A stretch of 64,000 nucleotides of DNA. It comes from Guillardia theta CCMP2712 (taxonomy: Eukaryota; Protista; Cryptophyta). The number at the start of each line of letters is the position of its first letter. Within the stretch, counting starts at the first letter, position 1. The position numbers and the translations under genes are program-made. Shown piece by piece: positions 1-64,000 of this stretch. The stretch covers positions 763,023 through 827,022 of the forward strand of contig NW_005434673.1 in NCBI RefSeq assembly GCF_000315625.1, in the 5' to 3' direction. Below the pieces are notes generated by a model that searched no databases, was not told the origin of the DNA, and worked only from the letters and a program-made list of their open reading frames with translations.

Positions 1-145
1 TCAAGTGTTTGCTTATCCTCTTGACCGCATCCTTCGACCTCGGTACTTGCCTCTTTGTTCCCTCCTCCTCCTCTCCTTGTTGTTACTTCCCCATTATTTC
101 TCTCCCGCTCTCCTCCTTTCTCTCGCTTCTTCTGTCTCTCGTCAG

Positions 146-1294
146 AAGCTGAAAGTGTTTTCAGCTTGCTATTCATGCGCTACCTCGAGATTCCCGTCAC
201 TTCCAAACCGCTCGAATGGTCTACTTCTCTCCCTTCTACATTGTTCTTCCTCCTCTCTCCCTCCCTCTCTCCCACCCACCCACCCACCCTCTCCCTCTCC
301 CTCTCCCTCTCCCTCCCGTTTTTCCTCCTGTCTCAACTTGTCGCTTGCAGGATCATCGCACCAACCGATCAAAGCTTCTGCGAGGTCACGTTGGGAGGCA
401 TCAGGTGAAGTAGAATGTTCTAGAACATGTTTTTTCCTCCTCCTCTCCTGTGATGCGCTTCTACTGTTCTTCCTTCACTTCTCCTCTTCTCCTCCCTAAC
501 TCCACTTGTATGCAATCTCCTCCTCCTCCTCCTCCTCCTCCTCCTGCCCCTGCTCCCTCTCTTCCTCCTACACCTTCTCACTTGCTTGCTCTCTCGCCCC
601 ATTTCTGACTTGTCTTCAAGGCTGGAGCTCTACAATCAGTTTCTCCAACAACTTCCTCCCAGTTCACAGCTGCCAGAACCTCGCAAGCGGAAGGTGAGAC
701 AATCACCTCGTCCCTCCCCACCCTTCTCTCCTTCTCTCTTCCCTCCCAGCCTCTCTCTCCCTCCTCTCCTTCTCTCTTCCCTCCCAGCCTCTCTCTCCCT
801 CCCCTCCCCCCCCGTTCTCTCCTCTCCTCTCCATCTCCTCTTTCTTCCCCGCTTGTCGTCCTCTTTCCTCTCTACTTCGCCGCATCTAACGAGCTTCGCA
901 GGTCAGAGTACAGGGAGCAGCGCTAGCGCGTCCTCAGGTGCCCTCCGCGCCCCCTCCCCCTCCCCCATCTCCTCGAGGGTTTGACGTCCTTGCAGACCCT
1001 CAGCAAGGTCAACCTCCAGCTCAAGGGCGACTGTCACTTCCCCGGTAGCTGCTCGCTGACTCACCCAGGATGTGGGGGAGAGGGAGGAAGCAAGAGAGGG
1101 GGGGGAAAGGAGGGTAGGCGAGGCGAGGAGAGAGGCGGGTAGCAGCGGCGCGGCGGCGGCGGCGGCGGTGATGGTGGTGGTGGTGGTGGTGGTGATGATG
1201 ATGATGATAAGGAAGAGGAGGAGGAGGAGAGAAAGGAGGTCGATGATTGGATTTTGCAGGGTTTCACGCACGGCTGAAGGAGCTGAAAACTTAG
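146..1294 (+). CDS. 3' part of a multi-exon hypothetical protein (5' end probably outside the window)
   Basis: Short exons bounded by AG/GT within pyrimidine-rich introns join in frame: EAESVFSLLFMRYLEIPVTSKPLEW / IIAPTDQSFCEVTLGGIR / LELYNQFLQQLPPSSQLPEPRKRK / VRVQGAALARPQ / TLSKVNLQLKGDCHFP / GFHARLKELKT*, with TAG at 1292-1294. Confidence 0.5.
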
Positions 1295-1736
1295 TTGGCT
1301 CCCTAACTTGTTTACTTCAACTGTACAAAGACGAGAATAAAACGTTTCCCTGAGTAGTCAATCCGACCATCCTATTGAGATTATACTTGTTGTTCCTTGT
1401 TTCCCCATCATCCTCGCTCACAATCCCTCGTCACCGCCCACCTTCCACCACTTGACCCTCCCTCCTCCTCCTCCCCCCCCCTCTCTCCCTCCTTCCCTAT
1501 TCCCTCCGCCCTCGCTCTCCTTCCTGCCCTCTTTCCTCTCCCTCTTCATCTCCCTCTCCCTCTCCCTCTTCATCTCCCTCCTCTCTCCCTCTCCCTCTCC
1601 CTCTCCCTCTCCTACGCCCTCTCCCTCTCCCTCCTGCATTCGCAGTGGCGCAAGCAAACCCCGACAGTCTGTGCGGTAGGGGTACTATACCAGACAAAAA
1701 GGGGGGTAGGGATAAGGAGAAGTACTGGGTCCCGCA

Positions 1737-2090
1737 ATGGCAGAGGAGGGGCACAGCTCGTTGTGGCTCATCGTGATGGGGATCGCAGCAGCGCATGTGG
1801 CGGCTCTCTGCTACTGGGTCTACAGGTTGTCATGCAGATAGTGCGATGATGAGAGAGAGAATGAGACCTGCACCGAGTCCTCGCTGATCGCCTCCTGACT
1901 CCTTGCCGCCCACCCCAACCTCTGACGGCTGTCGATTTGTTCTTTTTACCTCTGTCATTTCTTGTTTCCTTGATGTGAGTTGTATGAGAAAGGAAAGGCG
2001 ACATATCAGGGCTATGTGCTGACTGCTTTGCTGATGCCATGTTGCTGACGCAGGGTTGCCGTTCCTGACAAGGAGAGGAAGGAGAAGTAA
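1737..2090 (+). CDS. 41-aa single-pass membrane microprotein (2 exons: 1737-1825, 2054-2090)
   Basis: ATG 1737, phase-2 GT donor at 1826, CTGAC branch motif and CAG acceptor at 2053. Spliced product: MAEEGHSSLWLIVMGIAAAHVAALCYWVYRVAVPDKERKEK*. Confidence 0.55.
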
Positions 2091-2210
2091 GGTAGGAAGA
2101 GCAAAGCTCTTTCGCAAGGACATGTGACGACCAAGCAACATCATCAGGAGGATTTCCATTCTCGTTATGTTTTCCTATGTTATCAGACAAGTGCTTGCAA
2201 CCTCGAGGCG

Positions 2211-3587
2211 TTACTGTTGCTCCTCTTTCGACGTCTTGGAAAGTTCCTCCTGCAGCTTTTTGACCGTGTCGTACCGCTGGAACTGAATCTGAAAGTTTCT
2301 TTTCATGAAGTTTGACATGCGAATAAACTGATCGCTCATCACGTCCAGGACCTGCGGGTCATCAAGTTCAGAGCCCGAGACGTCGACGCCTCACCACACC
2401 TCCTGCGCTGACTCTGACGAGAACCAGACTGCCAAGTACGGCTTGTAGCGTTGAACGATCCTCTTTGACAGCAGATGAGAGGGAGAGGAGCAGAGGGAAA
2501 GGAGCATCGCAAGGAGAAGAGTGAACCTGCAGCTCGTTGGCTGTCAGCCGATCCCCTTCCACCAGGTCCAGGTCGTCGAGGATAGACTGGAGGGTCTGGA
2601 GCCAAGTGACGTCAGCAGACGGGACAAGAGGCGAGGCGCTCGACACCTCCGGCGGCAGTCGGATGTCAAACTCAGCCAACGCCGACCTCAAGTCCTCCTT
2701 GCTCATCGTCCCGTCCCCGCTGCTGTCATACTCTAGGAAAACGTCGAAGACCTGCAAACCGATGAGCTGCATGCCCAGCTAGAGGCCAGCTAGAGGCCAG
2801 CTAGAGGCCAGCTGCAGCATGCGAGTGATACCGCTTCGTTTGTTCTCGACACTCGGCTCTTGAAGAGCTCTGCTTTGTCTTTCCACTGGTTCAACCGTCG
2901 CTGCTTCTCCTCCGCTAACTGCAGGGCAAGTGAGGGGGAACAAATGAACCACGTCGGCCTCTCAACCTCCTCCGTCAGCTCCTCCTGCGATCTCGCCATC
3001 TCCTTCCATTGCTCTATCTTCTCGAACTGCCTCTGCTTCTTCCCCGGCTGCTTCTGCGACTTCAAGTGCAGATCAGAGTACGGTTCAACGCTCACTGGGC
3101 AGTCCTCCGGATGCCTCACCGTAGTTTCAAAGGGATCGCTTGCAATGATGGATGGTATTGCAATAGTTTCTTCCTTGGTTGGAGGCTCTTCACTTGCTTC
3201 AACCCGGTTCTCATCACTCTCGACCAGGACCGATCTTTGCGCTTGCACGGAAGCCTTCCTCTCACAGATTTGAATCGCAATGCGAAGAGCTTCGTCCTCG
3301 GGGAGATTGAATCGCTCTATCACTCGCTTCACTTCCTTCTGCAGCATCTCGTCGTGCAGCTCGACGTTCCCGTTCGCACTCGACGCTCTCGCCAGGCTCC
3401 GCCTTGTGGTGGGTCTAGAGGCGTCAAGCTGAGTGACTTGTGTGTGGAGACAGACTGGCCGAGGGCAGGACAAGCTTGAAGGGCGCAAGGAAGAAGGAGC
3501 TTGATAGCAGGAGGTTGGTGTGCATGTTACGATCGCCGTCGCCGCCATGGCCGTCGCTCGCATCGCCCATCCTAGATGTTCCCGCAT
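2211..3587 (-). CDS. EF-hand calcium-binding protein with a bipartite (signal + transit) N-terminus
   Basis: One exon encodes VFDVFLEYDSSGDGTMSKEDLRSALAEF, an EF-hand loop. The N-terminus MRATAMAATAIVTCTPTSC|YQAPSSLRPSS is followed by a Ser/Arg-rich stretch. The last exon IQFQRYDTVKKLQEELSKTSKEEQQ* ends at 2211. Confidence 0.65.
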
Positions 3588-3670
3588 GGCCCCACCTTTT
3601 ATGAGTAAAGGAGGGGTACAAATGAAGAGAAAAGGGTGGGTGGGGTTGTGGGTTGGTCGGATCGCGTGCC

Positions 3671-5360
3671 ATGGGCAAGAAGAAACGTGGCTTCAAGGTG
3701 ATGTGGGAGGAGGAGCAGGAGCAGGAGGAGCAGGAGAGCAGGAGCAGGAGATTGGAGTAGAGGAGGAGGAGGAGGAGGAGGAGGGATGAGAACGTGTGGC
3801 TAGGACGAGGAGGAAGGCATTTAGTTGTCAGACAGTTGGAAGGAGGGGAAGGAGGAAGAGGATGGGAGGGATGCTGTTGTCGAAGGCCTGAAATCAACTT
3901 CGCAGGTCGCAAAGGCCGATGAGCAGACTAAGGCTTGGCCGAAGCATGAACAGGACGAAGAGGACGACGACGTAGATGCGATCAGAAGGGCGAACCGAGC
4001 TGCTATCCTGAAGCGACAATCATCCGAAACAAAGAGAGAGAAGCAGGAGCAGAGAAAGAAGGCACGGAAGGAAGCAGGAGAGGGAGGGGCAGGCAAACAG
4101 AAGCTCTCCAAGAAGCGAGAGGAGAGTGGCAAGAAGCTCTCCAAGAAGCGAGAGGAGAGTGGCAAGAAGCAACCTCGCGCAGCTGCGAGACAGCCCGGTA
4201 AAGCTGAGGCTGGCAAGAGCGAGAGCTCCAGTGAAATCGAGAGCGACGACTCGGGGGAGATGCGCCTGGAGTATCAAGAGAAGCAGAAGAGAGAAGCGAC
4301 TGAGCTAGACAGCGACGAGAGCGAGTACGACGAGATCCAGGTGGTGTTCGACAGCTTCAATCCGAAGGAAGAAGACTTCCATGGAATGAAGCTCTTCCTC
4401 CTCAACTTCCTTGACGGGGCTGAGTACAACTCATCCGAACTCTGCGACCTTGTCCTCGAGCAATCAGGGACAGTGGGAACAGTGGTGAAAGTGAAGGATG
4501 AAGAAGAAGTTTATGGTCTCATGTCGGTGATTAGCATGAAAGCAAACAGAGACAAGGAATGCCTGAAACAGATTCGCGATTTTATCCTCTCAAAGAGCTC
4601 CAAGCAAGCAAGTGCTTCGATTCAGTCAATCTTTGACAGCACAAACACCAACGTGGGGCTGATTGTCAGTGAGAGAATGATCAACATGCCTCAAGACATG
4701 GCTGTCCCTTTGATCAATAGCCTGTTCGATGAGATCGAAGGTGCCAAGAAGGCCAAGGTGATTTTCTGAGAGCGTGTCATGTGGCGTGAGGTGGTTCCAG
4801 TCAGGGGAGACGTACAAATTTGACAAGTTCGTGATTCTCACTCAAGTCCTCAAACCACATGTGAGGGAACCTTCCAAGGGGGAAAGTGGTCTGACCAAGG
4901 CAGGACGAGGAGAGAGCTGAGAAGCCGAAGAAGCAGAAGAAGAAGGAGGCGGAGCAAGGTGATATCGTCTATCTCAAGGTCAGGCTGGCGCGCCTCGCAT
5001 GCTCTTCTTACCTGTGACTGCAGGCAGAGGATGAAGTTTACAGCTCTCATGCAGATGTATCCCCCCCATATTCCTTGAATTCTCCCCTGCTCACTTGAGG
5101 TTTCAGCTCCAGTTCGATTTCCCGATGAGTAGCAAGCAGGGCGAGGACGGTCTGTTCTGGTACGGGAAGGTGCGGCCATGTGTGTTGCGACGCTTCTCGG
5201 TGATGTTTGCGGCAGGTCATGATCTTATCTGCCAACAAAGTGAACGCAGTCAAGAAGGGTGTTGTCGAGGTAATGGTGGTGAAGGGATGACGGGAGTTGT
5301 AACTGACTTCTTCAGCTAATTGGTGATGAAGCCTATAGAAATCAACTCGACCATGACTGA
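3671..5360 (+). CDS. BCCIP: BCCIP/Bcp1 family protein (uL14 chaperone, ribosome biogenesis)
   Basis: Family motifs IQVVFDSFNPKEEDFHGMKLFL, GTVVKV..EVYGLMSVI and GLIVSERMINMP..MAVPL..SLFDEI. Short first exon MGKKKRGFK; several ~50-nt introns; TGA at 5358-5360. Confidence 0.85.
4101..4169 (+). repeat. 33-bp coding tandem duplication (KLSKKREESGK x2) in the BCCIP N-terminal extension
   Basis: aagctctccaagaagcgagaggagagtggcaag is repeated exactly twice. Confidence 0.85.
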
Positions 5361-5506
5361 AGCTGGGTTGAATTTTTATTCTGTATCTTGACCGCCCTTC
5401 ACTCTCACAATATAATACAATTTTCCCTGCTGCAATACAAACTTGAACATCCCTTGCTATGACAAATCGGACATTCAGAAGGCTCCCCGGCTGTCTTGGC
5501 GCTGCA

Positions 5507-6826
5507 TCAGAACAAATACGTCTTCCCTCTTGTCAGAATCCAAAAGAACAACCCAAACTGAGTAAACCTCGTCAAACACAAGCAATGAACTGCAAGGCCG
5601 TGGGGTTACCAGGGATCCGCTCGTGTGAGCAGCATTGCCATAAGTGAGATCTCCGACAAGGAGTCCGATGCAATCCTGAGTAAAGTTACAATGGTTACAT
5701 CAGGTGCTCTGAGAACTAGTTGGCATCTCACCTTTCCCAAGAACATCAGCCCCAGGGCAGCGGCCGGGACAGGGAAGATCGCGTAAATCAAAATGATGCG
5801 ACTGCAAAAGAAGCAAACGTCAGCTGTATCAATCATCTACCTACAGAGCAACTATCGCTTTCCGCCTGGATCATCTAGTCCCTCACCTTGGATATGTCAG
5901 GATGTTGTAGGCAACCACAGCATTGACTGCGCCGCTGCAACATCGCCGTCATTATACGAACATAAACTTGCAACTTTCTTGCCTCGCACCCAACCCCAAC
6001 TGATAGGGCGAGTACCGGACCTTCTCCGGGGCAATGCGCGGCCAGAGCACTTGGAAGATGCTGGATACAAGCCCTCCTCCCACCTTCACTTAAGTCATCC
6101 TCCTCCTTCTCCCCATCCTCCTCCTCCTACATAGAGCGCGAGGAACTTGCGACCTCCCAGGATGCGGAGCGTTTCGGCTCCGAAGAACCAGAGGCAGCAC
6201 ATGTTGGCGCCGAGATGAACCCAATCGTAATGAGAAAAGAAAGATGTGATGATGGTATGAAATCTCCCCTCCTGTGTGACTGCTGCTGTCGATATTGCAA
6301 AGTTCTTGGCCATAAATCTCCTCCAGGACAGGTTTTGCCACATGCAGAAAACCACCACGTTAACTGACAGAATGGACCACAGGGCGTACTTGTCGATGAA
6401 TGTCTCTCTTGCCTCTTCCTCGTGATTCTTGTCTTCATGATGATAACTTCTCTTGTTCGCCCTATCAGTCGAAACTGTCGACGGCTGTGTTACTCTGGTC
6501 TTCAGGGCCATTGGCCTATTCGTGCCGATGGGATGATGAAGACTGCGAGTGTCGAAGTGAGCCATCGGATACAACCTCCAGTACGACATTCTCTGGAGAT
6601 GTGAATGGGCAAACAGCCGGCCATATGACACTGGCGGAATCTGGGGTTGACTTTGCATAGTTCGAAGATCACGTACCAGGGGACCCGTTCTCGTGCTGAC
6701 TTGAGGGAACAACGCTCTGGGTACAGGGAAGCCTGGACCTTTCCTTGACCATGTGGTATATACTACGGCCATTCTCCTCGCTTGATTGATTGAAATCACT
6801 CCCACACTTTGGAGCAGCGAGCTCAT
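5507..6826 (-). CDS. Rhomboid intramembrane serine protease, PARL/Pcp1-like (probably mitochondrial)
   Basis: Motifs TSFFSHYDWVHLGANM, G.RKFLALYVGGG, spliced catalytic LGASGA and AAHTSGSLFG (catalytic His). Arg/Ser-rich N-terminus. The start may lie further upstream (~7030). Confidence 0.85.
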
Positions 6827-7061
6827 GCTCACTTCTGATCAAAGTTTGCTCGTAAAACCTTCTTCCAGTATTCTGCAGCAGTTTTTTTACGTATGACAGT
6901 GTTCTGATACACTCTGAAACTTGTATGACATCATCTTCTATTCTCCTCACTGCATCATTGCTTTTCCTCCTCTCCGTTCTTCTGCTGCTCCTCCTCCACA
7001 CACTCACAATGACCGCAAGGGTGCATGCATGTGGCCGCAACGAATTCGTTACGGATCTCAA

Positions 7062-7156
7062 CGGACCCGGCCGCCGGGCCGCCCGGGCCGGGCGGGCCGC
7101 CGTGTCACTCAGGGGCGGCCGAGACGGTGATATACCGACGCCGGGCGGGCCCAGAG
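7062..7156. promoter_or_regulatory. CCGG-dense intergenic island (similar islands at 22145-22215, 29920-30010, 49080-49200, 51250-51352, 55260-55325, 61460-61495)
   Basis: Clusters of CCGG/GGGCCC with (G)TCACT[C/G]AG-like words, found in the long intergenic spacers. Confidence 0.5.
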
Positions 7157-8129
7157 TAAATGGTTGAAGGCCCTCTTCATAATTTGATCTATAATGATCC
7201 TGAGCAAGTCTTTGCTTGACGCTAGTTACAGTCACTCAAGTTAAGTTAAAACTGATGCCAGCACGGAGCCCATGAGCGGATAGCGCGGCGCAACCTATCA
7301 TCCTGCATGCGGCATACGATGCCCAGGCTCAGCGGCTCGGATCTTCGGAGTCGCTCACCGTGGCACTGATGAAGCGTAACCGTTTAACGGTCAGTGTGAG
7401 GAATGGGATGAGGCCCTCGGATGCGGCACTGGCAGATCCGATCCATCCACTCTAAGCGTGTCACGAACTCTAATTCGAGGGGGTGGGGGTTATCAAATAC
7501 CCGGTACCTTTCAGTCTCTGGCCGATAGAAAAAAGGGGGTACAGATTCAAGAATAAGGCCAATGGTCCAGGCCTTCCCGCGCAGCCGAAGGGCAACATGG
7601 CGCGAGTCAATGCAATAATAGGTGGAGGGAAGGGGGAGGGGGGGATTGGTGGGGAGGGAGGAGGAGGAGAAGGAGGAGGAGGCTATCAGGGGAAGAAGAT
7701 GGAAGAATGGTCTAACAATGAGAAGCTCTGAGAGGAGAAGGCAGGAGCATCCTTCTCCTGAGAGAGATGGGGTAGGTTCCGAATAGGGCGTCATGAAATG
7801 GAGGGATGCGGGGGGGGGGATCGATGAGAGAAGTGCCGTGGGGAGGACAGATGCAAGAAGGCGAGTGAAATTTCTATGAGAAGGATACTATAGAAGAAGA
7901 AAAAGAAGAAGATTTTCACCAGGAGAAAGGTTATCCTCCTTATTAGGCTACCACAACGATTTAGTGTGAGTAAATGATGCTGTAGGAAGTCAGAACAGTT
8001 TTTTTTTCGACACAAAATGCTTGTTAGATCAATTTTATGAATGAGTTGCATACAAGTCAAGATATTCTTCTGCTAAATACATATCTTGACAAATGGAACT
8101 CATGGTGTAACTGCTTTCTGTTGCTTTAG

Positions 8130-11100
8130 ATGAGTCCGCGGAAACCAGCAGATGGAATCTTCCAAGGATGCTTCTTCTCTGTCGACCCGGAAGTTGACGA
8201 GACAAACTCACAAGACATTGGGGATGATGGTTTGGAGGACCTCATCAAGTCCGTCGTTGAGAGGGGGGGGAAGATGGATGATGTGAACTTCACACATCTT
8301 ATCACTGACAAGGAGGATATGAGCCAAGTCAGAATCGACTCCGTGGAACTGAGACCGAGGATTGTGAACCTCAAGTGGATTAGAGAGTGCTTGCGGTGAC
8401 TTGAACATTCTTGTGGTTTGCTGTGTCTGATTTCTTGTCTCAACGCAGAAAGAACTGTAGATTGCCTGAGCTCGCAGAGCAGGACTTGGATGTTCTGTTG
8501 CACAGTCCTGATCTCTCCAAAAAAATATTTGCTGACAGCTTGATATGCATCTTGAACGTGCCCCCTAAGGTTGAAGAATTAGTGCGCAATGGAATCGAAC
8601 TCCTCGGGGGTCGTGCGATTAGCGAATTCACAAATCAGTGTACGCATGTCATTGCTGGTTTTGTGCGGGGGCCAGACTGTCAGAAAGCTATTGATTCTTC
8701 TCAAACCAAAATTTTGCCCATAAAGTGGTATGTAGACTGCATCAAAGAGCAGCATCTCTGCTCCGATTCAAAGTATGATCTTCGTTGTCTTTTGGAGAAC
8801 TCTGAAAGCAGAGTGGACTTGTCAAGATTGAAAGATTTCCAGTGTCAGGTAATCCAAAGATTCAGTTTTAGGATGATTGATCTCTATTGAAAGGCCTTTT
8901 CGGGAAACACATTTCACTTGTCTCCCTCTCTGAGAAGTTCTGACATTGTAAGTTGTGTGCCTCTTGGTTGGGCAAGGTGTAACGGTCTATAGGTGGAGAG
9001 ATGGATCCTAGCTGCTGGGGGATCGTTCTGTGAAGCAACTTCATGCAATTACTACATCGTTGATCAATCTCATGACGAGCTTTCTCCTCAGCATGCGAAA
9101 TGTCGAACTCTGCAGTGGGTCAAAGAGTGCTTCCAGTTTTGTACTGTCATCTGGCCCAAGAAGAGCCTGGTTTGGAAGGGATGGACTTTTTATCCGTACA
9201 ACCAAGGCATGATAAGGGAAGGGGCTATCAAGCGAATCTCTGTCACGGGGTATACAGGGCAGTGCCGGGATATTTTGATCAAGATTATTCAGCTGAGTGG
9301 AGCTGAGGCGACAAAGGAGTTGACGAAAACCAACACACATCTGATTTCAACTACATGCACCTCAAAGAAGGTGAATGCTGCTCGTGACTGGGGTCTGAAG
9401 ATTATTGGTCATCAGTGGCTCATGGACAGTGTAGTGTCAGGAAAGTGGTTGAATGAGGAGGATTACAGCATCGAATCTTTGTTTTTTGCTGGAAACGAGG
9501 AAATGTGGACAAAGCTTGATCTCATGGCTTTGAGAAGTTTGCCTTTCATTCATCCCCTTGTTCTCGACGACTTCGGTCTTGAATGTTCTCGTTAATCTCC
9601 TGTTTCTTGACGTTTTCTGCAGAGAATGAATCAGCTGCAGCTGCTGCTACAGCTGCAGATGATGATCAAGTCTACCCTGATTCCCAGGTCATTATTCTTA
9701 TGGGCTTCATCGCACACTATCAAGAGTAACATTCTGGTCAGGAATGGACTGCAGAAGAAGATTCCAATGATCGTGCTTGCGAAGTAGACCGTCCCAGTCT
9801 GAACAAGTTTTCCTCTCAAGCAGCAGCCTCTGTTCTGAATAGCATGTATGGCACTCGCGCGGACGATCAAACGAGAGGGGTGGATGGATTTCTCAACGAT
9901 GGCGAATCTGCCGACTTGAGTGATGCTCCTCTCACTAGCGCCAGGAGACCAGCAGGGGCTGAGGCGACTGCAAGGATGCACTCCAATGATCGCGATGCGC
10001 CGCCAGTGAGCCATCGAATGAGTTCTAGCAGCCCTGCTGTAAGGGGGCAAGGAGGAAGCGTTGAAAAGTCGGTAACACACGGAAGGCTGGCACATAGAGT
10101 AGAGAGAGTTGCTAGTGGAGGACAAGGTCCGTCGCACCTCTACGATCGGTCGGGGATGCAGTCCGAGCATGACGTGCTGACATCAGTGGGTTCGAGTCAC
10201 CTCGCCAAGACCCCCAAGTTGACATCTGAGTCACCCGACTGTAGAGTCAATCTGTGCTCGAGGACAGATTTTATGTACAATGTTCACGATGAGGACGAGA
10301 CTTCAGATGAAAACGCTAGCGGCCATCGTGATGCTGAACCTGCTCCTCCCAGCAGGATCGCGAGCACAACCCCTTTGCAGTCTGCTCGCGTGGAAGCGTC
10401 AGCGAATTCGGAGAATGACGTGTTCGGATCTTTCCGCCGCAGCTACGGACGTCAAAGTCCGAAGGTTGTCAGCAATACCGCTGAGCATGTTCGTGCCAGC
10501 CCATCGTCAAGTTCTGCGCCCGCCTCCAACCAACGTACAAGTGCGAGGACTGGTGGGCCCAAGGACGGGCCTCCGGGCAGCGGGAGCGAATTGACTTGCC
10601 GGAACAGAAAAGACTCAGAGGAAGGGCGAGGTGAAGCGAGCAAGCTGACGAGCATCTCTCCTGCCACGAAGAATCAGATCCGCACGAGGAACCAGAAGCA
10701 AACCAACAAGACTTCTCCCTCGGCGCTGGTCGCAAGGCCTCAACCGTTTGTGCTGGTGTGCGGCAGGACAGCAGAGCGACAGGAGCAGGTGTCAATCGTG
10801 AGGAGGCTGGGAGGGAAGTCGGCATACTCGCATCACTTCGATCCGGACACCACCCATGTGCTCTGTACGGAACTCCGCAGGACCGAGAAGTTTCTGTGCG
10901 CCTGCGCCAAAGGCATCTGGATCCTGTGAGGCTGTTGAGGTTTAGAGGAAGGGCTGACATGCTCCTGCAGGAAGCCGGAGTACCTGCAAGCCTGCGCTCA
11001 GAACGGGCGATGGCTCGATCCCTCGGAGTACGAGTGGCACGAGCCCAAGAAGGAGAGCGCAGACACCAACTTGTGGCACGGGGCTCCGAGGCGATGGCGC

Positions 11101-11578
11101 TTGTTCCGTGAGAGGAACGGCCAGGGACCCTTCGAGGGTCAAAACTTTGTGATCCATGAGGGCACAAACCCGCCAGCAGCTGTTCTTGCCCAGGTCATCA
11201 CGGCAGGAGGAGGATCTTGCTCCATCTGCAGCGAGTCGTCGATACTCAGAAGCCTGTCGGAGAGCGCGAGAGAGTCGGTCACCATCCTCCTCCCGGAAGA
11301 CAGCGGCGAGCTCTCCGCAAGCTCCTCCCTCTCCAACGAGCGGCTCAAACTTGTCAGGGCCTCGTACATCCTAGATTTCATGTGAGCCGTTGGTGTGTCC
11401 ATGCATCTGACTGACGTCTGCGCTCAGATCGTGCAGGGAGCAGGTGTCGATGGACGACTACTTGGTCAGCTCAAGAGCTTCTGCCTCGACTCCCAAGACC
11501 AAGAAGCGCTCTGGTGGGAGAAGTGACGCAGAGCAAGGTAGCAAGACGAAGAGACAGAGAGTGAGAAGGAGCAAGTGA
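8130..11578 (+). CDS. Multi-BRCT DNA-damage scaffold (about 4 N-terminal and 2 C-terminal BRCT domains; TopBP1/Rtt107-Brc1/PTIP/SLF1-like)
   Basis: Repeated BRCT signatures: IELLGG..CTHVI..IKWYVDC, ISVTGYTG..LSGA..NTHLI..HQWLMDS, and RRLGG..TTHVL..RRTEKFLCACAKGIWILKPEYL..EYEW..APRRWR..GPFEG. A low-complexity linker separates the two groups. TGA at 11576-11578; start uncertain. Confidence 0.85.
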
Positions 11579-11636
11579 AGTTGTCCTATTCATTAATCAA
11601 CATGGTGGTACCTCCTCTGTTCTGCTCTCTTGTCTT

Positions 11637-13085
11637 CTAGATCTTCTTGTAATTGACGCTCTTCTCCGTCTGCTCGAGGGTCAGTCAACGTGACGAGCGC
11701 AGATTGCAACAACCTTGTGCATCCAAATCTCAAACCTGTGGGCCTCGTTGACTTTGAAGATGTTCAGCCTCTTGTTGACTATCGCGCTCTTGTGCTGCTG
11801 GTACTTCTCGTGCACTATCTCTCCTGCCTTCATCTGGAACGACTGCTCGTTCCTCCCCTCGTAGAACTTCATGATATCGTCTGATTCTTGAACTCGTTCC
11901 ATCTGCATGATCCTGCATGCCTGTCAGGACTACCCCAGCTGATCTCTCCCACCTCGATCGGATGATCTCTCGCTCCTGCTCCTCCGTCGGAGGCAGCCTC
12001 TTGAACACGACCTCGTCGATGTACTTGGAGCCCAGCTCTGGTGGGTGAAGAGGCTGACGTCAGATGCTGAGACTGACACATGTTTGTGTCACCGCTGTCA
12101 AAGACGGATCCCGTGTTCTCTTGGATCTGCTGGATGATGAACTTCTCAACATCCCTCGGCCTCGCTGATCGGGTGTCTTGCAAGATTTTCTTCTTCGTGA
12201 GCTTTGGCAAGGTGTTGAGGATATGCTGCAACTTTGGCTGGAGAACGATCCCGAGGACTTCTATCGGAGCCTTGTGCTTCTCCTTCGACCTCTTGCTCGA
12301 CAGGTCAACGATAGATTGGATCTGCACCAGCACCTCATCATCCTCTCACTCACTCCCCCTACACCCCGAGCCACCTTCGAGTGGGGCATGCGGCGGAGGT
12401 CCGAAGCTCGGATCGTCTTCTCAGCGTCACTGAGGACGATGGGGTCGATCTGCATGGCAAGAGTTCACTGGATCAGCTCACCACAACATCAGCGACACCT
12501 TCTCGTCCCTCATTTTCTCCCATTTCTGTTCGAGCAAAGTCACAAGTCACTAAGGGGCAGCAGTCACATCACATGTCTGTAGTGCTTGTCGATGTATCGT
12601 CCCGCAAGGAGCTTGTCCTCGACTGAGAAAGGGCAGGAGTGAAACCGGATCTCGTCCACCTCCTTGGCTGCTGCTGCTCAGGTAATCTTTCACCGACTGC
12701 TAGTCGAGCCACGAGATACAGCACCAGGAAGCTGCCTGGCGGGCAGAGCACGAAAGTGTGAATCGAGAACAAGAGGACTCTGATGGCTGTCGATGGTGGA
12801 GGTCATCGACGGATCTGATGAGCTGTCGTCGATATCCTGATGCCTTGCGTTCGCCCCTGGTCTTCACGAAGTATCATAGACGGGCACAACAACATCTCTG
12901 GACTTCACCTGAAGATTTCGTTCTTCTGTTGAAGATGAACATCTCCCCAAATCTCATCTCGCTGACTTTCATGGTTTGCAGGCATGTCACCCCCAGCCGC
13001 TCCCTCGAACCATCACTGACCTGTTCAACTCCTGCGTAACTTGTGCTTGTGCTGCCTGACCCGCATCTTGAACCTCCTCCATCAT
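11637..13085 (-). CDS. Multi-exon hypothetical protein
   Basis: A chain of ORF segments separated by ~50-nt GT-AG introns, running from MMEEVQDAG... to ...FEIWMHK/TEKSVNYKKI*. No family recognised. Confidence 0.5.
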
Positions 13086-13507
13086 GGTGGAGTCATTCTG
13101 GCAAAACCCCAACCATCTCAGCTGCACATGTTCAAGTCAGCTGGTGAAGGAATGAGATAGACTCCATACAGTCTTCTACTTCGCTATCCTTTCTCTTCAA
13201 GTCCTCCTTCTACCTGAGAGTCTTCTCCCTCTCCTCCTCTCTACCTTCCCTCCTCCTCTCTACCATCCCTGCCCCTTCTTGTCTCCTCACCAGTTCATCC
13301 ATAGCGCACCCGTAGCAACCTTTGGTCAACTTCCGTCGCCTTGACGCTGTGTACCACAATAGATGGATGACCGAGAATTAGACGCAACCGCGGTAGATGG
13401 ATGACCGGAGAAGATTGGGGGCCACAAAACAGAAGCTGCACGGAAAGCTGCAGAAAGCAGGGAAAATGAAGGAGGGACGCAAGGGTGAAGGGATAATGAA
13501 GACGAAG

Positions 13508-15647
13508 ATGAACATGTTGATGGTGATGGTGATTACCATATTGATACACATTTTGGCTGTAGATGGTATGGTTTGCAGCTCTCAGTCTCCTTTTCTGTCT
13601 TCTTTTCGCTCTGCCTCATCGTGCTGTTTTCTTTCCCCTCTTGCTCCTCTTCGTTTGCATACTGCTGCACTCTCCACCTCCTGGTCTCGTCAAAGCATGG
13701 CTCTTCAAGCAGAAAATGCTTGCTTGAAGAGCCAAAGGAGACAGTCGAGCCAGACTCTCGCGACGTCCATCTTCTCCCCGCGCATTCATTCTCAGTCACA
13801 CGGAAGCAAGGACGTTGCCTTGAGAAACAGTTTGAACGTGGAGGGAGAAAGGCAGGAGAAGGAGGAAGAAAAGGAGGGCTCTTCTTTCTTTGAGAACTTC
13901 AATCTGACAGAGCAAAGCATGTCCAACTTGCGTAGCCGAGGGATCGAAAAGGCATCGAGAGTGCAAGAGCTTTGCTACGCTCCGATCAGAGCAGGGGAGG
14001 ACGTCATAGCAGTATCGCCAACAGGCACTGGGAAGACGCTTGCTTACGCCCTCCCCCTGCTTGACAGTATCCTTGAGGAGCCTCCTGACACTTCGAAGAA
14101 CCCCCGAGTCCTCGTCATTGCTCCTTCACGAGAGCTGGCGAATCAGATCGAACGAGAGTTTCGCAAGACAGGAGGGAAAAACGTGTCGGTGGTGGCGGTG
14201 ACAGGAGGATCGAACATGCATCCTCAAGTTCAGAAGATCAAGGAAGGAGTTGACGTGGTGGTCGGAACACCAGGAAGGATCGTGGACCTTGTCTCCTCTC
14301 GCCAGCTCTCCTGCTCCTCCATAGAAGTACTCGTTCTCGACGAGGCTGATGTGCTGCTTCAGCAAGGGTTCGCCCCAGAGATCGACTCGATCCTAGAGAG
14401 CCTTCCCAGGTTCAGGAGGACGCAGAAGCTCATGTTCGGAGCGACGCTTCCTCCCAAGCTCCTCAGGGTAGCACAGGACGTTTGTCGCAGGCCCGTGATG
14501 ATCGACTCGAGCGGTCTGCACAGGAGCTTGGCGAAGGTGGCGAAGGAGGAAGAGGAGGAGACGAGCGGAATCTCTCATGTGGCTATCCGAGCAGCAGCAG
14601 GCAGCAGGGCGGAAGTCATCACTGACTTGCTCCTCACCTCAGGCCCTCGTCGTGCCATCGTCTTTGCAAACACGAAGCTTGAGGCGGTTGAGCTGGCAAA
14701 CGAGCTGACCAAGTCGAGCACGAGCACCAACGTGGACGTGCTGCACGGCGACCTCCCGCAGTTTCAGCGCAATCGCGTGATGCGCATGCTGAGGGAGGGC
14801 GACGTCTCTGTCCTGGTCGCCACGGACGTGGCTTCTAGAGGCATCGACGTGGCGGATCTGGACCTGGTCGTGCAGTGTGGCGTCCCGCTGTCAGCGTCAG
14901 GGGCGATGAGGAGGAAGACGAAGACGCTGGCGGAGGTGGTCAACACAGAAGTCTTCGTGCATCGGAGCGGACGAACGGGAAGGATGGGGAGGAGCGGCAC
15001 TAGCGTCCTGCTGTGGGACCCGACCGCGGGGGAGGAGAAACTTGTGCAGGCGCTGGAGAGGAGTGCCAAGGTGAAGTTCGACTACCGAGATGCTCCGGGC
15101 CCCGAGGAGAAGATGTCTGCCATGAGCCGCAGGACGAGGAGGAGGATGGAAGAGGTGGACGAAGCAGTCGTGCGGCTGTTCATGAAGGAGGCAGAAAGTC
15201 TTTATGAGAGCTCAGGGCTCTCCGCGCTCGCTCGCGCTCTTGCCCTGGTCAACGGCGTGACTTCCCCCCCTTCACCAAGATCCTTGCTGGACAATCGAAG
15301 AGACTTCTTGACCGTCAAGGTCCTCCTGCTTGCCCTTCCTCGCTCCTCCTCGTCCTCCTCGTACTCCTCGTGCTGTTGCTCTTGCTCTTGCTCTTGCTGT
15401 TGATACTCGTCCTCTTGCTACTGCTCTCGCTACTGCATCCACTTCTCCTCTTGGTGCTACTCCGCTCCTTTGCTCATTCCTTGCGATCATTCGTCAGCGG
15501 TGTATACTAATTGCTCCTCTCAAACTTCACGCTTGCGGCCGCTGCTCTTGTTCTCCCATTGCCGTCCTCTTATCGCACGCTCAGGCAACTCCCAAGAAGA
15601 ATGCCGATGGCTCATCTCGCAAACTGCTGCCGTCTTCCGTGCTCAAG
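13508..15647 (+). CDS. DEAD-box RNA helicase, DDX21/RH3/RH7-like, with N-terminal signal + transit-like peptide; 3' end lost in microsatellite and gap
   Basis: Q motif, SPTGTGKT, APSRELA, GTPGR, VLDEAD, GAT (motif III), LHGD, ATDVASRGID, HRSGRTGR. The C-terminal LARALALVNG..RSLL segment is typical of the region just before a GUCT domain. Confidence 0.9.
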
Positions 15648-15754
15648 GTAGGGGAGAAGAGAGGGAGAGAGGGGGAGAAGGTAGAGGAGGGCAGAGGAAG
15701 TTGAGTGGGGAGAGAAGGGGGAGAGAAGGCAGGAGGGAGGGAGGGAGGGAGGAA

Positions 15755-15873
15755 GGAGAGGAGAGGAGAGGAGAGGAGAGGAGAGGAGAGGAGAGGAGAG
15801 GAGAGGAGAGGAGAGGAGAGGAGAGGAGAGGAGAGGAGAGGAGAGGAGAGGAGAGGAGAGGAGAGGAGGAGAG
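15755..15873 (+). repeat. (GGAGA)n microsatellite abutting the gap
   Basis: Perfect pentanucleotide array. Confidence 0.95.
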
Positions 15874-15973
15874 NNNNNNNNNNNNNNNNNNNNNNNNNNN
15901 NNNNNNNNNNNNNNNNNNNNNNNNNNNNNNNNNNNNNNNNNNNNNNNNNNNNNNNNNNNNNNNNNNNNNNNNN
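15874..15973. other. Assembly gap (100 N)
   Basis: Run of exactly 100 n, flanked by two different microsatellites. Confidence 1.
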
Positions 15974-16001
15974 GATGATGATGATGATGATGATGATGGA
16001 T

Positions 16002-16033
<32 letters not shown>

Positions 16034-16037
16034 AATT

Positions 16038-16080
<43 letters not shown>
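15974..16080 (+). repeat. (GAT)n microsatellite
   Basis: Near-perfect trinucleotide array. Confidence 0.95.
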
Positions 16081-16081
<1 letters not shown>

Positions 16082-16316
16082 GTAGGAGGATCACCGTGTT
16101 GTTGTTGATGATGATGATCACCGTGTTGATGATGATGGGAGGATGGGGGCGGATGTTGCGGACGAGGGGAGGGTGGAATTGATATACTGTGTTGTTGATC
16201 ATGGAAGCAAGGATAACGATGACGCTTACTTCGATCAGGACGAAGACATCGATTGTTTCACCATCATTGATAGTCTGGAGCATCAAAATGTGGTGTGACA
16301 TCTATTTTCATTCCTC

Positions 16317-17137
16317 TTATGCTGTTCTCTCTGCCTGAACTTGCCTGATATTCCCCTTCCACTTCTCCCCTCCCCTCCCCTCTTTCTTCACCTGCAGTAG
16401 ACTTATGCAATCGTGCATTCTATTTATGCGATCGGATTAATTTCACTAAAGAACATCATCATCAATCAGCTTTCCCTTGATATTGTTTAAACCCTGGCTC
16501 CTGCCAGCACATTCACCGAGTTATGTGAAGATTCTCCTCCTCTCCCTCCTCTCCCTCCCTCTCGTCCTCTCATCGATCTTACCGTATGCCGCCTTCTCTT
16601 CTGGAAGTATTGTCCGGATCCATCTGACACCCGTCAGCTCTTCTCTCCTCCCCATGCTCCTCACCTTGACCGCTGGCCTTGTGCGACTCCTCTTGCCGCG
16701 TGCTCATCTCCTCCGACAGACAAGCGAAGGCGCTGAGAGGAAGAAGAGGACTCAGTCAGGGGAGAGGAGAGAAGACAAGGGGAGAAGAAGCAGTCGAAAA
16801 AGAGGAGCAGAGGAGAAGGGAAGCAACCAATATCGACAGGAGCAGAGAATGAGAGAAGAGAATGAGGGAGGAGAGGAGAGGAGAGGAGAGTAGGGGAGAG
16901 TATGAGAGAGTAGGGGACAGGACATGCGAATCATGATGCAAAGAAAAGTTTCAACCGATGGAACGAGAGAGGGAATTTCACATGAATGCAGAGATCATCC
17001 CAGTCAATTCTGCTCAAGTCTCTTCACCTGATAATTTTGCTTTCTTCCTTGGATGACTTCAAGTCGATCTTCTTGACGACACATTCCTTCCCTCCCTCCA
17101 CTCGAAATGCCTCCAGCTTGCTGCAAACCAACATGAG

Positions 17138-17194
<57 letters not shown>

Positions 17195-17420
17195 AAGAGA
17201 GGAGGGGAGGAGCTGAAGGTGCAGGAGGAGGAAGAAGTCGAGAGAAGGAGGAGCAACTCACGGTCTATCATCAAGAACAGCTACGAGCATGAAGCATTCC
17301 GCCTTCCCCTCATGCTCAACGTCATCTATCTCGATTCCCACGGGCATCTGGTCGACTTCTACTCTGTTCAGCTCCTTGAGCTCCTGCAAGCGTGTGAGGA
17401 AGCGGGGGCGGGAGAGTACA

Positions 17421-17455
<35 letters not shown>

Positions 17456-18751
17456 GGGAAAGAACAGAAGGGGTAGGAAGAAGAGCAAGAGGGGGAGGGG
17501 GAGATGGAGGGGAGGGGAGGAGAGGAGAGGAGAGGAAAGGAGAAGGGACGGGACGGGACGGGACGGGAGAGAGAACCTTTCCGCTGACTTGGAGGAGGAG
17601 CACTTCCCTTTGATTCTCTATGATACAAGCAGCAAGCGAGAGTCGAGGGCAGTACGCCAGGGCCACCACCGCAGGACTGTTCGTCCTCCTCCTCATTCTC
17701 CCCGAAACAGCAGCCGTAGCCTGCGCTGTTCCAGCAGCGAACCGATCCCACGTCTTGGGCTCCTCTGCTAGAGGCTGAGAGTCTGCTTGCTGCCCATCCT
17801 CCCCCTCCTCCTCCTCCCCCGCAGGGTCAATCATGTAAGTGTCGAGCAGACTGCCGTCCTTCACAGACCACAGGCGCACGGAGCCATCGGCTCCTCCTGA
17901 GAGGAGCAGCTCCTCTTCTGCTAGCGTGAAGGTCTCGATGCAGGTGACGAGCTCCGTATGCCCGAGGCAGAAGGCCTCGATCTCGAACGCGTGGGGGAAG
18001 TTGCTGATCCTGACCTTCTCGTCCCTGTCCGAGGTGAGGAGGCGGGAGCCGGAGGGAGAGATGCGCATGTCGGTCAGGGAGGAGATGTGCCCCAGCAGGT
18101 GCTCAGCCTTGCTGTCAAGGTCGTCGATCGGCTTCTGGAAGACTTCTCCCGCTATCTCAGCAAACACGACTCGTCTCCTCTCCTCGTCCAGGACAACCGA
18201 CACGACCTTCTTGTCCGTCACTGTCTTGCTCGCTACCTTCATCTCCGGAAGCTGCCACACGACCAGCCGCTTGTCGTTCCCCCCCGACACCATCACCTCC
18301 TTGTCCTTCCCCACCGTCACGCTCGTCACCCTCTCCGTGTGGCTCTGCTCGAGCTCCATGAGCGATCCGGTCGAGCAGTCGGCAACCAGCATCGTCTTCA
18401 ACCCTCCGTAGATCAGCAGCGTCTTGTCCTTACAGTGAGCAAACTTGATCAACCTCTTGATGGCCAGAGCGGAGACGCCATGGCAGTTGTCTTGCCAGCT
18501 GCACGCAAGGGATCTCAGCGCTACCCCACATCCGAGGTTCTCCTCACCTTGACTGCTCATCCTTGCTTCCTTCTTTGCTCTTGGCAGCATCTGAATCATG
18601 AGCATCAAGAGAAGTTCAGATGGCAGTGGGTGGAAGGAAAAGTAGTAAGTGACGATGAAAGGTGAAAGGCTGACAGGTAAGGGAACACACAGCATAGCAG
18701 AGAAGTCTCTGACTGCTGGACAAGACAACATGGAGCTCACAGAGGAGAGGC

Positions 18752-18798
<47 letters not shown>

Positions 18799-18951
18799 CA
18801 TCATACCCTGTGAATCCGACATGTCCGGCACGAGGCTTATCATACAAGACGGGCCAACCCCTACCTGTCGTGGTTTTACAAGAAAAACAAAAAGAGCCTC
18901 CCCGATGGCAATGTGGCGATGGTTTGTTACTTGATGCCGGGAGGGCGCCAT
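16317..18951 (-). CDS. TRM82: tRNA (guanine-N7) methyltransferase non-catalytic WD40 subunit WDR4/Trm82
   Basis: Signature LLGHISSLTDM..LLTSDRDEKVRIS.FP...EIEAFCLGHTELVT and LLSGGADGSVRLW. Further small exons run down to about 16317. Start codon uncertain (between 18560 and 18951). Confidence 0.85.
17137..17192 (+). repeat. (GAAAGT)n intronic microsatellite
   Basis: About 9 perfect hexamer copies. Confidence 0.9.
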
Positions 18952-19010
18952 GGCGTGACGAGAGCGAGATGTGAGAGACGAGGACAAGATGTCCATGACA
19001 TGACAGGACG

Positions 19011-22000
19011 ATGACGATGGGTCTCGGACATGATCGCTCTTCTGCTCGAAGGTATCCACTCCGTGCGGAATGTTTTCTGCTAGCAGCCCACCTCTTGCAG
19101 GTAAAGGGTTACTTTGTACCTTGCGAACCACTGAGTTCCATCAGTTGGACATGGCAGCAGCCTTCGCCGAGATGTTCAGTCCCACCATACTGGCTGTGAA
19201 CCATCCAGCGATACCTCACCAAGTCTGCGATGGCTGCCCGAGAATCCGTGTAGCAAGCGTTGGAACCCAGCATTGCCTTCAAGACATCTTAGAGCCTGAG
19301 AGAGGAACTGTGATGTGTGAGGTTGAGGTCCGTCTCGACATCTCGCGCGACATGTCGGCATACCCGAATGTGTCCATACTCGGATCAGCCGACGGGCGCG
19401 GAGTGGAGATGGCAAATTGCAAGGAGCATTCCTGCAGGTTTTGCAGCAGGAGGTCTAACTTGCCACAGCTGGTGCTGTAGGCTGACTCCTGTGCAGACTG
19501 AGCTCTGGCAAGCAGCATCTCTTCAGGTTTCAGATGGTTGAGGCCTCCAGCATGAGGGCGATAACCTCCCCGGAGATCCTGTCCCTCGTCCTCCTACCTC
19601 ACTGCCATGAGGACGGTCTGTGCGACGTTGGGATCACGGTCCTTCCTCCGCGGATATTCCACGGGAGCAGACAGAAGATCCCGCACTCTTGCGCGCTCCT
19701 GATGACTCCTGACCAGCTGAGCGAGGTCGAGCATCGCGCTGTGAGCTGTGAGGGGAGGGGGAGGATGGGTAGGAATTTTCTGGATGCCTCTTGGTCGGAA
19801 CTGACTCATTGCTTCCTGACAGTCGATCGGTTCTCCAGGTTTGCATCGGAGTCGGAGTCGGAGTTCTGGATGCAGAGATTTCACCCTCCGACGTTTCTAG
19901 ATGACACGGGATTCAATCAAAATGTACGCGTGCAAGTTAGCCTAGCGCTCATTGATTGAACTTTTCTCGCTTTCAGCAGCAGCAGGATAAGCATGTCTTT
20001 GTTGGAGGTCTCGGTTGGATAGATATCTCGTGGCCTCAGGTAAGCTACAGTGTTATGCTCCCTCACTCATGCTCGTGTGTGTAGAATGCTTCTGGCACCC
20101 TCAACAAGCCGTTCTTCTACAAAGTCGTCCCAATCAGCTATGCAGCCTATCCCGGTATGTTGACATACATGACCTCCGAGACTGCTTCTTACTGTGCCGA
20201 TGGATCAGAGTACATCCGCGATGATCCTTTGCCCAAGGTCAACCAGCCTGTTGAGTCAGCTTCTCACTGACCGACCTGACTTAGATCTATGACTTCGCGC
20301 CCTACAAGCCTGGATCCAACACCATGTACCGCTCCCACAGGATGTACAACGCTCTAGACGAGGCAGGCAAGTCATCTGACCGTCGGGGGGCCTGCAGTGA
20401 GAAACTGGGACAGACTACTTCGATGATTACAGCAGAAGTTACTTCGCCATCACCAGGAGAAAGGCGATATCCTCGTCGTTATTGCGATCGTTGCAGCTAT
20501 TTATGGTAGCACTACAGGCCGGCTGGGATTGCATGAGGCATTACGAGATTCTGGCTGCGGGAGCCATCCCTTATTTTTTCAACTTGACGTCTCTTCCTCG
20601 GCAAGCAGTGACGATCCTTTGCCGGACATGACGTGTCCTGGAGCAGGCAGACGATGATGACCTTCCCACGAGGGCTCGTGATTGAAGCCATGGGCATGAA
20701 GGTGCTGTAGGTTTCAATTCTGATCATTTTCGTGAGGCTGTAGTGTGCTCCTTGTAGGGCGTGACGGTGATCAAAGATGGAGACCATGTGGTGGAGACGA
20801 GAATAGATCATTCCGTCTTCAATCACTCTCATTACTTCATACTCCTCCACCAGCTGCAGGTAATGAACTCAAGACCACTAGCGAGCTCAACACCCCTGTC
20901 TTTGCAGGACTTCACAAAGAAGCATCTTTCCACTATCGCTCTCGCAAAGGTGGGGGAGGCAACGGGTCGATAACCTTCAAAACCTCTCCAACAGTCATTG
21001 CAGAGATTCTTGAAGATGATGAACGTGACTGACCTTGGAGCTGTAAAAGTCTTGTACATAGTCTATCCAGGTCTCCTTGGTCTTCCTGACTGTGCTGTAC
21101 TCGGTAACTTGGGGATTTGAAGGTGCCTGGCCGCCTGATGGCACCTTTGACGAAGGAGGGAATCTACGTGGTTTGTCCGAGCGTTGAGGGACGTCACTGA
21201 ATCGTCTGATCGTCGGGTGGCAGACATGCTATTTCATGGCCTCCGCAGTCTCCTTGGACCTTCTCTCGTTGACCCTGTGATCCTCCTATCCCTTGCGCCC
21301 TCTCCCGCTGACTCGTTTCCCTCAAGATCAGGTTGGACCACATGTACGATGACTGGTTCCCAGGTACTATCCTCCTTCCCTCCTCCCCTACCTCTCCCCC
21401 AGCTTCCTCGCTCTGTTCCTTGCTGTGGCTGCCAGGTTTATCTCTATCATCAGCCCAGGGGCAGATGCCGCTGCAGGACTGGGAGTTGACAGAGAAGGTC
21501 GTTCGTGACGGCCTGCATGCCTGGTAGCTCTGTCTCCGGCCCTTGTCTCGCTCACTGCGACGTCAGGGGTTACTTTCATGCCGGACACCTGCCAGCGTAC
21601 GAGGTGCATGGGGGGATCGTGCGAGAGGTCAGAGGCTGATGAGCGAGGTCAGGAGATCGATCGCGGGGACATCGAGGAGCGCCTGCGCGCAAAGGAGTTC
21701 GATCTAGTCGTCGTCGGAAGCATCTGCCATGACATGGTGGTAGGGCTCCATTGTCCCCTCCCTTGTGCAACCACGCCGATTGAGCGCCTCCTTCCTGCCA
21801 GGCCCGAAGAGACCTGGAGGGGGTGAATGTGGACATTCCAGACGAGTTTCCTTACTGGGAAACCATCAAGGAAGTCTACCAGCCCAACCAGGTCGGCGAA
21901 TCCCTTGCAGCCCGGCTAAAAGAGACTGACCGTTGGCTTGTCAAGGTCGCGTTAGTAGATGGAGATGACTGGGGTTCGGTCCCCTGCGCCCGGTGGACCT

Positions 22001-22083
22001 GCTTCTGCTCATGTTTGCGTCGGTACGGGCCCCATGGCGTCTATTTCTGGAGGGAGATGCACGATGAGATAATATGCGGATAA
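19011..22083 (+). CDS. Multi-exon glycosyltransferase-like protein (GWDC-RHYEI family)
   Basis: Spliced motif DEADYFDDYSRSYFAITRRKAGWDCMRHYEILAAGAIPYF. C-terminal DMLFHGLRSLLG..FDLVVVGS..VALVDGDD..GVYFWREM. TAA at 22083; start uncertain. Confidence 0.6.
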
Positions 22084-22627
22084 ACCAGTAAAGCTCCGAG
22101 TTCTGTCTGTCATTCCAACTCAGTTTGCGCGAGCCGATCTGACCATCGGAGTCCGGGGGAGGGCCCGGCCGGGCCGGCGCTGAGAGTCTCACGCGGCGAC
22201 CCGGCCGTCAGTGACTGTATGATTATTAGGTTATGAGCCGCATTTATTCGTTTTGACCGTTTCGGTGCCAAGTTAGTTATTATCAAAATGTAACGGTTTA
22301 TAACGGGCAGTGTAGGGGTGGTCCTCCACGTGTGTCTGAGCGGACGCAACTTGCTGGGAACGAACCCCTTGAAATTCTATCATAATATATCACTTACTTT
22401 GTAACTAAATATTTATTACTGAAAAATTTGTACAAAAGTTTACCTATTTATTTTCAATGGGGTAACAGTACCAGGACAGGCCATACATAAAGGGACGCCA
22501 CCCTACCCACTATTTCACCTTCATTTTACCCCTGTCCACTTACAGAAATAACCCACCTTGGAGCCGAGCCGCGAAATCGTGGTAAATGGAGGGTAGTGGT
22601 AGAGGGGGGCCAGGGCCTGCAAGCACC

Positions 22628-24003
22628 ATGGGCAAGGTAGGAGGATGACCCCTGCAGCACCTCCTCGATTCCTCTCACTCGTCCTCCCCTTCTCATCATT
22701 CTGATCCATCAGTATCAGTATCAGTATCTTTCCTCTTCTCTTCCATTCTCATTCGTTTTCTTCTCATCTCTCTTATTTTTCAATTCATATCATAACACGT
22801 CCTCTCCCTCGCTCATCTCTTCTTCCCCTCTCTCCATCCATTCATCTCTGTTTTCATATTGCTTGATTGAATCAAAAAATATTCTCTCTCTGTCTCTGTG
22901 CCTGCTGTGTTTATGTTATTTCTTCATGGTGGTGTGTAGATCAATCGATGGGACAACATGACTTCTTCAGGATGTGTTCCTCAAAGCTTTGCCCCTCTGA
23001 TTTCCCACTCTTTCCCAACAACTACATGTCTCATGTGCTACTTTTCTTTCTCTCCACGGTCAATATCGGCTCGAGCTATCCAGCATATCAACATCCTCCT
23101 CGTCTTTGTCTCTCTGACTTGATGTCCAGATCCACACACTCGTCCTGATTCGCCACGGTGAGAGCCAGTGGAACATCGAGAACCGTTTTACCGGATGGGT
23201 CGACGTCCCTCTCGCTCCCTCGGGAGTCGCGGAGTCCCACAGGGCGGCGCAGTCCATCAAGGAGGAGGGGCTCGAGTTCGACCTGGTCTACACCTCCACC
23301 CTGAAGCGTGCCATCAAGACCGCATGGAACATCCTCGAGGACCTCGACATTATGCACACCCCCGTGCACCATGACTGGCGCCTCAACGAGAGAATGTACG
23401 GTGCTCTGCAGGGGCTCGACAAGACCGAGACCGTGGAGAAGCACGGGATGGATCAGGTAGAGCAGCTCCATCCTCCTCCTCTATCGCCTGACATGGGGGA
23501 CCCAGGTTCTCATCTGGCGCAGATCCTACGCTACTCCTCCTCCTCCCATGCCTGCTGATCACGAGTTCCATCCTCGCAAGGAGAAGAAGTACGACTTCCT
23601 GTCCGATGCAGAGCTGCCGGTCACGGAGTCTCTCGCTTGCGTCGTGAAGCGCTTCATGCCTTTGTGGAACGACACGCTGATGCCGATCATTAAGTCTGGC
23701 AAGAAGCTCCTGATCTCTGCCCACGGCAACACCCTCAGAGCCCTTGTCAAGCATCTCGACAACATCCCTGAGGTGAAACTTGCACATCACATCTCACTCT
23801 TCTCGTCGTCGTATCTTGCGTCGTTGTCTTCTTTGTCCTCTTGCCCTCTGACATGCTGTGCCAGGATGTGATCGCAAACTTGAACATTCCGACCTCTGTA
23901 CCTCTCGTCTACCACCTCGAGGAGACTGATGATGGAGATCTCAAGCCCGTCAAGGTCTGCAGCTCCTGCTCCTGCTCCTGCTCCAGCTCCAGCTCCTGCT
24001 CCA

Positions 24004-24044
<41 letters not shown>

Positions 24045-24226
24045 AGCTCCAGCTCCTGCACTCCATCTCTTCTTCCTCTCTTCCTTTCTTCCTTTCTACT
24101 TTTCCATGTCTCACGTGGGGACAGATCGAGGGAGCTTTCGCTCCTATGTCGGGCAAGTACCTCGGAGACCAGGAGGCGATCAAGGCCGCTATCGCTGGAG
24201 TTGCGAATCAGGCGGGCAAGAAGTAG
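22628..24226 (+). CDS. gpmA: 2,3-bisphosphoglycerate-dependent phosphoglycerate mutase
   Basis: MGK|[62 protein letters not shown]. Five exons, including a 3-codon first exon and a 493-nt first intron. Confidence 0.95.
23961..24060 (+). repeat. (CTCCTG/CTCCAG)n intronic microsatellite; the same unit occurs as (GGAGCA)n at 18752-18798 and 25151-25245
   Basis: Hexamer arrays inside introns. Confidence 0.9.
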
Positions 24227-24408
24227 AGGAGCGAACGATCGTCTCCTTGCCCACGTGGAAAGTTTTCTCTCAGAAAGTTTTCTGTGTTTCTCTTTTTTCT
24301 TCTTATTCAATCACGATCAATCAACTCGCGTCCCCCGACTTCCTTCCCGCACCTCCACCCTCTAAGAAAGTTTCTCCTGCTCCAACCGAACATGCCCGTT
24401 GGTGACGG

Positions 24409-25149
24409 TCAGGGCACAAGGTAGTTGCTGCCTGTTAGGAACCCGTTGCGGACTCTCTCCTCAACGATGGTCTCTGTGAATGTGCTCCTCCGTGTTCCGA
24501 TGAACACAACCCCCTTGCCCATCACGTTAGTCTCCTCCTCCCCCATCCCCCCCCCTCCTCCTCGTCCTCTCCTTCCTTCTCCGTTCGTACCTTGGCGCAA
24601 ACCAGCTGCTCCAAGATGGCATTCAAGATCGAGTCCTCCCGCTCCCCGGCGGTTTCCTGCTCCTGCTTTCTCTTACTGGCATGCTGCAGACTCTCATGTC
24701 TCACCTCCTCCTCTCCCGTCGCCACCAGCTCTGGCGCCTCCTCTTCGATCAGCCGCCTCGTCACGGAGCGCATCCTACTTGTCTGTCAGCTCCCATACAG
24801 CTGATGATCTCCTCACCCATCTCCGAAGTCCAGCAGCGGGAGCTTCTCTGCAACCAGCTCCCGCTGCTCCTCCGTGGCATCGGAAGCGAGGAACAAGCCG
24901 CTGAGCCGGAGGGTCAAGGAGAAGCTGAAGGAAGGAGGGGAAGGCGCGCACCGCACGAGACCTCTTCCCTCCTGTGCTTGGCTGTGGAATGCTGCGGGGG
25001 ATGTCAGAGAAGGGGAGCGGCAGGAGCAACATTCACAGATATTCTCCTCCTCCATCACAAGAGTGACGGCAGTGACGAGAGCCTACGACTAGGGTGACGA
25101 CAAGAATGTGGAGATTACAACAGAGGCAGGACGAACAACAGGAGTAGGT

Positions 25150-25245
<96 letters not shown>

Positions 25246-27256
25246 ACAGGAGGAAAACCTCGGGTGAGAGTGGGAAAGACCAATCGCCTGTCCTCCAGTG
25301 CGCGCAAATGAAATCCTTGCTTTCGTCGTTGTCGATCACATGCTGCTGTGCTGGAGGTGTTCCCCTCATCCTCCTGCGCAGGCGCTCTGCCTGGAGGAAA
25401 TCGTCAGGAAGGCGATCATCGGGCCCCGGGGAGCGACACCGTCAGTTCCAGCTTGTTTGAGTAGCGAACGTGAGCAAGGAGAAGAAGAAAGTCCTCCGGG
25501 ATGAAGGAAGTCGGAAGCTTGTTCCAAGTTACAAGTCGAGAGCAGACGAAAGATGACGACGCGAGGAGATGAGAACGAAAGAGGAAGGAGGGAGGAGGGA
25601 AGGGAAGGAGAGGAGGAGAGAGGGATCGGTGCACAAGTGGAGGAGGGAAGGAGAGGAGGAGAGAGGAGGAGGAGAGGAGAGAAGGGGAGGAGAGGAGAAG
25701 GACATGGGGGGAGGGGGAAGGGCAGGCTCAGGTTTTACCTTTGAGGCGTTTGTGAGCGTTTCTCTTGAGACCTGACAGTCGTCTGTACAAGTTTTCTGAC
25801 ATTCTCTCCTGCATGAGGAGTCGCACCAGCCATTTTGCCTGCGAGGCGATGAGAGGACGACCACGGGAGGGTCTGAAATTTCACTTGACGATTGGGTTGA
25901 ACTCTGCGGAGTGGCAACTGGGAGAGAACGCGGGAAGAAAAGTCAGAGATGAAGATGAAGTTGGAGATGAAGAAGAAAATGAAGATGATTGTGGAGATGG
26001 AGTTGGAGTTCTCACCGTGAGATGCAGGAGCTACACCTCGCCTGAAGTGCCCGAGAACGCTGCCATGAGGACAAGAAAGATTAGGACAAGAAAGTCGTCA
26101 AGGCTTTTCTGCTACCTCGTTCCCGTCAAAGATCGCCCTCACCCTCCCGACTTCCACCAGACGGAAGCTCGTGTCGATCCAAACGATCTTCCAGCAACAG
26201 TGAGGGCACGACCACGTTCGGCCCACAGCACAATCAGACTAACCTCTTCGCTGTTGTCTCCGAACCTCGACGTCAAGTCGGCAGGAGCGATCGGCTCCAG
26301 GTTCTTGAAATCTTCAGGGCCCTGCAGATTTGTAATGCTCCCATCCCATCTGACCATCAGGCGTCACTCCCGCCTCTGCCTTCCCCCCCATCCCCCTCAC
26401 TCCGCGTCTTGTAGCCATGGGGGAGGGCGTTGGAAGCAAACACCTTTGCAATACTTGTGTCGATTAGGGAGAGATGAACCTCACTTTCCCGTCATCACCG
26501 TCCGAGCAGAAGGACGAGCTTCCATCCTCGAGAAGAACTTCTCGTAACTGCATCAAGTCATCGTCTCCAAGGACCCCCGCCAACCTTACGAGGTGATCGC
26601 AGCATAATCATTCATCACTGAGATGTTAAAGTAGAAGCCGAGGGGTCTGACACACGACATGCAAGGCCCGAAAGATGTCTGACAGCAAGATGTCACCCTC
26701 AACTCGACCTTACGTTCTCATGACAGGAAAAGGGTCATCGAAATGCTCTCCGAGGACTAGCGATCGGTTGAGGAGTCTGCGACAACACAGTGAGGAAGGG
26801 GTTGCGCCCGAAGATCACAACGATGAAGACCTTGCAGCTTCTAGAGCATACATGAGAGATTGTCGGCGATTAGACAAACCTAGCAGTTCAAATCGAACGT
26901 GGTCGGTGCATTCCAACATAAAAACCTCCAAAGTTAATGTCGACCACCAGGACCTTCCGAGGTTCATCTCCTCCGACACGACCGCTCTCCTGTTCTTGCT
27001 GATGTCTGTGTTTGCGATTCAACTTTCTCCTCCAGTCCGACAAGGCCTTGTGCCTCTCCTCCTCATCGGACGCTCCGATCGCTCCCCCTTCCGCCCGGGA
27101 TCCTTCCTCCCTGGATGGAGACAAGGAGGCAAGGGTAGGAACTGAGGACGGCACTTCTGAAGCCGAGCATGTGCTGAGCAGTGTGTCGGAGTCCGTGCAT
27201 GAGCTCAGGGTCGCTACGAGAAGGAGGAGGAGGAGGACTGCATGCGCTTCCTTCAT
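24409..27256 (-). CDS. GDP-fucose protein O-fucosyltransferase-like (POFUT/GT65-GT68 fold), secreted
   Basis: Signal peptide MKEAHAVLLLLLLVATLSS. Spliced motifs GLSNRRQSLMYALEAAR/LLNRSLVL, FYFNISVM, FICAHWRTGDW, LFLASDATEE and AILEQLVCAK..VFIGTRRSTFTETIVEER. Confidence 0.75.
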
Positions 27257-27523
27257 ACCGCCCCTGCCATGGCCAGACCGCCCGACAGCTCGTGAGTAAG
27301 GGGGGTAGAGGGTGGAGAGTTTGTATCTTGACTATAAAAGTACCGGGTACTTGCAAAGCATTTGGATTTAATTGACAGAGGTGGGTGAAATTTGAAGGGG
27401 TACTTGGACAGGACAAAATCAGCCGAATGGCAGGGAGGGAGGACAGAGGGAGGGAGGGAGCTACCCTAGCGCGCAGATCGAAGAGGAAGAGACCGACGGC
27501 AAGTGTCTGACAAGACAAGCAAG

Positions 27524-28939
27524 ATGGACACTGGTATGAAGGATGGGACTGAAAACCGTGCGAAAGCCATGCTTGACCTCATCCATGGACTTGCTAGCCC
27601 TCTGTTTTCTCCCACGCCTTCTAAGGAGAAGTCGGGTGCAGGCTCAACGCCTGTTCTTTCTTGTCAACTGCCTCTTTCTAGAGATTCGGAGACTACCCCA
27701 CCGTCTCCTGCTTTCTCCTACAAGCTCTCGAGGAATCACATTAACTCTCTGCTTGCCCGAGACATGGTGCACGCTTCCCCACGATCAAGAACGCCCAGGA
27801 AATCGAGCTCTCCGCAAGAGGGATACGCGTATGGAGGCTTGCACAGCAGCACTCGTCGGGCTGAGAGACCAGTCCCTGCTCGCCTGTTCGTGGCGAAACA
27901 AGGGGCTCGAGCCAGCCCATTCGAACCCGCAAGAACCCGAAAGGATCTGATCCAAACTGCCTCTCGCCCTCCTGCAAGCTCGCCAGCAGCCTCGAGGAGG
28001 CCGCAGGGTTCTGCAGAGAAGCACGTGGTTATCTGTTCCTCTGGACGAGAGAGCCAGGCGCAGACTTCTCGCACGTGCAATGACGTGGTAGAGGGTAATG
28101 AAGACAATCTAATTGCGACGAGGCCAGAGGAGCTGTCCAGCCTTCGAAATGATCTGCAGACCTTGAAGTGCCAACTGGAACAGCAACGTTCAGCTTACGG
28201 AGATGTACTTATCCAGCTGGAGAAGGAAACTGCAAGACGAGTTTCTCTTGAGAGGAGCTTGCATGAAGAACTGTTGAACTCAAGCCAACTGGAATGGAAA
28301 CTGCAGGCCGAGGCGTTGCTGAACAGCTCAATGCAAGAAAAGTCTCGTGGATACCATGATTGTAACATTATAGAGAAAGCGCACATCAGTGTGAGCGAAC
28401 AAATCGATGATCTAGAGCGATGCATCGAGTGCTTGGAAGACCAAATGAATCATTTCAACTTGCAACTCCACAGACAAAACAAACAAAGATCCAATGATGA
28501 TGAGGAAGATAGCATGAAGACCATGGATAGGAAATATGATTCGAGCAGTCGTGAAGTGCTCGTTCAACAGGTTAGTCCCTCCTCCGTATTCAGAGCTGAT
28601 TGATGACAACTGACTGCACAGGGAAGCCAATCCTCTTGCCCTATGAAGAGCATCAATCTCTCCCTCACAGATATGCTTCTGGAGCACCAATTGATGAGAC
28701 GTGAAGTCGACAGGATGGCACATGGCTCCCTGGACGAGTTCGAGGTGATGGTGAATCTCATGGAACGGATAACACTGGTTTATGGCATTCACCTTCGCCG
28801 ATTCCAACGAGCCTCAAGCAACGTCGATGAAATTTCCAAAGACCTAGAAGCTGCGGAACACGAAAATGCAAGGTTGCGAAACATGTTGAATTATATGCTC
28901 TGTAGGTTAGAAACCAGAGATTCCTCTTTGAAAAAGTAG
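27524..28939 (+). CDS. Hypothetical protein with Ser/Pro-rich N-terminus and coiled-coil C-terminus
   Basis: Long ORF 27503-28603 joined through a ~50-nt intron to ORF 28643-28939. Heptad-like segment ELSSLRNDLQTLKCQLEQQ. Confidence 0.6.
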
Positions 28940-29035
28940 CGACGACAAGAATGGTCTACCTGGAATACTTTGAAGTACTGGATCAAAGAATCGATTTGTA
29001 GTCTTATTACAAACAAGAAGAGAAAGTTGTCGCTA

Positions 29036-29503
29036 CTAACGGTACCAGATGTTATCCCAATGATCACGAATCTGTCTTCCCTGTGGAAACGACTCGTCCG
29101 GGTATTGCGGCCTGGTTGGACTGAGGAAAAATTGATTGACAGTCTGATAGTGGTTCTGTGCCTCGTCCTGGTTCCGTCCGAAGATGGAGCCTATGGATGA
29201 CTCTGGCCATCTCGGAAACCTTGTTCGCTTTCCAGCCACGATGGGAGGAGCTCGCTTCCTTGATATAGAAGGCAGCCTCGACCTAGATTCATCGGATTCC
29301 TCCGCGTAACTCCCCTCACTGCGGATCGGCATGTTGCTGCTCCATCCGCTCTTCCCGTTTAATGAGATCACAGCTGGCTTTTCGCTAAATCTCTTGCTCC
29401 CTCGGATCCCAGGGCTCGCGTCTAAGAAGTCCTTGCGAGGTGATCGCAGACCTGGGGAGTGTAGAGCATGCATCACCTCAGCTATCCTTGGCTGAGCAAA
29501 CAT
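29036..29503 (-). CDS. Small basic hypothetical protein (3' end uncertain)
   Basis: ORF from ATG 29503 (MFAQPRIAEVMHALHSPGLRSPRK...), transcribed divergently from Dad1. Confidence 0.4.
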   Translation of the reverse strand: MFAQPRIAEVMHALHSPGLRSPRKDFLDASPGIRGSKRFSEKPAVISLNGKSGWSSNMPIRSEGSYAEESDESRSRLPSISRKRAPPIVAGKRTRFPRWPESSIGSIFGRNQDEAQNHYQTVNQFFLSPTRPQYPDESFPQGRQIRDHWDNIWYR

Positions 29504-29722
29504 GTCATGCAAGCAAACCCTCACAAAGATCACAAAGATGACACTGAACGCAACAAAATCAAAACAGAAGATTGGAAGTTTTGACCCACCCCCATGACCC
29601 ACCCCTCGAAGCCCACAGCGGCTACCCCCTTCATGGGGAGGGGTCCGAACGGAGGGTTTAAAGGGGGGTGGAGGGGTGGGGTAAAGTTCCAAAATGGAGG
29701 GTTGAAAGTTTGAAAGTTGATT

Positions 29723-29910
29723 TTGATTGGAAAATGATTGCAAAAGTATACGGTTACGACCGTTTCTGATACGTGTAACGGTACGAAACGGGGAGTTTTG
29801 ATTGGAAAATGATTATTGTTTCAAAAAGTTGATTGGAAAATGATTACTGCAAACTTTCGTTGATTGGAAAATGATTACTCCAAAAATTTGTTGATTGGAA
29901 ATTGATGATT
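29723..29910. promoter_or_regulatory. Array of five TTGATTGGAAAATGATT elements (inverted CCAAT boxes) with interspersed AACGG/TAACCG Myb-type sites in a divergent promoter
   Basis: GATTGG starts at 29725, 29800, 29831, 29862 and 29893; the last four are exactly 31 bp apart. Confidence 0.7.
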
Positions 29911-30053
29911 GCCCCCCTAGGCCCGGAAACCGTCGGATCAGGTTGAGCCGCCCGGAGACAACGGTTACTGAGTTAGTCAAGTACGGTCCGCCGGGCCCGG
30001 GCCCGGATGCCGTTATGAAGCGTGGAGAAATTATGTAACCGTCGATTTAAACC

Positions 30054-30424
30054 ATGCAGGCGGAGGAGTTTGAGGAGGCGCGGGAAGCGATGCTGGCAGA
30101 GATAGCTGAGGTTCGTTGATGGATGGGAAGAGTTGTCTACCTTCAAGCTCCTTCTCCTCCTTCTCCTCCTTCTCCTCCACCACCACCATCCTACTGCTGT
30201 CCTACCTGTACTTCCTTGACTGGGGTTCCCTCTGATTGTCATACGTATTGGACATCTGGGTTGTTGTCTGTAAGACGATAATCGTGATGCAGGGTCTGGG
30301 AAATGTGGTGACAAACATGGGGTCGTTAAATAGAAATCTTGAGTCTATTGTTGAAGTGGGAGATGAGATTGGCAAGGTGTCTCAGGTTTGGTCGGATTTT
30401 CAGGGGAAGATGAATTCGAAGTAA
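30054..30424 (+). CDS. DAD1: DASH/Dam1 kinetochore complex subunit Dad1 (2 exons: 30054-30110, 30293-30424)
   Basis: Spliced MQAEEFEEAREAMLAEIAE|GLGNVVTNMGSLNRNLESIVEVGDEIGKVSQVWSDFQ matches the Dad1 pattern FE..R..L..EI....V..N...LNR.LE....VG.E...V...WS.F. Confidence 0.85.
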
Positions 30425-30582
30425 AGCATTGGGGTAATTCCTCAAATTTACCTTTCCTTCTTCCAGACTGTTGAAAGAAAGTTCTTTAAAGTATGTGAAT
30501 GAATCTCTTTTGTCTGTTTATTCTTTTTCGACGACATCAAGTCGAACTTTTCAGCTTCAGGCTGCTCATTGCTCGCAACAAC

Positions 30583-33500
30583 ATGGAGGGGCAGAAACGT
30601 TCTTGGCGGACCACTCAATCATGTCATCAGCACGCAATGCTCAGTATTCACTTCGACTGATATCTTCATCTGTGCAAGAGATGTCCAGTGTACGCGCTTC
30701 CTCATCTTGCTGAACTCATGTCCCACAACAGCAAGTCAAATGCACCGGTACCTACAACTCCCGCCTGCCGCCATGCCGACCACCACAGCTCAACGAGCTA
30801 TGTAGGGGTGATAGGATCTTCTGCAAGTGACTTGCTGTATCCGAGTGTACGGCAGATATCCTACCCTCCTGCCCATCGCTCCGGCTTCTCTTCAAAAATC
30901 ATTTCCCCTCCCCCTCTAATAAGCACGTCTCTCCCTACCCAATTCCCCTGCCCTCCTCCCTCCCTCCCTCCCCTCCCCGCTAGCCTCCGCCCCACTCGCT
31001 AGGTCCCCCCCGGTCGCTCGCAGGTTTCGGAGGGCATTGTCACCTGCCTCTAGCTTGCTTCCATCCCCTCCCGCTCCTGATGGCAGCACGTCGTCGGGCA
31101 GCGGCGCTGGCTGGGAGGAAGATGCAGGCAGTAAAAGATCGGGAGGCAGGAGCAGCAAAGCCTTGGTCTGACAGGAGACTCCTCATGTGCGAGCTGCATG
31201 GTGGCTTGGGGAACAGGTCTCGCTGTAGACTGTGTGCTGAGAGCTTGAGGGCATGACACTGGTGCCCAGGATTCAAGGGATCGTGTCATGTATTGTATGT
31301 TCTCAACCGCACGAACATTCTAGAGTGTGATGTGAAGTTGGTGCAGACTTTCGCCATCTTGACGAACAGAGCATTGGTGATGATCTTGTCACTTGAACTG
31401 CATGCAGGGCGACCTGAACTCTTGTAGCTTCTAGACTGGACCATCGAAACCAACGTGCTGAATGGGCTCATGCCCTGCCCGGTGCTGTGATGGGAGTCGA
31501 TGACATGTGGAGACTAAATCATCTCCGAAAGATCCACCAAGTCCTTGAGGTCCACCACATCAGCAACATCTCGCTATCCCAGGAACTCCTGCTTGATCGC
31601 ACGTTACGACGAGCTGACGTTTGGCAACAGGCTGACATGCTGGAGCTGCATAAGAAGAAGGGTAAGACCTGCGCTGGAGGGGATGGGAGGAAGGAACCGA
31701 CCAGGACGTGAAGTTCTTCCAGTCAAGGTGTTCTCAAGCGCCTTGATGGAAAAATCAGGTCGACTGTCCAACTGGGGAGATCTTTTGCTCTGCAGGTCAC
31801 ACCATTGCTTCCTTTCATGGTCGCTGCTCGTGACAAGCAGGGTTGTCAGAAACCTGTCTTACTACTTGTCTGGTGTTCCTCTCGTAATCTTGCCGGTCTT
31901 TGCGATTGCTCGCATGCAGGAAGCATCTCAAACGTGTTGTAGGCATGGAGATGGATGCCCGAGCTCATCGCCAATCAACAGTACCTTTTCAAGTCCTTGC
32001 GCCTGAGCTCAGCTTTTTCCTCCAGCCTTTCCCCACCATTGACTTCCGTTTTCGATGAGCATGTCAGAGTCGACATGAGCCAGCCAGGTCGCCCTGCCGG
32101 CATGTCTCTTGCCAGGTTCATCGGCTTGCAGGGACTCCCTATCCTTTCTTCCAGATCGCAGCTCCATATTTCGTGCGTCCCGCCGGTCACATCCAAGAGT
32201 GGGCCAAACGGATCAGCAGGTGATTGCAGTACCAGCATAGCTGCCAGCTCGATGACTCCCCGATCGCCTGCGACAGCTCCTGGCCGAAGGACATGAAAGT
32301 AGTTGGGATACACGGTGAGCAACAGGGCAGGACTAACTAGTCGCGTGCCTGATGCTCAGAGCTCAGTTCGTGCTGGGATCGAGAGCGACAGCCAGCGAGA
32401 GGTGGAGCATTTCTTCAGGTGCGTCTCCCCTGCCGCTCGCTCCCGGATCTTTTGAATGACAGTCATCGGGCCAGCCCTGCTGAACTGCACCCCACATGGG
32501 TACTCCTTTCCTCGAGACTGAGCCGCTCCCACTGACTGCAAACAGATCCATTGTGCGTATTCCGCGATGAACCATGAGACCACGATGTTCAGACGCGATT
32601 CGGTGAAAGGATTGACGGAGAAGGTATGTTCCCTGCGACCTGTGCACGCAAATGAGTGCAAGACGTCATTGCTATGCAGTCATGACGTTCAGATGTGCGT
32701 CTGAACTCAAATTACGGTAGGTCATATTCTTCCTTGCGTCAGATTCAATGGAAACCAAGATCAATATGCTAAGACAGGCACATTTAAGATTGTTTTGTTT
32801 GTATCTAATAGGATTCTCCACAACTATGCTCCAGATCGCGAAGGAGGAAGGGAAGGTGCCGTTGGACTTTGGTTCAATCATGTGATTTGTGATCTCACCC
32901 TCAAGGTGGTCAAGGCTATCAACGAGAAAGTTATCTTTCCATGTTGAGATGAAGCTTGTGAAAGAGCGCGGTTCATGTTTCATGCAGTGCTGAGCCGACG
33001 AGAGAGAAACAGATTGTTTGATGAAAGCCTGCTCGAAATGAAACATCAACATCAGCTAGAGTCCATGGATGTCAATCCAGTTAGAAATCTTTGAGTCCTT
33101 GTGATCGTCAATGATGCCTCATGCGGCCAGGTGGTGTTGGAGTTCAGCTCAGGGACGGCCGTCAGCTTCCTCGCTAAGGTGCCGCATGAAAGAAGAGGAC
33201 TTGCGTGACGCTGTTAGCAGGAGGTGGATAGGTATACATGTCAGTCAGTTCAGACTGCCATGCTGGACATGACTGTAAATTGCTTTCCTCTCAAGTCTGC
33301 TGGCCCTGAGCAGGGCCCTTCAGATCCTCTCCTTCTCGGACCTGTTGGTTGTTTCCCACTACTCGACCTTCACAGCATGGCCCGTGGCCTCCTCAAACGC
33401 CTCAGCTTTCTACGCGGTTTCCAGGTGAGGAAGCGAGCAGGCAGAGTTCGAAGGAGAGACTCTGGAGCTCAGGGACGGAGACTGTTTCCCGCTGGATTCG

Positions 33501-33730
33501 AAAGAACCGTTCTCCGAGTCAGGAGAGCTCTTTCGTGGCAACGCGGTAAGTCTGGTCTCAGAGCAGCAAGGCGGTCGGGGGCGATGACATGTACGTACAG
33601 GACTGTTACACAGACAAGTTTACCTACCAGGTGCTGCATGTGCCCCTCGTCTCCATGTCTCCTCACCCTTACCACTCAGAACTCCTGGTCAAGACCCCGA
33701 CAAGTTCACTCTCGCTCAGCGACACCCTGA
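30583..33730 (+). CDS. Alpha-1,2-fucosyltransferase-like protein (GT37/GT11 type) built from many micro-exons
   Basis: Spliced ELHGGLGNR|IQGIVSCI..FAILTNRAL|LLDW and KVVGIH|VRAG match the fucosyltransferase GLGNR and GxHVR motifs. More than 20 short exons; both ends approximate. Confidence 0.6.
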
Positions 33731-33780
33731 CCTCCCTCCTTCTCTTATTCTTTATGTGAAGTATGTGCATGCTAGGATCC

Positions 33781-34224
33781 TCAAAAATATCCCAAGTTGG
33801 ATTGATAGTAACTCTGACCATTCAGCTTCACGTCGCCGCTCTCCTCCAACTTCTTCAACTTCTCTCGATACCTCTTGAAAACGGAGGACTCTTTGTGAGA
33901 GAGGTAGTCGTCCTTGCTTCTGAAGCGCTCAATGATAACACCCGCAAGTTCGTCCCGATCTGATAATGCAAGCTCATAACTCAGAGTGTTTGCCTCGCTC
34001 TTCCTGCAGAACTCAGCCTCCTCGGCGTACAATACCTTGAAGTCCTCCTTCACTTTCTTGCTGGAAAATGTCACATGGACGATCAGGATGAAAGATGCAA
34101 TTGTTGGCTTCTCCCTGTCTGCTCTTGTCTGTGTGGAGCTTCTCCTCGAGTACATGCTAAAGAGCAAGTATGCAGCGGCAACTGTCACCACTGCAAAAAC
34201 CACGGCCTTGGGATGCTTCATCAT
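33781..34224 (-). CDS. Membrane-anchored ABM (antibiotic biosynthesis monooxygenase-like dimeric alpha/beta barrel) protein, intronless
   Basis: N-terminal hydrophobic helix followed by FILIVHVTF...EANTLSYELALSD...IIERFRSKDDYLSHKES. Confidence 0.7.
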   Translation of the reverse strand: MMKHPKAVVFAVVTVAAAYLLFSMYSRRSSTQTRADREKPTIASFILIVHVTFSSKKVKEDFKVLYAEEAEFCRKSEANTLSYELALSDRDELAGVIIERFRSKDDYLSHKESSVFKRYREKLKKLEESGDVKLNGQSYYQSNLGYF

Positions 34225-34663
34225 CACCAACGAACACTCAACAACTCGTTGGCTCGCGTTGTCTCTCACTCACTCACTCACTCTCACTTGCCCTCACTGA
34301 CTGTCTTGCTGCCTCTTGCTCCTCGCACCCCTCCTTCACTTGTTCGCTATCTCCTGCATTCTGCTCAGAATTCTGCTCGGCTCTTCCCTTCCGTTATGTT
34401 TCCGTTCTCATGGTGTAACTCCGTTATAAAAACAGTTACATCCCACGAGCAAAAAATGCAGACAAGGACGGAATGGTGGGAGGGCGGCGTCGGGGCTGCA
34501 GGTGTTCTTCGCCTCGATATGTCGGCTGAAGCCTCGCGCCTCTCCTCCTCCTCCTGCCTGCTGATGCCGGTCGTCTGCTTCCTCAAGTAGGTGTCTGCCT
34601 TCCCTGGGCTGGTTGAGATGGCCTAGACCTGCTCCCTTGGTTGCTGATAGTGACTTCGCTCAA

Positions 34664-37600
34664 ATGCCGCCCAAGACTCTCTTGCCCACCGGCCTTCGAT
34701 CCACAGCCAACGTCCTGCTGAGAACCATACGAACCAGGTCGAAGGATCAGCAGGAGCGGTTGGCAGCTCTCGATGAGTTGAGCGCCCTGCTGTTGAGCGG
34801 GAAGAACGACTCTGAGATCAGCGCTGCCGCTGTCACGTTGGGATGGGCGGAGGCACCGAGTTGGTCGAACAGCACAGACGAGGCATCGAGGTTCATTCAT
34901 GATCACCTCGTCAGCACCCTCCTCCCTGTCTTGGGCGAAGCTCTCATGGACTCGGATGCTGAGATTTCGCAGCGGACCACGCTGGTCCTTGCAAGAATCG
35001 GAGCTTCCCTGGGGTCAGAAGCTCAAGACTTTTTCGCGTGGGCGTGTGCTGGCGTGAACAAACAGGCAACGCAGGATCCTGTCATGCTCTCTGTTCTGCT
35101 CGCCGTCATCTCTCAGACGATGCGCCTGGGTCAGCAGGACGCAGTGAAGCCGTTCGCCGTGGAGGTCGTGAAGGAGCTTGTCAACCTCCTGGAGACTGTC
35201 GAACACTACCAGATGGTGATCCCCATCGTCGTCAACCTGCAGCAGATCGCTCGTCTGTTCCCTCTCGTCGTCTCTGGCGTCTTCAAGGACATTATCGACC
35301 TCCTGGTCGGGTGGAGTCTTGATCCAATCGTGCCGGAGAGGGCGAGGCAGCAGATCACGACGACGTTTGCGAACTTCGAAGAGCACTGGAGTGAGCATCT
35401 TGACTTCGCTGAGGCCTTGCTTTCCAAGCTTGTCGATGACTTGGAGGCCCTGGACCAAGTCGTTCGCACAAAGTTGCCCGAGGTGCAGGGGGCGCAGAGG
35501 TGGACGAGCCAGGAGGCAGCGAGTGCTCTTTCAGAGATCTCGCGGCTCGCGGCTTGCTTCGTTGGGGTCCTGAGTTGCTCGGGGAAGAAGTTTGTCAAGA
35601 ACCAGGTACGATTGGATCCTCTTACTGCCCAGGTTGCTGACATGCTGGGCAGGGTGAAAACTTTGTGCGGCGATTCCTCGCTTGCATCGAGGGCATGTCG
35701 AGCATGACGGGCAGGCTGTCGTCTTCTTTCCTGCTGGATGACCCAAACTTGTCCTGGCGGGTCGATTGCTACCTGGGAAACTCTCAGAGCATTGTGAGGC
35801 TGCTGATCAATCTGGTGCAATGTGAGTCGGCCATGGCGGACCCGATCTACAAGAACCTCGAGACCTTCATCGGGTACTGCGCAAACCACAACGAAGAAGC
35901 TGCCGTGACCGTCCTTCTCCATCTTGTCAACGCCCTGGGCCTCGAGCAGTACATGAGGGGTCTGAAGCTCAGCAGCAGCCGAGCTGCGCAGATACAGGGA
36001 TCACCCCTGCTCGTTGGCACTGAGCTCTCATCGGCGGCCATGAGCAGGATCGCAGTCTTGCTTCTGAATCCTGCTTCGGTGACGGCACGGCTGCGGCTCA
36101 AGGCGAGCAGGCACCTTGCCGTGATCGTGAGGCAGCTGTACTTTGGCATCTGGCAGTGTTCCGAACCTTTCTCCTCCGACAAGTCTGAATGCTGGAATCA
36201 ACGGTCCAGCTCATCAATCATTGGGATGTACCTGCAGGAGCTGGAAGATGCGTGCAGGCAGCTACGGGATGGGAACGAGAAGCTGGAGCGACAGATGGAG
36301 ACAGTCTCGAAGAAAGAGGAAGATGCGCTTGTGGACAAGCTGCGAGAGTCGGAGATGGTCGTCGTCTTCCTGGGGGGTATCCTGCTGCAGTCCATGAAGG
36401 AGCTGCAGGGAGATCTGGACCTGGTGGTTCAAGAGCAGCTCGTCTCCTCTATCACCGTATGTGCCACGAGCTTGCAGGGTCTTTCCAGCGGCTTCCATGC
36501 AGCTTCCAGGGCCCAGTCGGTCTTCATCCACCTGCTGGACCACCTGCTGGGGAGGACAAGGGAGACGGAGATGGCGAGGTCTCTGATCCGGCATTCCGTT
36601 GAAGTCATCTGCATCCTGTATCGTCCTGACGCCTCTCAGTCGCTCAAGCTCTCTATCGTTCAGTCTCTCTACCTCATCTGCGTTGCTTCAGCCGATGGTC
36701 AGGCCCCCCGCGGTTCTCACCTAACTATTCGATTAACTCCTCACACTCTAGAGAGGATGTGTACCCTTGCGGGTAAGCTCGCCCGCGATCCCGACGCCAT
36801 GGTGCGGCTCAGCTCTGCCAGGACTGTGTGCGCAGCGGCGCTCGCTGCGAGGGAGCGAGCGCCGCTGTGGTCGCTTGTGCTTGTGAGAGAGGCCATGTCT
36901 CGATTGTCGGACAAGGAGAGCAAGGTCGTGAGAGCGTTCTCCAGCTGCCTGGGGCACATTTCTCACCTTGTCCTCCTCTTTCCCGTCCGCCTGCTCAGTC
37001 AGCTCTCCAACCCTCTGATTGCCGTGCAGCCCTGGCAGCGGGCACTCGCTTGCAACCCAGCAGTTCCGATGAGGTCAGCCGACTTCCAGCGGTACATTTC
37101 CTTCGTGTCGCAGCGATCGCACTTGGATCTTTCTCCTCTCCTCCCGCGCATCTATGCCGTCAGCGAGGCTGTCTCTAAGGCCTTGGGTGTGGGCGAGGAA
37201 ACGAAAGACAGGCAGCAAGCAGGTTCCGACGCCTTCAACGCCTTCTACGCCTTCTTCGGAGCAACAGGCGACGAGCTGCATCGTTGCGAACTCTGGGCGT
37301 TGATGGAGGCGAGCAGGCTGCTGGTAAGAAGCAAGCTTCGATCCTCCTTCGGCGGGCCCGTGCAGACATTCGAGGCGTTAGAGCACATGCTGCTGGAGGC
37401 CTGCACGCGAGCTGAGATGGAGGCGCGACGAGATGAAGTCGCTCCCGGGCAGCAGCCCAACTGGCATAAGGGGATCCGCATGCTGCTGCACCTGCTCGGC
37501 CACCTGGAGAGACAGATCTTCAACGCGTACGAGGGGAGCGTGAACCTGCCGCAGAGCAGCGCAGGGAGCGCAAAGTTCTTCCGGGGGAACCGCAAGGTGT

Positions 37601-40600
37601 GCGAGGACTGGTTCTCGCGACTGAGAAAGGCGATGAGCCGAGCGAGCAGCATCGCGTCTTCTCCTCACCACGTCCTCGAGCAGTCGCTGAAGCGCCTGCC
37701 GGAGGCGTCCAAGGCCTTTGCGAAGCTTTCGAGTCAGGCCAACCCTGCCAGCCGGGAGGAAGTGAAGAAGATGAGGAGCGAGATCGACGCGCTCACCATG
37801 ACCGTCTGCTCAGCTCTGAGTAACGTGGGCGATGCTGACGGCCTTGAGGGGTTCGCTGCCTGGATCAAGTTCTCCTCGTTGAAGGGAGCCAACTTGTCGC
37901 GAGACACGTACGGCTGGGTCCATGCTCTGTCCCTGCAGACAAGAGGTCACTACGAAGAAGCGCAGGAGATGTACAGCGAGTGTCTCTCCTCCTCCTCCTC
38001 GAACCCTGAAACCATCTCGTTCATCTTCCGCAACGCCATGGCATGCTGCCTAGAAGTCGGGGATGTGAAGGCCTGGCGATCCTGGCAGGCACGTTTCCGC
38101 GAGATGTTCAACTCATGCTCAAGTCACACAGACGGTCTCTACCCTCAGCTCTCTGCCATACAAGGAAGCTTCGAGTCGCAGGCGACGGAAGCTCAGCTCG
38201 AGCTGGACGTTGGCAACGTGTCACAGGCGCGAACACGGCTCATGCTCGTCCCCGACGCAAACGGCCAGTGCAGCAGAAGCCTGCAGGACAGTGTGTACGC
38301 GTCCAAGCTCCTCCTCCTGCGCAGCATTGTGTGCGCTCGAAACCAGCAGGCGGCTGCCTCCCTCAAGCTCCTCGCGCAGGCCAACGACATCCTGGTGGAG
38401 CCCCTCAACATCCTCAGGATCGATGGAGGATGCGAGTTCTCTCAGGCAGAGGAGCCTCTCGTCCTGCTCTCCATCATTGCACACGTGCGAAGGATGGTAG
38501 AGAGCCCGAACTCTCCAGGCAGCCGGGACGCCTCCTCCTCCTCCTCCTCCTCCGCTGACGTGGTACTTCCTGACAAGTTCCTCGAGGTTTCCGATGCACA
38601 CTTGTTCTCTTCTGCAGCCTTCAAGTGCGACCCGTCCTTACATTCTCTTCCTCTCTGGCATCGGCTGCTCAGCGTCCTTGAAGTGATGCAGCCGCAGCAG
38701 TCTCCCTCCTCCTTCACCCCCTCCCTCCGCCTCAAAGTCGCCAAGATTGCTCGCAAGCAGCGGAACCTCACTTACGCCGAGAATCTCCTCAGCCGGTGCG
38801 ACAGTTCTCAGCTCAGTGATCTTCACAGGATGCAGACTCGCTATGAATACGCGAGCTTGTCGCTTGCTCGCCGCAACGCGTCGGAGGGGCTGGAGAGGTT
38901 GTGGTCCCTGTGGTTCGACTTGCAGAAGCTCCCGCTGCTCTCCGCGAGCTCAGGAGGAGGGGAAGACGCCCTCAGCTGTGTGGACCTGAGCGTGAAGACG
39001 CTGAGGAAAGTCGCGATGATGATTCTTGACAAGTCGTTTGACAGCGAGCAGCTGGACGTTAACCGCCTGTTCCGTCAGATCTTCGACTTCGGCATGAGCG
39101 ACGAGATGCAGAGCTGGGCTAGCGAGCTGAGCTTCGGGTCTTGGGAGCAGAACTCTCCCCACAAGGACTTTCTCGGAGGCTACCTGCTCTTCAAGTGCAC
39201 CGCCATGCACAGGAAGCACGCCAAGAGCTGGGCAGACTATGGCTCCTGGTGCTACCGCCAGGGGCGACACTACATAGAGGCCATCTCTAAGGGCTCGGGC
39301 GCCGATCGCCTTGTGGTGCGAGAGAGGATACAGGAGCAGATCTTGTCGATCCTGATGGCGGACGACGAGGGCGGGGGGAGGGCAGCATGAGCGAGTCGAT
39401 CCTCCGAGAGATCTCCTCGAGCATCTGCGATGCCTGGCTCATGTCAGGAGGAGAGGAAGAGAAGCTCGAGCCGGACCCCAACGTCCACGGGCATGAGATT
39501 CGGATGCTCTGTGAGCAGCTCTGCCCCTGGGCGTCAGAGGAGTGCATATGGAAGCTTGAGGATGTTTGGAGGCAGTACAGGAGGAGGATCCTCTGCCTCT
39601 ACCGCTCCTCTGTCTCCTCCTACTTCGAGTACCTGCGGCTGAGCGAGGACGACCTCTCGCCGTCCTCCTTCACGTCCGAGGTCGACATCGCCGAGGTCTC
39701 TTGGAAGGAGTCGTACGACATCACCGCTACCCTGCGGCTGCTCCGCCTGCTCGTCAAGTACGGCTCCGAGATGTGCGATATCTTCTTCGAAGGCGTCCAG
39801 CACACGCCCACCAGGCCATGGAGGAAGATCATCCCCCAGCTGTTCGCCCGGCTGGGGCACGCGGAGCCGTCGGTGAGGCAGAACGTGAGGCTGCTGATCA
39901 CCAAGATAGGAAAGGAGCTCCCGCACGCCATCATCTATCCCACCGTCGTCGGGCACGTGGAGAACCCTTCGAGCAGGCAGCTCTCCTCTATCCTTGAGGC
40001 CCTTCGGGAGTCTCGACCAGAGCTCGTCAGGGGTGTGCAGGGCCTCATCGGGGAGCTGTCGCGCTGCTCGATTCTCAAGGAGGACTTGTTCTTCAGCTCG
40101 CTGCAGGAGCTGAACCCCAAGGTCTCGAGCGGGCTGAGGCTGATGCGCGAGGAGACGAGTCGCATCCGCGACAACTCCACGCTGAGCGACGGGGACAGGA
40201 GGAGAATCTTGAGGGAGAAGTACGACGCCATAACGAAGCCGGTCAGGATGGCCCTAGAGCCGCTCAAGAAGGTCTTTGCAGGCGAGCAGTCGTCTGATCA
40301 CGACAAGAACTTCGTGTCCTCATTTTCATCCTCCTTCACCGACGCGCTCGCCAGCTTCCGCAACCCTGCCGACATCTTCGAGGCAGAGGCGGCATGGGAG
40401 CCGATGCGTGCTCTGATGCGCTCTCTCACTGTGCAGCTCCGAAGGACGAAGCTGTCCCTCAACTCCATCTCCCCTTACCTCGGACAACTTCGAGCGACGG
40501 ACATCCCCATGCCGGGGATCGACGCGGAGGACGAGGAGGAGGACAGCAAGAGGGTGACGATCGCCTCCTTCGACGACCAGGTCGACATCCTGCTGACCAA

Positions 40601-43600
40601 GACGAAGCCGAAGAAGATCGCGATCATCGGGTCTGACGGCATCTCGAGGAGGTACCTGCTCAAGGGACGGGAGGACCTGCACCTCGACGAGCGGATGATG
40701 CAGTTCCTCAGCATCGTCAATCATTTCATGCGACAGGATCGCGCGTCCCATGCTCGTTGCCTCCGAGCGCGGCACTACGCCGTCATCCCCGTCGGGCCCC
40801 GGTCGGGCCTCATCCAGTGGGCGGACGGGACCATCCCGCTCTTCGGCATCTACAAGGCCTGGCAGACGCGGCAGATGGCGCAGGCGGGGGAGAAGAGCGG
40901 GAGCTCAGCAAGACCGAGCGACATGTTCTACGACAAGATCATCCCAGCGCTCAAGGAGCAGGGGATCACGCGGGTAACGTCAAGGAAGGAATGGCCGCAC
41001 GAGGTGCTGAAGCAAGTCTTCTCCCTCCTCGTCTCCGAGACCCCCCGCGACCTCATCTCCCGGGAGATCTGGTGCTCTTGCCTGTCGCCCTCAGAGCTCT
41101 GGAGCAAGACGAACATGCACGCGAGGAGCATGGCGGTGATGAGCATGGTGGGCTACGTGATCGGCCTGGGAGATCGACACCTCGACAACATCCTGATGGA
41201 CTTCGAGTCAGGGGAGGTAGTGCACATCGATTGGAATGTCTGCTTCGAGAAAGGATCCAAACTGAAGGTGATGTTGTGTGAGAGACAACAAATGTTGTTG
41301 CGATGTTGTCTTCAGTTGCTGTCTTCAACTTCCTGTTTTTGACCTTTAGTACTCCACTCCCTCTTCCTTTTCCTGACCTTCCGTCCATCTGTGTGTGTTC
41401 TTCGTCACTATGGCTCAAAGTTCCTCCAAGTCAAATCTCTCCTCAGCCTCTGTACTCTCCCTCGCACTTCTCCTGATCCTCTCCTTCTCCTCAGGTTCCC
41501 GAGCTCGTCCCCTTCCGCATGACGCACACACTTCAGTCGGGGATGGGCTTCACCGGCGTCGAGGGCCCGTTCCGAGTGGCCTGCGAGAAAGCTCTGAGGG
41601 TGCTGAGGAGGAACAAAGAGGCGCTGCTGACCCTCCTAGAGGCCTTCGTGTACGATCCTCTGGTGGACTGGACTGCGCAGAAGCACGGAGAGGAGGCGTC
41701 GAAGGGCGTCGAGCTCCACGTGTCTCTCTCCCTGTTCGCCTCCAGAGTGGAGGAGATGAGAGTTCCTCTGGCGGAGAACCTTAAGGTCGGGCATGGCGCG
41801 CTGGGAGCGCTGCAGCAGGCCATGGGGGAGATCGTCCGCATCAGGACGTCGGAGTCAGCCGTGTCAGTAGAGGTGGAGGAGATGGAGAACAAGCTGCGAG
41901 CGAGCTCGGAGGAGCTGCGGAGGGTGGAGGCGGATCTGCGGGAGGCGCAGGAGAAGGTGAACGCCTGCAGTGAAGTTCAACCCAAGGTGGAGGCTCAGTG
42001 GGAGAGGACGAAGCAGAAGGTGCAGGAGAGCATGAATCACTGCGCAGAAGAGTTTGCGAAGCAGGAGAGCTGCATCAGCACGTTGAGGACGAGCCAGTTC
42101 GATGCGATCGAAACCTCCGTCGTCACCCTGGCAGAGGCGATCGACGTCACGTTCCAGGAGTACTCCTCCCTCTTCGTCATGGAGCAGCAAGGCTCTCAGC
42201 TGGGAGGGGGAGAGCAGGCGCTCTGGCGCTCTCTGGAGACCTCGCAGGAGCAGGCGAGGGCTGCGATGCGCAAGCTCGCTGAGAGCTGCGGGAACCTCCT
42301 GATGCCGCTGAAGAGCTACAAGCAGAGGATCGCGCACCTGCCGGCCGAGTACGCCAAGTTCAGCCGGCTGTTCGAGTGGTGGGATGGGCTAGCGAAGGCT
42401 CTGGAGGATCCGAGCCCAGGGACCATCTCGATGCTCCTCGCTCGCTTCTCAGATAGCGAGGAGCGGATGGAGCAGCAGCGGTCGGAGTGCCTGCAGATCA
42501 AGGCGCAGATGGAGAAGGACCTGTCTCATGCCCACAGGAGCTACAGCGAAGTCAAGAGCTCCCTCGCCCTTGCAGAGGACCTGAGCATGCTCGAGCACCT
42601 TATCACCTCCGCTCGGAACGCCCTCTGGAGGAGCGCGGACTTTGCCTCCCTCTCCCTCTCCGCCTGCTCCGTCTATGTGAGTCGACAAGAGGGTCGTGTG
42701 CTTGTGCTGACCTTCCCTTGCAGCTCTGCAGCACCCTCGGGCAGCTCCTGACCCTCGCTCCTCTCCGCTCTGATCGCCTCCTCCAGCGCGAAGAGGAGTT
42801 CGTGATCCTCTCCGAGCAGTGGGTCTACGGCAGCAACAGGATGGGAGATCTCTTCCAATTGTGGCAGAAGCAAACAAGCGTCTTGAACGAAGGAGGAGGA
42901 GCTGGAGGAGGAGGAGATCTGCTGGACAGGACGATCTTCTGCTCGCAGCGATGCCTCCTCGTCCTCCACGAGATGCTCAGCATAACCAACGCTGCCACGT
43001 CAGCCAGCAAAGGGAAGAAAGGAGCGCCTGTGAGCGGCACGGGAGGAGGGGATCAGCTCGGCCTCAGCTCGGGGATAGCTGGGTTCGAGGCGTGCGAGAG
43101 AATAAGCATGAGGATGAAGGACTTTGTTAACGAGCTCAACATGTCAGTGCTGCCCGACAGCATCGGAGTCCTCCTGTCGGATCCCGAAAGCCTCGCCCTC
43201 ATCCACTCCCTACACTCACTCGCCAGCCAGGTGCCCTTGCTCTCCTCCTCCTCCTCCTCCTCCTCCTCCTCCTCCTCCTCCTCCTCCTCCTCCTCCTCCT
43301 CTGGTTTCAGTGAGTGACATTGTACAGGCGCGAACTCTCGGACAAGCGCTCGACAGTGTGGAGTGCGGAGAGCAGTGGGGGGACAGCAACCCTCCTTCTG
43401 CAGAGACTGTGGCTGCTCGCAAACAAGAGGTGAGGAGAGGAGGGAGAGGAGCAACATTGATTGCTGTCCCAGATCGTCTCGAGGTTGAAGCGGCTCCAAG
43501 TTGACTATGAAAGGATCAGCAAATTTCATCCTGCCGATCACCAACCCCCAGCAGCAGCCCCGGCTACCAGCAGACCTCTCTTTGCGGGCTTCGACCGTAT

Positions 43601-45352
43601 TTTTGACAGCCTTGTAGAGTTGTTCGAGCAGAGATCTCTGCCACCCAACGACCTCGAGCTCGAGGCGAACGTGCTGGGAACTTTCTTCGTGGGCAAGCTC
43701 GAGATGATGCACGCGGCGTTGTCTCTCTTCATCCGATGCCCCTCCCCTCCTGTCGCCTTCTCCCTCGTCCCCTCCCTCCGTGCTCGCATCGATATTCTCG
43801 CGCACGACTTGATAAGGAAGGGTTTCGCGCCGCTGCTGGTGAGGGCTGGCCGGCTGGCGTTGGAGAGGAGCGTACCACCTGCTGTGCTGGCGGGACAGAC
43901 GATGGACGAGGGCGATGGGCGAAGAGGAGGAGGAAAGGCAGGAGTCTGGGCCATCAAGAGCGACAGGTCGAGCACACAGCATCTTCCCCCTCCTCGCCTT
44001 GGACAAGCTCTCGCTAAGTACGCGGAGGACCGCCGAGGGGACGCGAGGCTGAGGGACCTGGAACAGCGGGTGAGGGACTACTGCGACGTGGCAATGAAGC
44101 TGAAGAGGAGTCATCAAGTGCACAAGGAGCAGCAGAAGTTCCTGCAGCACTGCGAGGCGAAGATGAAGATGCTGGAGGCAAACCTCTTCCATCTCAACTG
44201 GGTGCACGAGGATGTCTTGTACCCCGTCGACGTGAACCATCAGGCGGGGGATGGAGGGGGAAGGGGCTCTGGGGCAGTCAGGCGAACTCTCGTAAACTCC
44301 CTCCTCAAGAATCTGGAAACTTGTCAGGTCGCGCCTCCTCTTGACTCCCCAACATCCTCCTCTGACTCCGCCCTCGTCCCTTTCGTCATACTGCTCCTCT
44401 CTCCCAAGTTCTCATTCCTCTTCTCGTCTTCCTGTGCTTACTCATCCTCCTCCTCTCACACCTTCCCGCTTTCTGATCGTCTTCCCCACCTCTCGTGAGC
44501 GCCTTTCGGCTCTGATTGTCTTCCAGGTCGCCTTTACCATCTTCGCACAGAAGCAGACAGAGCTGAAGAGGCTGGAAGACGAGATCGTGAGCAGGGGGAG
44601 AAGATCTGAGACTAAAGAGCGCAACAAGAAACGAGGGAAGGGAGAGCGAGATAAATTGACGGCGATGATAGAGGGGAGGTTCAAGGAGAGGCGGTCCCAC
44701 TTCGACGCGATCAAGTCAAAGATTGAAAGCTTCATCTCCCTTGCCCAGGTCCTCCAGTTGTCTCGATCCTCCTAGACCCTTCACTTCCATGTCAATGATA
44801 TCATGCTGCTCTTCTACTTTCCTTCTCTCCCTCTCTTTCCTCTCCTGCGTTCTCTCCCCCTCCCTTTCCTCCTCTCTCTCTCCCTCACGCTTCCCGATTG
44901 CCCTTCCTCATCTTCCTCGCTCTGCTTCGAATCGCTGACCCTCCTCCCCACGCCAGGGTGTCAGCAACTTGGAGCGGAGCAGACAGCATGGCGAGCTGGC
45001 GATCAGGGTGGACGCAGCAAATCTCAACGTCCTGCACGCGATGGAGAGGGCGAGGTAGAAGCCGCCGCTATGCTGGAAGCCAGTGACCCTCCTGGCAGGG
45101 AGACGGCGCTTGCCCACCACCATGAAAGGTCCATGGCAGAAGCCGTGCTGCAACATGTGAGAGGAGGAGGTACCGCCTGCCTGCTGGGCTCCCTGACGTC
45201 AACCCAGGCTACGAGGGAGCGACTGGCGCTGAACGCGCTCATCCAACGGCTGCAATGCGCTATCAACGACAGCCGCAACGCGAACTGCTCCTTCGGTGCG
45301 AAAGCGATCGAGTTTCTTCGCTCGCTGCCGGACAAGGTGAGTAAGGAGAAGT

Positions 45353-45383
<31 letters not shown>

Positions 45384-45395
45384 GCAGAAGCAGCA

Positions 45396-45426
<31 letters not shown>

Positions 45427-46593
45427 AAGCAGAAGCAGAAGCAGAAGCAGGGGATAGGGGAGGGATCAGCATTGACAGCACCATGCAGATCTCTCCTGTC
45501 AAGGATCTTCTGGTGTCCGAGGAGCAGCTGGTGGGGGAGATCGCAGCGCTGCTGGACACAGTGGTCAAGATCACCGTCTCGGCCGAGTCGCTGCACGAGA
45601 TTCACAGCATCGCACTGCAGCTGCAGACGGAGCAGCAGGTGCTGAAGCAGGGAGGAGCTGACCTTGCGTCCCTCCTCCAGCTAGTCTCCTCCTCCATCAC
45701 GGAGCCGCGACTTAACGCGCACCTGAGGAAAGGAGACGGCAAGCTGGCAGGCCACGAGCGCGACGACGTGCTGATCGACACCAACGTGGCGAGGGGCATA
45801 CAGCGACTGACATCGGAGGTCTGCAGGCGAGGAGACGAGGGTGCGGGGAGAGTGATGGGTCATGCGCAGGTCATGACAAAGATGGCGATGTACCGCTCGC
45901 TGCTCCAAGCTCTTGCTCAAGTGAGTCAGAGGAGCGACTCGTCTCATCCCTCTTTCAATATTTCCTTTCTGCTCCTGATCTCGTACTCTCTCCTTATCTC
46001 TAATCCCTCGTCCCCTCTTCCATTGCTAGTCTTCTTCTCTTGTTCTCTCCTCCCTTGTTCTTGTCCTGTCCTCTCTCCTCCACTCGTCCTGTTCTCCTCT
46101 TCCGACCTCGTCTCACGCTTATGTTAGTTGGCTCTCGAGCGAGTGCAGTCGGATCAGCACGAAGACGAGTCGCACGATCAGGTCAGACTCCGTTAGCCTC
46201 TGCTTCCTTTGAGACTCTCCCAGTCCGCGTACGTGCCTGCGTCTCCCGACAAGGAGAGAGGGAGGAGGGAGATGGAAGAGGAGGGAGAGGGAGAGGAGCA
46301 GCAGATGCAAGAGCAGGTGAGGAGGAGAGGAGAGAGAAGCGTCAAAGGCTCTGACGATGAGGCAGCGCAACGCGCATGCTGTCTCGGTGCTCAAGAGGGT
46401 GAGGCAGAAACTGGACGGACGAGACAAGCAGAACGACGGCAACACCAAGTTGACGGTGCAGGAGCAGGCGAGTGATGTGCGACGATGTGTGAAGGTTGTG
46501 AAGGTGAAATGGCAGGTTGAAATGACCATCAAAGAAGCAACAAACATTGACAAGCTCTGCGAGATGTACGAGGGATGGACTCCATGGGTGTGA
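34664..46593 (+). CDS. SMG1: Serine/threonine PIKK kinase SMG1 (nonsense-mediated decay)
   Basis: FKDIIDLLVGW in the HEAT region; IIPQLFARLGH; TKTKPKK..YLLKGREDLHLDERMMQFL; HYAVIPVGPRSGLIQW; GLGDRHLDNIL..HIDWNVCFEKG; LEAFVYDPLVDW; a long post-kinase insertion; FATC end LCEMYEGWTPWV*. One apparent frameshift near 39375. Confidence 0.95.
43243..43301 (+). repeat. (TCC)n microsatellite filling an SMG1 intron
   Basis: Perfect trinucleotide run between the GT donor at 43231 and the AG acceptor near 43327. Confidence 0.9.
45353..45450 (+). repeat. (CAG/CAGAAG)n microsatellite in an SMG1 intron
   Basis: Repeat lies between a GTGAG donor and a CAG acceptor. Confidence 0.9.
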
Positions 46594-46881
46594 AGGAGCT
46601 CAGGAGAAAATGATTTGTTGATATGTCGAGATCAAATAATTTCGAGTCAGACAAGGAGCATGAGAGAGATCAAGGGAGATTGCAGAGAGAAAGAGATCAA
46701 ATGAGTCAAGAACAAGAAGAACAAGAACCAGAATAAGAGAAGAGCGAGGTCAAAGAAAGTGAACGGAAAGTCAAGAATCCGCGGCATGACTGGGCAAGTC
46801 ACGTGCTGATCCCGTTAAGGGCTGCCATTACAGACAAGCAGGAAGTAAGTCGAAGGCAGAAGCTGCGTCCTCCTCCGACAT

Positions 46882-49037
46882 TCAGAAAGCGACGGCGAAG
46901 GAGAAGGAAATGAAATTCCACGTAAGGAACGTGAAGAGAAGAAACAGCACGGACGCCGCGCTTCGCTTGCACCACTGAAGTATCACAGCGAACAAGCGAA
47001 GGCTCTTTTCCTTCCCCGTCTCCTCGCTCCCCTTCACCATCTCCTCTCTCAGGATCGCGGCCGACCAGCACGCGGCAAGCATGCCATACAGGACATAGAG
47101 AAGAAGCTGTGGAGGCAGCCAGCAGACGCTGAGCAAGAGCTCAGAACGAGAGCCGAATGGGAGAGGACGAACAGACCTGTACTCGAAGACAGAACCAGCT
47201 TCTCCTCCCCCGTCCTCGCTGTGCTCGCCCCCGTTAGACCGCAAGCAGGTTTCCACATGCCGAGCTGCCTCTTCCTGCTCTTCTCAGTCAGGTCCAGCAA
47301 CATCGCCGCGTCGCACCTGGTCGACGCGGATGAGCGCGAAGGAAGGAAAGTAGTTCCCCTGGAGCAAGGACACGGTACCCAGCGTATGCTCAGGCGTGCC
47401 AGTTGAAGGCGATGCAGACTTGTGGGGTCGAGCAGAGCAAGTGGGTTCATCGCTACTCCTGACCAAGAAGGCGAGGAGAGCGTTTCTCATCGCCTCAAGC
47501 ATCTCACTGTGCTCGCCCTCCTCCTCAGCTGCCAGGGAAGCTTCGACTCGCCTCAGCTCCTGGCGGACGAAATCTCCGCCAAGCTCCAAGACTCGCTGCA
47601 TGACCTCCAAGTAGAGGACTTGAGGGAACTTGTGGGGGATTTGAGACAGGATCTGATGGGCTTGTGCCAAGATCCCCTCCTTCCTCTCAGACTCCAAGAA
47701 AGTAGCGGCGAGGCTTCGAAGCTCAGAGGCCGAGCATGTCGGAGGGACATCAGAGGCCTCCCGCACATGAGCGACCGTACAGTGATCATGATCATCGCCG
47801 CTCAGGACCAGGGACGGTCGCACGCTGTCGAGGATCATGCTAGTAACTTGCGGATGCAGCATGGTCTGGTACCTGCTGACATCTCAGATTGCAAGAACCA
47901 ATTAAAGCAAGACAAAGCACTCTAACGTTGATCTTATCAGGAAGTTCATGAAAGGCTTGCGGGGATTTCTCATCCTCCCACAGTCAGAGCTCGTCGCCCT
48001 CCATAGGGGAATGTGTGTCATCAATATACGAGGGCTGCAGAGCCGATGAATGTCCGTCCTCTTCCCTGCTCGACAAGCCTTCCCCTGCAGACGACCCCCG
48101 ACAGCGCTCTCCGCTTGTCTCGCCTCCCCCTCCTCCTCACATTCAACATATCCTTGTTGAGCATTGCGAGCCTCGCTGTCCTTGTATCTCAAGCTCGCGA
48201 CAAACTTGCTGGTCTTGTCTACACAAGAGATCAGGAGCGATGGAAGTCAAGAACATGCGGACCTCGGCGATCCATCAGAGTCCTGTAGATGAACGGGTCC
48301 ACATAGCCCCCCAGCGATGGCGCGTCGATGGTTACAACCTGCGGTCCCTCGCCTTTAAAGTCGCTCGGGGCAGCGAAGAAGCACAACCGTGAAGTTGTCG
48401 AAGAGGAAGGCTGAGTTGAGCGGAAATCTTGATATTCGTCGCTCGAATCTCTCGGCACACGCTGCGCAGAAGCTGTGGCCGATGCCTTGAAGAAATCAGC
48501 CGCTTCACAACATGGAGTACAACGAGAACCGATGTCATGATTCCCCACCGCATGCAGGACTGACGATCCCTTGGGAGGATACAAGATCCTCTCCAGCCTC
48601 TTCAGCCCGGACTCGAAGTCTTCCTCATTGGATCTTGCGGCAAACAAGGTCAGCACCTTGTCACTTGGCACCCAAAATGTACCTATACCCCCCATCCACC
48701 AAATCGCCCAAGAACAGAATGGTTTGTGGCGACAGGCGCCTGACCATGAACCCAACTCTAGCAGCAACTCAGTCAGTCGTCGAGCCATACTCCAGATTAA
48801 GGACCTTGCGATGTATGCATCGCAGATGAACTCCAGCATGGGCAAGACTAGAGGCAGGGAAGCGAAGGAGTAGGATGTCTTGTCGGTAAGTTGGGGGTCG
48901 GCGATCGCTACAATCGTCGAGAACTTGCTGCTCATTCTCGTCCATGAGCAAGTCAGACCACTGACAAGCCAGACCATCGCGTCCAGCCCTATCAGTATCC
49001 CTCCCATCGCCACCGACCATGTCCACCTCCCCGACAT
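46882..49037 (-). CDS. Cdc1/MPPE1-like calcineurin-type metallophosphoesterase (GPI remodelling) with an inserted ERp29C-like domain
   Basis: Motifs IADPQL, LGDLVDGG, VGNHDIG, ILMTHIPLWR, VLSGDDHDHC, EHTLGTVS and CWLPPQLLLY; N- and C-terminal transmembrane helices. Confidence 0.85.
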
Positions 49038-49562
49038 GGCGAGTCCTGAGGCGCCGAGGCCTTTTTACCCCATAAACCACAGTGACTCCGGGCCTCGGAG
49101 GCCGGGAGCCGGGTCCGACCCGGTGGCGCGGCGTCTCAGTACGACGGTCGGCACTGAGGCCTGAGACGTGCCGAAAAACGGCGGGCCCCCGGGTGCCGGG
49201 CTTGATTTTTTAAGTCTTCCGAAGTTTACAGCCAGGCCGCTGTTCCCTAACGGATGACGGGCTTAAAAGATCGAATACAATGACCAAGGAATAGATGAGC
49301 GGCCTCGACCGGATGTAGCCGTCATCGGCGTAAATCGGAGAAGACCTCTTTTGAGTTCAACCTGCTCCGCCTGGGCGTATATGACCCCCCGGCGTCTCCT
49401 CCCATCTACCCCCTTCTGGTATATCAAATGACCCCACCCCACCCGAATCATAGCTGTGCGTCGCCAAAACCGTTAGCTCCAGCTCGGGGGCTCTAGTGCT
49501 TCTTTTGTCCCCCACCCTATAAGCGCTTTGTCTCCTCTCCTCATCTCACCTCACCGCACTCA

Positions 49563-49645
49563 CCTGTCCTGTCCTGTCCTGTCCTGTCCTGTCCTGTCCT
49601 GTCCTGTCCTGTCCTGTCCTGTCCTGTCCTGTCCTGTCCTGTCCT
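49563..49645 (+). repeat. (CCTGT)n microsatellite immediately 5' of ATG 49667
   Basis: About 16 perfect pentamer copies. Confidence 0.95.
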
Positions 49646-49666
49646 CGCCTACCACGTCAATCCACC

Positions 49667-51162
49667 ATGTGTAAGTGTGCCAGCTCGACAATCGGTCACA
49701 TGAGCGTGGTGAGCATGGTGCTTGGGCTCGCCTTGCTCATCGCGGGAGTGGTCCCAGCCACCTACAACCCCCCTGCGTGCAAATCCTCGTCTTCGTCATC
49801 ATCGAGCTCGGCATCTGGAAGCTCTTCTTCCTCCAATGCGGGATACAACTCGGGAGATGATTCTGGATACAACTCGGGATACGACAGCGGATACAACTGG
49901 GGCTACAACTATGGTTACAATAAGGGATACGAAACTACGTTCATGTCAACCTACAACGACGGATACAACTATGGGTACAACAAGGGTTACAACAAAGGCT
50001 ACAACGGGTATTCGTACAATAACGCTTACTCCAGTGTGAACAACGGATACTCCTCCTACTCATACACCAGCAGCATGTCTTCGTATTCCTACACCGCAGG
50101 ATACTCCGCAGGACGCAGCCTGAGTGACTTGTCGGGTCATAGCTATGACTACAACAGCGGATACAACTTAGGATACAACTTGGGATACAAAAGCGGATAC
50201 CAGCAGGGAGACTCGTTGAACACATACAGGCTGTCATACAACTCGGGGTACGACTCTGGCTTCAACTCAGGGTACAACACCGGACATAAAACCAACCTCA
50301 ATTACAATTCAGGCTACTGCTCGGGCTACTACAACAGCTACAAAGCACACCAATCGTCAAGCTCGGACTACAATCAAGACTTGACCTCGTCTTACAACAC
50401 AGGTTACAACTCGGGCTACTACAGGGGCTCCTATTCGCATACGTCGAGCTCGTACGGCAGCGGCAGCAGCGGCAGCAGCAGCAGCAGCAGCTCTTCATGG
50501 GACTACTACTCTGAGAGAAGCTGTGAAGACGATCGAAGTGGAGCCAGGGCATGGTTGAAGTATCTAGGGTTATATGGAATCATTCCTGGCCTCTACACTC
50601 TCGTCTTCTCAGGTCTTGGAATTGTGACTAGCCGCAAACGAACGAAGCTATGGGGAGGTCTTCACCTTGCGCAACTGATCAGTGATATCCTCTTGCTTCT
50701 AGCATCAACGTTCGTAACTTTCACTATCGCCCTTGCATCCAAAATAATATGTTGTGAGTACTGTGCCTGCCTTCTGCTGTATTGATTGCATTTGCACTTG
50801 CTAGCCGCATATCACCTTGTTACTTGTCACTGACGGCATCTTTGACCACTGCAGATGACTATGATCTGATCAAGAGCGACAGCTTCTGCTCGATGGCCAC
50901 TGGCAGCGCATGGGCAATCTTTGTATTCAGTCTTCTTTTGTTTATCTCTCAGATCGCCTCGTCTATCGTCATGTGCTCGCTGTGCTGTCAGCCCGACGAG
51001 TGGGTTGAGGTCAATGCGGTTCGGCCTATACACATCGATTATGGAATGCCAATAGCAAAGACCATCGGTGCCGCTCCCAAGCCATCGCAAGGGACCCTGA
51101 GCTCGCTGGTGGATGTTGGACCAGGTTCGAAGCCTGGAGCAGCACGGGGAGCCTGGAGCTAG
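49667..51162 (+). CDS. Four-TM membrane protein with a large Gly-Tyr-Asn-Ser repeat loop
   Basis: TM1, about 250 aa of GY[N/D]x repeats and poly-Ser, then three further hydrophobic helices. One intron near 50755-50854. Confidence 0.7.
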
Positions 51163-51422
51163 TACAAGAGACTCGCCATCTGGTGAGAGGGTCTGACTGT
51201 AATGAGTAAACTTTAGTAATGTAATGTAAGTAGTAAGTAAAATACTTATCAGTCACTGAGTGATAACGTCGCGGGCGCAGTAAGCCGGCGACTCGGAAGC
51301 GGCGGGCCGGGCCGCCCACCGGCCGGCTGGCGCTGAGCCGGGGCAGGCCGCAGTTCACTACTTATTAAAAATCTCCTGGAAGATCTTGTTTGCTACCGTC
51401 GGCCGACCAGGCATGAGCTGAA

Positions 51423-53647
51423 ATGGAAGGGGAGGGAAACAAGAGGATACGGTGAGATGAGAAAAGAGTATGCGAGCTAACGAGAAGATGCTGCTGCATT
51501 GAGATGAAACGAGCGTTGCAAAACCACAGTGACGCGTTGAGATAGGTTTCCCACGGAGACCTCAAATCTACAGATCGCTGTTGACCTCTGCGATGAAGGC
51601 ATGATAAGCTCTCGGTTTGTTGAGCGAAAGGAATGCTCATGATGCTGTCTTGTTTGCGGCAGGTGGTTGCATCGAGATACTACCAGGCACATATTTCGTG
51701 AATGCAATCATCATGAAAGATCTTACATTGCGGGGGATGGGTAAGTTGTTTAGTTGTCTTGGGAGTGATCTGACTGATAGACAAGGTGATCAAAACAACA
51801 CCGCACTCGTTTCACGCTTCTGCTGTACTCTGGTCATTGAGAGTTGTAAGGTATCATGTTCGATCCCGACATCGCGATAGCGCAGCAGTGTGACTTTGGA
51901 CAGGTGAACCTGGAAAACCTCACGCTGGCGGTGAGTGAAGGGACTCTGACCGATCACGCCATGGAGCTTCATGAGGCTTCGGTCACCATGGAAAGGTGAT
52001 GTGGTCCGAGCACATGCTGCAGCTTCAGCTGATGATTGTGTTTGACGATCAGCTGCGATGTCTACGGAGGAACAGCAGCTCTGTTTGCCAATTCTAACTC
52101 CAAGATAGCGGCGACTCAGTAATGGACCGATGAGCTCATTCAATCATGATTGACGTCCTGAAACTGACAGCTGTCAGTATCATGATGCACATTCGTTCGG
52201 AGTTGCCTTGATGAACTCTGAAGCTGAATTCTTGGATTGCTATTTCTTCAGGTGATTATTCCATTTCAAGGCATCTGGCGTCGAGTGATGGCTGGCAGGA
52301 ACGGAGAAGATGGGTGTAACATAGGGGGCAGTGCAGCCAAACTTGAGCTGCAAAATTGTAGGTGGGGACAACAAAGGAAGCAGCAAGATTAAAGGCTGAC
52401 ACTGATGGATCAGAATATCCGACAACACTTGCTTCGGTGTGCATGTACATGACGGGGCGTCCATGGCCGCCAATAAATGCAACGTGATCAAGAACGAGCA
52501 GGAAATCCCTCATGGGTAGATTACACTCTTCAGCGGAGTGACAGGCATGAATAGGCTGGAGTTATGATCAGTGGGCACGATTCCAACCATCTCAAGAGTA
52601 CAGGGATTATGAAACAGTCATGCGCAGAATTTCAGGACTGCAGAATCAAGCTGAACAAATGGCAAGGGATCTTCGTTCTCGACGGGTCTCTCAAAGTGAG
52701 CCTTGATCTCTGCCAAGTTTCAGCACACTCTATGACAACATGATGCAAGTGTGTTGGTTCTGATCTTCGTCATAATGAGAGGGGAGCCCTCGTGAGTCGA
52801 AAAGTTTGCAAGCTCGGCGTAAACGAATCACGACAGGTTCTGACGACATCGAAGACCGCTGTCATTTCGGACATCAATAGATTGAAGCTACCATACGTTG
52901 ATGTCGAGTACTATGAGAGCTGTAAACTGGGAGAGGCAAGCTCCTCTTGGCCGACTGTCTTGCAATTCTGATCATTGAAAGAAGATTGAGCTGGCGGATA
53001 ACAAGGCGGTGAGAAAAGATGCTGAGCTGGAGTTCACTGGGTCATGGGACTTCCCCCAAGATTGGAAGTCTCGCCCTAAGGATGAGGCTCGTTCAGAAGC
53101 ATCCTTACCCCCCCTGCCTCATGACACATATTCATCAGGTCCTTGAAATCTATAAGAAGTGCTCGATTGATCTGCAGAAGAGGCTGCACAACTATCCCAA
53201 CGGTACGCAAGCAAGTGGTGCTATGACTGGCTCTGAGAACAAGGAAGGGTGGGAGGATAGGATATTGCGAGATCCCAAGGCCTACATGCTGATTGAGCGG
53301 CTGTTTCGAAACATTGAGCAAGAAACGGATACAGACATTGATGAATTGGATATGGAAATCCATGAATTTCTACAGGATCTTGGATTAGGTAATAGCCATC
53401 TATACTTCTGTCTCTCACCCCTGGATGATCCCAGAAAGATTCGTTGAGAGGTTCAGAAAGCTGGACTGCAATGCCGTCAGGGATCTTCTTCCCATGAGGG
53501 ATACTGACTTCGTGTGAGCGTGAGCCTGTTCATCAAGACGTGCACTGAGATTGCAAGAGGAACATTGGGATCAAAGACACAAAGGATCGCAGAAAATTGA
53601 ATTCAAGAATCGCAGCTTTGTACGCGAGCCGTCAATTTGTAGTGTGA
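51423..53647 (+). CDS. Right-handed beta-helix (pectin-lyase fold) protein with a C-terminal SAM domain, many short exons
   Basis: IEILPGTY..LTLRGMG cap, repeats such as DNTCFGVHVHDGA and NKWQGIFVLDG, and a C-terminal FLQDLGL..RF..DLL....NIGIK..DRRKL segment (SAM). Confidence 0.6.
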
Positions 53648-53748
53648 GTGTAATCATCTAGCAGATCAGGAGCTAGCCATGCTCCTCAGCATTTAGTTCC
53701 TTGCAAATTTGCATCCTTGATAGAAGCCACCAAGTTTCAGGTTGAGTG

Positions 53749-54208
53749 ATGGCTGAATCCGGCATGATTGAGCGTGGCTGCAGGCAAGAAAAGCTGACAA
53801 ACAACGCAACTACGAAGAATGGAAGAAGCTTCGCTCTCTGTTTGCTGATCGCATTGGGGTTCCTTCCTCCTCTACTCACAGAATGCCATCCTGACTCTGC
53901 GCAGTTCAACACCACAGGAGCCGATGTCGACACGAAGCTACGGAAACTGTTCAGTGAGCTCGATGTTTCGAGGACAGCAGGACAGCGAGGAATACACGTT
54001 GACGAGCTGAAGAAAGGCCTCCAGGTACACAAGTGACTGTCTTTGCAAAATGACTTGGTTGCCTTACTTGTTTCCTACCAAGAACATGGGGGTGAAACTT
54101 GAGGAGATCAGATTCAATATCCTCATGAGCGAGCTTGACAGCAATGACATTGACTACATGAGCTATGAGTCTTTTTGCAAGGCAATAGAACATATTCTAC
54201 GAACTTAG
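53749..54208 (+). CDS. Small EF-hand-pair protein with a signal/TM segment (2 exons)
   Basis: LRKLFSELDV..GIHVDELKKGL and LMSELDSNDIDYMSYESF; hydrophobic FALCLLIALGFL. Confidence 0.65.
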
Positions 54209-54329
54209 CTCTCAATCAGTTATGAATCATCACAAATCAAAACGCTGTTTAATACATACGTTCGTCTGAAAGCTCTGCATTGTCGAATTTACACAGAGCC
54301 CTGCACTGCACTATGCACTGACACATTGA

Positions 54330-54823
54330 TCAGTCTTTGCCAACTTTGAGTTTCATCTGTGTTGCCATTAGAAATTCGTACGTGTCGTACGTGTCATCAT
54401 CGTCATGAGCAACACGAAATTTCTGAGAACCTTCAAGAGCCTCTCTACAATCATCATGAAATTTCTGAAGCCTAACCCGCAATTCTTGGACGAAACCTGG
54501 ATCTTCGCTATTGTAAGTGCAAGATAATGAGAGAGTGCGAGCTACGGACACACCGAGCGTCTCGGTGAATGCTCTCAATTCGTCCTCTATCTTCTTTATA
54601 CCTTGATCAACCTCCACATAGAGCAAGTCTTCGACAGCATCCATTTCGATCTCATACTGTGCTGTCTCCCCGTACAACTCGCCAACTTTCCGCTCGAACC
54701 AAGTCTCGAACTCAGCTGCCTGCAGCCTCAAGGCGTCAGGTGGCTGCATGACCTCAAGTCTTGTCTTACTTTGCTGATGGCATGCATGTCATACTTCCCT
54801 GTGCTCCCGAAGTTGCTCGCCAT
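54330..54823 (-). CDS. CPI-17/PHI-1 (PPP1R14)-like protein phosphatase 1 inhibitor
   Basis: Exon 1 (54823-54770) joins exon 2 across a 50-nt intron (54769-54720) to give STGKYDMHAISKAAEFETWFERKVGELY...EDLL...FVQELRVRLQKFH. Confidence 0.7.
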
Positions 54824-56113
54824 GCTCTCCGATCCTCCGCTACCTCCCTCTCGGGTGCTCGTTTGACCACCAGGACTTGCTCCTAAAACTGTTTTAGACC
54901 GGTCTCCGATTCCTCGGACAACGAGGGCCGCCGGCCCTACAGCTGGCACCACTCGGGCACTTCACTGAGAGCTTACCGTCAGTCAGTCAGACCTCATACA
55001 GCACACGGTGGTTGGTGAGAGCACATCTCAACTGCCGTTGTTTCATAGCCCACAGGTGACCTCCTTTACTAGTACGACACGGCGAGAAGAGAAAAGACAG
55101 CGAGAACCAAAACTGCTGTACCCCAAACTTAACTGATACCTTCACTTAACTGCGCGCAGGACCATTCCCCCGCGCCATGCCAGCGACCGCCGCCGAAGGA
55201 ACTTGATCAGACGCATACCCAAGTCGGATCCCCAGAGACATCGATGGCGAGTAATTGCTGGCCCGGCCCGGGCGGCGTCACTGAGTTGGCCCGGCGGTTG
55301 TCACGGCAGTGGCAACGGGCCGGCTACTTTTACTATGATCCTGTTATGATCCCTCACTGAGGAGTGTGCTGTAGGTGTCGGCCATAGAATTTTTTATAGT
55401 TCTTGAATATCTGCATTTTATATTTGAAAACACACTCCACAATTCATTCGATGACCTCAAAATATACCATTCTAGGACCATTCTGTATGAAATCTACGAC
55501 CACCCTATGACGACTTTACGATACTCAGGGGCAGTGGGGGTATTTTCCTAGGCTGACACTAGGACCAGGCCATAGTAGATCCGAATGAATCCCAATTTCA
55601 TAGCCCTGCATCAAACATGTCGGAATGAAATGGTGTTGCGACGTTGAAAGAGAAAGGGACGAGGCAAGAAGATAGAAGGCGCTGATGAGGTAACAACTCC
55701 GAAATCAGGATGTTAGCAGGTGTAGATCCATTGCATCTTATAGTTTCCAACGGTCTTCGACCATATTTGCTCCAATGTGTGCCATACACTCATTGCTTGC
55801 TCATGCGCTCGCAGCCCAGAATCTCTCGTAACCACCCGAGGAAGCAGCTATTCGCCCTGATAGCTATGAGAGCCAAGTATGATCGGAATAGAGATAAGAG
55901 TGGGAGAGAGACGAGCGAGAGAAGCTCTGTTGGACAATCACCAACCCGGTAACCGAAACAAGACCCGGTAACCGAAACATGATAGAAGGTGCTAGTACAG
56001 TGTAGGACGTTTGAAGAGAGAGAGAGAGAGAGCAAGAACCGAGTATTGCAGGGTTCAGTGAGAGAGAATAAAGTGAGGAGACGGAGACAATTTGATACAG
56101 ACAGATTCTAGAA

Positions 56114-57615
56114 ATGAGAATAAGGGACGCATCAAAGGCAGAGTCAAGAATACATTATATTCGTTGCTGATTCTACGAACCTGACCACACTCTCTAGACT
56201 TGTTCAACCCCTCAAGGCTTAACATGATGGAAAGTAAGATTCGACTGCCTCAGTTGAAGAACTTTCGTCAAAGTGCTGCACCGCCTGAGGTTCCTTCCTT
56301 GAATATCCAACTAGGAGATGAGAACACATCCAAGAACACAAGCCCTGTTGCTGAATTGGATGGCAACTCAGTTGTACACAAGACAATTCAGATGTACAAT
56401 CATATGAAGTCGCAGTCTTCGCTAGTGGGAAACCAAGGTGTTCCAACTATTGTATCCAAGGACAGTGCGCAAATCGAACTGCAGATTGACCTGGCGAAGA
56501 ATTTTTACGATGTAAAGAGTCTATGGGATCCGTCTGGTCCCTTGACCTACAGGAATGGGAAGAGATCTCAGCATGATTGTATTGATATGGAACCATTCAC
56601 GTGCTCGTGTGTGATGGACATTCAATCAAACTCGTTGAAGACTGATGATGGAGCAGCTGCCGTCATCACTTGCGAAGAACTGATTGCTTGTCCAATGCTT
56701 CTCAGCTTGACAGCATGGACATCAACCGATGATAATCACGGAGAGGTATTCAGACCTTGTTGCTTCAGTCTTGTTTTGACACAACTGTGCAGGACATTGG
56801 TATCTATGATGGTAGCGATCTTACCCAAGCTATCAGTGTCCCTGAGAAAGAAACGAACAACTCAGTCCACGGAGAAAGCGTCGTGAGCCTGGCATCTTCA
56901 CGCTCTCAAGACATATGCGATGCTGGAATGGACGGCGAAAAGCCTGATTGCGTTGTACAATTGCTGCAGGAATTGGGTTTGCAGGTTTCTTGCTTACTAT
57001 CAAAAAATGTACCCTAAGATCATTTCAGGATATCATTCCCAATTTTGAGCTGAGAAGAATTGGATTGCAAGAACTTTCAAGGATGTCAGACAATGATTTG
57101 AAATTGCTTGGCATCGACAAGCTTGGAAAAAGGTTTGATTCTTTTATTTGGATTGCAGTAATAATGAAATTTGCAGAGTAAAACTAAGGCAAAGAGCTCA
57201 ATTGCTCGTTACTTCTCCGAGCAAGGTTGAGTCACTATCCTTGTACGGATCTTCCTCTTCGTCAGCCTCAAGTTTGCCGCAATTCGATGAAATCAAAAGT
57301 TCCTTGGAGATTTTTGATCGAAGACAATCCTACGAGATCCTAGATGCGATTGACCATGATCTTCAAGTGGAGCAGATAGAAGATCACCCTCTCAACAACC
57401 TCCGGTCATTGATCATGGACGTTGAGACGAAGTGGAAGCAAGCTCTGGTCTCCTGGCATGTCTTTCTGTCATGTTGTACTGATGCATTTCTGGTGGATAG
57501 GAGAGGCAGCAACAGGCCAGCATGGAAGCAAAAATCTACGAAAGACAACTCCGCAACCCGACTCTTCTTTTACTTGCCAATTCTTTACAAGCAGATTATT
57601 ATCTCAATGAAATGA
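56114..57615 (+). CDS. SAM-domain protein (multi-exon; ends approximate)
   Basis: Spliced VVQLLQELGLQ|DIIPNFELRRIGLQELSRMSDNDLKLLGIDKLGKR|VKLRQ matches the SAM consensus. Confidence 0.6.
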
Positions 57616-57639
57616 ATTAGGCAGAGACAAACAGTCAGG

Positions 57640-60600
57640 TCATCGTGACTTGAGCTTGAGCTTGAGCTGTTTGATCGTTTCAAGGAACAACTTTTCGTTG
57701 TACTGGAGCCAGCACGCTATGGCGAAGCCAGCGACAATAACGAGAACATGAAGAATGTGCAGGAGGATGGGATTTGCAGGTCCATCCTCCTCTGCCTGGC
57801 CGCTGAGCTCTCTCAAACGTGTTCTGAACCGAGGGATTTTCAGCTTTCCTGTAACTTGAATGTTTAAAGTCTTGGAAGGCGGACAAGAAGGTGAAGAGAA
57901 CGTGACAGAGAACTTGTAAGTTGTACTTGCTTGTACGAGAGATCCTTCCCCGATGTCCAAGATCAAACTCTCGTTGATGAGCTGAGCGCACTTAGTCTGT
58001 GCCTTCGACTGCCTGCCGACTAGTTTGCCGTCAGGAGAGAGGGACCACAGACAAGCAAATAGAAGCTCTCCGTTGGCTCCTTGAGGGAAGGGAGAGAGTC
58101 TGAGGGCCTTGCTCGAGGCTATCCCCTCCAGTCCTCCCAACCGGATGCTGGTCCCTGATGTAAGGTCGATGTTGGACCTCAGTTCAAACACAAGGCTCAT
58201 CCGGTTCGAGCCCTTGCGACAGAGGTACATGGCAGTGACGTTCAAGCGTGGTTGAATCACTGAAAACACATAATCTGACGCGTCCTTGTTGATCGGAGAG
58301 GAATCTATGGGGGTCACAGCGAGCTGCTCTTGTACAATCTTGTCTCCAAACAGCGAGATGGAAGCGACAAGGATGTTTCTCACAGACTCGCGAGGATTGA
58401 CAAGGCAGTACCTGGAAGGTCACCGCCAGCCGCAGCGGCCCCTCGCTCGATGCCCTCGCTCGTACTCGAAGCGTCCCGCTCTCCTGGTCCCACCGCCCCG
58501 TCTCTCCCAGCGTCCCCCCGGGCTCGCTCCTTACCGCCATCCCCTCCCTGTCCCCCGTCCCTGACCCCCTCAGCCCCGCGATGATGACCTCGGCGCCTGC
58601 CGGCAGCGCGAAGTTCCCCTCCAGCCTCACCGTCAGCTCGTTCTCTGCCGACGCCACCCGCGTGCTCTGCTCGATCGTCGCCCTCGTCAGCGCCGGCTCC
58701 CTGACCATCATCGGCCTCGCTCCCCCGGCTACCCCCATCGCTGGCCCGCTCCCTGCCTCCATCGCCTCCCCCTCGTACAGGACCTCCCCCTCCCCGTCCT
58801 CCAGCCCTGCCCGGACCTCCGCCCGCACGGCCTCCTGTGCGGTCGGGGGGTTCCTGACCGTGAAGCGCACCACGTACTCTTCTCCCCCCGCTATCCTCTC
58901 GCCTGCGCACACCGCCATCCGTAGCCTCCCCGTCTCCTCCCACTCCCCCCATCCGGCCTCCCCCTGCCTGCAGCTCCTCCTACTCGGGACCCAGTCTCCG
59001 CCCTTACCGTCTACCGTCCACACCCGCAACCGCCTATCTGCCTGCGCCCCGACCAGCCCTGACACCGTGATCGCTGCTCCCATGTCGCCCTCGAGCTCCG
59101 TGCTCGCCACCAGCGTCACGCTGATGTTGTTGAGCGCCCCCGCCAGAGGACATGACTGCCCGATCCTCCTCGTCGTAAACCCAGGCCTCCTCCTCACCTG
59201 CAGCGCTCCCCGCCAGCCCCTTCCCCCGTCGGGCCCTCCCAGCCTCTGCTCCCGTAGCTCTCCCCCGCCTCCTCCTAGCTCCCCGCGTATCCCTGCCGGC
59301 GGCGCGTCCTGGGGCTGGAGGGGGTTCCGGAGCCTGAAGCGGATGGCCGCGGCCTCCCCGGCCTTGACCTCTGTCGCCAGCTCGATGGCGAGGGTGCCGG
59401 GCGCCTGTAGCCACCGCCCCCTCCCCTCCCTGACCAGCCCCGCGGGCTCCGACTCGACCTCCATCCTCTCCGTGTCCGCCGTCTGCGACCCGACGAGCCC
59501 GTACACGGTCAAGGTCGAGCCTGCCACCACCGTGTACTTGGCCTGTAGCATGATGCGGATCTCGTTCTCCTCTCCGGCCGTCGGGTCGCTCTGCCTGGCC
59601 GTAGCTCGCTGGAGCCTCGCCTGCCGGATGACCAGCGGAGCTCCTCCTCTCTCTACTCCCAGCACGCTGCCCTCCTCGCTCTCCGCCCTCGCCCCCGCTA
59701 GACCGCTCCACCCCTGCCCCGTGTACACGACCCCCTCGACCTCGACCGTCGCCCCGTCCTGCTCCTCGGCGTTGGTCATGTCCAGCTCTATCACCAGCTC
59801 CTCCCCCGCCTCGACCTCCGTCGCTAGCGTCAGGTTGACCTCGCCCTCCCTCTCCGCGCCCCAAGCCCACCCGACCTCCTCCCGCCCGCCCTCCTCCCCA
59901 GGCCGCCTCTTCCACGCCCTCGCCCCGGGCTCTCGGCCTCTCCCTCCCGGCCTCCCCCCCAGCCCCCGTACGGCTACCGACGACCCCGGCCTGAGGCTGC
60001 AGTTGCTCGTCGCCGACACCCACACCGTGTTCCGCCCTCCCACGAAAGGGTTGGTCTGACCTGCTCGTACCGCTACCAGCCCTCCCTGTCGTACCTCCAG
60101 CGCCCTGCCCCCGCCCGCTACCCCTAGCCGGCTCTCCCCGGCTCCCCCGGCCTCCATCGCCGTCCACCCGATGCTCACCTCCCCCCTCGCCTCGATGCCG
60201 ATCGTCGGCGCTGCTTGCGGGCTGGGCGGGTTGGTGACGTTGATCGCCAGCACGTACGCCCGCCCCTCTGCCAGCGCTCTGTCCGGCAGCACCGTCAAGC
60301 TCAGCGACCCGTTCCTCCACCTTCCCCGTCCAGCCTCGTACCCTCCTCTTCCCTTGGCCTCCGTCCCGCCTGACAGCCACCTCATCCAGCTGCTCGTCTC
60401 TGCCTCCTCGCGCCTGCTGCCGAGCACCGGCTCGCTGCACTCTACCGTGATGGCCCCGTCCTCTACCTGAGCCCCCGCGAGCCCCGAGATGGTCAGCTCC
60501 GTCCCTCCCGCCAGCTCCGCGTTGCTCTCTAGCGTCACCCACAGCGTGTTGTGGGATGACGTCAGCGGACATGACTGCCCGATCCTCCTCGTCGTAAACC

Positions 60601-61369
60601 CAGGCCTCCTCCTCACCTGCAGCGCTCCCCGCCAGCCCCTTCCCCCGTCGGGCCCTCCCAGCCTCTGCTCCCGTAGCTCTCCCCCGCCTCCTCCTAGCTC
60701 CCCGCGTATCCCTGCCGGCGGCGCGTCCTGGGGCTGGAGGGGGTTCCGGAGCCTGAAGCGGATGGCCGCGGCCTCCCCGGCCTTGACCTCTATCGCCAGC
60801 TCGATGGCGAGGGTGCCGGGCGCCTGTAGCCACCGCCCCCTCCCCTCCCTGACCAGCCCCGCGGGCTCCGACTCGACCTCCATCCTCTCCGTGTCCGCCG
60901 TCTGCGACCCGACGAGCCCGTACACGGTCAAGGTTGTGCCTACAGACAGAATGGTAATGGGTTGTATTTCTATTTTCACGAGCATTGATTCGGTTGACGT
61001 TGGTGTCTGCTGTTTGTTCCTGCATGTCCCTTGCGGTAGTTGCTTTTCGTCAGATTCCTTGGACATGGAACTGGAAGACTCTTCTTTGGTTTCGTTGCCT
61101 TCATCATGTTTTTCAATGAGAAAGCTGTAGTTCCATATGTTGTTAAATGAGTCTGAGACATGAATTTCTTCTATCTTGTCCCTTTCCATGGCAGATTGCC
61201 CTTTTCCAAGGGATTCATCCTTATCGGATCCCGCCCTTGCAGTTGGATTATCCCCATCACTGCAGTGATCTTGGAGGGCGCAAGTTTCTGTCAAGGAGGT
61301 CGAAGTTGTCTGGGGAAGGGAAAGGAGGAAGCAAGATAGGAGGAGGAAGGGCGCCAACGAACTTCCCAT
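57640..61369 (-). CDS. Type-I membrane surface protein with tandem ~140-150 aa beta-rich modules
   Basis: Signal peptide MGSSLAPFLLLSCFLLSLP; repeated units (I/A)GQS.P..G..N...V.L..N..L..G....I.GL.G...F.V.NP; C-terminal TM ILHVLVIVAGFAIACWL. Confidence 0.75.
59148..59515. repeat. 368-bp direct repeat, copy 1 (copy 2 at 60567-60934)
   Basis: The two copies look identical by eye except one substitution (ctctgtcgcc vs ctctatcgcc). Confidence 0.9.
60567..60934. repeat. 368-bp direct repeat, copy 2
   Basis: See copy 1. This copy ends exactly at the GC-composition boundary. Confidence 0.9.
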
Positions 61370-61944
61370 CCTCCCCCTCGCTCTCCTTGGTTGTCAAAGA
61401 ATGACCCAAGCGACTTGTCACTATTGTGAGCTACGAGAGGCTCAATAACCTTAGAAGTTGAGTCACTGAGAACCCGACTCCGAGAGGCCGGGCCTTGTAC
61501 TGTGAGCCCTTAGTACCCCTCCCTTTTCCAGTAAAAAGCTGGGTCCCAAAGGGATGATAAGGCGTACCCTTGAAGTTGATATTCAAGATGGGGGTAGGGG
61601 TGATCCCAAAAGGTACATTCGTGGAGAGACGGACCTCGCAATATATTGGTGGGGTGGTCTCAGTACCCCCAACTAACAAGAGAATTTAACTCTTGACAAG
61701 GGGTCATAGTCTGGATTGGGTGGGTACAAATCGAGCAAAGTTTTCCTCGGTTCTACCCTCATCACCCTCTCACCCTCCGATCATTTATCACCCCACCCCC
61801 CATTTCCAATCTTGGTAACCCCCTACCCCTCATTACAATATAAAATACCCTGTCAGATAGGGACCCTACCGTCCAATCATGAGAAGAGCTCCAAGAACCC
61901 CACCCCCTCTCCATCCGTACAATCTCTGTCGGGCAGTTTTGACA

Positions 61945-64000
61945 ATGGCGATGCAGCCAGCGGCAGCGTCGCACTTCGCTCCCCTGCTGCGGCTGCTGGA
62001 GACGGCGAACTCCAATGCCTCTGCTGCTATTAAAGTCACTTCCGCCGACCCCTTCAGCTACGAGTACCCTCTTCTCGTTCGAAACTCAGCCGCCACGAAG
62101 GCCACTGTTGGGCTTATGCTCAAGGTATGGATTGCTCTCACCGTCTTTCTCGCTTCCTCACCCGCAGTAGATCGTCCTGGCATGGTCTGAAAGTTCTTTC
62201 AGGGAACAGTCATCGACAACATCATGATTGGCGGTCCAGGCATGAACTGCAGGAAACTTGCCATCGGCGATGAGATCCTCAAGGTTGAAGAGTCGCCTTC
62301 GAAGCCTGGCAGCCGGCTGATGTCCTCCCTCAGGTCGACGGCATTGTGGCAGATGTTGACAACGTGGTGGATCTCTTGGTCGGAACAGACGTCCCCGACA
62401 GTCCTGTGAACCTTCTCATTCGCAAGAAGGTGAAGCGATAGCGGCATCCACGTCCTTTAACTCATTTCCGTCAGAACGGCACGCTGGAGGATATCAGTAT
62501 CATCAGGATGGCAACTTCCAGGATCGCAGACAGGAGGCAGATGTTTGAGTACTTCACTCACATCAAGGACATCGCCGTTAAGGTCAGCGACACGAGGACA
62601 GCGGAGCTCGTGGATGCCACTGTGGACCTTTGGAGCAAGATGCTACTTGCGCAGGAAGATTACAACAGCACGTAAGGCGGCAGCACTCCATGACATCATG
62701 ACATGCCGATGACCGCTTCATGCATGCAGGGTGGTGACGAATGTGAGACAGATGCAGCTCAACATCGAGATGCTCTTGAAAGAACTCGTCGCTGCGCTGG
62801 AGGACCTGTTTGCGAAAGCGAGGGATGAGAAAGAGTATTTCTATCGGGTCTGTGCAGACCTCTTGTGGTAGATTCTCACCCGGTCGAGCAGGAGGAAACA
62901 GATTTCTATCAGATGATCTCCGAGCTGAAGCAAAGAATCATCGTCGTCGAGGCCGAAAGAGACGAGGTGGAGGCGGAAACGGCAGCAGTTCTCTTATTCG
63001 TATGACGCCACGTAGGCCATCTACAAACACAAGCCTTGCGAGCTCAATATCCAGACTCTGCAACGAAGGGTTCAAGCCCTGGAGGAGCAGCTCGACAAGG
63101 TTGTGTTTGAGATGTCATCGTGGTCTGTTGGGGTAATGATCGACTCCGAAGGCAATCAAAGATCATCTGCCTTGCGATAGCAAGATCCACGACTTGAAGT
63201 CGCAGTTGATCCGTCTTGAGAGTGACTTGGACCAGGTGAAGCTGGTCCTGCAGTTTTCTCTCGTCTCGGTGTTGGATGAGGGGATGAGGATGGGAACGAG
63301 GATGCAGTATAAAGGGCATGGGCCTGTAGGTGGACGAGAGGGGGCAGTACACTTTGAGGCAGCAAGTTTGACATGCCAAGATTGACATGCGCTTGTCCTC
63401 AGGCTGTGCACGTTCATCAGCCTTGTGCTGTGACGATCGAGAATCTCAAGACTCAGCTGAAGAACACGGAGGAGGATCGAGACTTGGTACCTCCTTCCTC
63501 TCCCGTTCTAGCATGACTCACATGGAACCCAGTGGATGAGAAAGCACAGCCCCTGCGACGACCTCATCGAATCGCTCAGGAGGGAGAACAAGCGGCTCGA
63601 GATGGAGCTGCGGAGGGTCTCTGACGACCATGCGCAATGCCCGGACCAGATCAACAACCTCAACAACAAGATCATGTTGCTCACAGCTGAGAAAGCAACG
63701 TTGGAGAAGGAGTTTCGCAAGTTGCAGGAGGAGCACGCCAACTGCCTGAAGCGCCCGGTGAAGCTCGCCGCTGCTATGCCGACCATCTGCGGGGTGGGTC
63801 TTCGTGTCGCCCAGCAGGACCACGGAGAGGTCTACATCTCCGAGATCATCCTGCATGGCTCGTGCTGGTGGATGAACAACAAGGGAGGGGACGTGAAGAA
63901 CTCCTGCCAGGTGACGAGAGGGAGTAGGAAGGGAGAGGCGGAAAAGGGATTGAATGATTTCCTTGTACAACAGGAGGGTGATATTCTGCTCTCCGTCGAC
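61945..64000 (+). CDS. PDZ + coiled-coil + PDZ protein (runs off the window)
   Basis: TVGLMLK|GTVIDNIMIGGPG....LAIGDEILK|VDG, a coiled-coil middle region, then CGVGLRVAQ..VYISEII..GS....|EGDILLSVD. Confidence 0.8.

What the first reader, a model, noticed from the sequence alone, without database searches (positions are those of the whole stretch)
47431..47742. ERp29C/PDI-D-like helical domain inserted in the Cdc1/MPPE1 catalytic domain, bracketed by a duplicated PTCSA peptide
In Cdc1/MPPE1 proteins the GDDHD(H/Q)C motif is normally followed closely by the EHT strand. Here about 90 aa intervene: ELRSLAATFL..EGILAQA..LYLEVMQRVLELGGDFVRQELRRVEASL..MRNALLAF. This fits the all-helical ERp29 C-terminal domain pattern (Y..VM.K....G..F...E..R....L...N.L..F). 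The insert is flanked on both sides by P-T-C-S-A, encoded CCG ACA TGC TCG GCC and CCC ACT TGC TCT GCT. Identical amino acids with synonymous differences suggest an old insertion-site duplication kept under selection, possibly as a disulfide clamp. I do not know this architecture from other organisms; it could couple ER retention or chaperone binding to GPI-anchor remodelling.
Basis: partly seen in the sequence, partly recalled or inferred. Interest (0 to 1): 0.75.

Follow-up and report, generated by a model that had tools for sequence, protein, structure and literature searches.

The report
ERp29 domain inserted in Cdc1-like enzyme
A GPI-anchor-trimming type enzyme of the alga Guillardia theta carries, in a loop beside its active site, a complete copy of the small helical domain that other ER proteins use to dock onto calnexin/calreticulin, a combination found in no other organism searched.

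Summary
On the minus strand, one open exon (47317-47872) reads GDDHDHC, then about 117 extra residues, then the EHT strand of a Cdc1/Ted1/PGAP5(MPPE1)-type metallophosphoesterase. The gene is Guillardia theta GUITHDRAFT_160449.

- **Domain identity:** the extra stretch scores 34.4 bits on Pfam ERp29 (cut-off 24.3, profile 4-95 of 95). It matches rat ERp29 by phmmer (E 2e-4). It folds as five helices that superpose on the human ERp29 D-domain (Z 14.5, 1.8 Å over 91 residues).
- **Coding signals:** it is in frame and has exon-like codon composition. A 93%-identical metagenome contig keeps it without stops or indels, but constraint is weak (dN/dS about 0.4). No RNA evidence was obtainable.
- **Rarity:** among 1.84 billion representative proteins, only this lineage has the insert. 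Relatives have 8-40 residues at this loop, and a few carry unrelated inserts.
- **PTCSA repeat:** it is real and extends to SD-x-PTCSA. Both copies lie inside inserted material, and the first P-T-C aligns with ERp29's own P-G-C. A duplicated insertion site is therefore not shown, and the disulfide idea is untested.
- **Most likely role:** a luminal docking module, possibly for calnexin/calreticulin. The indispensable Arg223 equivalent is kept, but four other contact residues are changed.

UniProt already auto-labels the domain, and no paper was found. This scan had not found it before on other DNA.

The parts
46882..49037 (-). Whole gene: Cdc1/Ted1/PGAP5(MPPE1)-type membrane metallophosphoesterase, GUITHDRAFT_160449 (GenBank EKX55374.1 = P0039, 639 aa)
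   Evidence: Collinear exon-by-exon matches to a family HMM built without the G. theta rows. Pfam Metallophos 25 bits against a cut-off of 21.5 on P0039. Identity of the database model.
47873..47926 (-). 54-nt GT..AG intron directly upstream of the exon that holds the insert
   Evidence: Joins ...FLIRST to YQTMLHPQ as in P0039. GC is 0.41 against 0.58 in the exon.
47317..47872 (-). Single exon holding the GDDHDHC motif, the inserted domain with both linkers, and the EHT strand
   Evidence: Uninterrupted reading frame. The family HMM matches ORF residues 4-191 at 97.8 bits.
47779..47799 (-). GDDHDHC metal-binding motif of the phosphoesterase
   Evidence: S348, D351, H352 and C355 of P0039 are invariant in the 12-sequence alignment A2; S348, H352 and C355 stay invariant and D351 nearly invariant in the 45-sequence alignment A3.
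47728..47742 (-). First PTCSA (P0039 368-372, Cys370). It aligns one residue off with the P-G-C that opens ERp29 D-domains.
   Evidence: It reads PTCST in relative P0001.
47467..47727 (-). ERp29 C-terminal (D) domain, five helices (P0039 373-459)
   Evidence: PF07749 at 34.4 bits, E 4e-8, profile 4-95 of 95. 1g7d E 2.2e-4. AF2 five helices. 5v8z_A Z 14.5, rmsd 1.8 Å over 91 residues.
47548..47550 (-). Arg codon (P0039 R432) equivalent to human ERp29 Arg223, the residue indispensable for binding the calnexin/calreticulin P-domain
   Evidence: phmmer alignment to 5v8z_A, read against PMC7687155. Conserved in P0001.
47431..47445 (-). Second PTCSA (P0039 467-471, Cys469), in the Ser/Pro-rich linker after the last helix and outside the ERp29 profile
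   Evidence: Identical in P0001.
47329..47391 (-). EHTLGTVSLLQGNYFPSFALI strand block of the phosphoesterase, which resumes after the insert
   Evidence: E485, T487 and G496 of P0039 are invariant in the 12-sequence alignment A2; E485 stays invariant and T487 and G496 nearly invariant in A3. Second matched stretch in 37 homologues.

Best explanation
Shown: the stretch is a genuine, in-frame ERp29-type D-domain of five helices. With its two Cys-containing linkers it has been inserted into the surface loop that follows the metal-binding GDDHDHC motif of a Cdc1/Ted1/PGAP5-family metallophosphoesterase of Guillardia theta. The host enzyme keeps every residue that is invariant in the 12-homologue alignment A2, so it looks catalytically competent. 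By family knowledge its catalytic domain faces the ER/Golgi lumen, which is also where D-domains work.

Inferred: the insert acts as a luminal protein-docking module displayed next to the active site. [quoted passage not shown] That would hold the GPI ethanolamine-phosphate phosphodiesterase at the lectin-chaperone scaffold, or in the ER. Removal of the side-chain EtNP, the step that licenses ER exit of GPI proteins, would then be coupled to glycoprotein folding control.

The two linker cysteines may staple the base of the inserted domain; this is untested.
For: - **Domain identity:** PF07749 at 34.4 bits against a cut-off of 24.3, full-length match. phmmer to rat and human ERp29 D-domains. 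MAFFT alignment with G. theta and Hanusia ERp29 gives 27-30% identity and 23 invariant columns. The AF2 model superposes on 5v8z_A at Z 14.5 and 1.8 Å over 91 residues, with all ERp29/Wind chains at Z 6-14.5 and unrelated chains at 4.8 or below. The ESM Atlas nearest clusters are all ERp29-C.
- **Coding status:** same frame as both catalytic flanks. GC by codon position is 0.63/0.41/0.68, like neighbouring exon parts, against an intron GC of 0.41. The chance of no stop in 104 codons is 0.019. The gene's five introns located by coordinate are 44-54 nt, against 312 nt for the insert. No GT..AG pair removes it in frame. The GenBank model includes it. The relative L007 keeps it open without indels, with dN/dS 0.40.
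- **Host enzyme intact:** every column invariant in the 12-homologue alignment A2 is, by definition, also matched in G. theta, and all exons are collinear with the family HMM.
- **Loop tolerance:** this loop accepts insertions in other lineages, such as Acanthamoeba.
- **Docking function:** the ERp29 D-domain binds calnexin/calreticulin P-domain tips, with Arg223 indispensable (PMC7687155). The AtPDI11 D-domain binds CRT1/2, and the Dictyostelium PDI D-region gives ER retention (PMC8836223). The insert keeps the equivalents of Arg223, K208 (as Arg) and L241.
- **Partner present:** G. theta has two calreticulin-family genes whose P-domain tips keep the Asp-Gly.
- **Pathway link:** calnexin is already tied to GPI remodelling in mammals (bioRxiv 10.1101/2020.07.08.192955).
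Against: - There is no transcript evidence, and no transcript-derived protein of this gene was in the collections.
- The insert evolves far faster than the catalytic flanks (6.1% against 1% nucleotide differences) and nearly as fast as nearby non-coding DNA (8.5%), so constraint is weak.
- Four of seven P-domain contact positions are changed (K204E, R226A, L227S, K237E), and L227E abolishes binding in human ERp29.
- The K208-equivalent Arg is Gln in the relative.
- The insert is net acidic, whereas known P-domain sites are basic.
- G. theta P-domain tips read (E/S)DG rather than MDG.
- The domain-only AF2 model used an alignment holding three true ERp29 rows, which may bias it. The full-length model, made without them, also gives five helices, but at pLDDT 44-86.
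- The subfamily (Cdc1, Ted1 or PGAP5) and the enzyme's substrate are inferred from family names only.
Confidence: 0.6

Rival explanations
1. The D-domain is a real, expressed insert that does not bind calnexin/calreticulin. It acts as a lid or substrate-selecting cap over the adjacent active site, or as an ER-retention or client-binding module of another kind.
For: The insertion point lies directly after the metal-binding GDDHDHC motif. Four of seven P-domain contact residues are changed and the surface is acidic. The D-region of Dictyostelium PDI gives ER retention (PMC8836223). Other lineages carry unrelated inserts in this same loop.
Against: The one residue called indispensable for P-domain binding is kept in both sequences. 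Calreticulin binding by D-domains has been shown in both animals and plants.
Confidence: 0.25
2. The insert is a tolerated passenger: a lineage-specific domain capture in a permissive loop, translated but without function and slowly decaying.
For: It is restricted to G. theta and one 93%-identical relative among 1.84 billion representatives. Divergence is 6.1% in the insert, 1% in the catalytic flanks and 8.5% in nearby non-coding DNA. dN/dS is only about 0.4, from 19 changes. BLASTP finds no alignment to the genome's own ERp29.
Against: It still scores over the Pfam cut-off along the full domain length. It has no stop or indel in either lineage. The hydrophobic core signature (Y, M, G, F, N, L, F) and both linker cysteines are conserved. 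Synonymous saturation between the two PTCSA copies, with identical residues, implies long selection on the linkers.
Confidence: 0.12
3. The stretch is not part of the mature protein. It is spliced out, is an alternative cassette, or the locus is a non-expressed pseudogene mis-modelled by the gene caller.
For: No transcript-derived protein was found. The same GenBank model appears to read through two short introns elsewhere, so it is not reliable in detail.
Against: An over-threshold Pfam domain lies in the same frame as both flanking catalytic motifs. Codon-position composition is exon-like. No GT..AG pair excises it in frame. The introns of this gene located by coordinate are 44-54 nt. The host gene keeps all residues invariant in alignment A2.
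Confidence: 0.08

Closest known systems
ERp29 / Drosophila Wind (ERp29_N thioredoxin-like domain followed by a C-terminal D-domain)
   Same: The insert has the five-helix D-domain: Pfam PF07749 over cut-off, Z 14.5 to human ERp29 D-domain 5v8z_A, and Z 11-13 to Wind. It keeps the Arg223 equivalent and a P-x-C at the domain start. It is luminal by inference.
   Different: Here the domain is internal, inside a loop of a membrane phosphoesterase. It is not at the C-terminus of a soluble thioredoxin-fold protein. It has no ERp29_N domain, no dimerisation module and no C-terminal retrieval signal. Several P-domain contact residues are changed. G. theta also has a separate, ordinary ERp29 gene (93.9 bits).
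PDI-D / PDI-S proteins (a-a'-D: Arabidopsis PDI11, Dictyostelium Dd-PDI)
   Same: A D-domain is appended to a catalytic ER enzyme as an interaction or retention module. The AtPDI11 D-domain binds calreticulin 1 and 2 (PMC8836223).
   Different: In those proteins the partner is a thiol-disulfide oxidoreductase and the D-domain is terminal. Here the partner is a metallophosphoesterase and the D-domain is an insertion.
PGAP5 (MPPE1) / yeast Cdc1 and Ted1, GPI ethanolamine-phosphate phosphodiesterases
   Same: All family motifs are present and collinear: ADPQLxD, GDLxDGG, GNHD, HxPLxR...CG, SGDDHDxC, EHTxGT...QGNxxPSF. Hits are named 'ethanolamine phosphate phosphodiesterase' and 'uncharacterized protein C630.12'. 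Predicted terminal membrane helices are present.
   Different: There are 129 residues between the Cys of GDDHDxC and EHT, against 8-40 elsewhere. The subfamily was not resolved and activity is untested. A second G. theta family member (L002) has the normal short loop, with an intron just after GDDHDHC.
Family members with other inserts in the same loop (Acanthamoeba castellanii ELR12690.1 = P0005, and environmental P0016, P0023, P0031)
   Same: Insertions of 81-94 residues sit at the same place, which shows the loop tolerates extra material.
   Different: Those inserts have no Pfam match and no similarity to ERp29.

Membership tests
ERp29 C-terminal (D) domain, Pfam PF07749 | Profile score over the curated gathering cut-off across the full domain | tested here: met
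   34.4 bits (E 4e-8) against a cut-off of 24.3, profile positions 4-95 of 95. 29.8 bits in the context of the full database protein. 33.9 bits in the six-frame genome search.
ERp29 C-terminal (D) domain, Pfam PF07749 | Five-helix fold superposable on solved D-domains | tested here: met
   AF2 gives five helices at pLDDT 76. 5v8z_A Z 14.5, rmsd 1.8 Å, 91 of 97 residues; 2qc7 Z 12.8; Wind Z 11-12.6; the best unrelated chain is Z 4.8. Caveat: three of the five alignment rows were true ERp29 sequences. The full-length model made without them also has five helices, at lower confidence.
ERp29 C-terminal (D) domain, Pfam PF07749 | Residues that contact the calnexin/calreticulin P-domain (human K204, K208, R223, R226, L227, K237, L241) | tested here: inconclusive
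   By the phmmer alignment to 5v8z_A and the residue list in PMC7687155: R223 stays R, K208 becomes R and L241 stays L. K204 becomes E, R226 becomes A, L227 becomes S and K237 becomes E.
ERp29 / PDI-D protein family (whole-protein architecture) | D-domain at the C-terminus of a thioredoxin-fold ER protein | tested here: not met
   The domain is internal to a metallophosphoesterase, and no thioredoxin or ERp29_N domain is present in P0039. So the gene is not a member of the ERp29/PDI-D protein family; only the domain is shared.
Cdc1/Ted1/PGAP5(MPPE1) metallophosphoesterases | Calcineurin-like phosphoesterase domain with its metal-binding motifs | tested here: met
   PF00149 at 25 bits against a cut-off of 21.5. 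In alignment A2, D47, D96, H295, D351 and H352 are invariant and N134-H135 nearly invariant, and all are present in G. theta.
Cdc1/Ted1/PGAP5(MPPE1) metallophosphoesterases | Family-specific motifs in order (ADPQLxD, GDLxDGG, GNHD, HxPLxR..CG, SGDDHDxC, EHTxGT..QGNxxPSF, CxLPxQ) | tested here: met
   Alignment A2. Collinear exon-by-exon matches of a family HMM built without the G. theta rows. 37 homologues match both flanks of the insert.
Cdc1/Ted1/PGAP5(MPPE1) metallophosphoesterases | Membrane protein with a luminal catalytic domain | tested here: inconclusive
   AF2 predicts an N-terminal helix at 4-29 and C-terminal helices at 565-638. No topology predictor was available, so the luminal orientation is taken from knowledge of the family.
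Cdc1/Ted1/PGAP5(MPPE1) metallophosphoesterases | Removal of side-chain ethanolamine phosphate from GPI mannose | not testable with these tools
   This needs an enzyme assay or complementation. The function is cited for PGAP5 from bioRxiv 10.1101/2020.07.08.192955.
Target-site duplication flanking an inserted segment | Flanking direct repeats derived from the host sequence at the insertion point | tested here: inconclusive
   The repeat (A/S)SD-x-PTCSA is real and occurs in 0.06% of shuffles. However, relatives have no such motif in the loop and have only about 4 residues where both copies lie. The first copy aligns with ERp29's own P-G-C. DNA identity is 11/15, and the Ser codons belong to different families (TCT and AGC).

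The most novel reading that the evidence does not exclude
The inserted D-domain physically tethers a GPI ethanolamine-phosphate phosphodiesterase to the P-domain arm of calnexin/calreticulin. In this alga the lipid-anchor remodelling step that licenses ER exit would then be hard-wired to the N-glycan folding checkpoint. This would be a natural 'Rosetta-stone' fusion for a coupling that in mammals is known only as a looser calnexin-PGAP1 association. The two linker cysteines would form a disulfide staple at the base of the domain.
Probability: 0.3. Interest if true: 0.7.

Novelty: new variant of a known kind. Interest (0 to 1): 0.5.

Why it matters
Both parts are well-known ER modules, but the combination is new: a chaperone-docking D-domain displayed from a loop beside the active site of a GPI-remodelling type phosphoesterase.

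If the insert binds calnexin/calreticulin, it would be a natural fusion arguing that GPI-anchor maturation and glycoprotein folding control are physically coupled. That idea currently rests on mammalian knockout and co-precipitation work. It would also offer a compact system to test the coupling.

It is also a clean example of a whole domain captured into a permissive catalytic-domain loop, flanked by near-identical Cys-containing linkers.

Three limits apply. Only one lineage has it, constraint on it is weak, and expression is unproven.

Tried and rejected
- **BLASTP of the insert against the genome's own ERp29 ORF:** no alignment. The similarity shows only with profiles and MAFFT, so a recent copy of the resident ERp29 gene is rejected.
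- **DNA-level direct repeats in the gene:** only short, chance-like pairs, and the PTCSA repeat is not seen as DNA.
- **Insert as an intron:** candidate GT and AG sites near the repeats give a frameshift and a stop. I checked this by eye.
- **Word searches:** with the 192-aa exon, with the database protein and with the resident ERp29 ORF. These gave one close relative, no second fusion and too few ERp29 sequences for a deep alignment.
- **Metagenome scan:** one relative, without the insert.
- **Organism names for the nearest insert-less homologues:** P0002 comes from GCA_049309645.1 and P0004 from SRR14578326/7. They could not be resolved, so the insertion cannot be dated beyond 'before the split from the P0001 organism'.
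- **Literature:** searches for the locus tag and accessions gave no paper.
- **Cys-Cys distance:** model coordinates are not exposed, so it was not measured.
- **BLASTP of the 33-aa corrected middle exon against homologues:** nothing. Only the family HMM gave a weak match.
- Full-length work used the database model P0039 as returned, although it seems to retain two introns. The corrected joined model was left out.
Full report
**What is there.** The window belongs to an 87.1-Mb, 669-contig assembly. The locus encodes GenBank EKX55374.1 / XP_005842354.1, hypothetical protein GUITHDRAFT_160449 of Guillardia theta CCMP2712 (P0039, 639 aa).

The gene lies on the minus strand from the ATG at 49037 to the stop at 46882-46884. 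It is split by short GT..AG introns. The five I located by coordinate are 44-54 nt, and one more of about 42 nt follows the insert exon. A profile HMM built from 43 homologues, with the G. theta and near-identical rows left out, matches the three minus-strand frames in collinear order:

| Window coordinates | Bits |
|---|---|
| 48986-48753 | 45.7 |
| 48750-48682 | 18.8 |
| 48632-48468 | 17.6 |
| 48486-48376 | 6.3 |
| 48060-47959 | 30.8 |
| 47874-47311 | 97.8 |
| 47148-47008 | 16.0 |

The protein has the motifs of the Cdc1/Ted1/PGAP5(MPPE1) metallophosphoesterases: ADPQLxD, GDLxDGG, GNHD, HxPLxR..CG, SGDDHDxC and EHTxGT..QGNxxPSF. Every column that is invariant in the 12-sequence alignment A2 is, by definition, also matched in G. 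theta. Pfam Metallophos is over its cut-off. Sources name its relatives 'ethanolamine phosphate phosphodiesterase' and 'uncharacterized protein C630.12'.

**The observation.** One uninterrupted exon (47317-47872) reads GDDHDHC, then TVAHVREASDVP, PTCSA, about 94 residues, PTCSA, RPHKSASPSTGTP, and then EHTLGT.

The Cys-to-EHT distance is 129 residues here and in one close relative. In the other family members fetched it is 8-40 residues (mode 12). The exceptions are a few lineages with unrelated 81-94-residue inserts, for example Acanthamoeba castellanii ELR12690.1. The family HMM covers ORF residues 4-191 with 73 profile positions.

**What the insert is.** Four lines of evidence agree that it is an ERp29 D-domain.
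- **Pfam.** ERp29 C-terminal domain (PF07749) matches at 34.4 bits (E 4e-8; cut-off 24.3) over profile positions 4-95 of 95.
- **Solved structures.** phmmer against the Protein Data Bank finds only ERp29 D-domains (rat 1g7d E 2.2e-4; human 5v8z and 2qc7).
- **Alignment.** MAFFT aligns it at 27-30% identity with the resident ERp29 of G. theta and Hanusia phi, with 23 invariant columns that include the Y..M....G..F...E..R...N.L..F signature.
- **Predicted fold.** AlphaFold2 on the 127-residue piece gives five helices (pLDDT 76). Foldseek's first 13 matches are all ERp29 or Wind. The structural re-alignment gives Z 14.5, rmsd 1.8 Å and 91 of 97 residues to 5v8z_A; the eight ERp29/Wind rows score Z 6-14.5, seven of them 11 or more, and the best unrelated chain scores 4.8.

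One caveat applies to the fold: three of the five alignment rows were true ERp29 sequences. The full-length model, whose alignment had none, still predicts five helices at the same places, at pLDDT 44-86. The protein-language-model look-up also lands on ERp29-C clusters (a lead only).

The genome has just two PF07749 matches, this one and an ordinary ERp29 gene on another contig (93.9 bits). BLASTP finds no alignment between the two, so the insert is an old, diverged copy, not a recent one.

**Is it translated?** The evidence is indirect but consistent.
- The domain is in the same frame as both catalytic flanks.
- GC by codon position (0.63/0.41/0.68) is like the flanking exon parts, and the neighbouring intron has GC 0.41.
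- Only 1.9% of mononucleotide shuffles are stop-free over 104 codons, and the other two sense-strand frames have 2 and 7 stops.
- The GT and AG sites near the repeats would shift the frame into a stop.
- The GenBank model includes the insert.
- An independent 913-nt metagenome contig (L007, ENA ERZ930071), genomic because it carries the same intron, has the same arrangement. It is 93% identical in protein, with no stop or indel.

Constraint is weak, however. Nucleotide differences between the window and L007 are as follows:

| Segment | Differences | Rate |
|---|---|---|
| Catalytic flanks | 2/214 | 1% |
| Insert | 19/312 | 6.1% |
| Linker codons 31-40 | 5/30 | 17% |
| Downstream, mostly non-coding | 14/165 | 8.5% |

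dN/dS in the insert is about 0.40, from 8 synonymous and 11 non-synonymous changes. No transcript-derived protein of this gene was found, so RNA evidence is still needed.

**How rare is it?** phmmer of the 192-aa exon against 1.84 billion representative proteins gave 38 hits. Only P0001, the L007 product, covers the insert. The other 37 match the two flanks. A word search with the full database protein gave 15 family members, none with the insert. A metagenome scan gave one relative without it. No nearest Atlas cluster combines Metallophos and ERp29. The second G. theta family member (L002) has a 9-residue loop, with an intron one codon after the Cys of GDDHDHC.

UniRef already names the protein 'ERp29 C-terminal domain-containing protein', so automated annotation has seen the domain. 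No paper mentions the locus. The scan's earlier notes hold nothing on it.

**The PTCSA repeat.**
- A bracketing 5-mer repeat arose in 0.06% of shuffles.
- It is not visible as a DNA repeat.
- The two Ser codons before the Asp come from different codon families (TCT and AGC). The identity is therefore kept at the protein level.
- In the relative, the first copy reads PTCST and the second is unchanged. Both cysteines are kept.

Two results weaken the 'duplicated insertion site' idea. First, relatives have only about four residues between C-x-V-x-H and G-x-V-x-EHT, and none has this motif, so both copies lie within inserted material. Second, the first P-T-C aligns, one residue off, with the P-G-C that opens the D-domain in G. 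theta, Hanusia and human ERp29 (Cys157; profile position 2). This holds in both the sequence and the structural alignment.

The first copy may therefore have come with the donor domain, and the second may be a later internal duplicate. A disulfide staple is sterically conceivable: the second Cys is 11 residues past the last helix and the first Cys lies in the first turn of helix 1. Both linkers are below pLDDT 50, and the coordinates could not be read, so this remains untested.

**Likely mechanism.** The published molecular function of D-domains is docking.
- Human ERp29 binds the MDG tip of calnexin, calreticulin and calmegin P-domains through its last two helices. Arg223 is indispensable, K204, K208, R226 and K237 contribute, and L227E and L241K abolish binding (PMC7687155).
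- The Arabidopsis PDI11 D-domain binds CRT1/2, and the D-region of Dictyostelium PDI gives ER retention (PMC8836223).

By the alignment, the insert keeps the Arg223 equivalent (P0039 R432, also kept in the relative), K208 as Arg (Gln in the relative) and L241. It has E, A, S and E at the K204, R226, L227 and K237 positions and is net acidic.

G. theta has two calreticulin-family genes. Their P-domain tips read EEDGDWE and ESDGEWE. The Asp-Gly is kept, but the Met is not.

PGAP5 removes the side-chain ethanolamine phosphate that must go before GPI proteins bind p24 receptors and leave the ER. Calnexin is already linked to GPI remodelling through PGAP1 in mammalian cells (bioRxiv 10.1101/2020.07.08.192955).

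My best reading is that the insert is a luminal docking module beside the active site, perhaps for calnexin/calreticulin. The rivals are a lid or other-partner role, a tolerated passenger, and a stretch that is not in the mature protein.

Exons were searched by reference, and the full-length work used the database model P0039 as returned.
- That model appears to read through two short introns (48529-48486 and 48384-48339). Residues 138-188 of the AlphaFold model are accordingly disordered.
- The corrected joined model, the Cys-Cys distance, the topology, the enzyme subfamily and the taxa of the nearest insert-less homologues remain open.

**Verdict.** The duplication and disulfide ideas remain unproven. 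This is a new variant of known kinds, seen in a single lineage, and of moderate interest.

Noticed in passing
window 48529-48486 and 48384-48339 (minus strand); middle exon window:48385-48483:-: GenBank model EKX55374.1 seems to read through two short introns (44 and 46 nt, together 90 nt, so the frame is restored). This replaces the conserved block after GNHDIG (IGHSF..ERFERR..PLNSAFLFDNFTV) with about 50 out-of-frame residues. The family HMM weakly matches the other frame (E 0.0067), and AF2 pLDDT is below 50 at residues 138-188.
   Followed up: partly
window 46357-46593 (+): This ORF ends in a FATC domain (PF02260, 45.8 bits). It is the last exon of a PI3K-related kinase gene, which converges tail-to-tail on the Cdc1-like gene.
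   Followed up: partly
window 49667-50785 (+): A 372-aa ORF made of Ser runs and GYN/SGYN repeats, with hydrophobic ends. Its only Pfam match is a weak Yae1_N hit. The function is unknown.
   Followed up: no
L002 (G000:C3:647184-650270), about 1540-1700: A second Cdc1/Ted1/PGAP5-type gene of G. theta. It reads GDDHDHC, then a phase-2 intron of about 75 nt, then AEGHKEATEITVGTFSW. The loop is short and has no insert, and the intron sits one codon after the Cys.
   Followed up: partly
L011-L018 (G000:C97 about 92.8-94.3 kb; G000:C111 about 24.6-25.2 kb): The two calreticulin-family genes of G. theta have P-domain tips EEDGDWE and ESDGEWE, that is (E/S)DG. A review calls the MDG motif absolutely conserved.
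   Followed up: partly
window 47150-47938 against L007: Divergence from the metagenome relative is strongly uneven: 1% in the catalytic exon flanks, 6% in the insert, 17% in the ten linker codons before it and 8.5% downstream. This could mean weak constraint or a locally divergent haplotype.
   Followed up: partly
P0039 residues 254-258/440-444 and 443-447/525-529: Two further exact 5-mer repeats, EEEGE and GEHSE, link the acidic loop of the insert to other parts of the protein. GEHSE is 14/15 identical at DNA level (my own comparison of the two stretches as read). Both are low-complexity and probably arose by chance.
   Followed up: partly

What the first reader, a model, noticed from the sequence alone, without database searches (positions are those of the whole stretch)
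54330..54823. A CPI-17/PPP1R14-type PP1 inhibitor in a non-animal (probable cryptophyte) genome
The ORF track misses this because the key motif sits in a separate first exon. After removing a canonical 50-nt intron (54769-54720) the protein reads T-G-K-Y-D-x10-E-T-W-x6-E-L-Y. This aligns without gaps to the CPI-17 inhibitory domain as I recall it (TVKYDRRELQRRLDVEKWIDGRLEELY): T, KYD, E, W and ELY fall at identical spacing. The downstream FVQELRVRLQKFH resembles the last helix (FIQELLAKLQGLH). The family is characterised in animals as a PKC/ROCK-activated myosin phosphatase inhibitor. The phospho-Thr is retained, but the upstream basic residue is replaced (GST instead of RVT), implying a different activating kinase. 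Inference: an ancient phospho-switch on PP1 exists in algae.
Basis: partly seen in the sequence, partly recalled or inferred. Interest (0 to 1): 0.85.

Follow-up and report, generated by a model that had tools for sequence, protein, structure and literature searches.

The report
CPI-17-like phosphatase inhibitor in alga
A small three-exon gene of the cryptophyte alga Guillardia theta encodes a 130-residue protein whose first 89 residues match, end to end, the phosphorylation-switched PP1-inhibitor (PHIN) domain of animal CPI-17/PPP1R14, a family that the one paper read on the point calls vertebrate-specific; the inhibitor function itself is still untested.

Summary
On the minus strand, ATG 54823 opens an 18-codon exon (T8-G-K-Y-D). 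Contigs from three sequencing studies show the 50-nt GT..AG intron 54769-54720 removed. The window is Guillardia theta CCMP2712, and the gene is GUITHDRAFT_99159, annotated as hypothetical.

The transcript data also contradict two introns in the public gene model. The real product has 130 residues.

A profile of this spliced protein finds CPI-17 as its top three hits among 177,635 solved-structure sequences (E 2.9e-5). Residues 8-89 align to 82 CPI-17 residues with no net gap. The unspliced profile finds nothing. Pfam PF05361 scores the mis-spliced public model 22.0 bits, against a cut-off of 22.4. Protein-language-model neighbours are all PPP1R14.

Thr38, Lys40, Tyr41 and Asp42 are kept. Arg43/44 and the upstream basic residues are not.

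I put homology at about 0.85. Phospho-dependent PP1 inhibition is inferred, at about 0.5. "Ancient" is not shown: relatives turned up only in Hanusia and one environmental Guillardia.

Structure models were too poor to use. No transcript contig reaches past the start codon. The exact spliced protein could not be given to Pfam.

The parts
54770..54823 (-). Exon 1: start codon plus 17 codons (MASNFGSTGKYDMHAISK). The Thr8 codon is 54802-54800. Lys10-Tyr11-Asp12 are at 54796-54788.
   Evidence: Sequence. Contigs cover 54769..54821/54822. 15 of 18 residues are identical in Hanusia, and the similarity begins only 5 residues before Met1. The exon is identical in L001 apart from one synonymous change.
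54720..54769 (-). Intron 1, 50 nt, GTAAGA...CAG, with an in-frame TGA.
   Evidence: Joint 54718|54769, 'skips 50', CT..AC (cut +1), in X1, X2 and X3, which come from three studies. The public model P0002 uses the same junction.
54554..54719 (-). Exon 2 (166 nt): the rest of helix A (EFETW..GELY), helix B (VEDLLYVE) and helix C (IKKIEDELRAF).
   Evidence: Unbroken contigs cover 54554-54718 in X1, 54566-54718 in X2 and 54594-54718 in X3. The exon is 76% identical to Hanusia.
54503..54553 (-). Intron 2, 51 nt, GTGTGT...GAAG. It is in frame and has no stop, so ORF lists read straight through it.
   Evidence: Joint 54502|54554, 'skips 51', CT..AC, in X1 record 2 at depth 3.85, a single run. Removing it raises the match to CPI-17 from no hit to E 2.9e-5.
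54330..54502 (-). Exon 3. It completes the junction codon Asp74 and encodes helix D (PGFVQELRVRLQKFH, ending at 54456). A 41-residue tail follows at 54455-54333, and the stop codon is 54332-54330.
   Evidence: X1 record 2 runs unbroken over 54402-54502. The tail is 80% identical in Hanusia. There is no transcript coverage of 54330-54401.
54456..54802 (-). PHIN-like domain, residues 8-89 of the spliced protein (the span includes both introns).
   Evidence: hmmsearch of profile A2 aligns positions 8-89 to residues 4-85 of chain 1k5o, at 27.4 bits and E 2.9e-5.

Best explanation
This is a single-copy, weakly expressed three-exon nuclear gene of Guillardia theta. It encodes a 130-residue protein. 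Residues 5-90 form a divergent PHIN domain homologous to that of animal PPP1R14 proteins (CPI-17, PHI-1, KEPI, GBPI). A 40-residue tail found only in the Guillardia and Hanusia proteins follows.

The most likely mechanism is inferred from CPI-17. A kinase phosphorylates Thr8. The phospho-Thr loop then docks in the active site of a PP1-type phosphatase as a pseudosubstrate. Tyr11 protects it from hydrolysis, and the helical bundle holds the loop in place.

The basic residues before the Thr and the Arg43/Arg44 pair are missing. The activating kinase is therefore unlikely to be PKC- or ROCK-like, and the target is unlikely to be a MYPT1-type holoenzyme.

Shown here: the gene structure, and statistically significant collinear similarity to CPI-17. 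Inferred: the fold, the phosphorylation and the PP1 inhibition.
For: - Splicing: both introns come from transcript contigs.
- Profile search: a profile equal to the spliced protein (A2, 130 positions, checked) ranks CPI-17 entries 1k5o, 1j2m/2rlt and 1j2n first to third among 177,635 PDB sequences, at E 2.9e-5 to 1.3e-4. The next hit has E 0.1. The alignment is 82 residues against 82.
- Control: the same proteins with the introns translated (A1) find no CPI-17 at E<=10. Exon 2+3 alone finds none. Exon 1 plus half of exon 2 gives E 0.76. The signal is spread over the whole domain and appears only with the splicing that the transcript data dictate.
- Reverse direction: PF05361 is the only Pfam hit on P0002 (22.0 bits, E 1.9e-4). 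It is also the best hit on Hanusia P0003 (E 0.21) and on P0002:1-57 (E 0.009).
- ESM Atlas: the top clusters are all PPP1R14 (0.89, 192 of 256 features). The best structural neighbour is a PPP1R14 cluster (TM 0.50). Nothing usable is left once PF05361 is excluded.
- Residues: Thr, Lys, Tyr and Asp of the T-x-K-Y-D loop are kept, as are Trp25, ELY and FVQEL..L..H. Tyr41 and Asp42 are reported as necessary for inhibition (PMC12347249).
- Genuine cryptophyte gene: it has short GT..AG introns, lies on a 1.4-Mb scaffold, is single-copy, and has orthologues in Hanusia and in an environmental Guillardia.
Against: - No sequence I could submit reaches the Pfam cut-off (22.0 against 22.4).
- Identity to pig CPI-17 is only about 26% (21 of 82) in a gap-free register. 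That is my own count from the alignment.
- Arg43/Arg44, reported as necessary in CPI-17, are Met13-His14 here.
- AlphaFold models were poor (pLDDT 45 and 50), and Foldseek found nothing. The fold is therefore untested.
- The Hanusia transcript lacks helix D.
- Contigs in all three runs stop at 54821/54822, inside the ATG, so the 5' end of the mRNA is not documented.
- Intron 2 rests on one low-depth contig.
- There are no data on phosphorylation or on PP1 binding.
Confidence: 0.6

Rival explanations
1. The domain is a true PHIN homologue but has been repurposed. It would not be a phospho-dependent PP1 inhibitor. It might be a constitutive binder, a regulator of another PPP-family phosphatase, or simply a PP1 substrate.
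For: Arg43/44 are replaced by Met-His, and there are no basic residues before Thr8. PMC12347249 lists Arg43/44 as necessary in CPI-17. A conserved 40-residue tail with no counterpart in PPP1R14 suggests additional partners. The Hanusia transcript lacks helix D.
Against: The residues that act at the PP1 active site (Thr, Tyr, Asp) are kept, and they are invariant between Guillardia and Hanusia. Arg43/44 are said to contact MYPT1 rather than PP1c, and LIMK2-1 inhibits PP1c with Pro-Lys at those positions (PMC12347249).
Confidence: 0.25
2. The resemblance is chance or convergence: a small, acidic, helical protein that happens to look like CPI-17 without sharing ancestry.
For: Scores are modest (27 bits; 22.0 bits, just under the Pfam cut-off). 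Identity is about 26%. There is no structural confirmation. Atlas scores are below 0.9, which that tool rates as a lead only.
Against: Two independent directions of HMMER search are significant and specific. The match spans the whole 82-residue domain with no net gap. It appears only after splicing that was defined from transcript data without reference to CPI-17. HMMER reported a bias of 0.1.
Confidence: 0.1
3. The mRNA starts at or after 54822, so translation begins at Met13. The protein would then lack the Thr-Gly-Lys-Tyr-Asp loop and would be a PHIN bundle without the switch.
For: Contigs in all three runs end at 54821/54822, and no reads cover the upstream region.
Against: Codons 1-12 are conserved at the protein level in Hanusia, while the sequence before Met1 is not. 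The Hanusia transcript extends at least 174 nt upstream of its ATG. The ATG has a good context, and L001 keeps about 100 nt of upstream sequence nearly unchanged. Low-depth assemblies routinely lose the 5' ends of transcripts.
Confidence: 0.05

Closest known systems
CPI-17 / PPP1R14A (PHIN domain, residues 35-120; PDB 1k5o, 1j2m, 2rlt)
   Same: It is the best PDB match (E 2.9e-5). The alignment is collinear, 82 residues against 82. The T-x-K-Y-D loop, Trp, ELY, the LL of helix B and FVQEL..L..H of helix D are all shared. Like CPI-17, the protein has no RVxF motif.
   Different: Identity is about 26%. Only 7 residues precede the Thr, and none is basic (GST in place of RVT). Met-His replaces Arg43-Arg44. 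There is a different, conserved 40-residue C-terminal tail. The host is an alga with no smooth muscle, and whether it has a MYPT1 is unknown.
PHI-1, KEPI, GBPI (PPP1R14B-D) and invertebrate PPP1R14 proteins, all in Pfam PF05361
   Same: Same family profile (22.0 bits on the public model). The nearest ESM Atlas clusters are labelled PPP1R14B, PPP1R14D and PPP1R14A, from nematodes and chordates.
   Different: Those three proteins carry an N-terminal RVxF-type motif (PMC12347249), and none is present here. 'KFRVAH' in the tail ends in His and is not conserved in Hanusia.
LIMK2-1 C-terminal PP1-inhibitory segment
   Same: It is a phospho-Thr-dependent PP1c inhibitor that lacks the Arg-Arg pair after the Y-D motif, having Pro-Lys instead. 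This shows that the pair is not needed for PP1c inhibition as such (PMC12347249).
   Different: It is part of a kinase isoform, not a free-standing small protein. I made no sequence comparison with it here.
Inhibitor-1 / DARPP-32
   Same: From my own knowledge: the logic is analogous. These are small proteins that become PP1 inhibitors once a Thr is phosphorylated.
   Different: From my own knowledge: they are unrelated in sequence, disordered, and depend on an RVxF motif. No match to them was seen in any search.

Membership tests
PPP1R14 / Pfam PF05361 (PP1_inhibitor) | Score at or above Pfam's gathering cut-off (22.4 bits) | tested here: inconclusive
   The public, mis-spliced model P0002 scores 22.0 bits (E 1.9e-4), and PF05361 is its only hit. 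P0002:1-57 scores 16.5 bits and Hanusia P0003 12.1 bits. Exon 2+3 alone gives no hit. The correct 130-residue protein has no reference and was not submitted.
PPP1R14 / Pfam PF05361 (PP1_inhibitor) | Collinear similarity to the whole PHIN domain of solved CPI-17 | tested here: met
   Profile A2 positions 8-89 align to 1k5o residues 4-85 at E 2.9e-5. CPI-17 entries take the top three places, and the next hit has E 0.1. The unspliced control finds nothing.
PPP1R14 / Pfam PF05361 (PP1_inhibitor) | Inhibitory Thr (Thr38) at the start of the domain | tested here: met
   Thr8 aligns with Thr38 and is conserved in Hanusia and in L001. Whether it is phosphorylated is unknown.
PPP1R14 / Pfam PF05361 (PP1_inhibitor) | Tyr41-Asp42 after the Thr (Tyr41 blocks dephosphorylation) | tested here: met
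   Lys10-Tyr11-Asp12 align with Lys40-Tyr41-Asp42. The role of these residues is taken from PMC12347249 and PMC7460850.
PPP1R14 / Pfam PF05361 (PP1_inhibitor) | Arg43 (the Y-D-R motif is said to be present in all family members) and Arg44 | tested here: not met
   Met13-His14 occupy these positions in Guillardia and in Hanusia. According to PMC12347249 the pair contacts MYPT1 Asp5.
PPP1R14 / Pfam PF05361 (PP1_inhibitor) | Four-helix bundle fold | tested here: inconclusive
   The AlphaFold models had pLDDT 45.1 and 49.9, and Foldseek found no match against the PDB. The helices predicted in the model fall where the alignment places helices A to D. The Atlas's own model reaches TM 0.50 to a PPP1R14 cluster.
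PPP1R14 / Pfam PF05361 (PP1_inhibitor) | Basic residues before the Thr, the PKC/ROCK recognition site (A-R-V-T in CPI-17) | tested here: not met
   The N-terminus reads M-A-S-N-F-G-S-T, with no basic residue.
PPP1R14 / Pfam PF05361 (PP1_inhibitor) | Phosphorylation-dependent inhibition of PP1 or its holoenzymes | not testable with these tools
   This needs biochemistry. No complex prediction was run, because the spliced protein and a spliced Guillardia PP1c have no reference and phospho-Thr cannot be specified.

The most novel reading that the evidence does not exclude
The PHIN-domain phospho-switch on PP1 is not an animal invention. Either it predates the split between the animal lineage and Cryptista and was lost or diverged beyond recognition almost everywhere else, or it moved between an animal and the Guillardia/Hanusia lineage. 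In the alga it is a working Thr8-dependent PP1 inhibitor, driven by a kinase that is not PKC- or ROCK-like and aimed at a holoenzyme without MYPT1.
Probability: 0.35. Interest if true: 0.75.

Novelty: new member of a known kind. Interest (0 to 1): 0.6.

Why it matters
PP1 takes its specificity from its regulators. Most of the ancient ones (for example Inhibitor-2 and Sds22, from my own knowledge) occur throughout eukaryotes. The one paper read on the point calls the CPI-17/PPP1R14 family "vertebrate specific" (PMC7460850), although ESM Atlas clusters show it in nematodes too. A full-text search for PPP1R14 together with protists found no paper.

A recognisable PHIN domain in a cryptophyte alga changes what is known of the family's range. 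It also offers a natural minimal version: almost nothing precedes the Thr, there is no Arg-Arg pair and there is no PKC site. That makes it a test of which features of the switch PP1c inhibition really needs. It also raises a question that can be tested directly, deep ancestry or gene transfer.

The public gene model for this locus is wrong in three of its introns.

Tried and rejected
- **PF05361 against the whole genome in six frames:** no candidate. The controls did not ring either, so this is uninformative.
- **Pfam on exon 2, exon 3 and the exon 2+3 ORF:** no PF05361 hit. There was only a weak Mg296 hit (19.5 bits against a cut-off of 25), which I take as chance.
- **Exhaustive phmmer over 1.84 billion representatives with the exon 2+3 ORF:** it found only P0001, P0002, P0003 and P0004. 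P0004 is a 1977-residue repetitive chitin-binding protein. Its eleven weak matches lie mostly over the translated intron 2, so I rejected it as spurious.
- **Two metagenome scans with conserved peptides:** no relatives.
- **AlphaFold on the exon 2+3 ORF and on P0002:** low confidence. Foldseek against the PDB found nothing at E<=0.001. No verdict on the fold.
- **Alignment A5:** MAFFT misplaced helix D, so I discarded it.
- **Passing a PDB chain id to protein comparison:** not accepted.
- **Raw-read RNA run X18:** no reads over the gene in the 6% of the run that was read.
- **Rfam over 53500-56500:** nothing.
- **Not run:** a Pfam scan, folding, or complex prediction of the exact 130-residue spliced protein. 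It exists only as a joined sequence with no reference, and I did not type it in.

Full report
**Where the window comes from.** The window is G000:C1:763023-827022 of an 87.1-Mb, 669-contig assembly. The protein encoded at the finding is recorded publicly as [quoted passage not shown] (P0002).

**Checking the observation.**
- On the minus strand, ATG 54823-54821 is the first in-frame ATG after an upstream stop. It has A at -3 and G at +4.
- It opens 18 codons that include T8-G-K-Y-D12.
- The next 50 nt (54769-54720) begin GTAAGA, end CAG and carry an in-frame TGA. Exon 2 continues with AAEFETWFERKVGELY.
- I laid contigs from four public runs on 54100-55150. Three of them (X1, X2, X3, from three different studies) each contain a contig that skips exactly these 50 nt. 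These runs are only guessed to be RNA, but a contig that lacks an intron can only come from spliced RNA.
- The public gene model joins the same two exons.

- One X1 contig (depth 3.85) also skips 54553-54503. This is a 51-nt GT..AG intron that is in frame and has no stop, so ORF lists read straight through it.
- The same contigs run unbroken across the two other introns of the public model: 54554-54628, 54566-54718 and 54402-54502. Those two introns are therefore not supported.
- The transcript-supported coding sequence is 54823-54770, 54719-54554 and 54502-54330. That is 393 nt and 130 residues.

**Is it related to CPI-17?** The spliced protein has no reference, so I aligned referenced pieces instead: exon translations, P0002:1-57, the environmental orthologue P0001 and Hanusia P0003. 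I confirmed with hmmbuild that the resulting profile (A2) has exactly the 130 positions of the spliced protein.

| Query | Best CPI-17 hit among 177,635 PDB sequences |
|---|---|
| Spliced profile A2 | E 2.9e-5, 27.4 bits; CPI-17 entries rank 1-3; next hit E 0.1 |
| Unspliced profile A1 (introns translated) | none at E<=10 |
| Exon 2+3 ORF alone | none at E<=10 |
| Exon 1 plus half of exon 2 | E 0.76 |
| Mis-spliced public model P0002 | E 0.004 |

- In the A2 search, the three CPI-17 entries (1k5o, 1j2m/2rlt, 1j2n) score E 2.9e-5, 3.8e-5 and 1.3e-4. Profile positions 8-89 align with chain residues 4-85, which is 82 residues against 82.
- The signal is spread over the whole domain. It appears only with the splicing read from transcripts, which was worked out without reference to CPI-17.
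- In the reverse direction, PF05361 is the only Pfam family that hits P0002 (22.0 bits, E 1.9e-4, cut-off 22.4). It is also the best family for P0002:1-57 and for Hanusia.
- The ESM Atlas feature search puts PPP1R14 clusters in the top places (0.89, 192 of 256 features), and all ten best family-bearing hits agree. Without exon 1 the top named clusters are still PPP1R14, at a lower score (0.78). Nothing usable remains when PF05361 is excluded.
- On this evidence I put homology at about 0.85.

**Residues** (the offset from CPI-17 numbering is 30).

| Status | Positions |
|---|---|
| Kept | Thr8 = Thr38, Lys10 = Lys40, Tyr11 = Tyr41, Asp12 = Asp42, Trp25 = Trp55, E-L-Y34, the LL of helix B, and F-V-Q-E-L-x-V-x-L-x-x-x-H of helix D |
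| Not kept | Arg43-Arg44 (here Met13-His14) and the basic residues before the Thr (the protein starts only 7 residues upstream) |

PMC12347249 states that Thr38, Tyr41, Asp42 and Arg43/44 are needed for inhibition. It also states that Tyr41 prevents dephosphorylation, that Arg43/44 contact Asp5 of MYPT1, and that LIMK2-1 inhibits PP1c with Pro-Lys at those positions. The active-site part of the switch is therefore present here, and the part specific to myosin phosphatase is absent. Identity to pig CPI-17 is about 26% in a gap-free register, by my own count.

**Is it a real cryptophyte gene?**
- It is single-copy in the genome.
- An environmental Guillardia contig (L001, ENA ERZ930064) is 98% identical over the exons (386 of 394 aligned positions) and 93% over the introns (95 of 102). 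A 1-nt indel just upstream of the ATG breaks the upstream frame there.
- Similarity to Hanusia phi begins 5 residues before Met1 and covers 15 of the 18 exon-1 residues. The intron-1 region has diverged.

**Limits.**
- Contigs in all three runs stop at 54821/54822, so no transcript data cover the A of the ATG or any 5' UTR.
- Intron 2 rests on a single contig.
- 54330-54401 has no transcript coverage.
- The Hanusia sequence reads through its intron-1 region in frame and lacks the 16 residues of helix D. I cannot explain this.
- The structure models were of low confidence, and Foldseek gave nothing.
- The exact spliced protein was not submitted to Pfam or to folding, because it has no reference.

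**Distribution and novelty.**
- An exhaustive phmmer search over 1.84 billion representatives found only the environmental Guillardia, the public model and Hanusia.
- Two metagenome scans found nothing.
- None of these searches could detect distant PPP1R14 relatives in other protists. "Ancient" is therefore not shown, and transfer between an animal and this lineage is equally open.
- PMC7460850 calls the family vertebrate specific, and no paper combining PPP1R14 and protists was found.

**Verdict.** This is a new, divergent member of a known family in an unexpected lineage. Its function is plausible but untested.

Noticed in passing
window 54330-54823 (-): The public gene model GUITHDRAFT_99159 (P0002, 109 residues) removes a 60-nt and a 54-nt 'intron' that transcript contigs cross unspliced. 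It also keeps most of the real 51-nt intron 2. Only its first junction is right.
   Followed up: yes
P0003 (Hanusia phi, EukProt), residues 77-92 and the junction at 147|148: The Hanusia sequence carries 16 in-frame residues where Guillardia has intron 1. It also lacks the 16 residues of helix D. It may be an unspliced or alternatively spliced transcript, an assembly fault, or a real difference.
   Followed up: partly
L001:397-888 (ENA ERZ930064 contig, 3863 bp): In this close Guillardia relative, intron 1 is 51 nt, has a GC rather than a GT donor, and has no stop, so a prokaryote-style gene call read through both introns (P0001). A 1-nt insertion also ends the protein one residue early.
   Followed up: partly
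window 55079-55111: A 33-nt block has read depth of about 80-115, with unmatched read ends on both sides that disagree between reads. The flanking letters are not in the window. This is probably a short stretch shared with highly expressed transcripts elsewhere, or a micro-exon.
   Followed up: partly
window 54100-54261: Contigs of 1.0-1.8 kb (depth 11-31) from a neighbouring transcript end at 54236-54261, about 70-95 nt beyond the stop codon of this gene. The plus-strand ORFs there (53746-54036 and 54050-54208) have no Pfam match.
   Followed up: partly
window 54333-54455 (-): The 41-residue C-terminal tail (DCREALEGSQKF...FLMATQMKL.VGKD) is 80% identical in Hanusia and has no counterpart in PPP1R14. 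The only hit is a weak, sub-threshold Pfam match to Mg296.
   Followed up: partly
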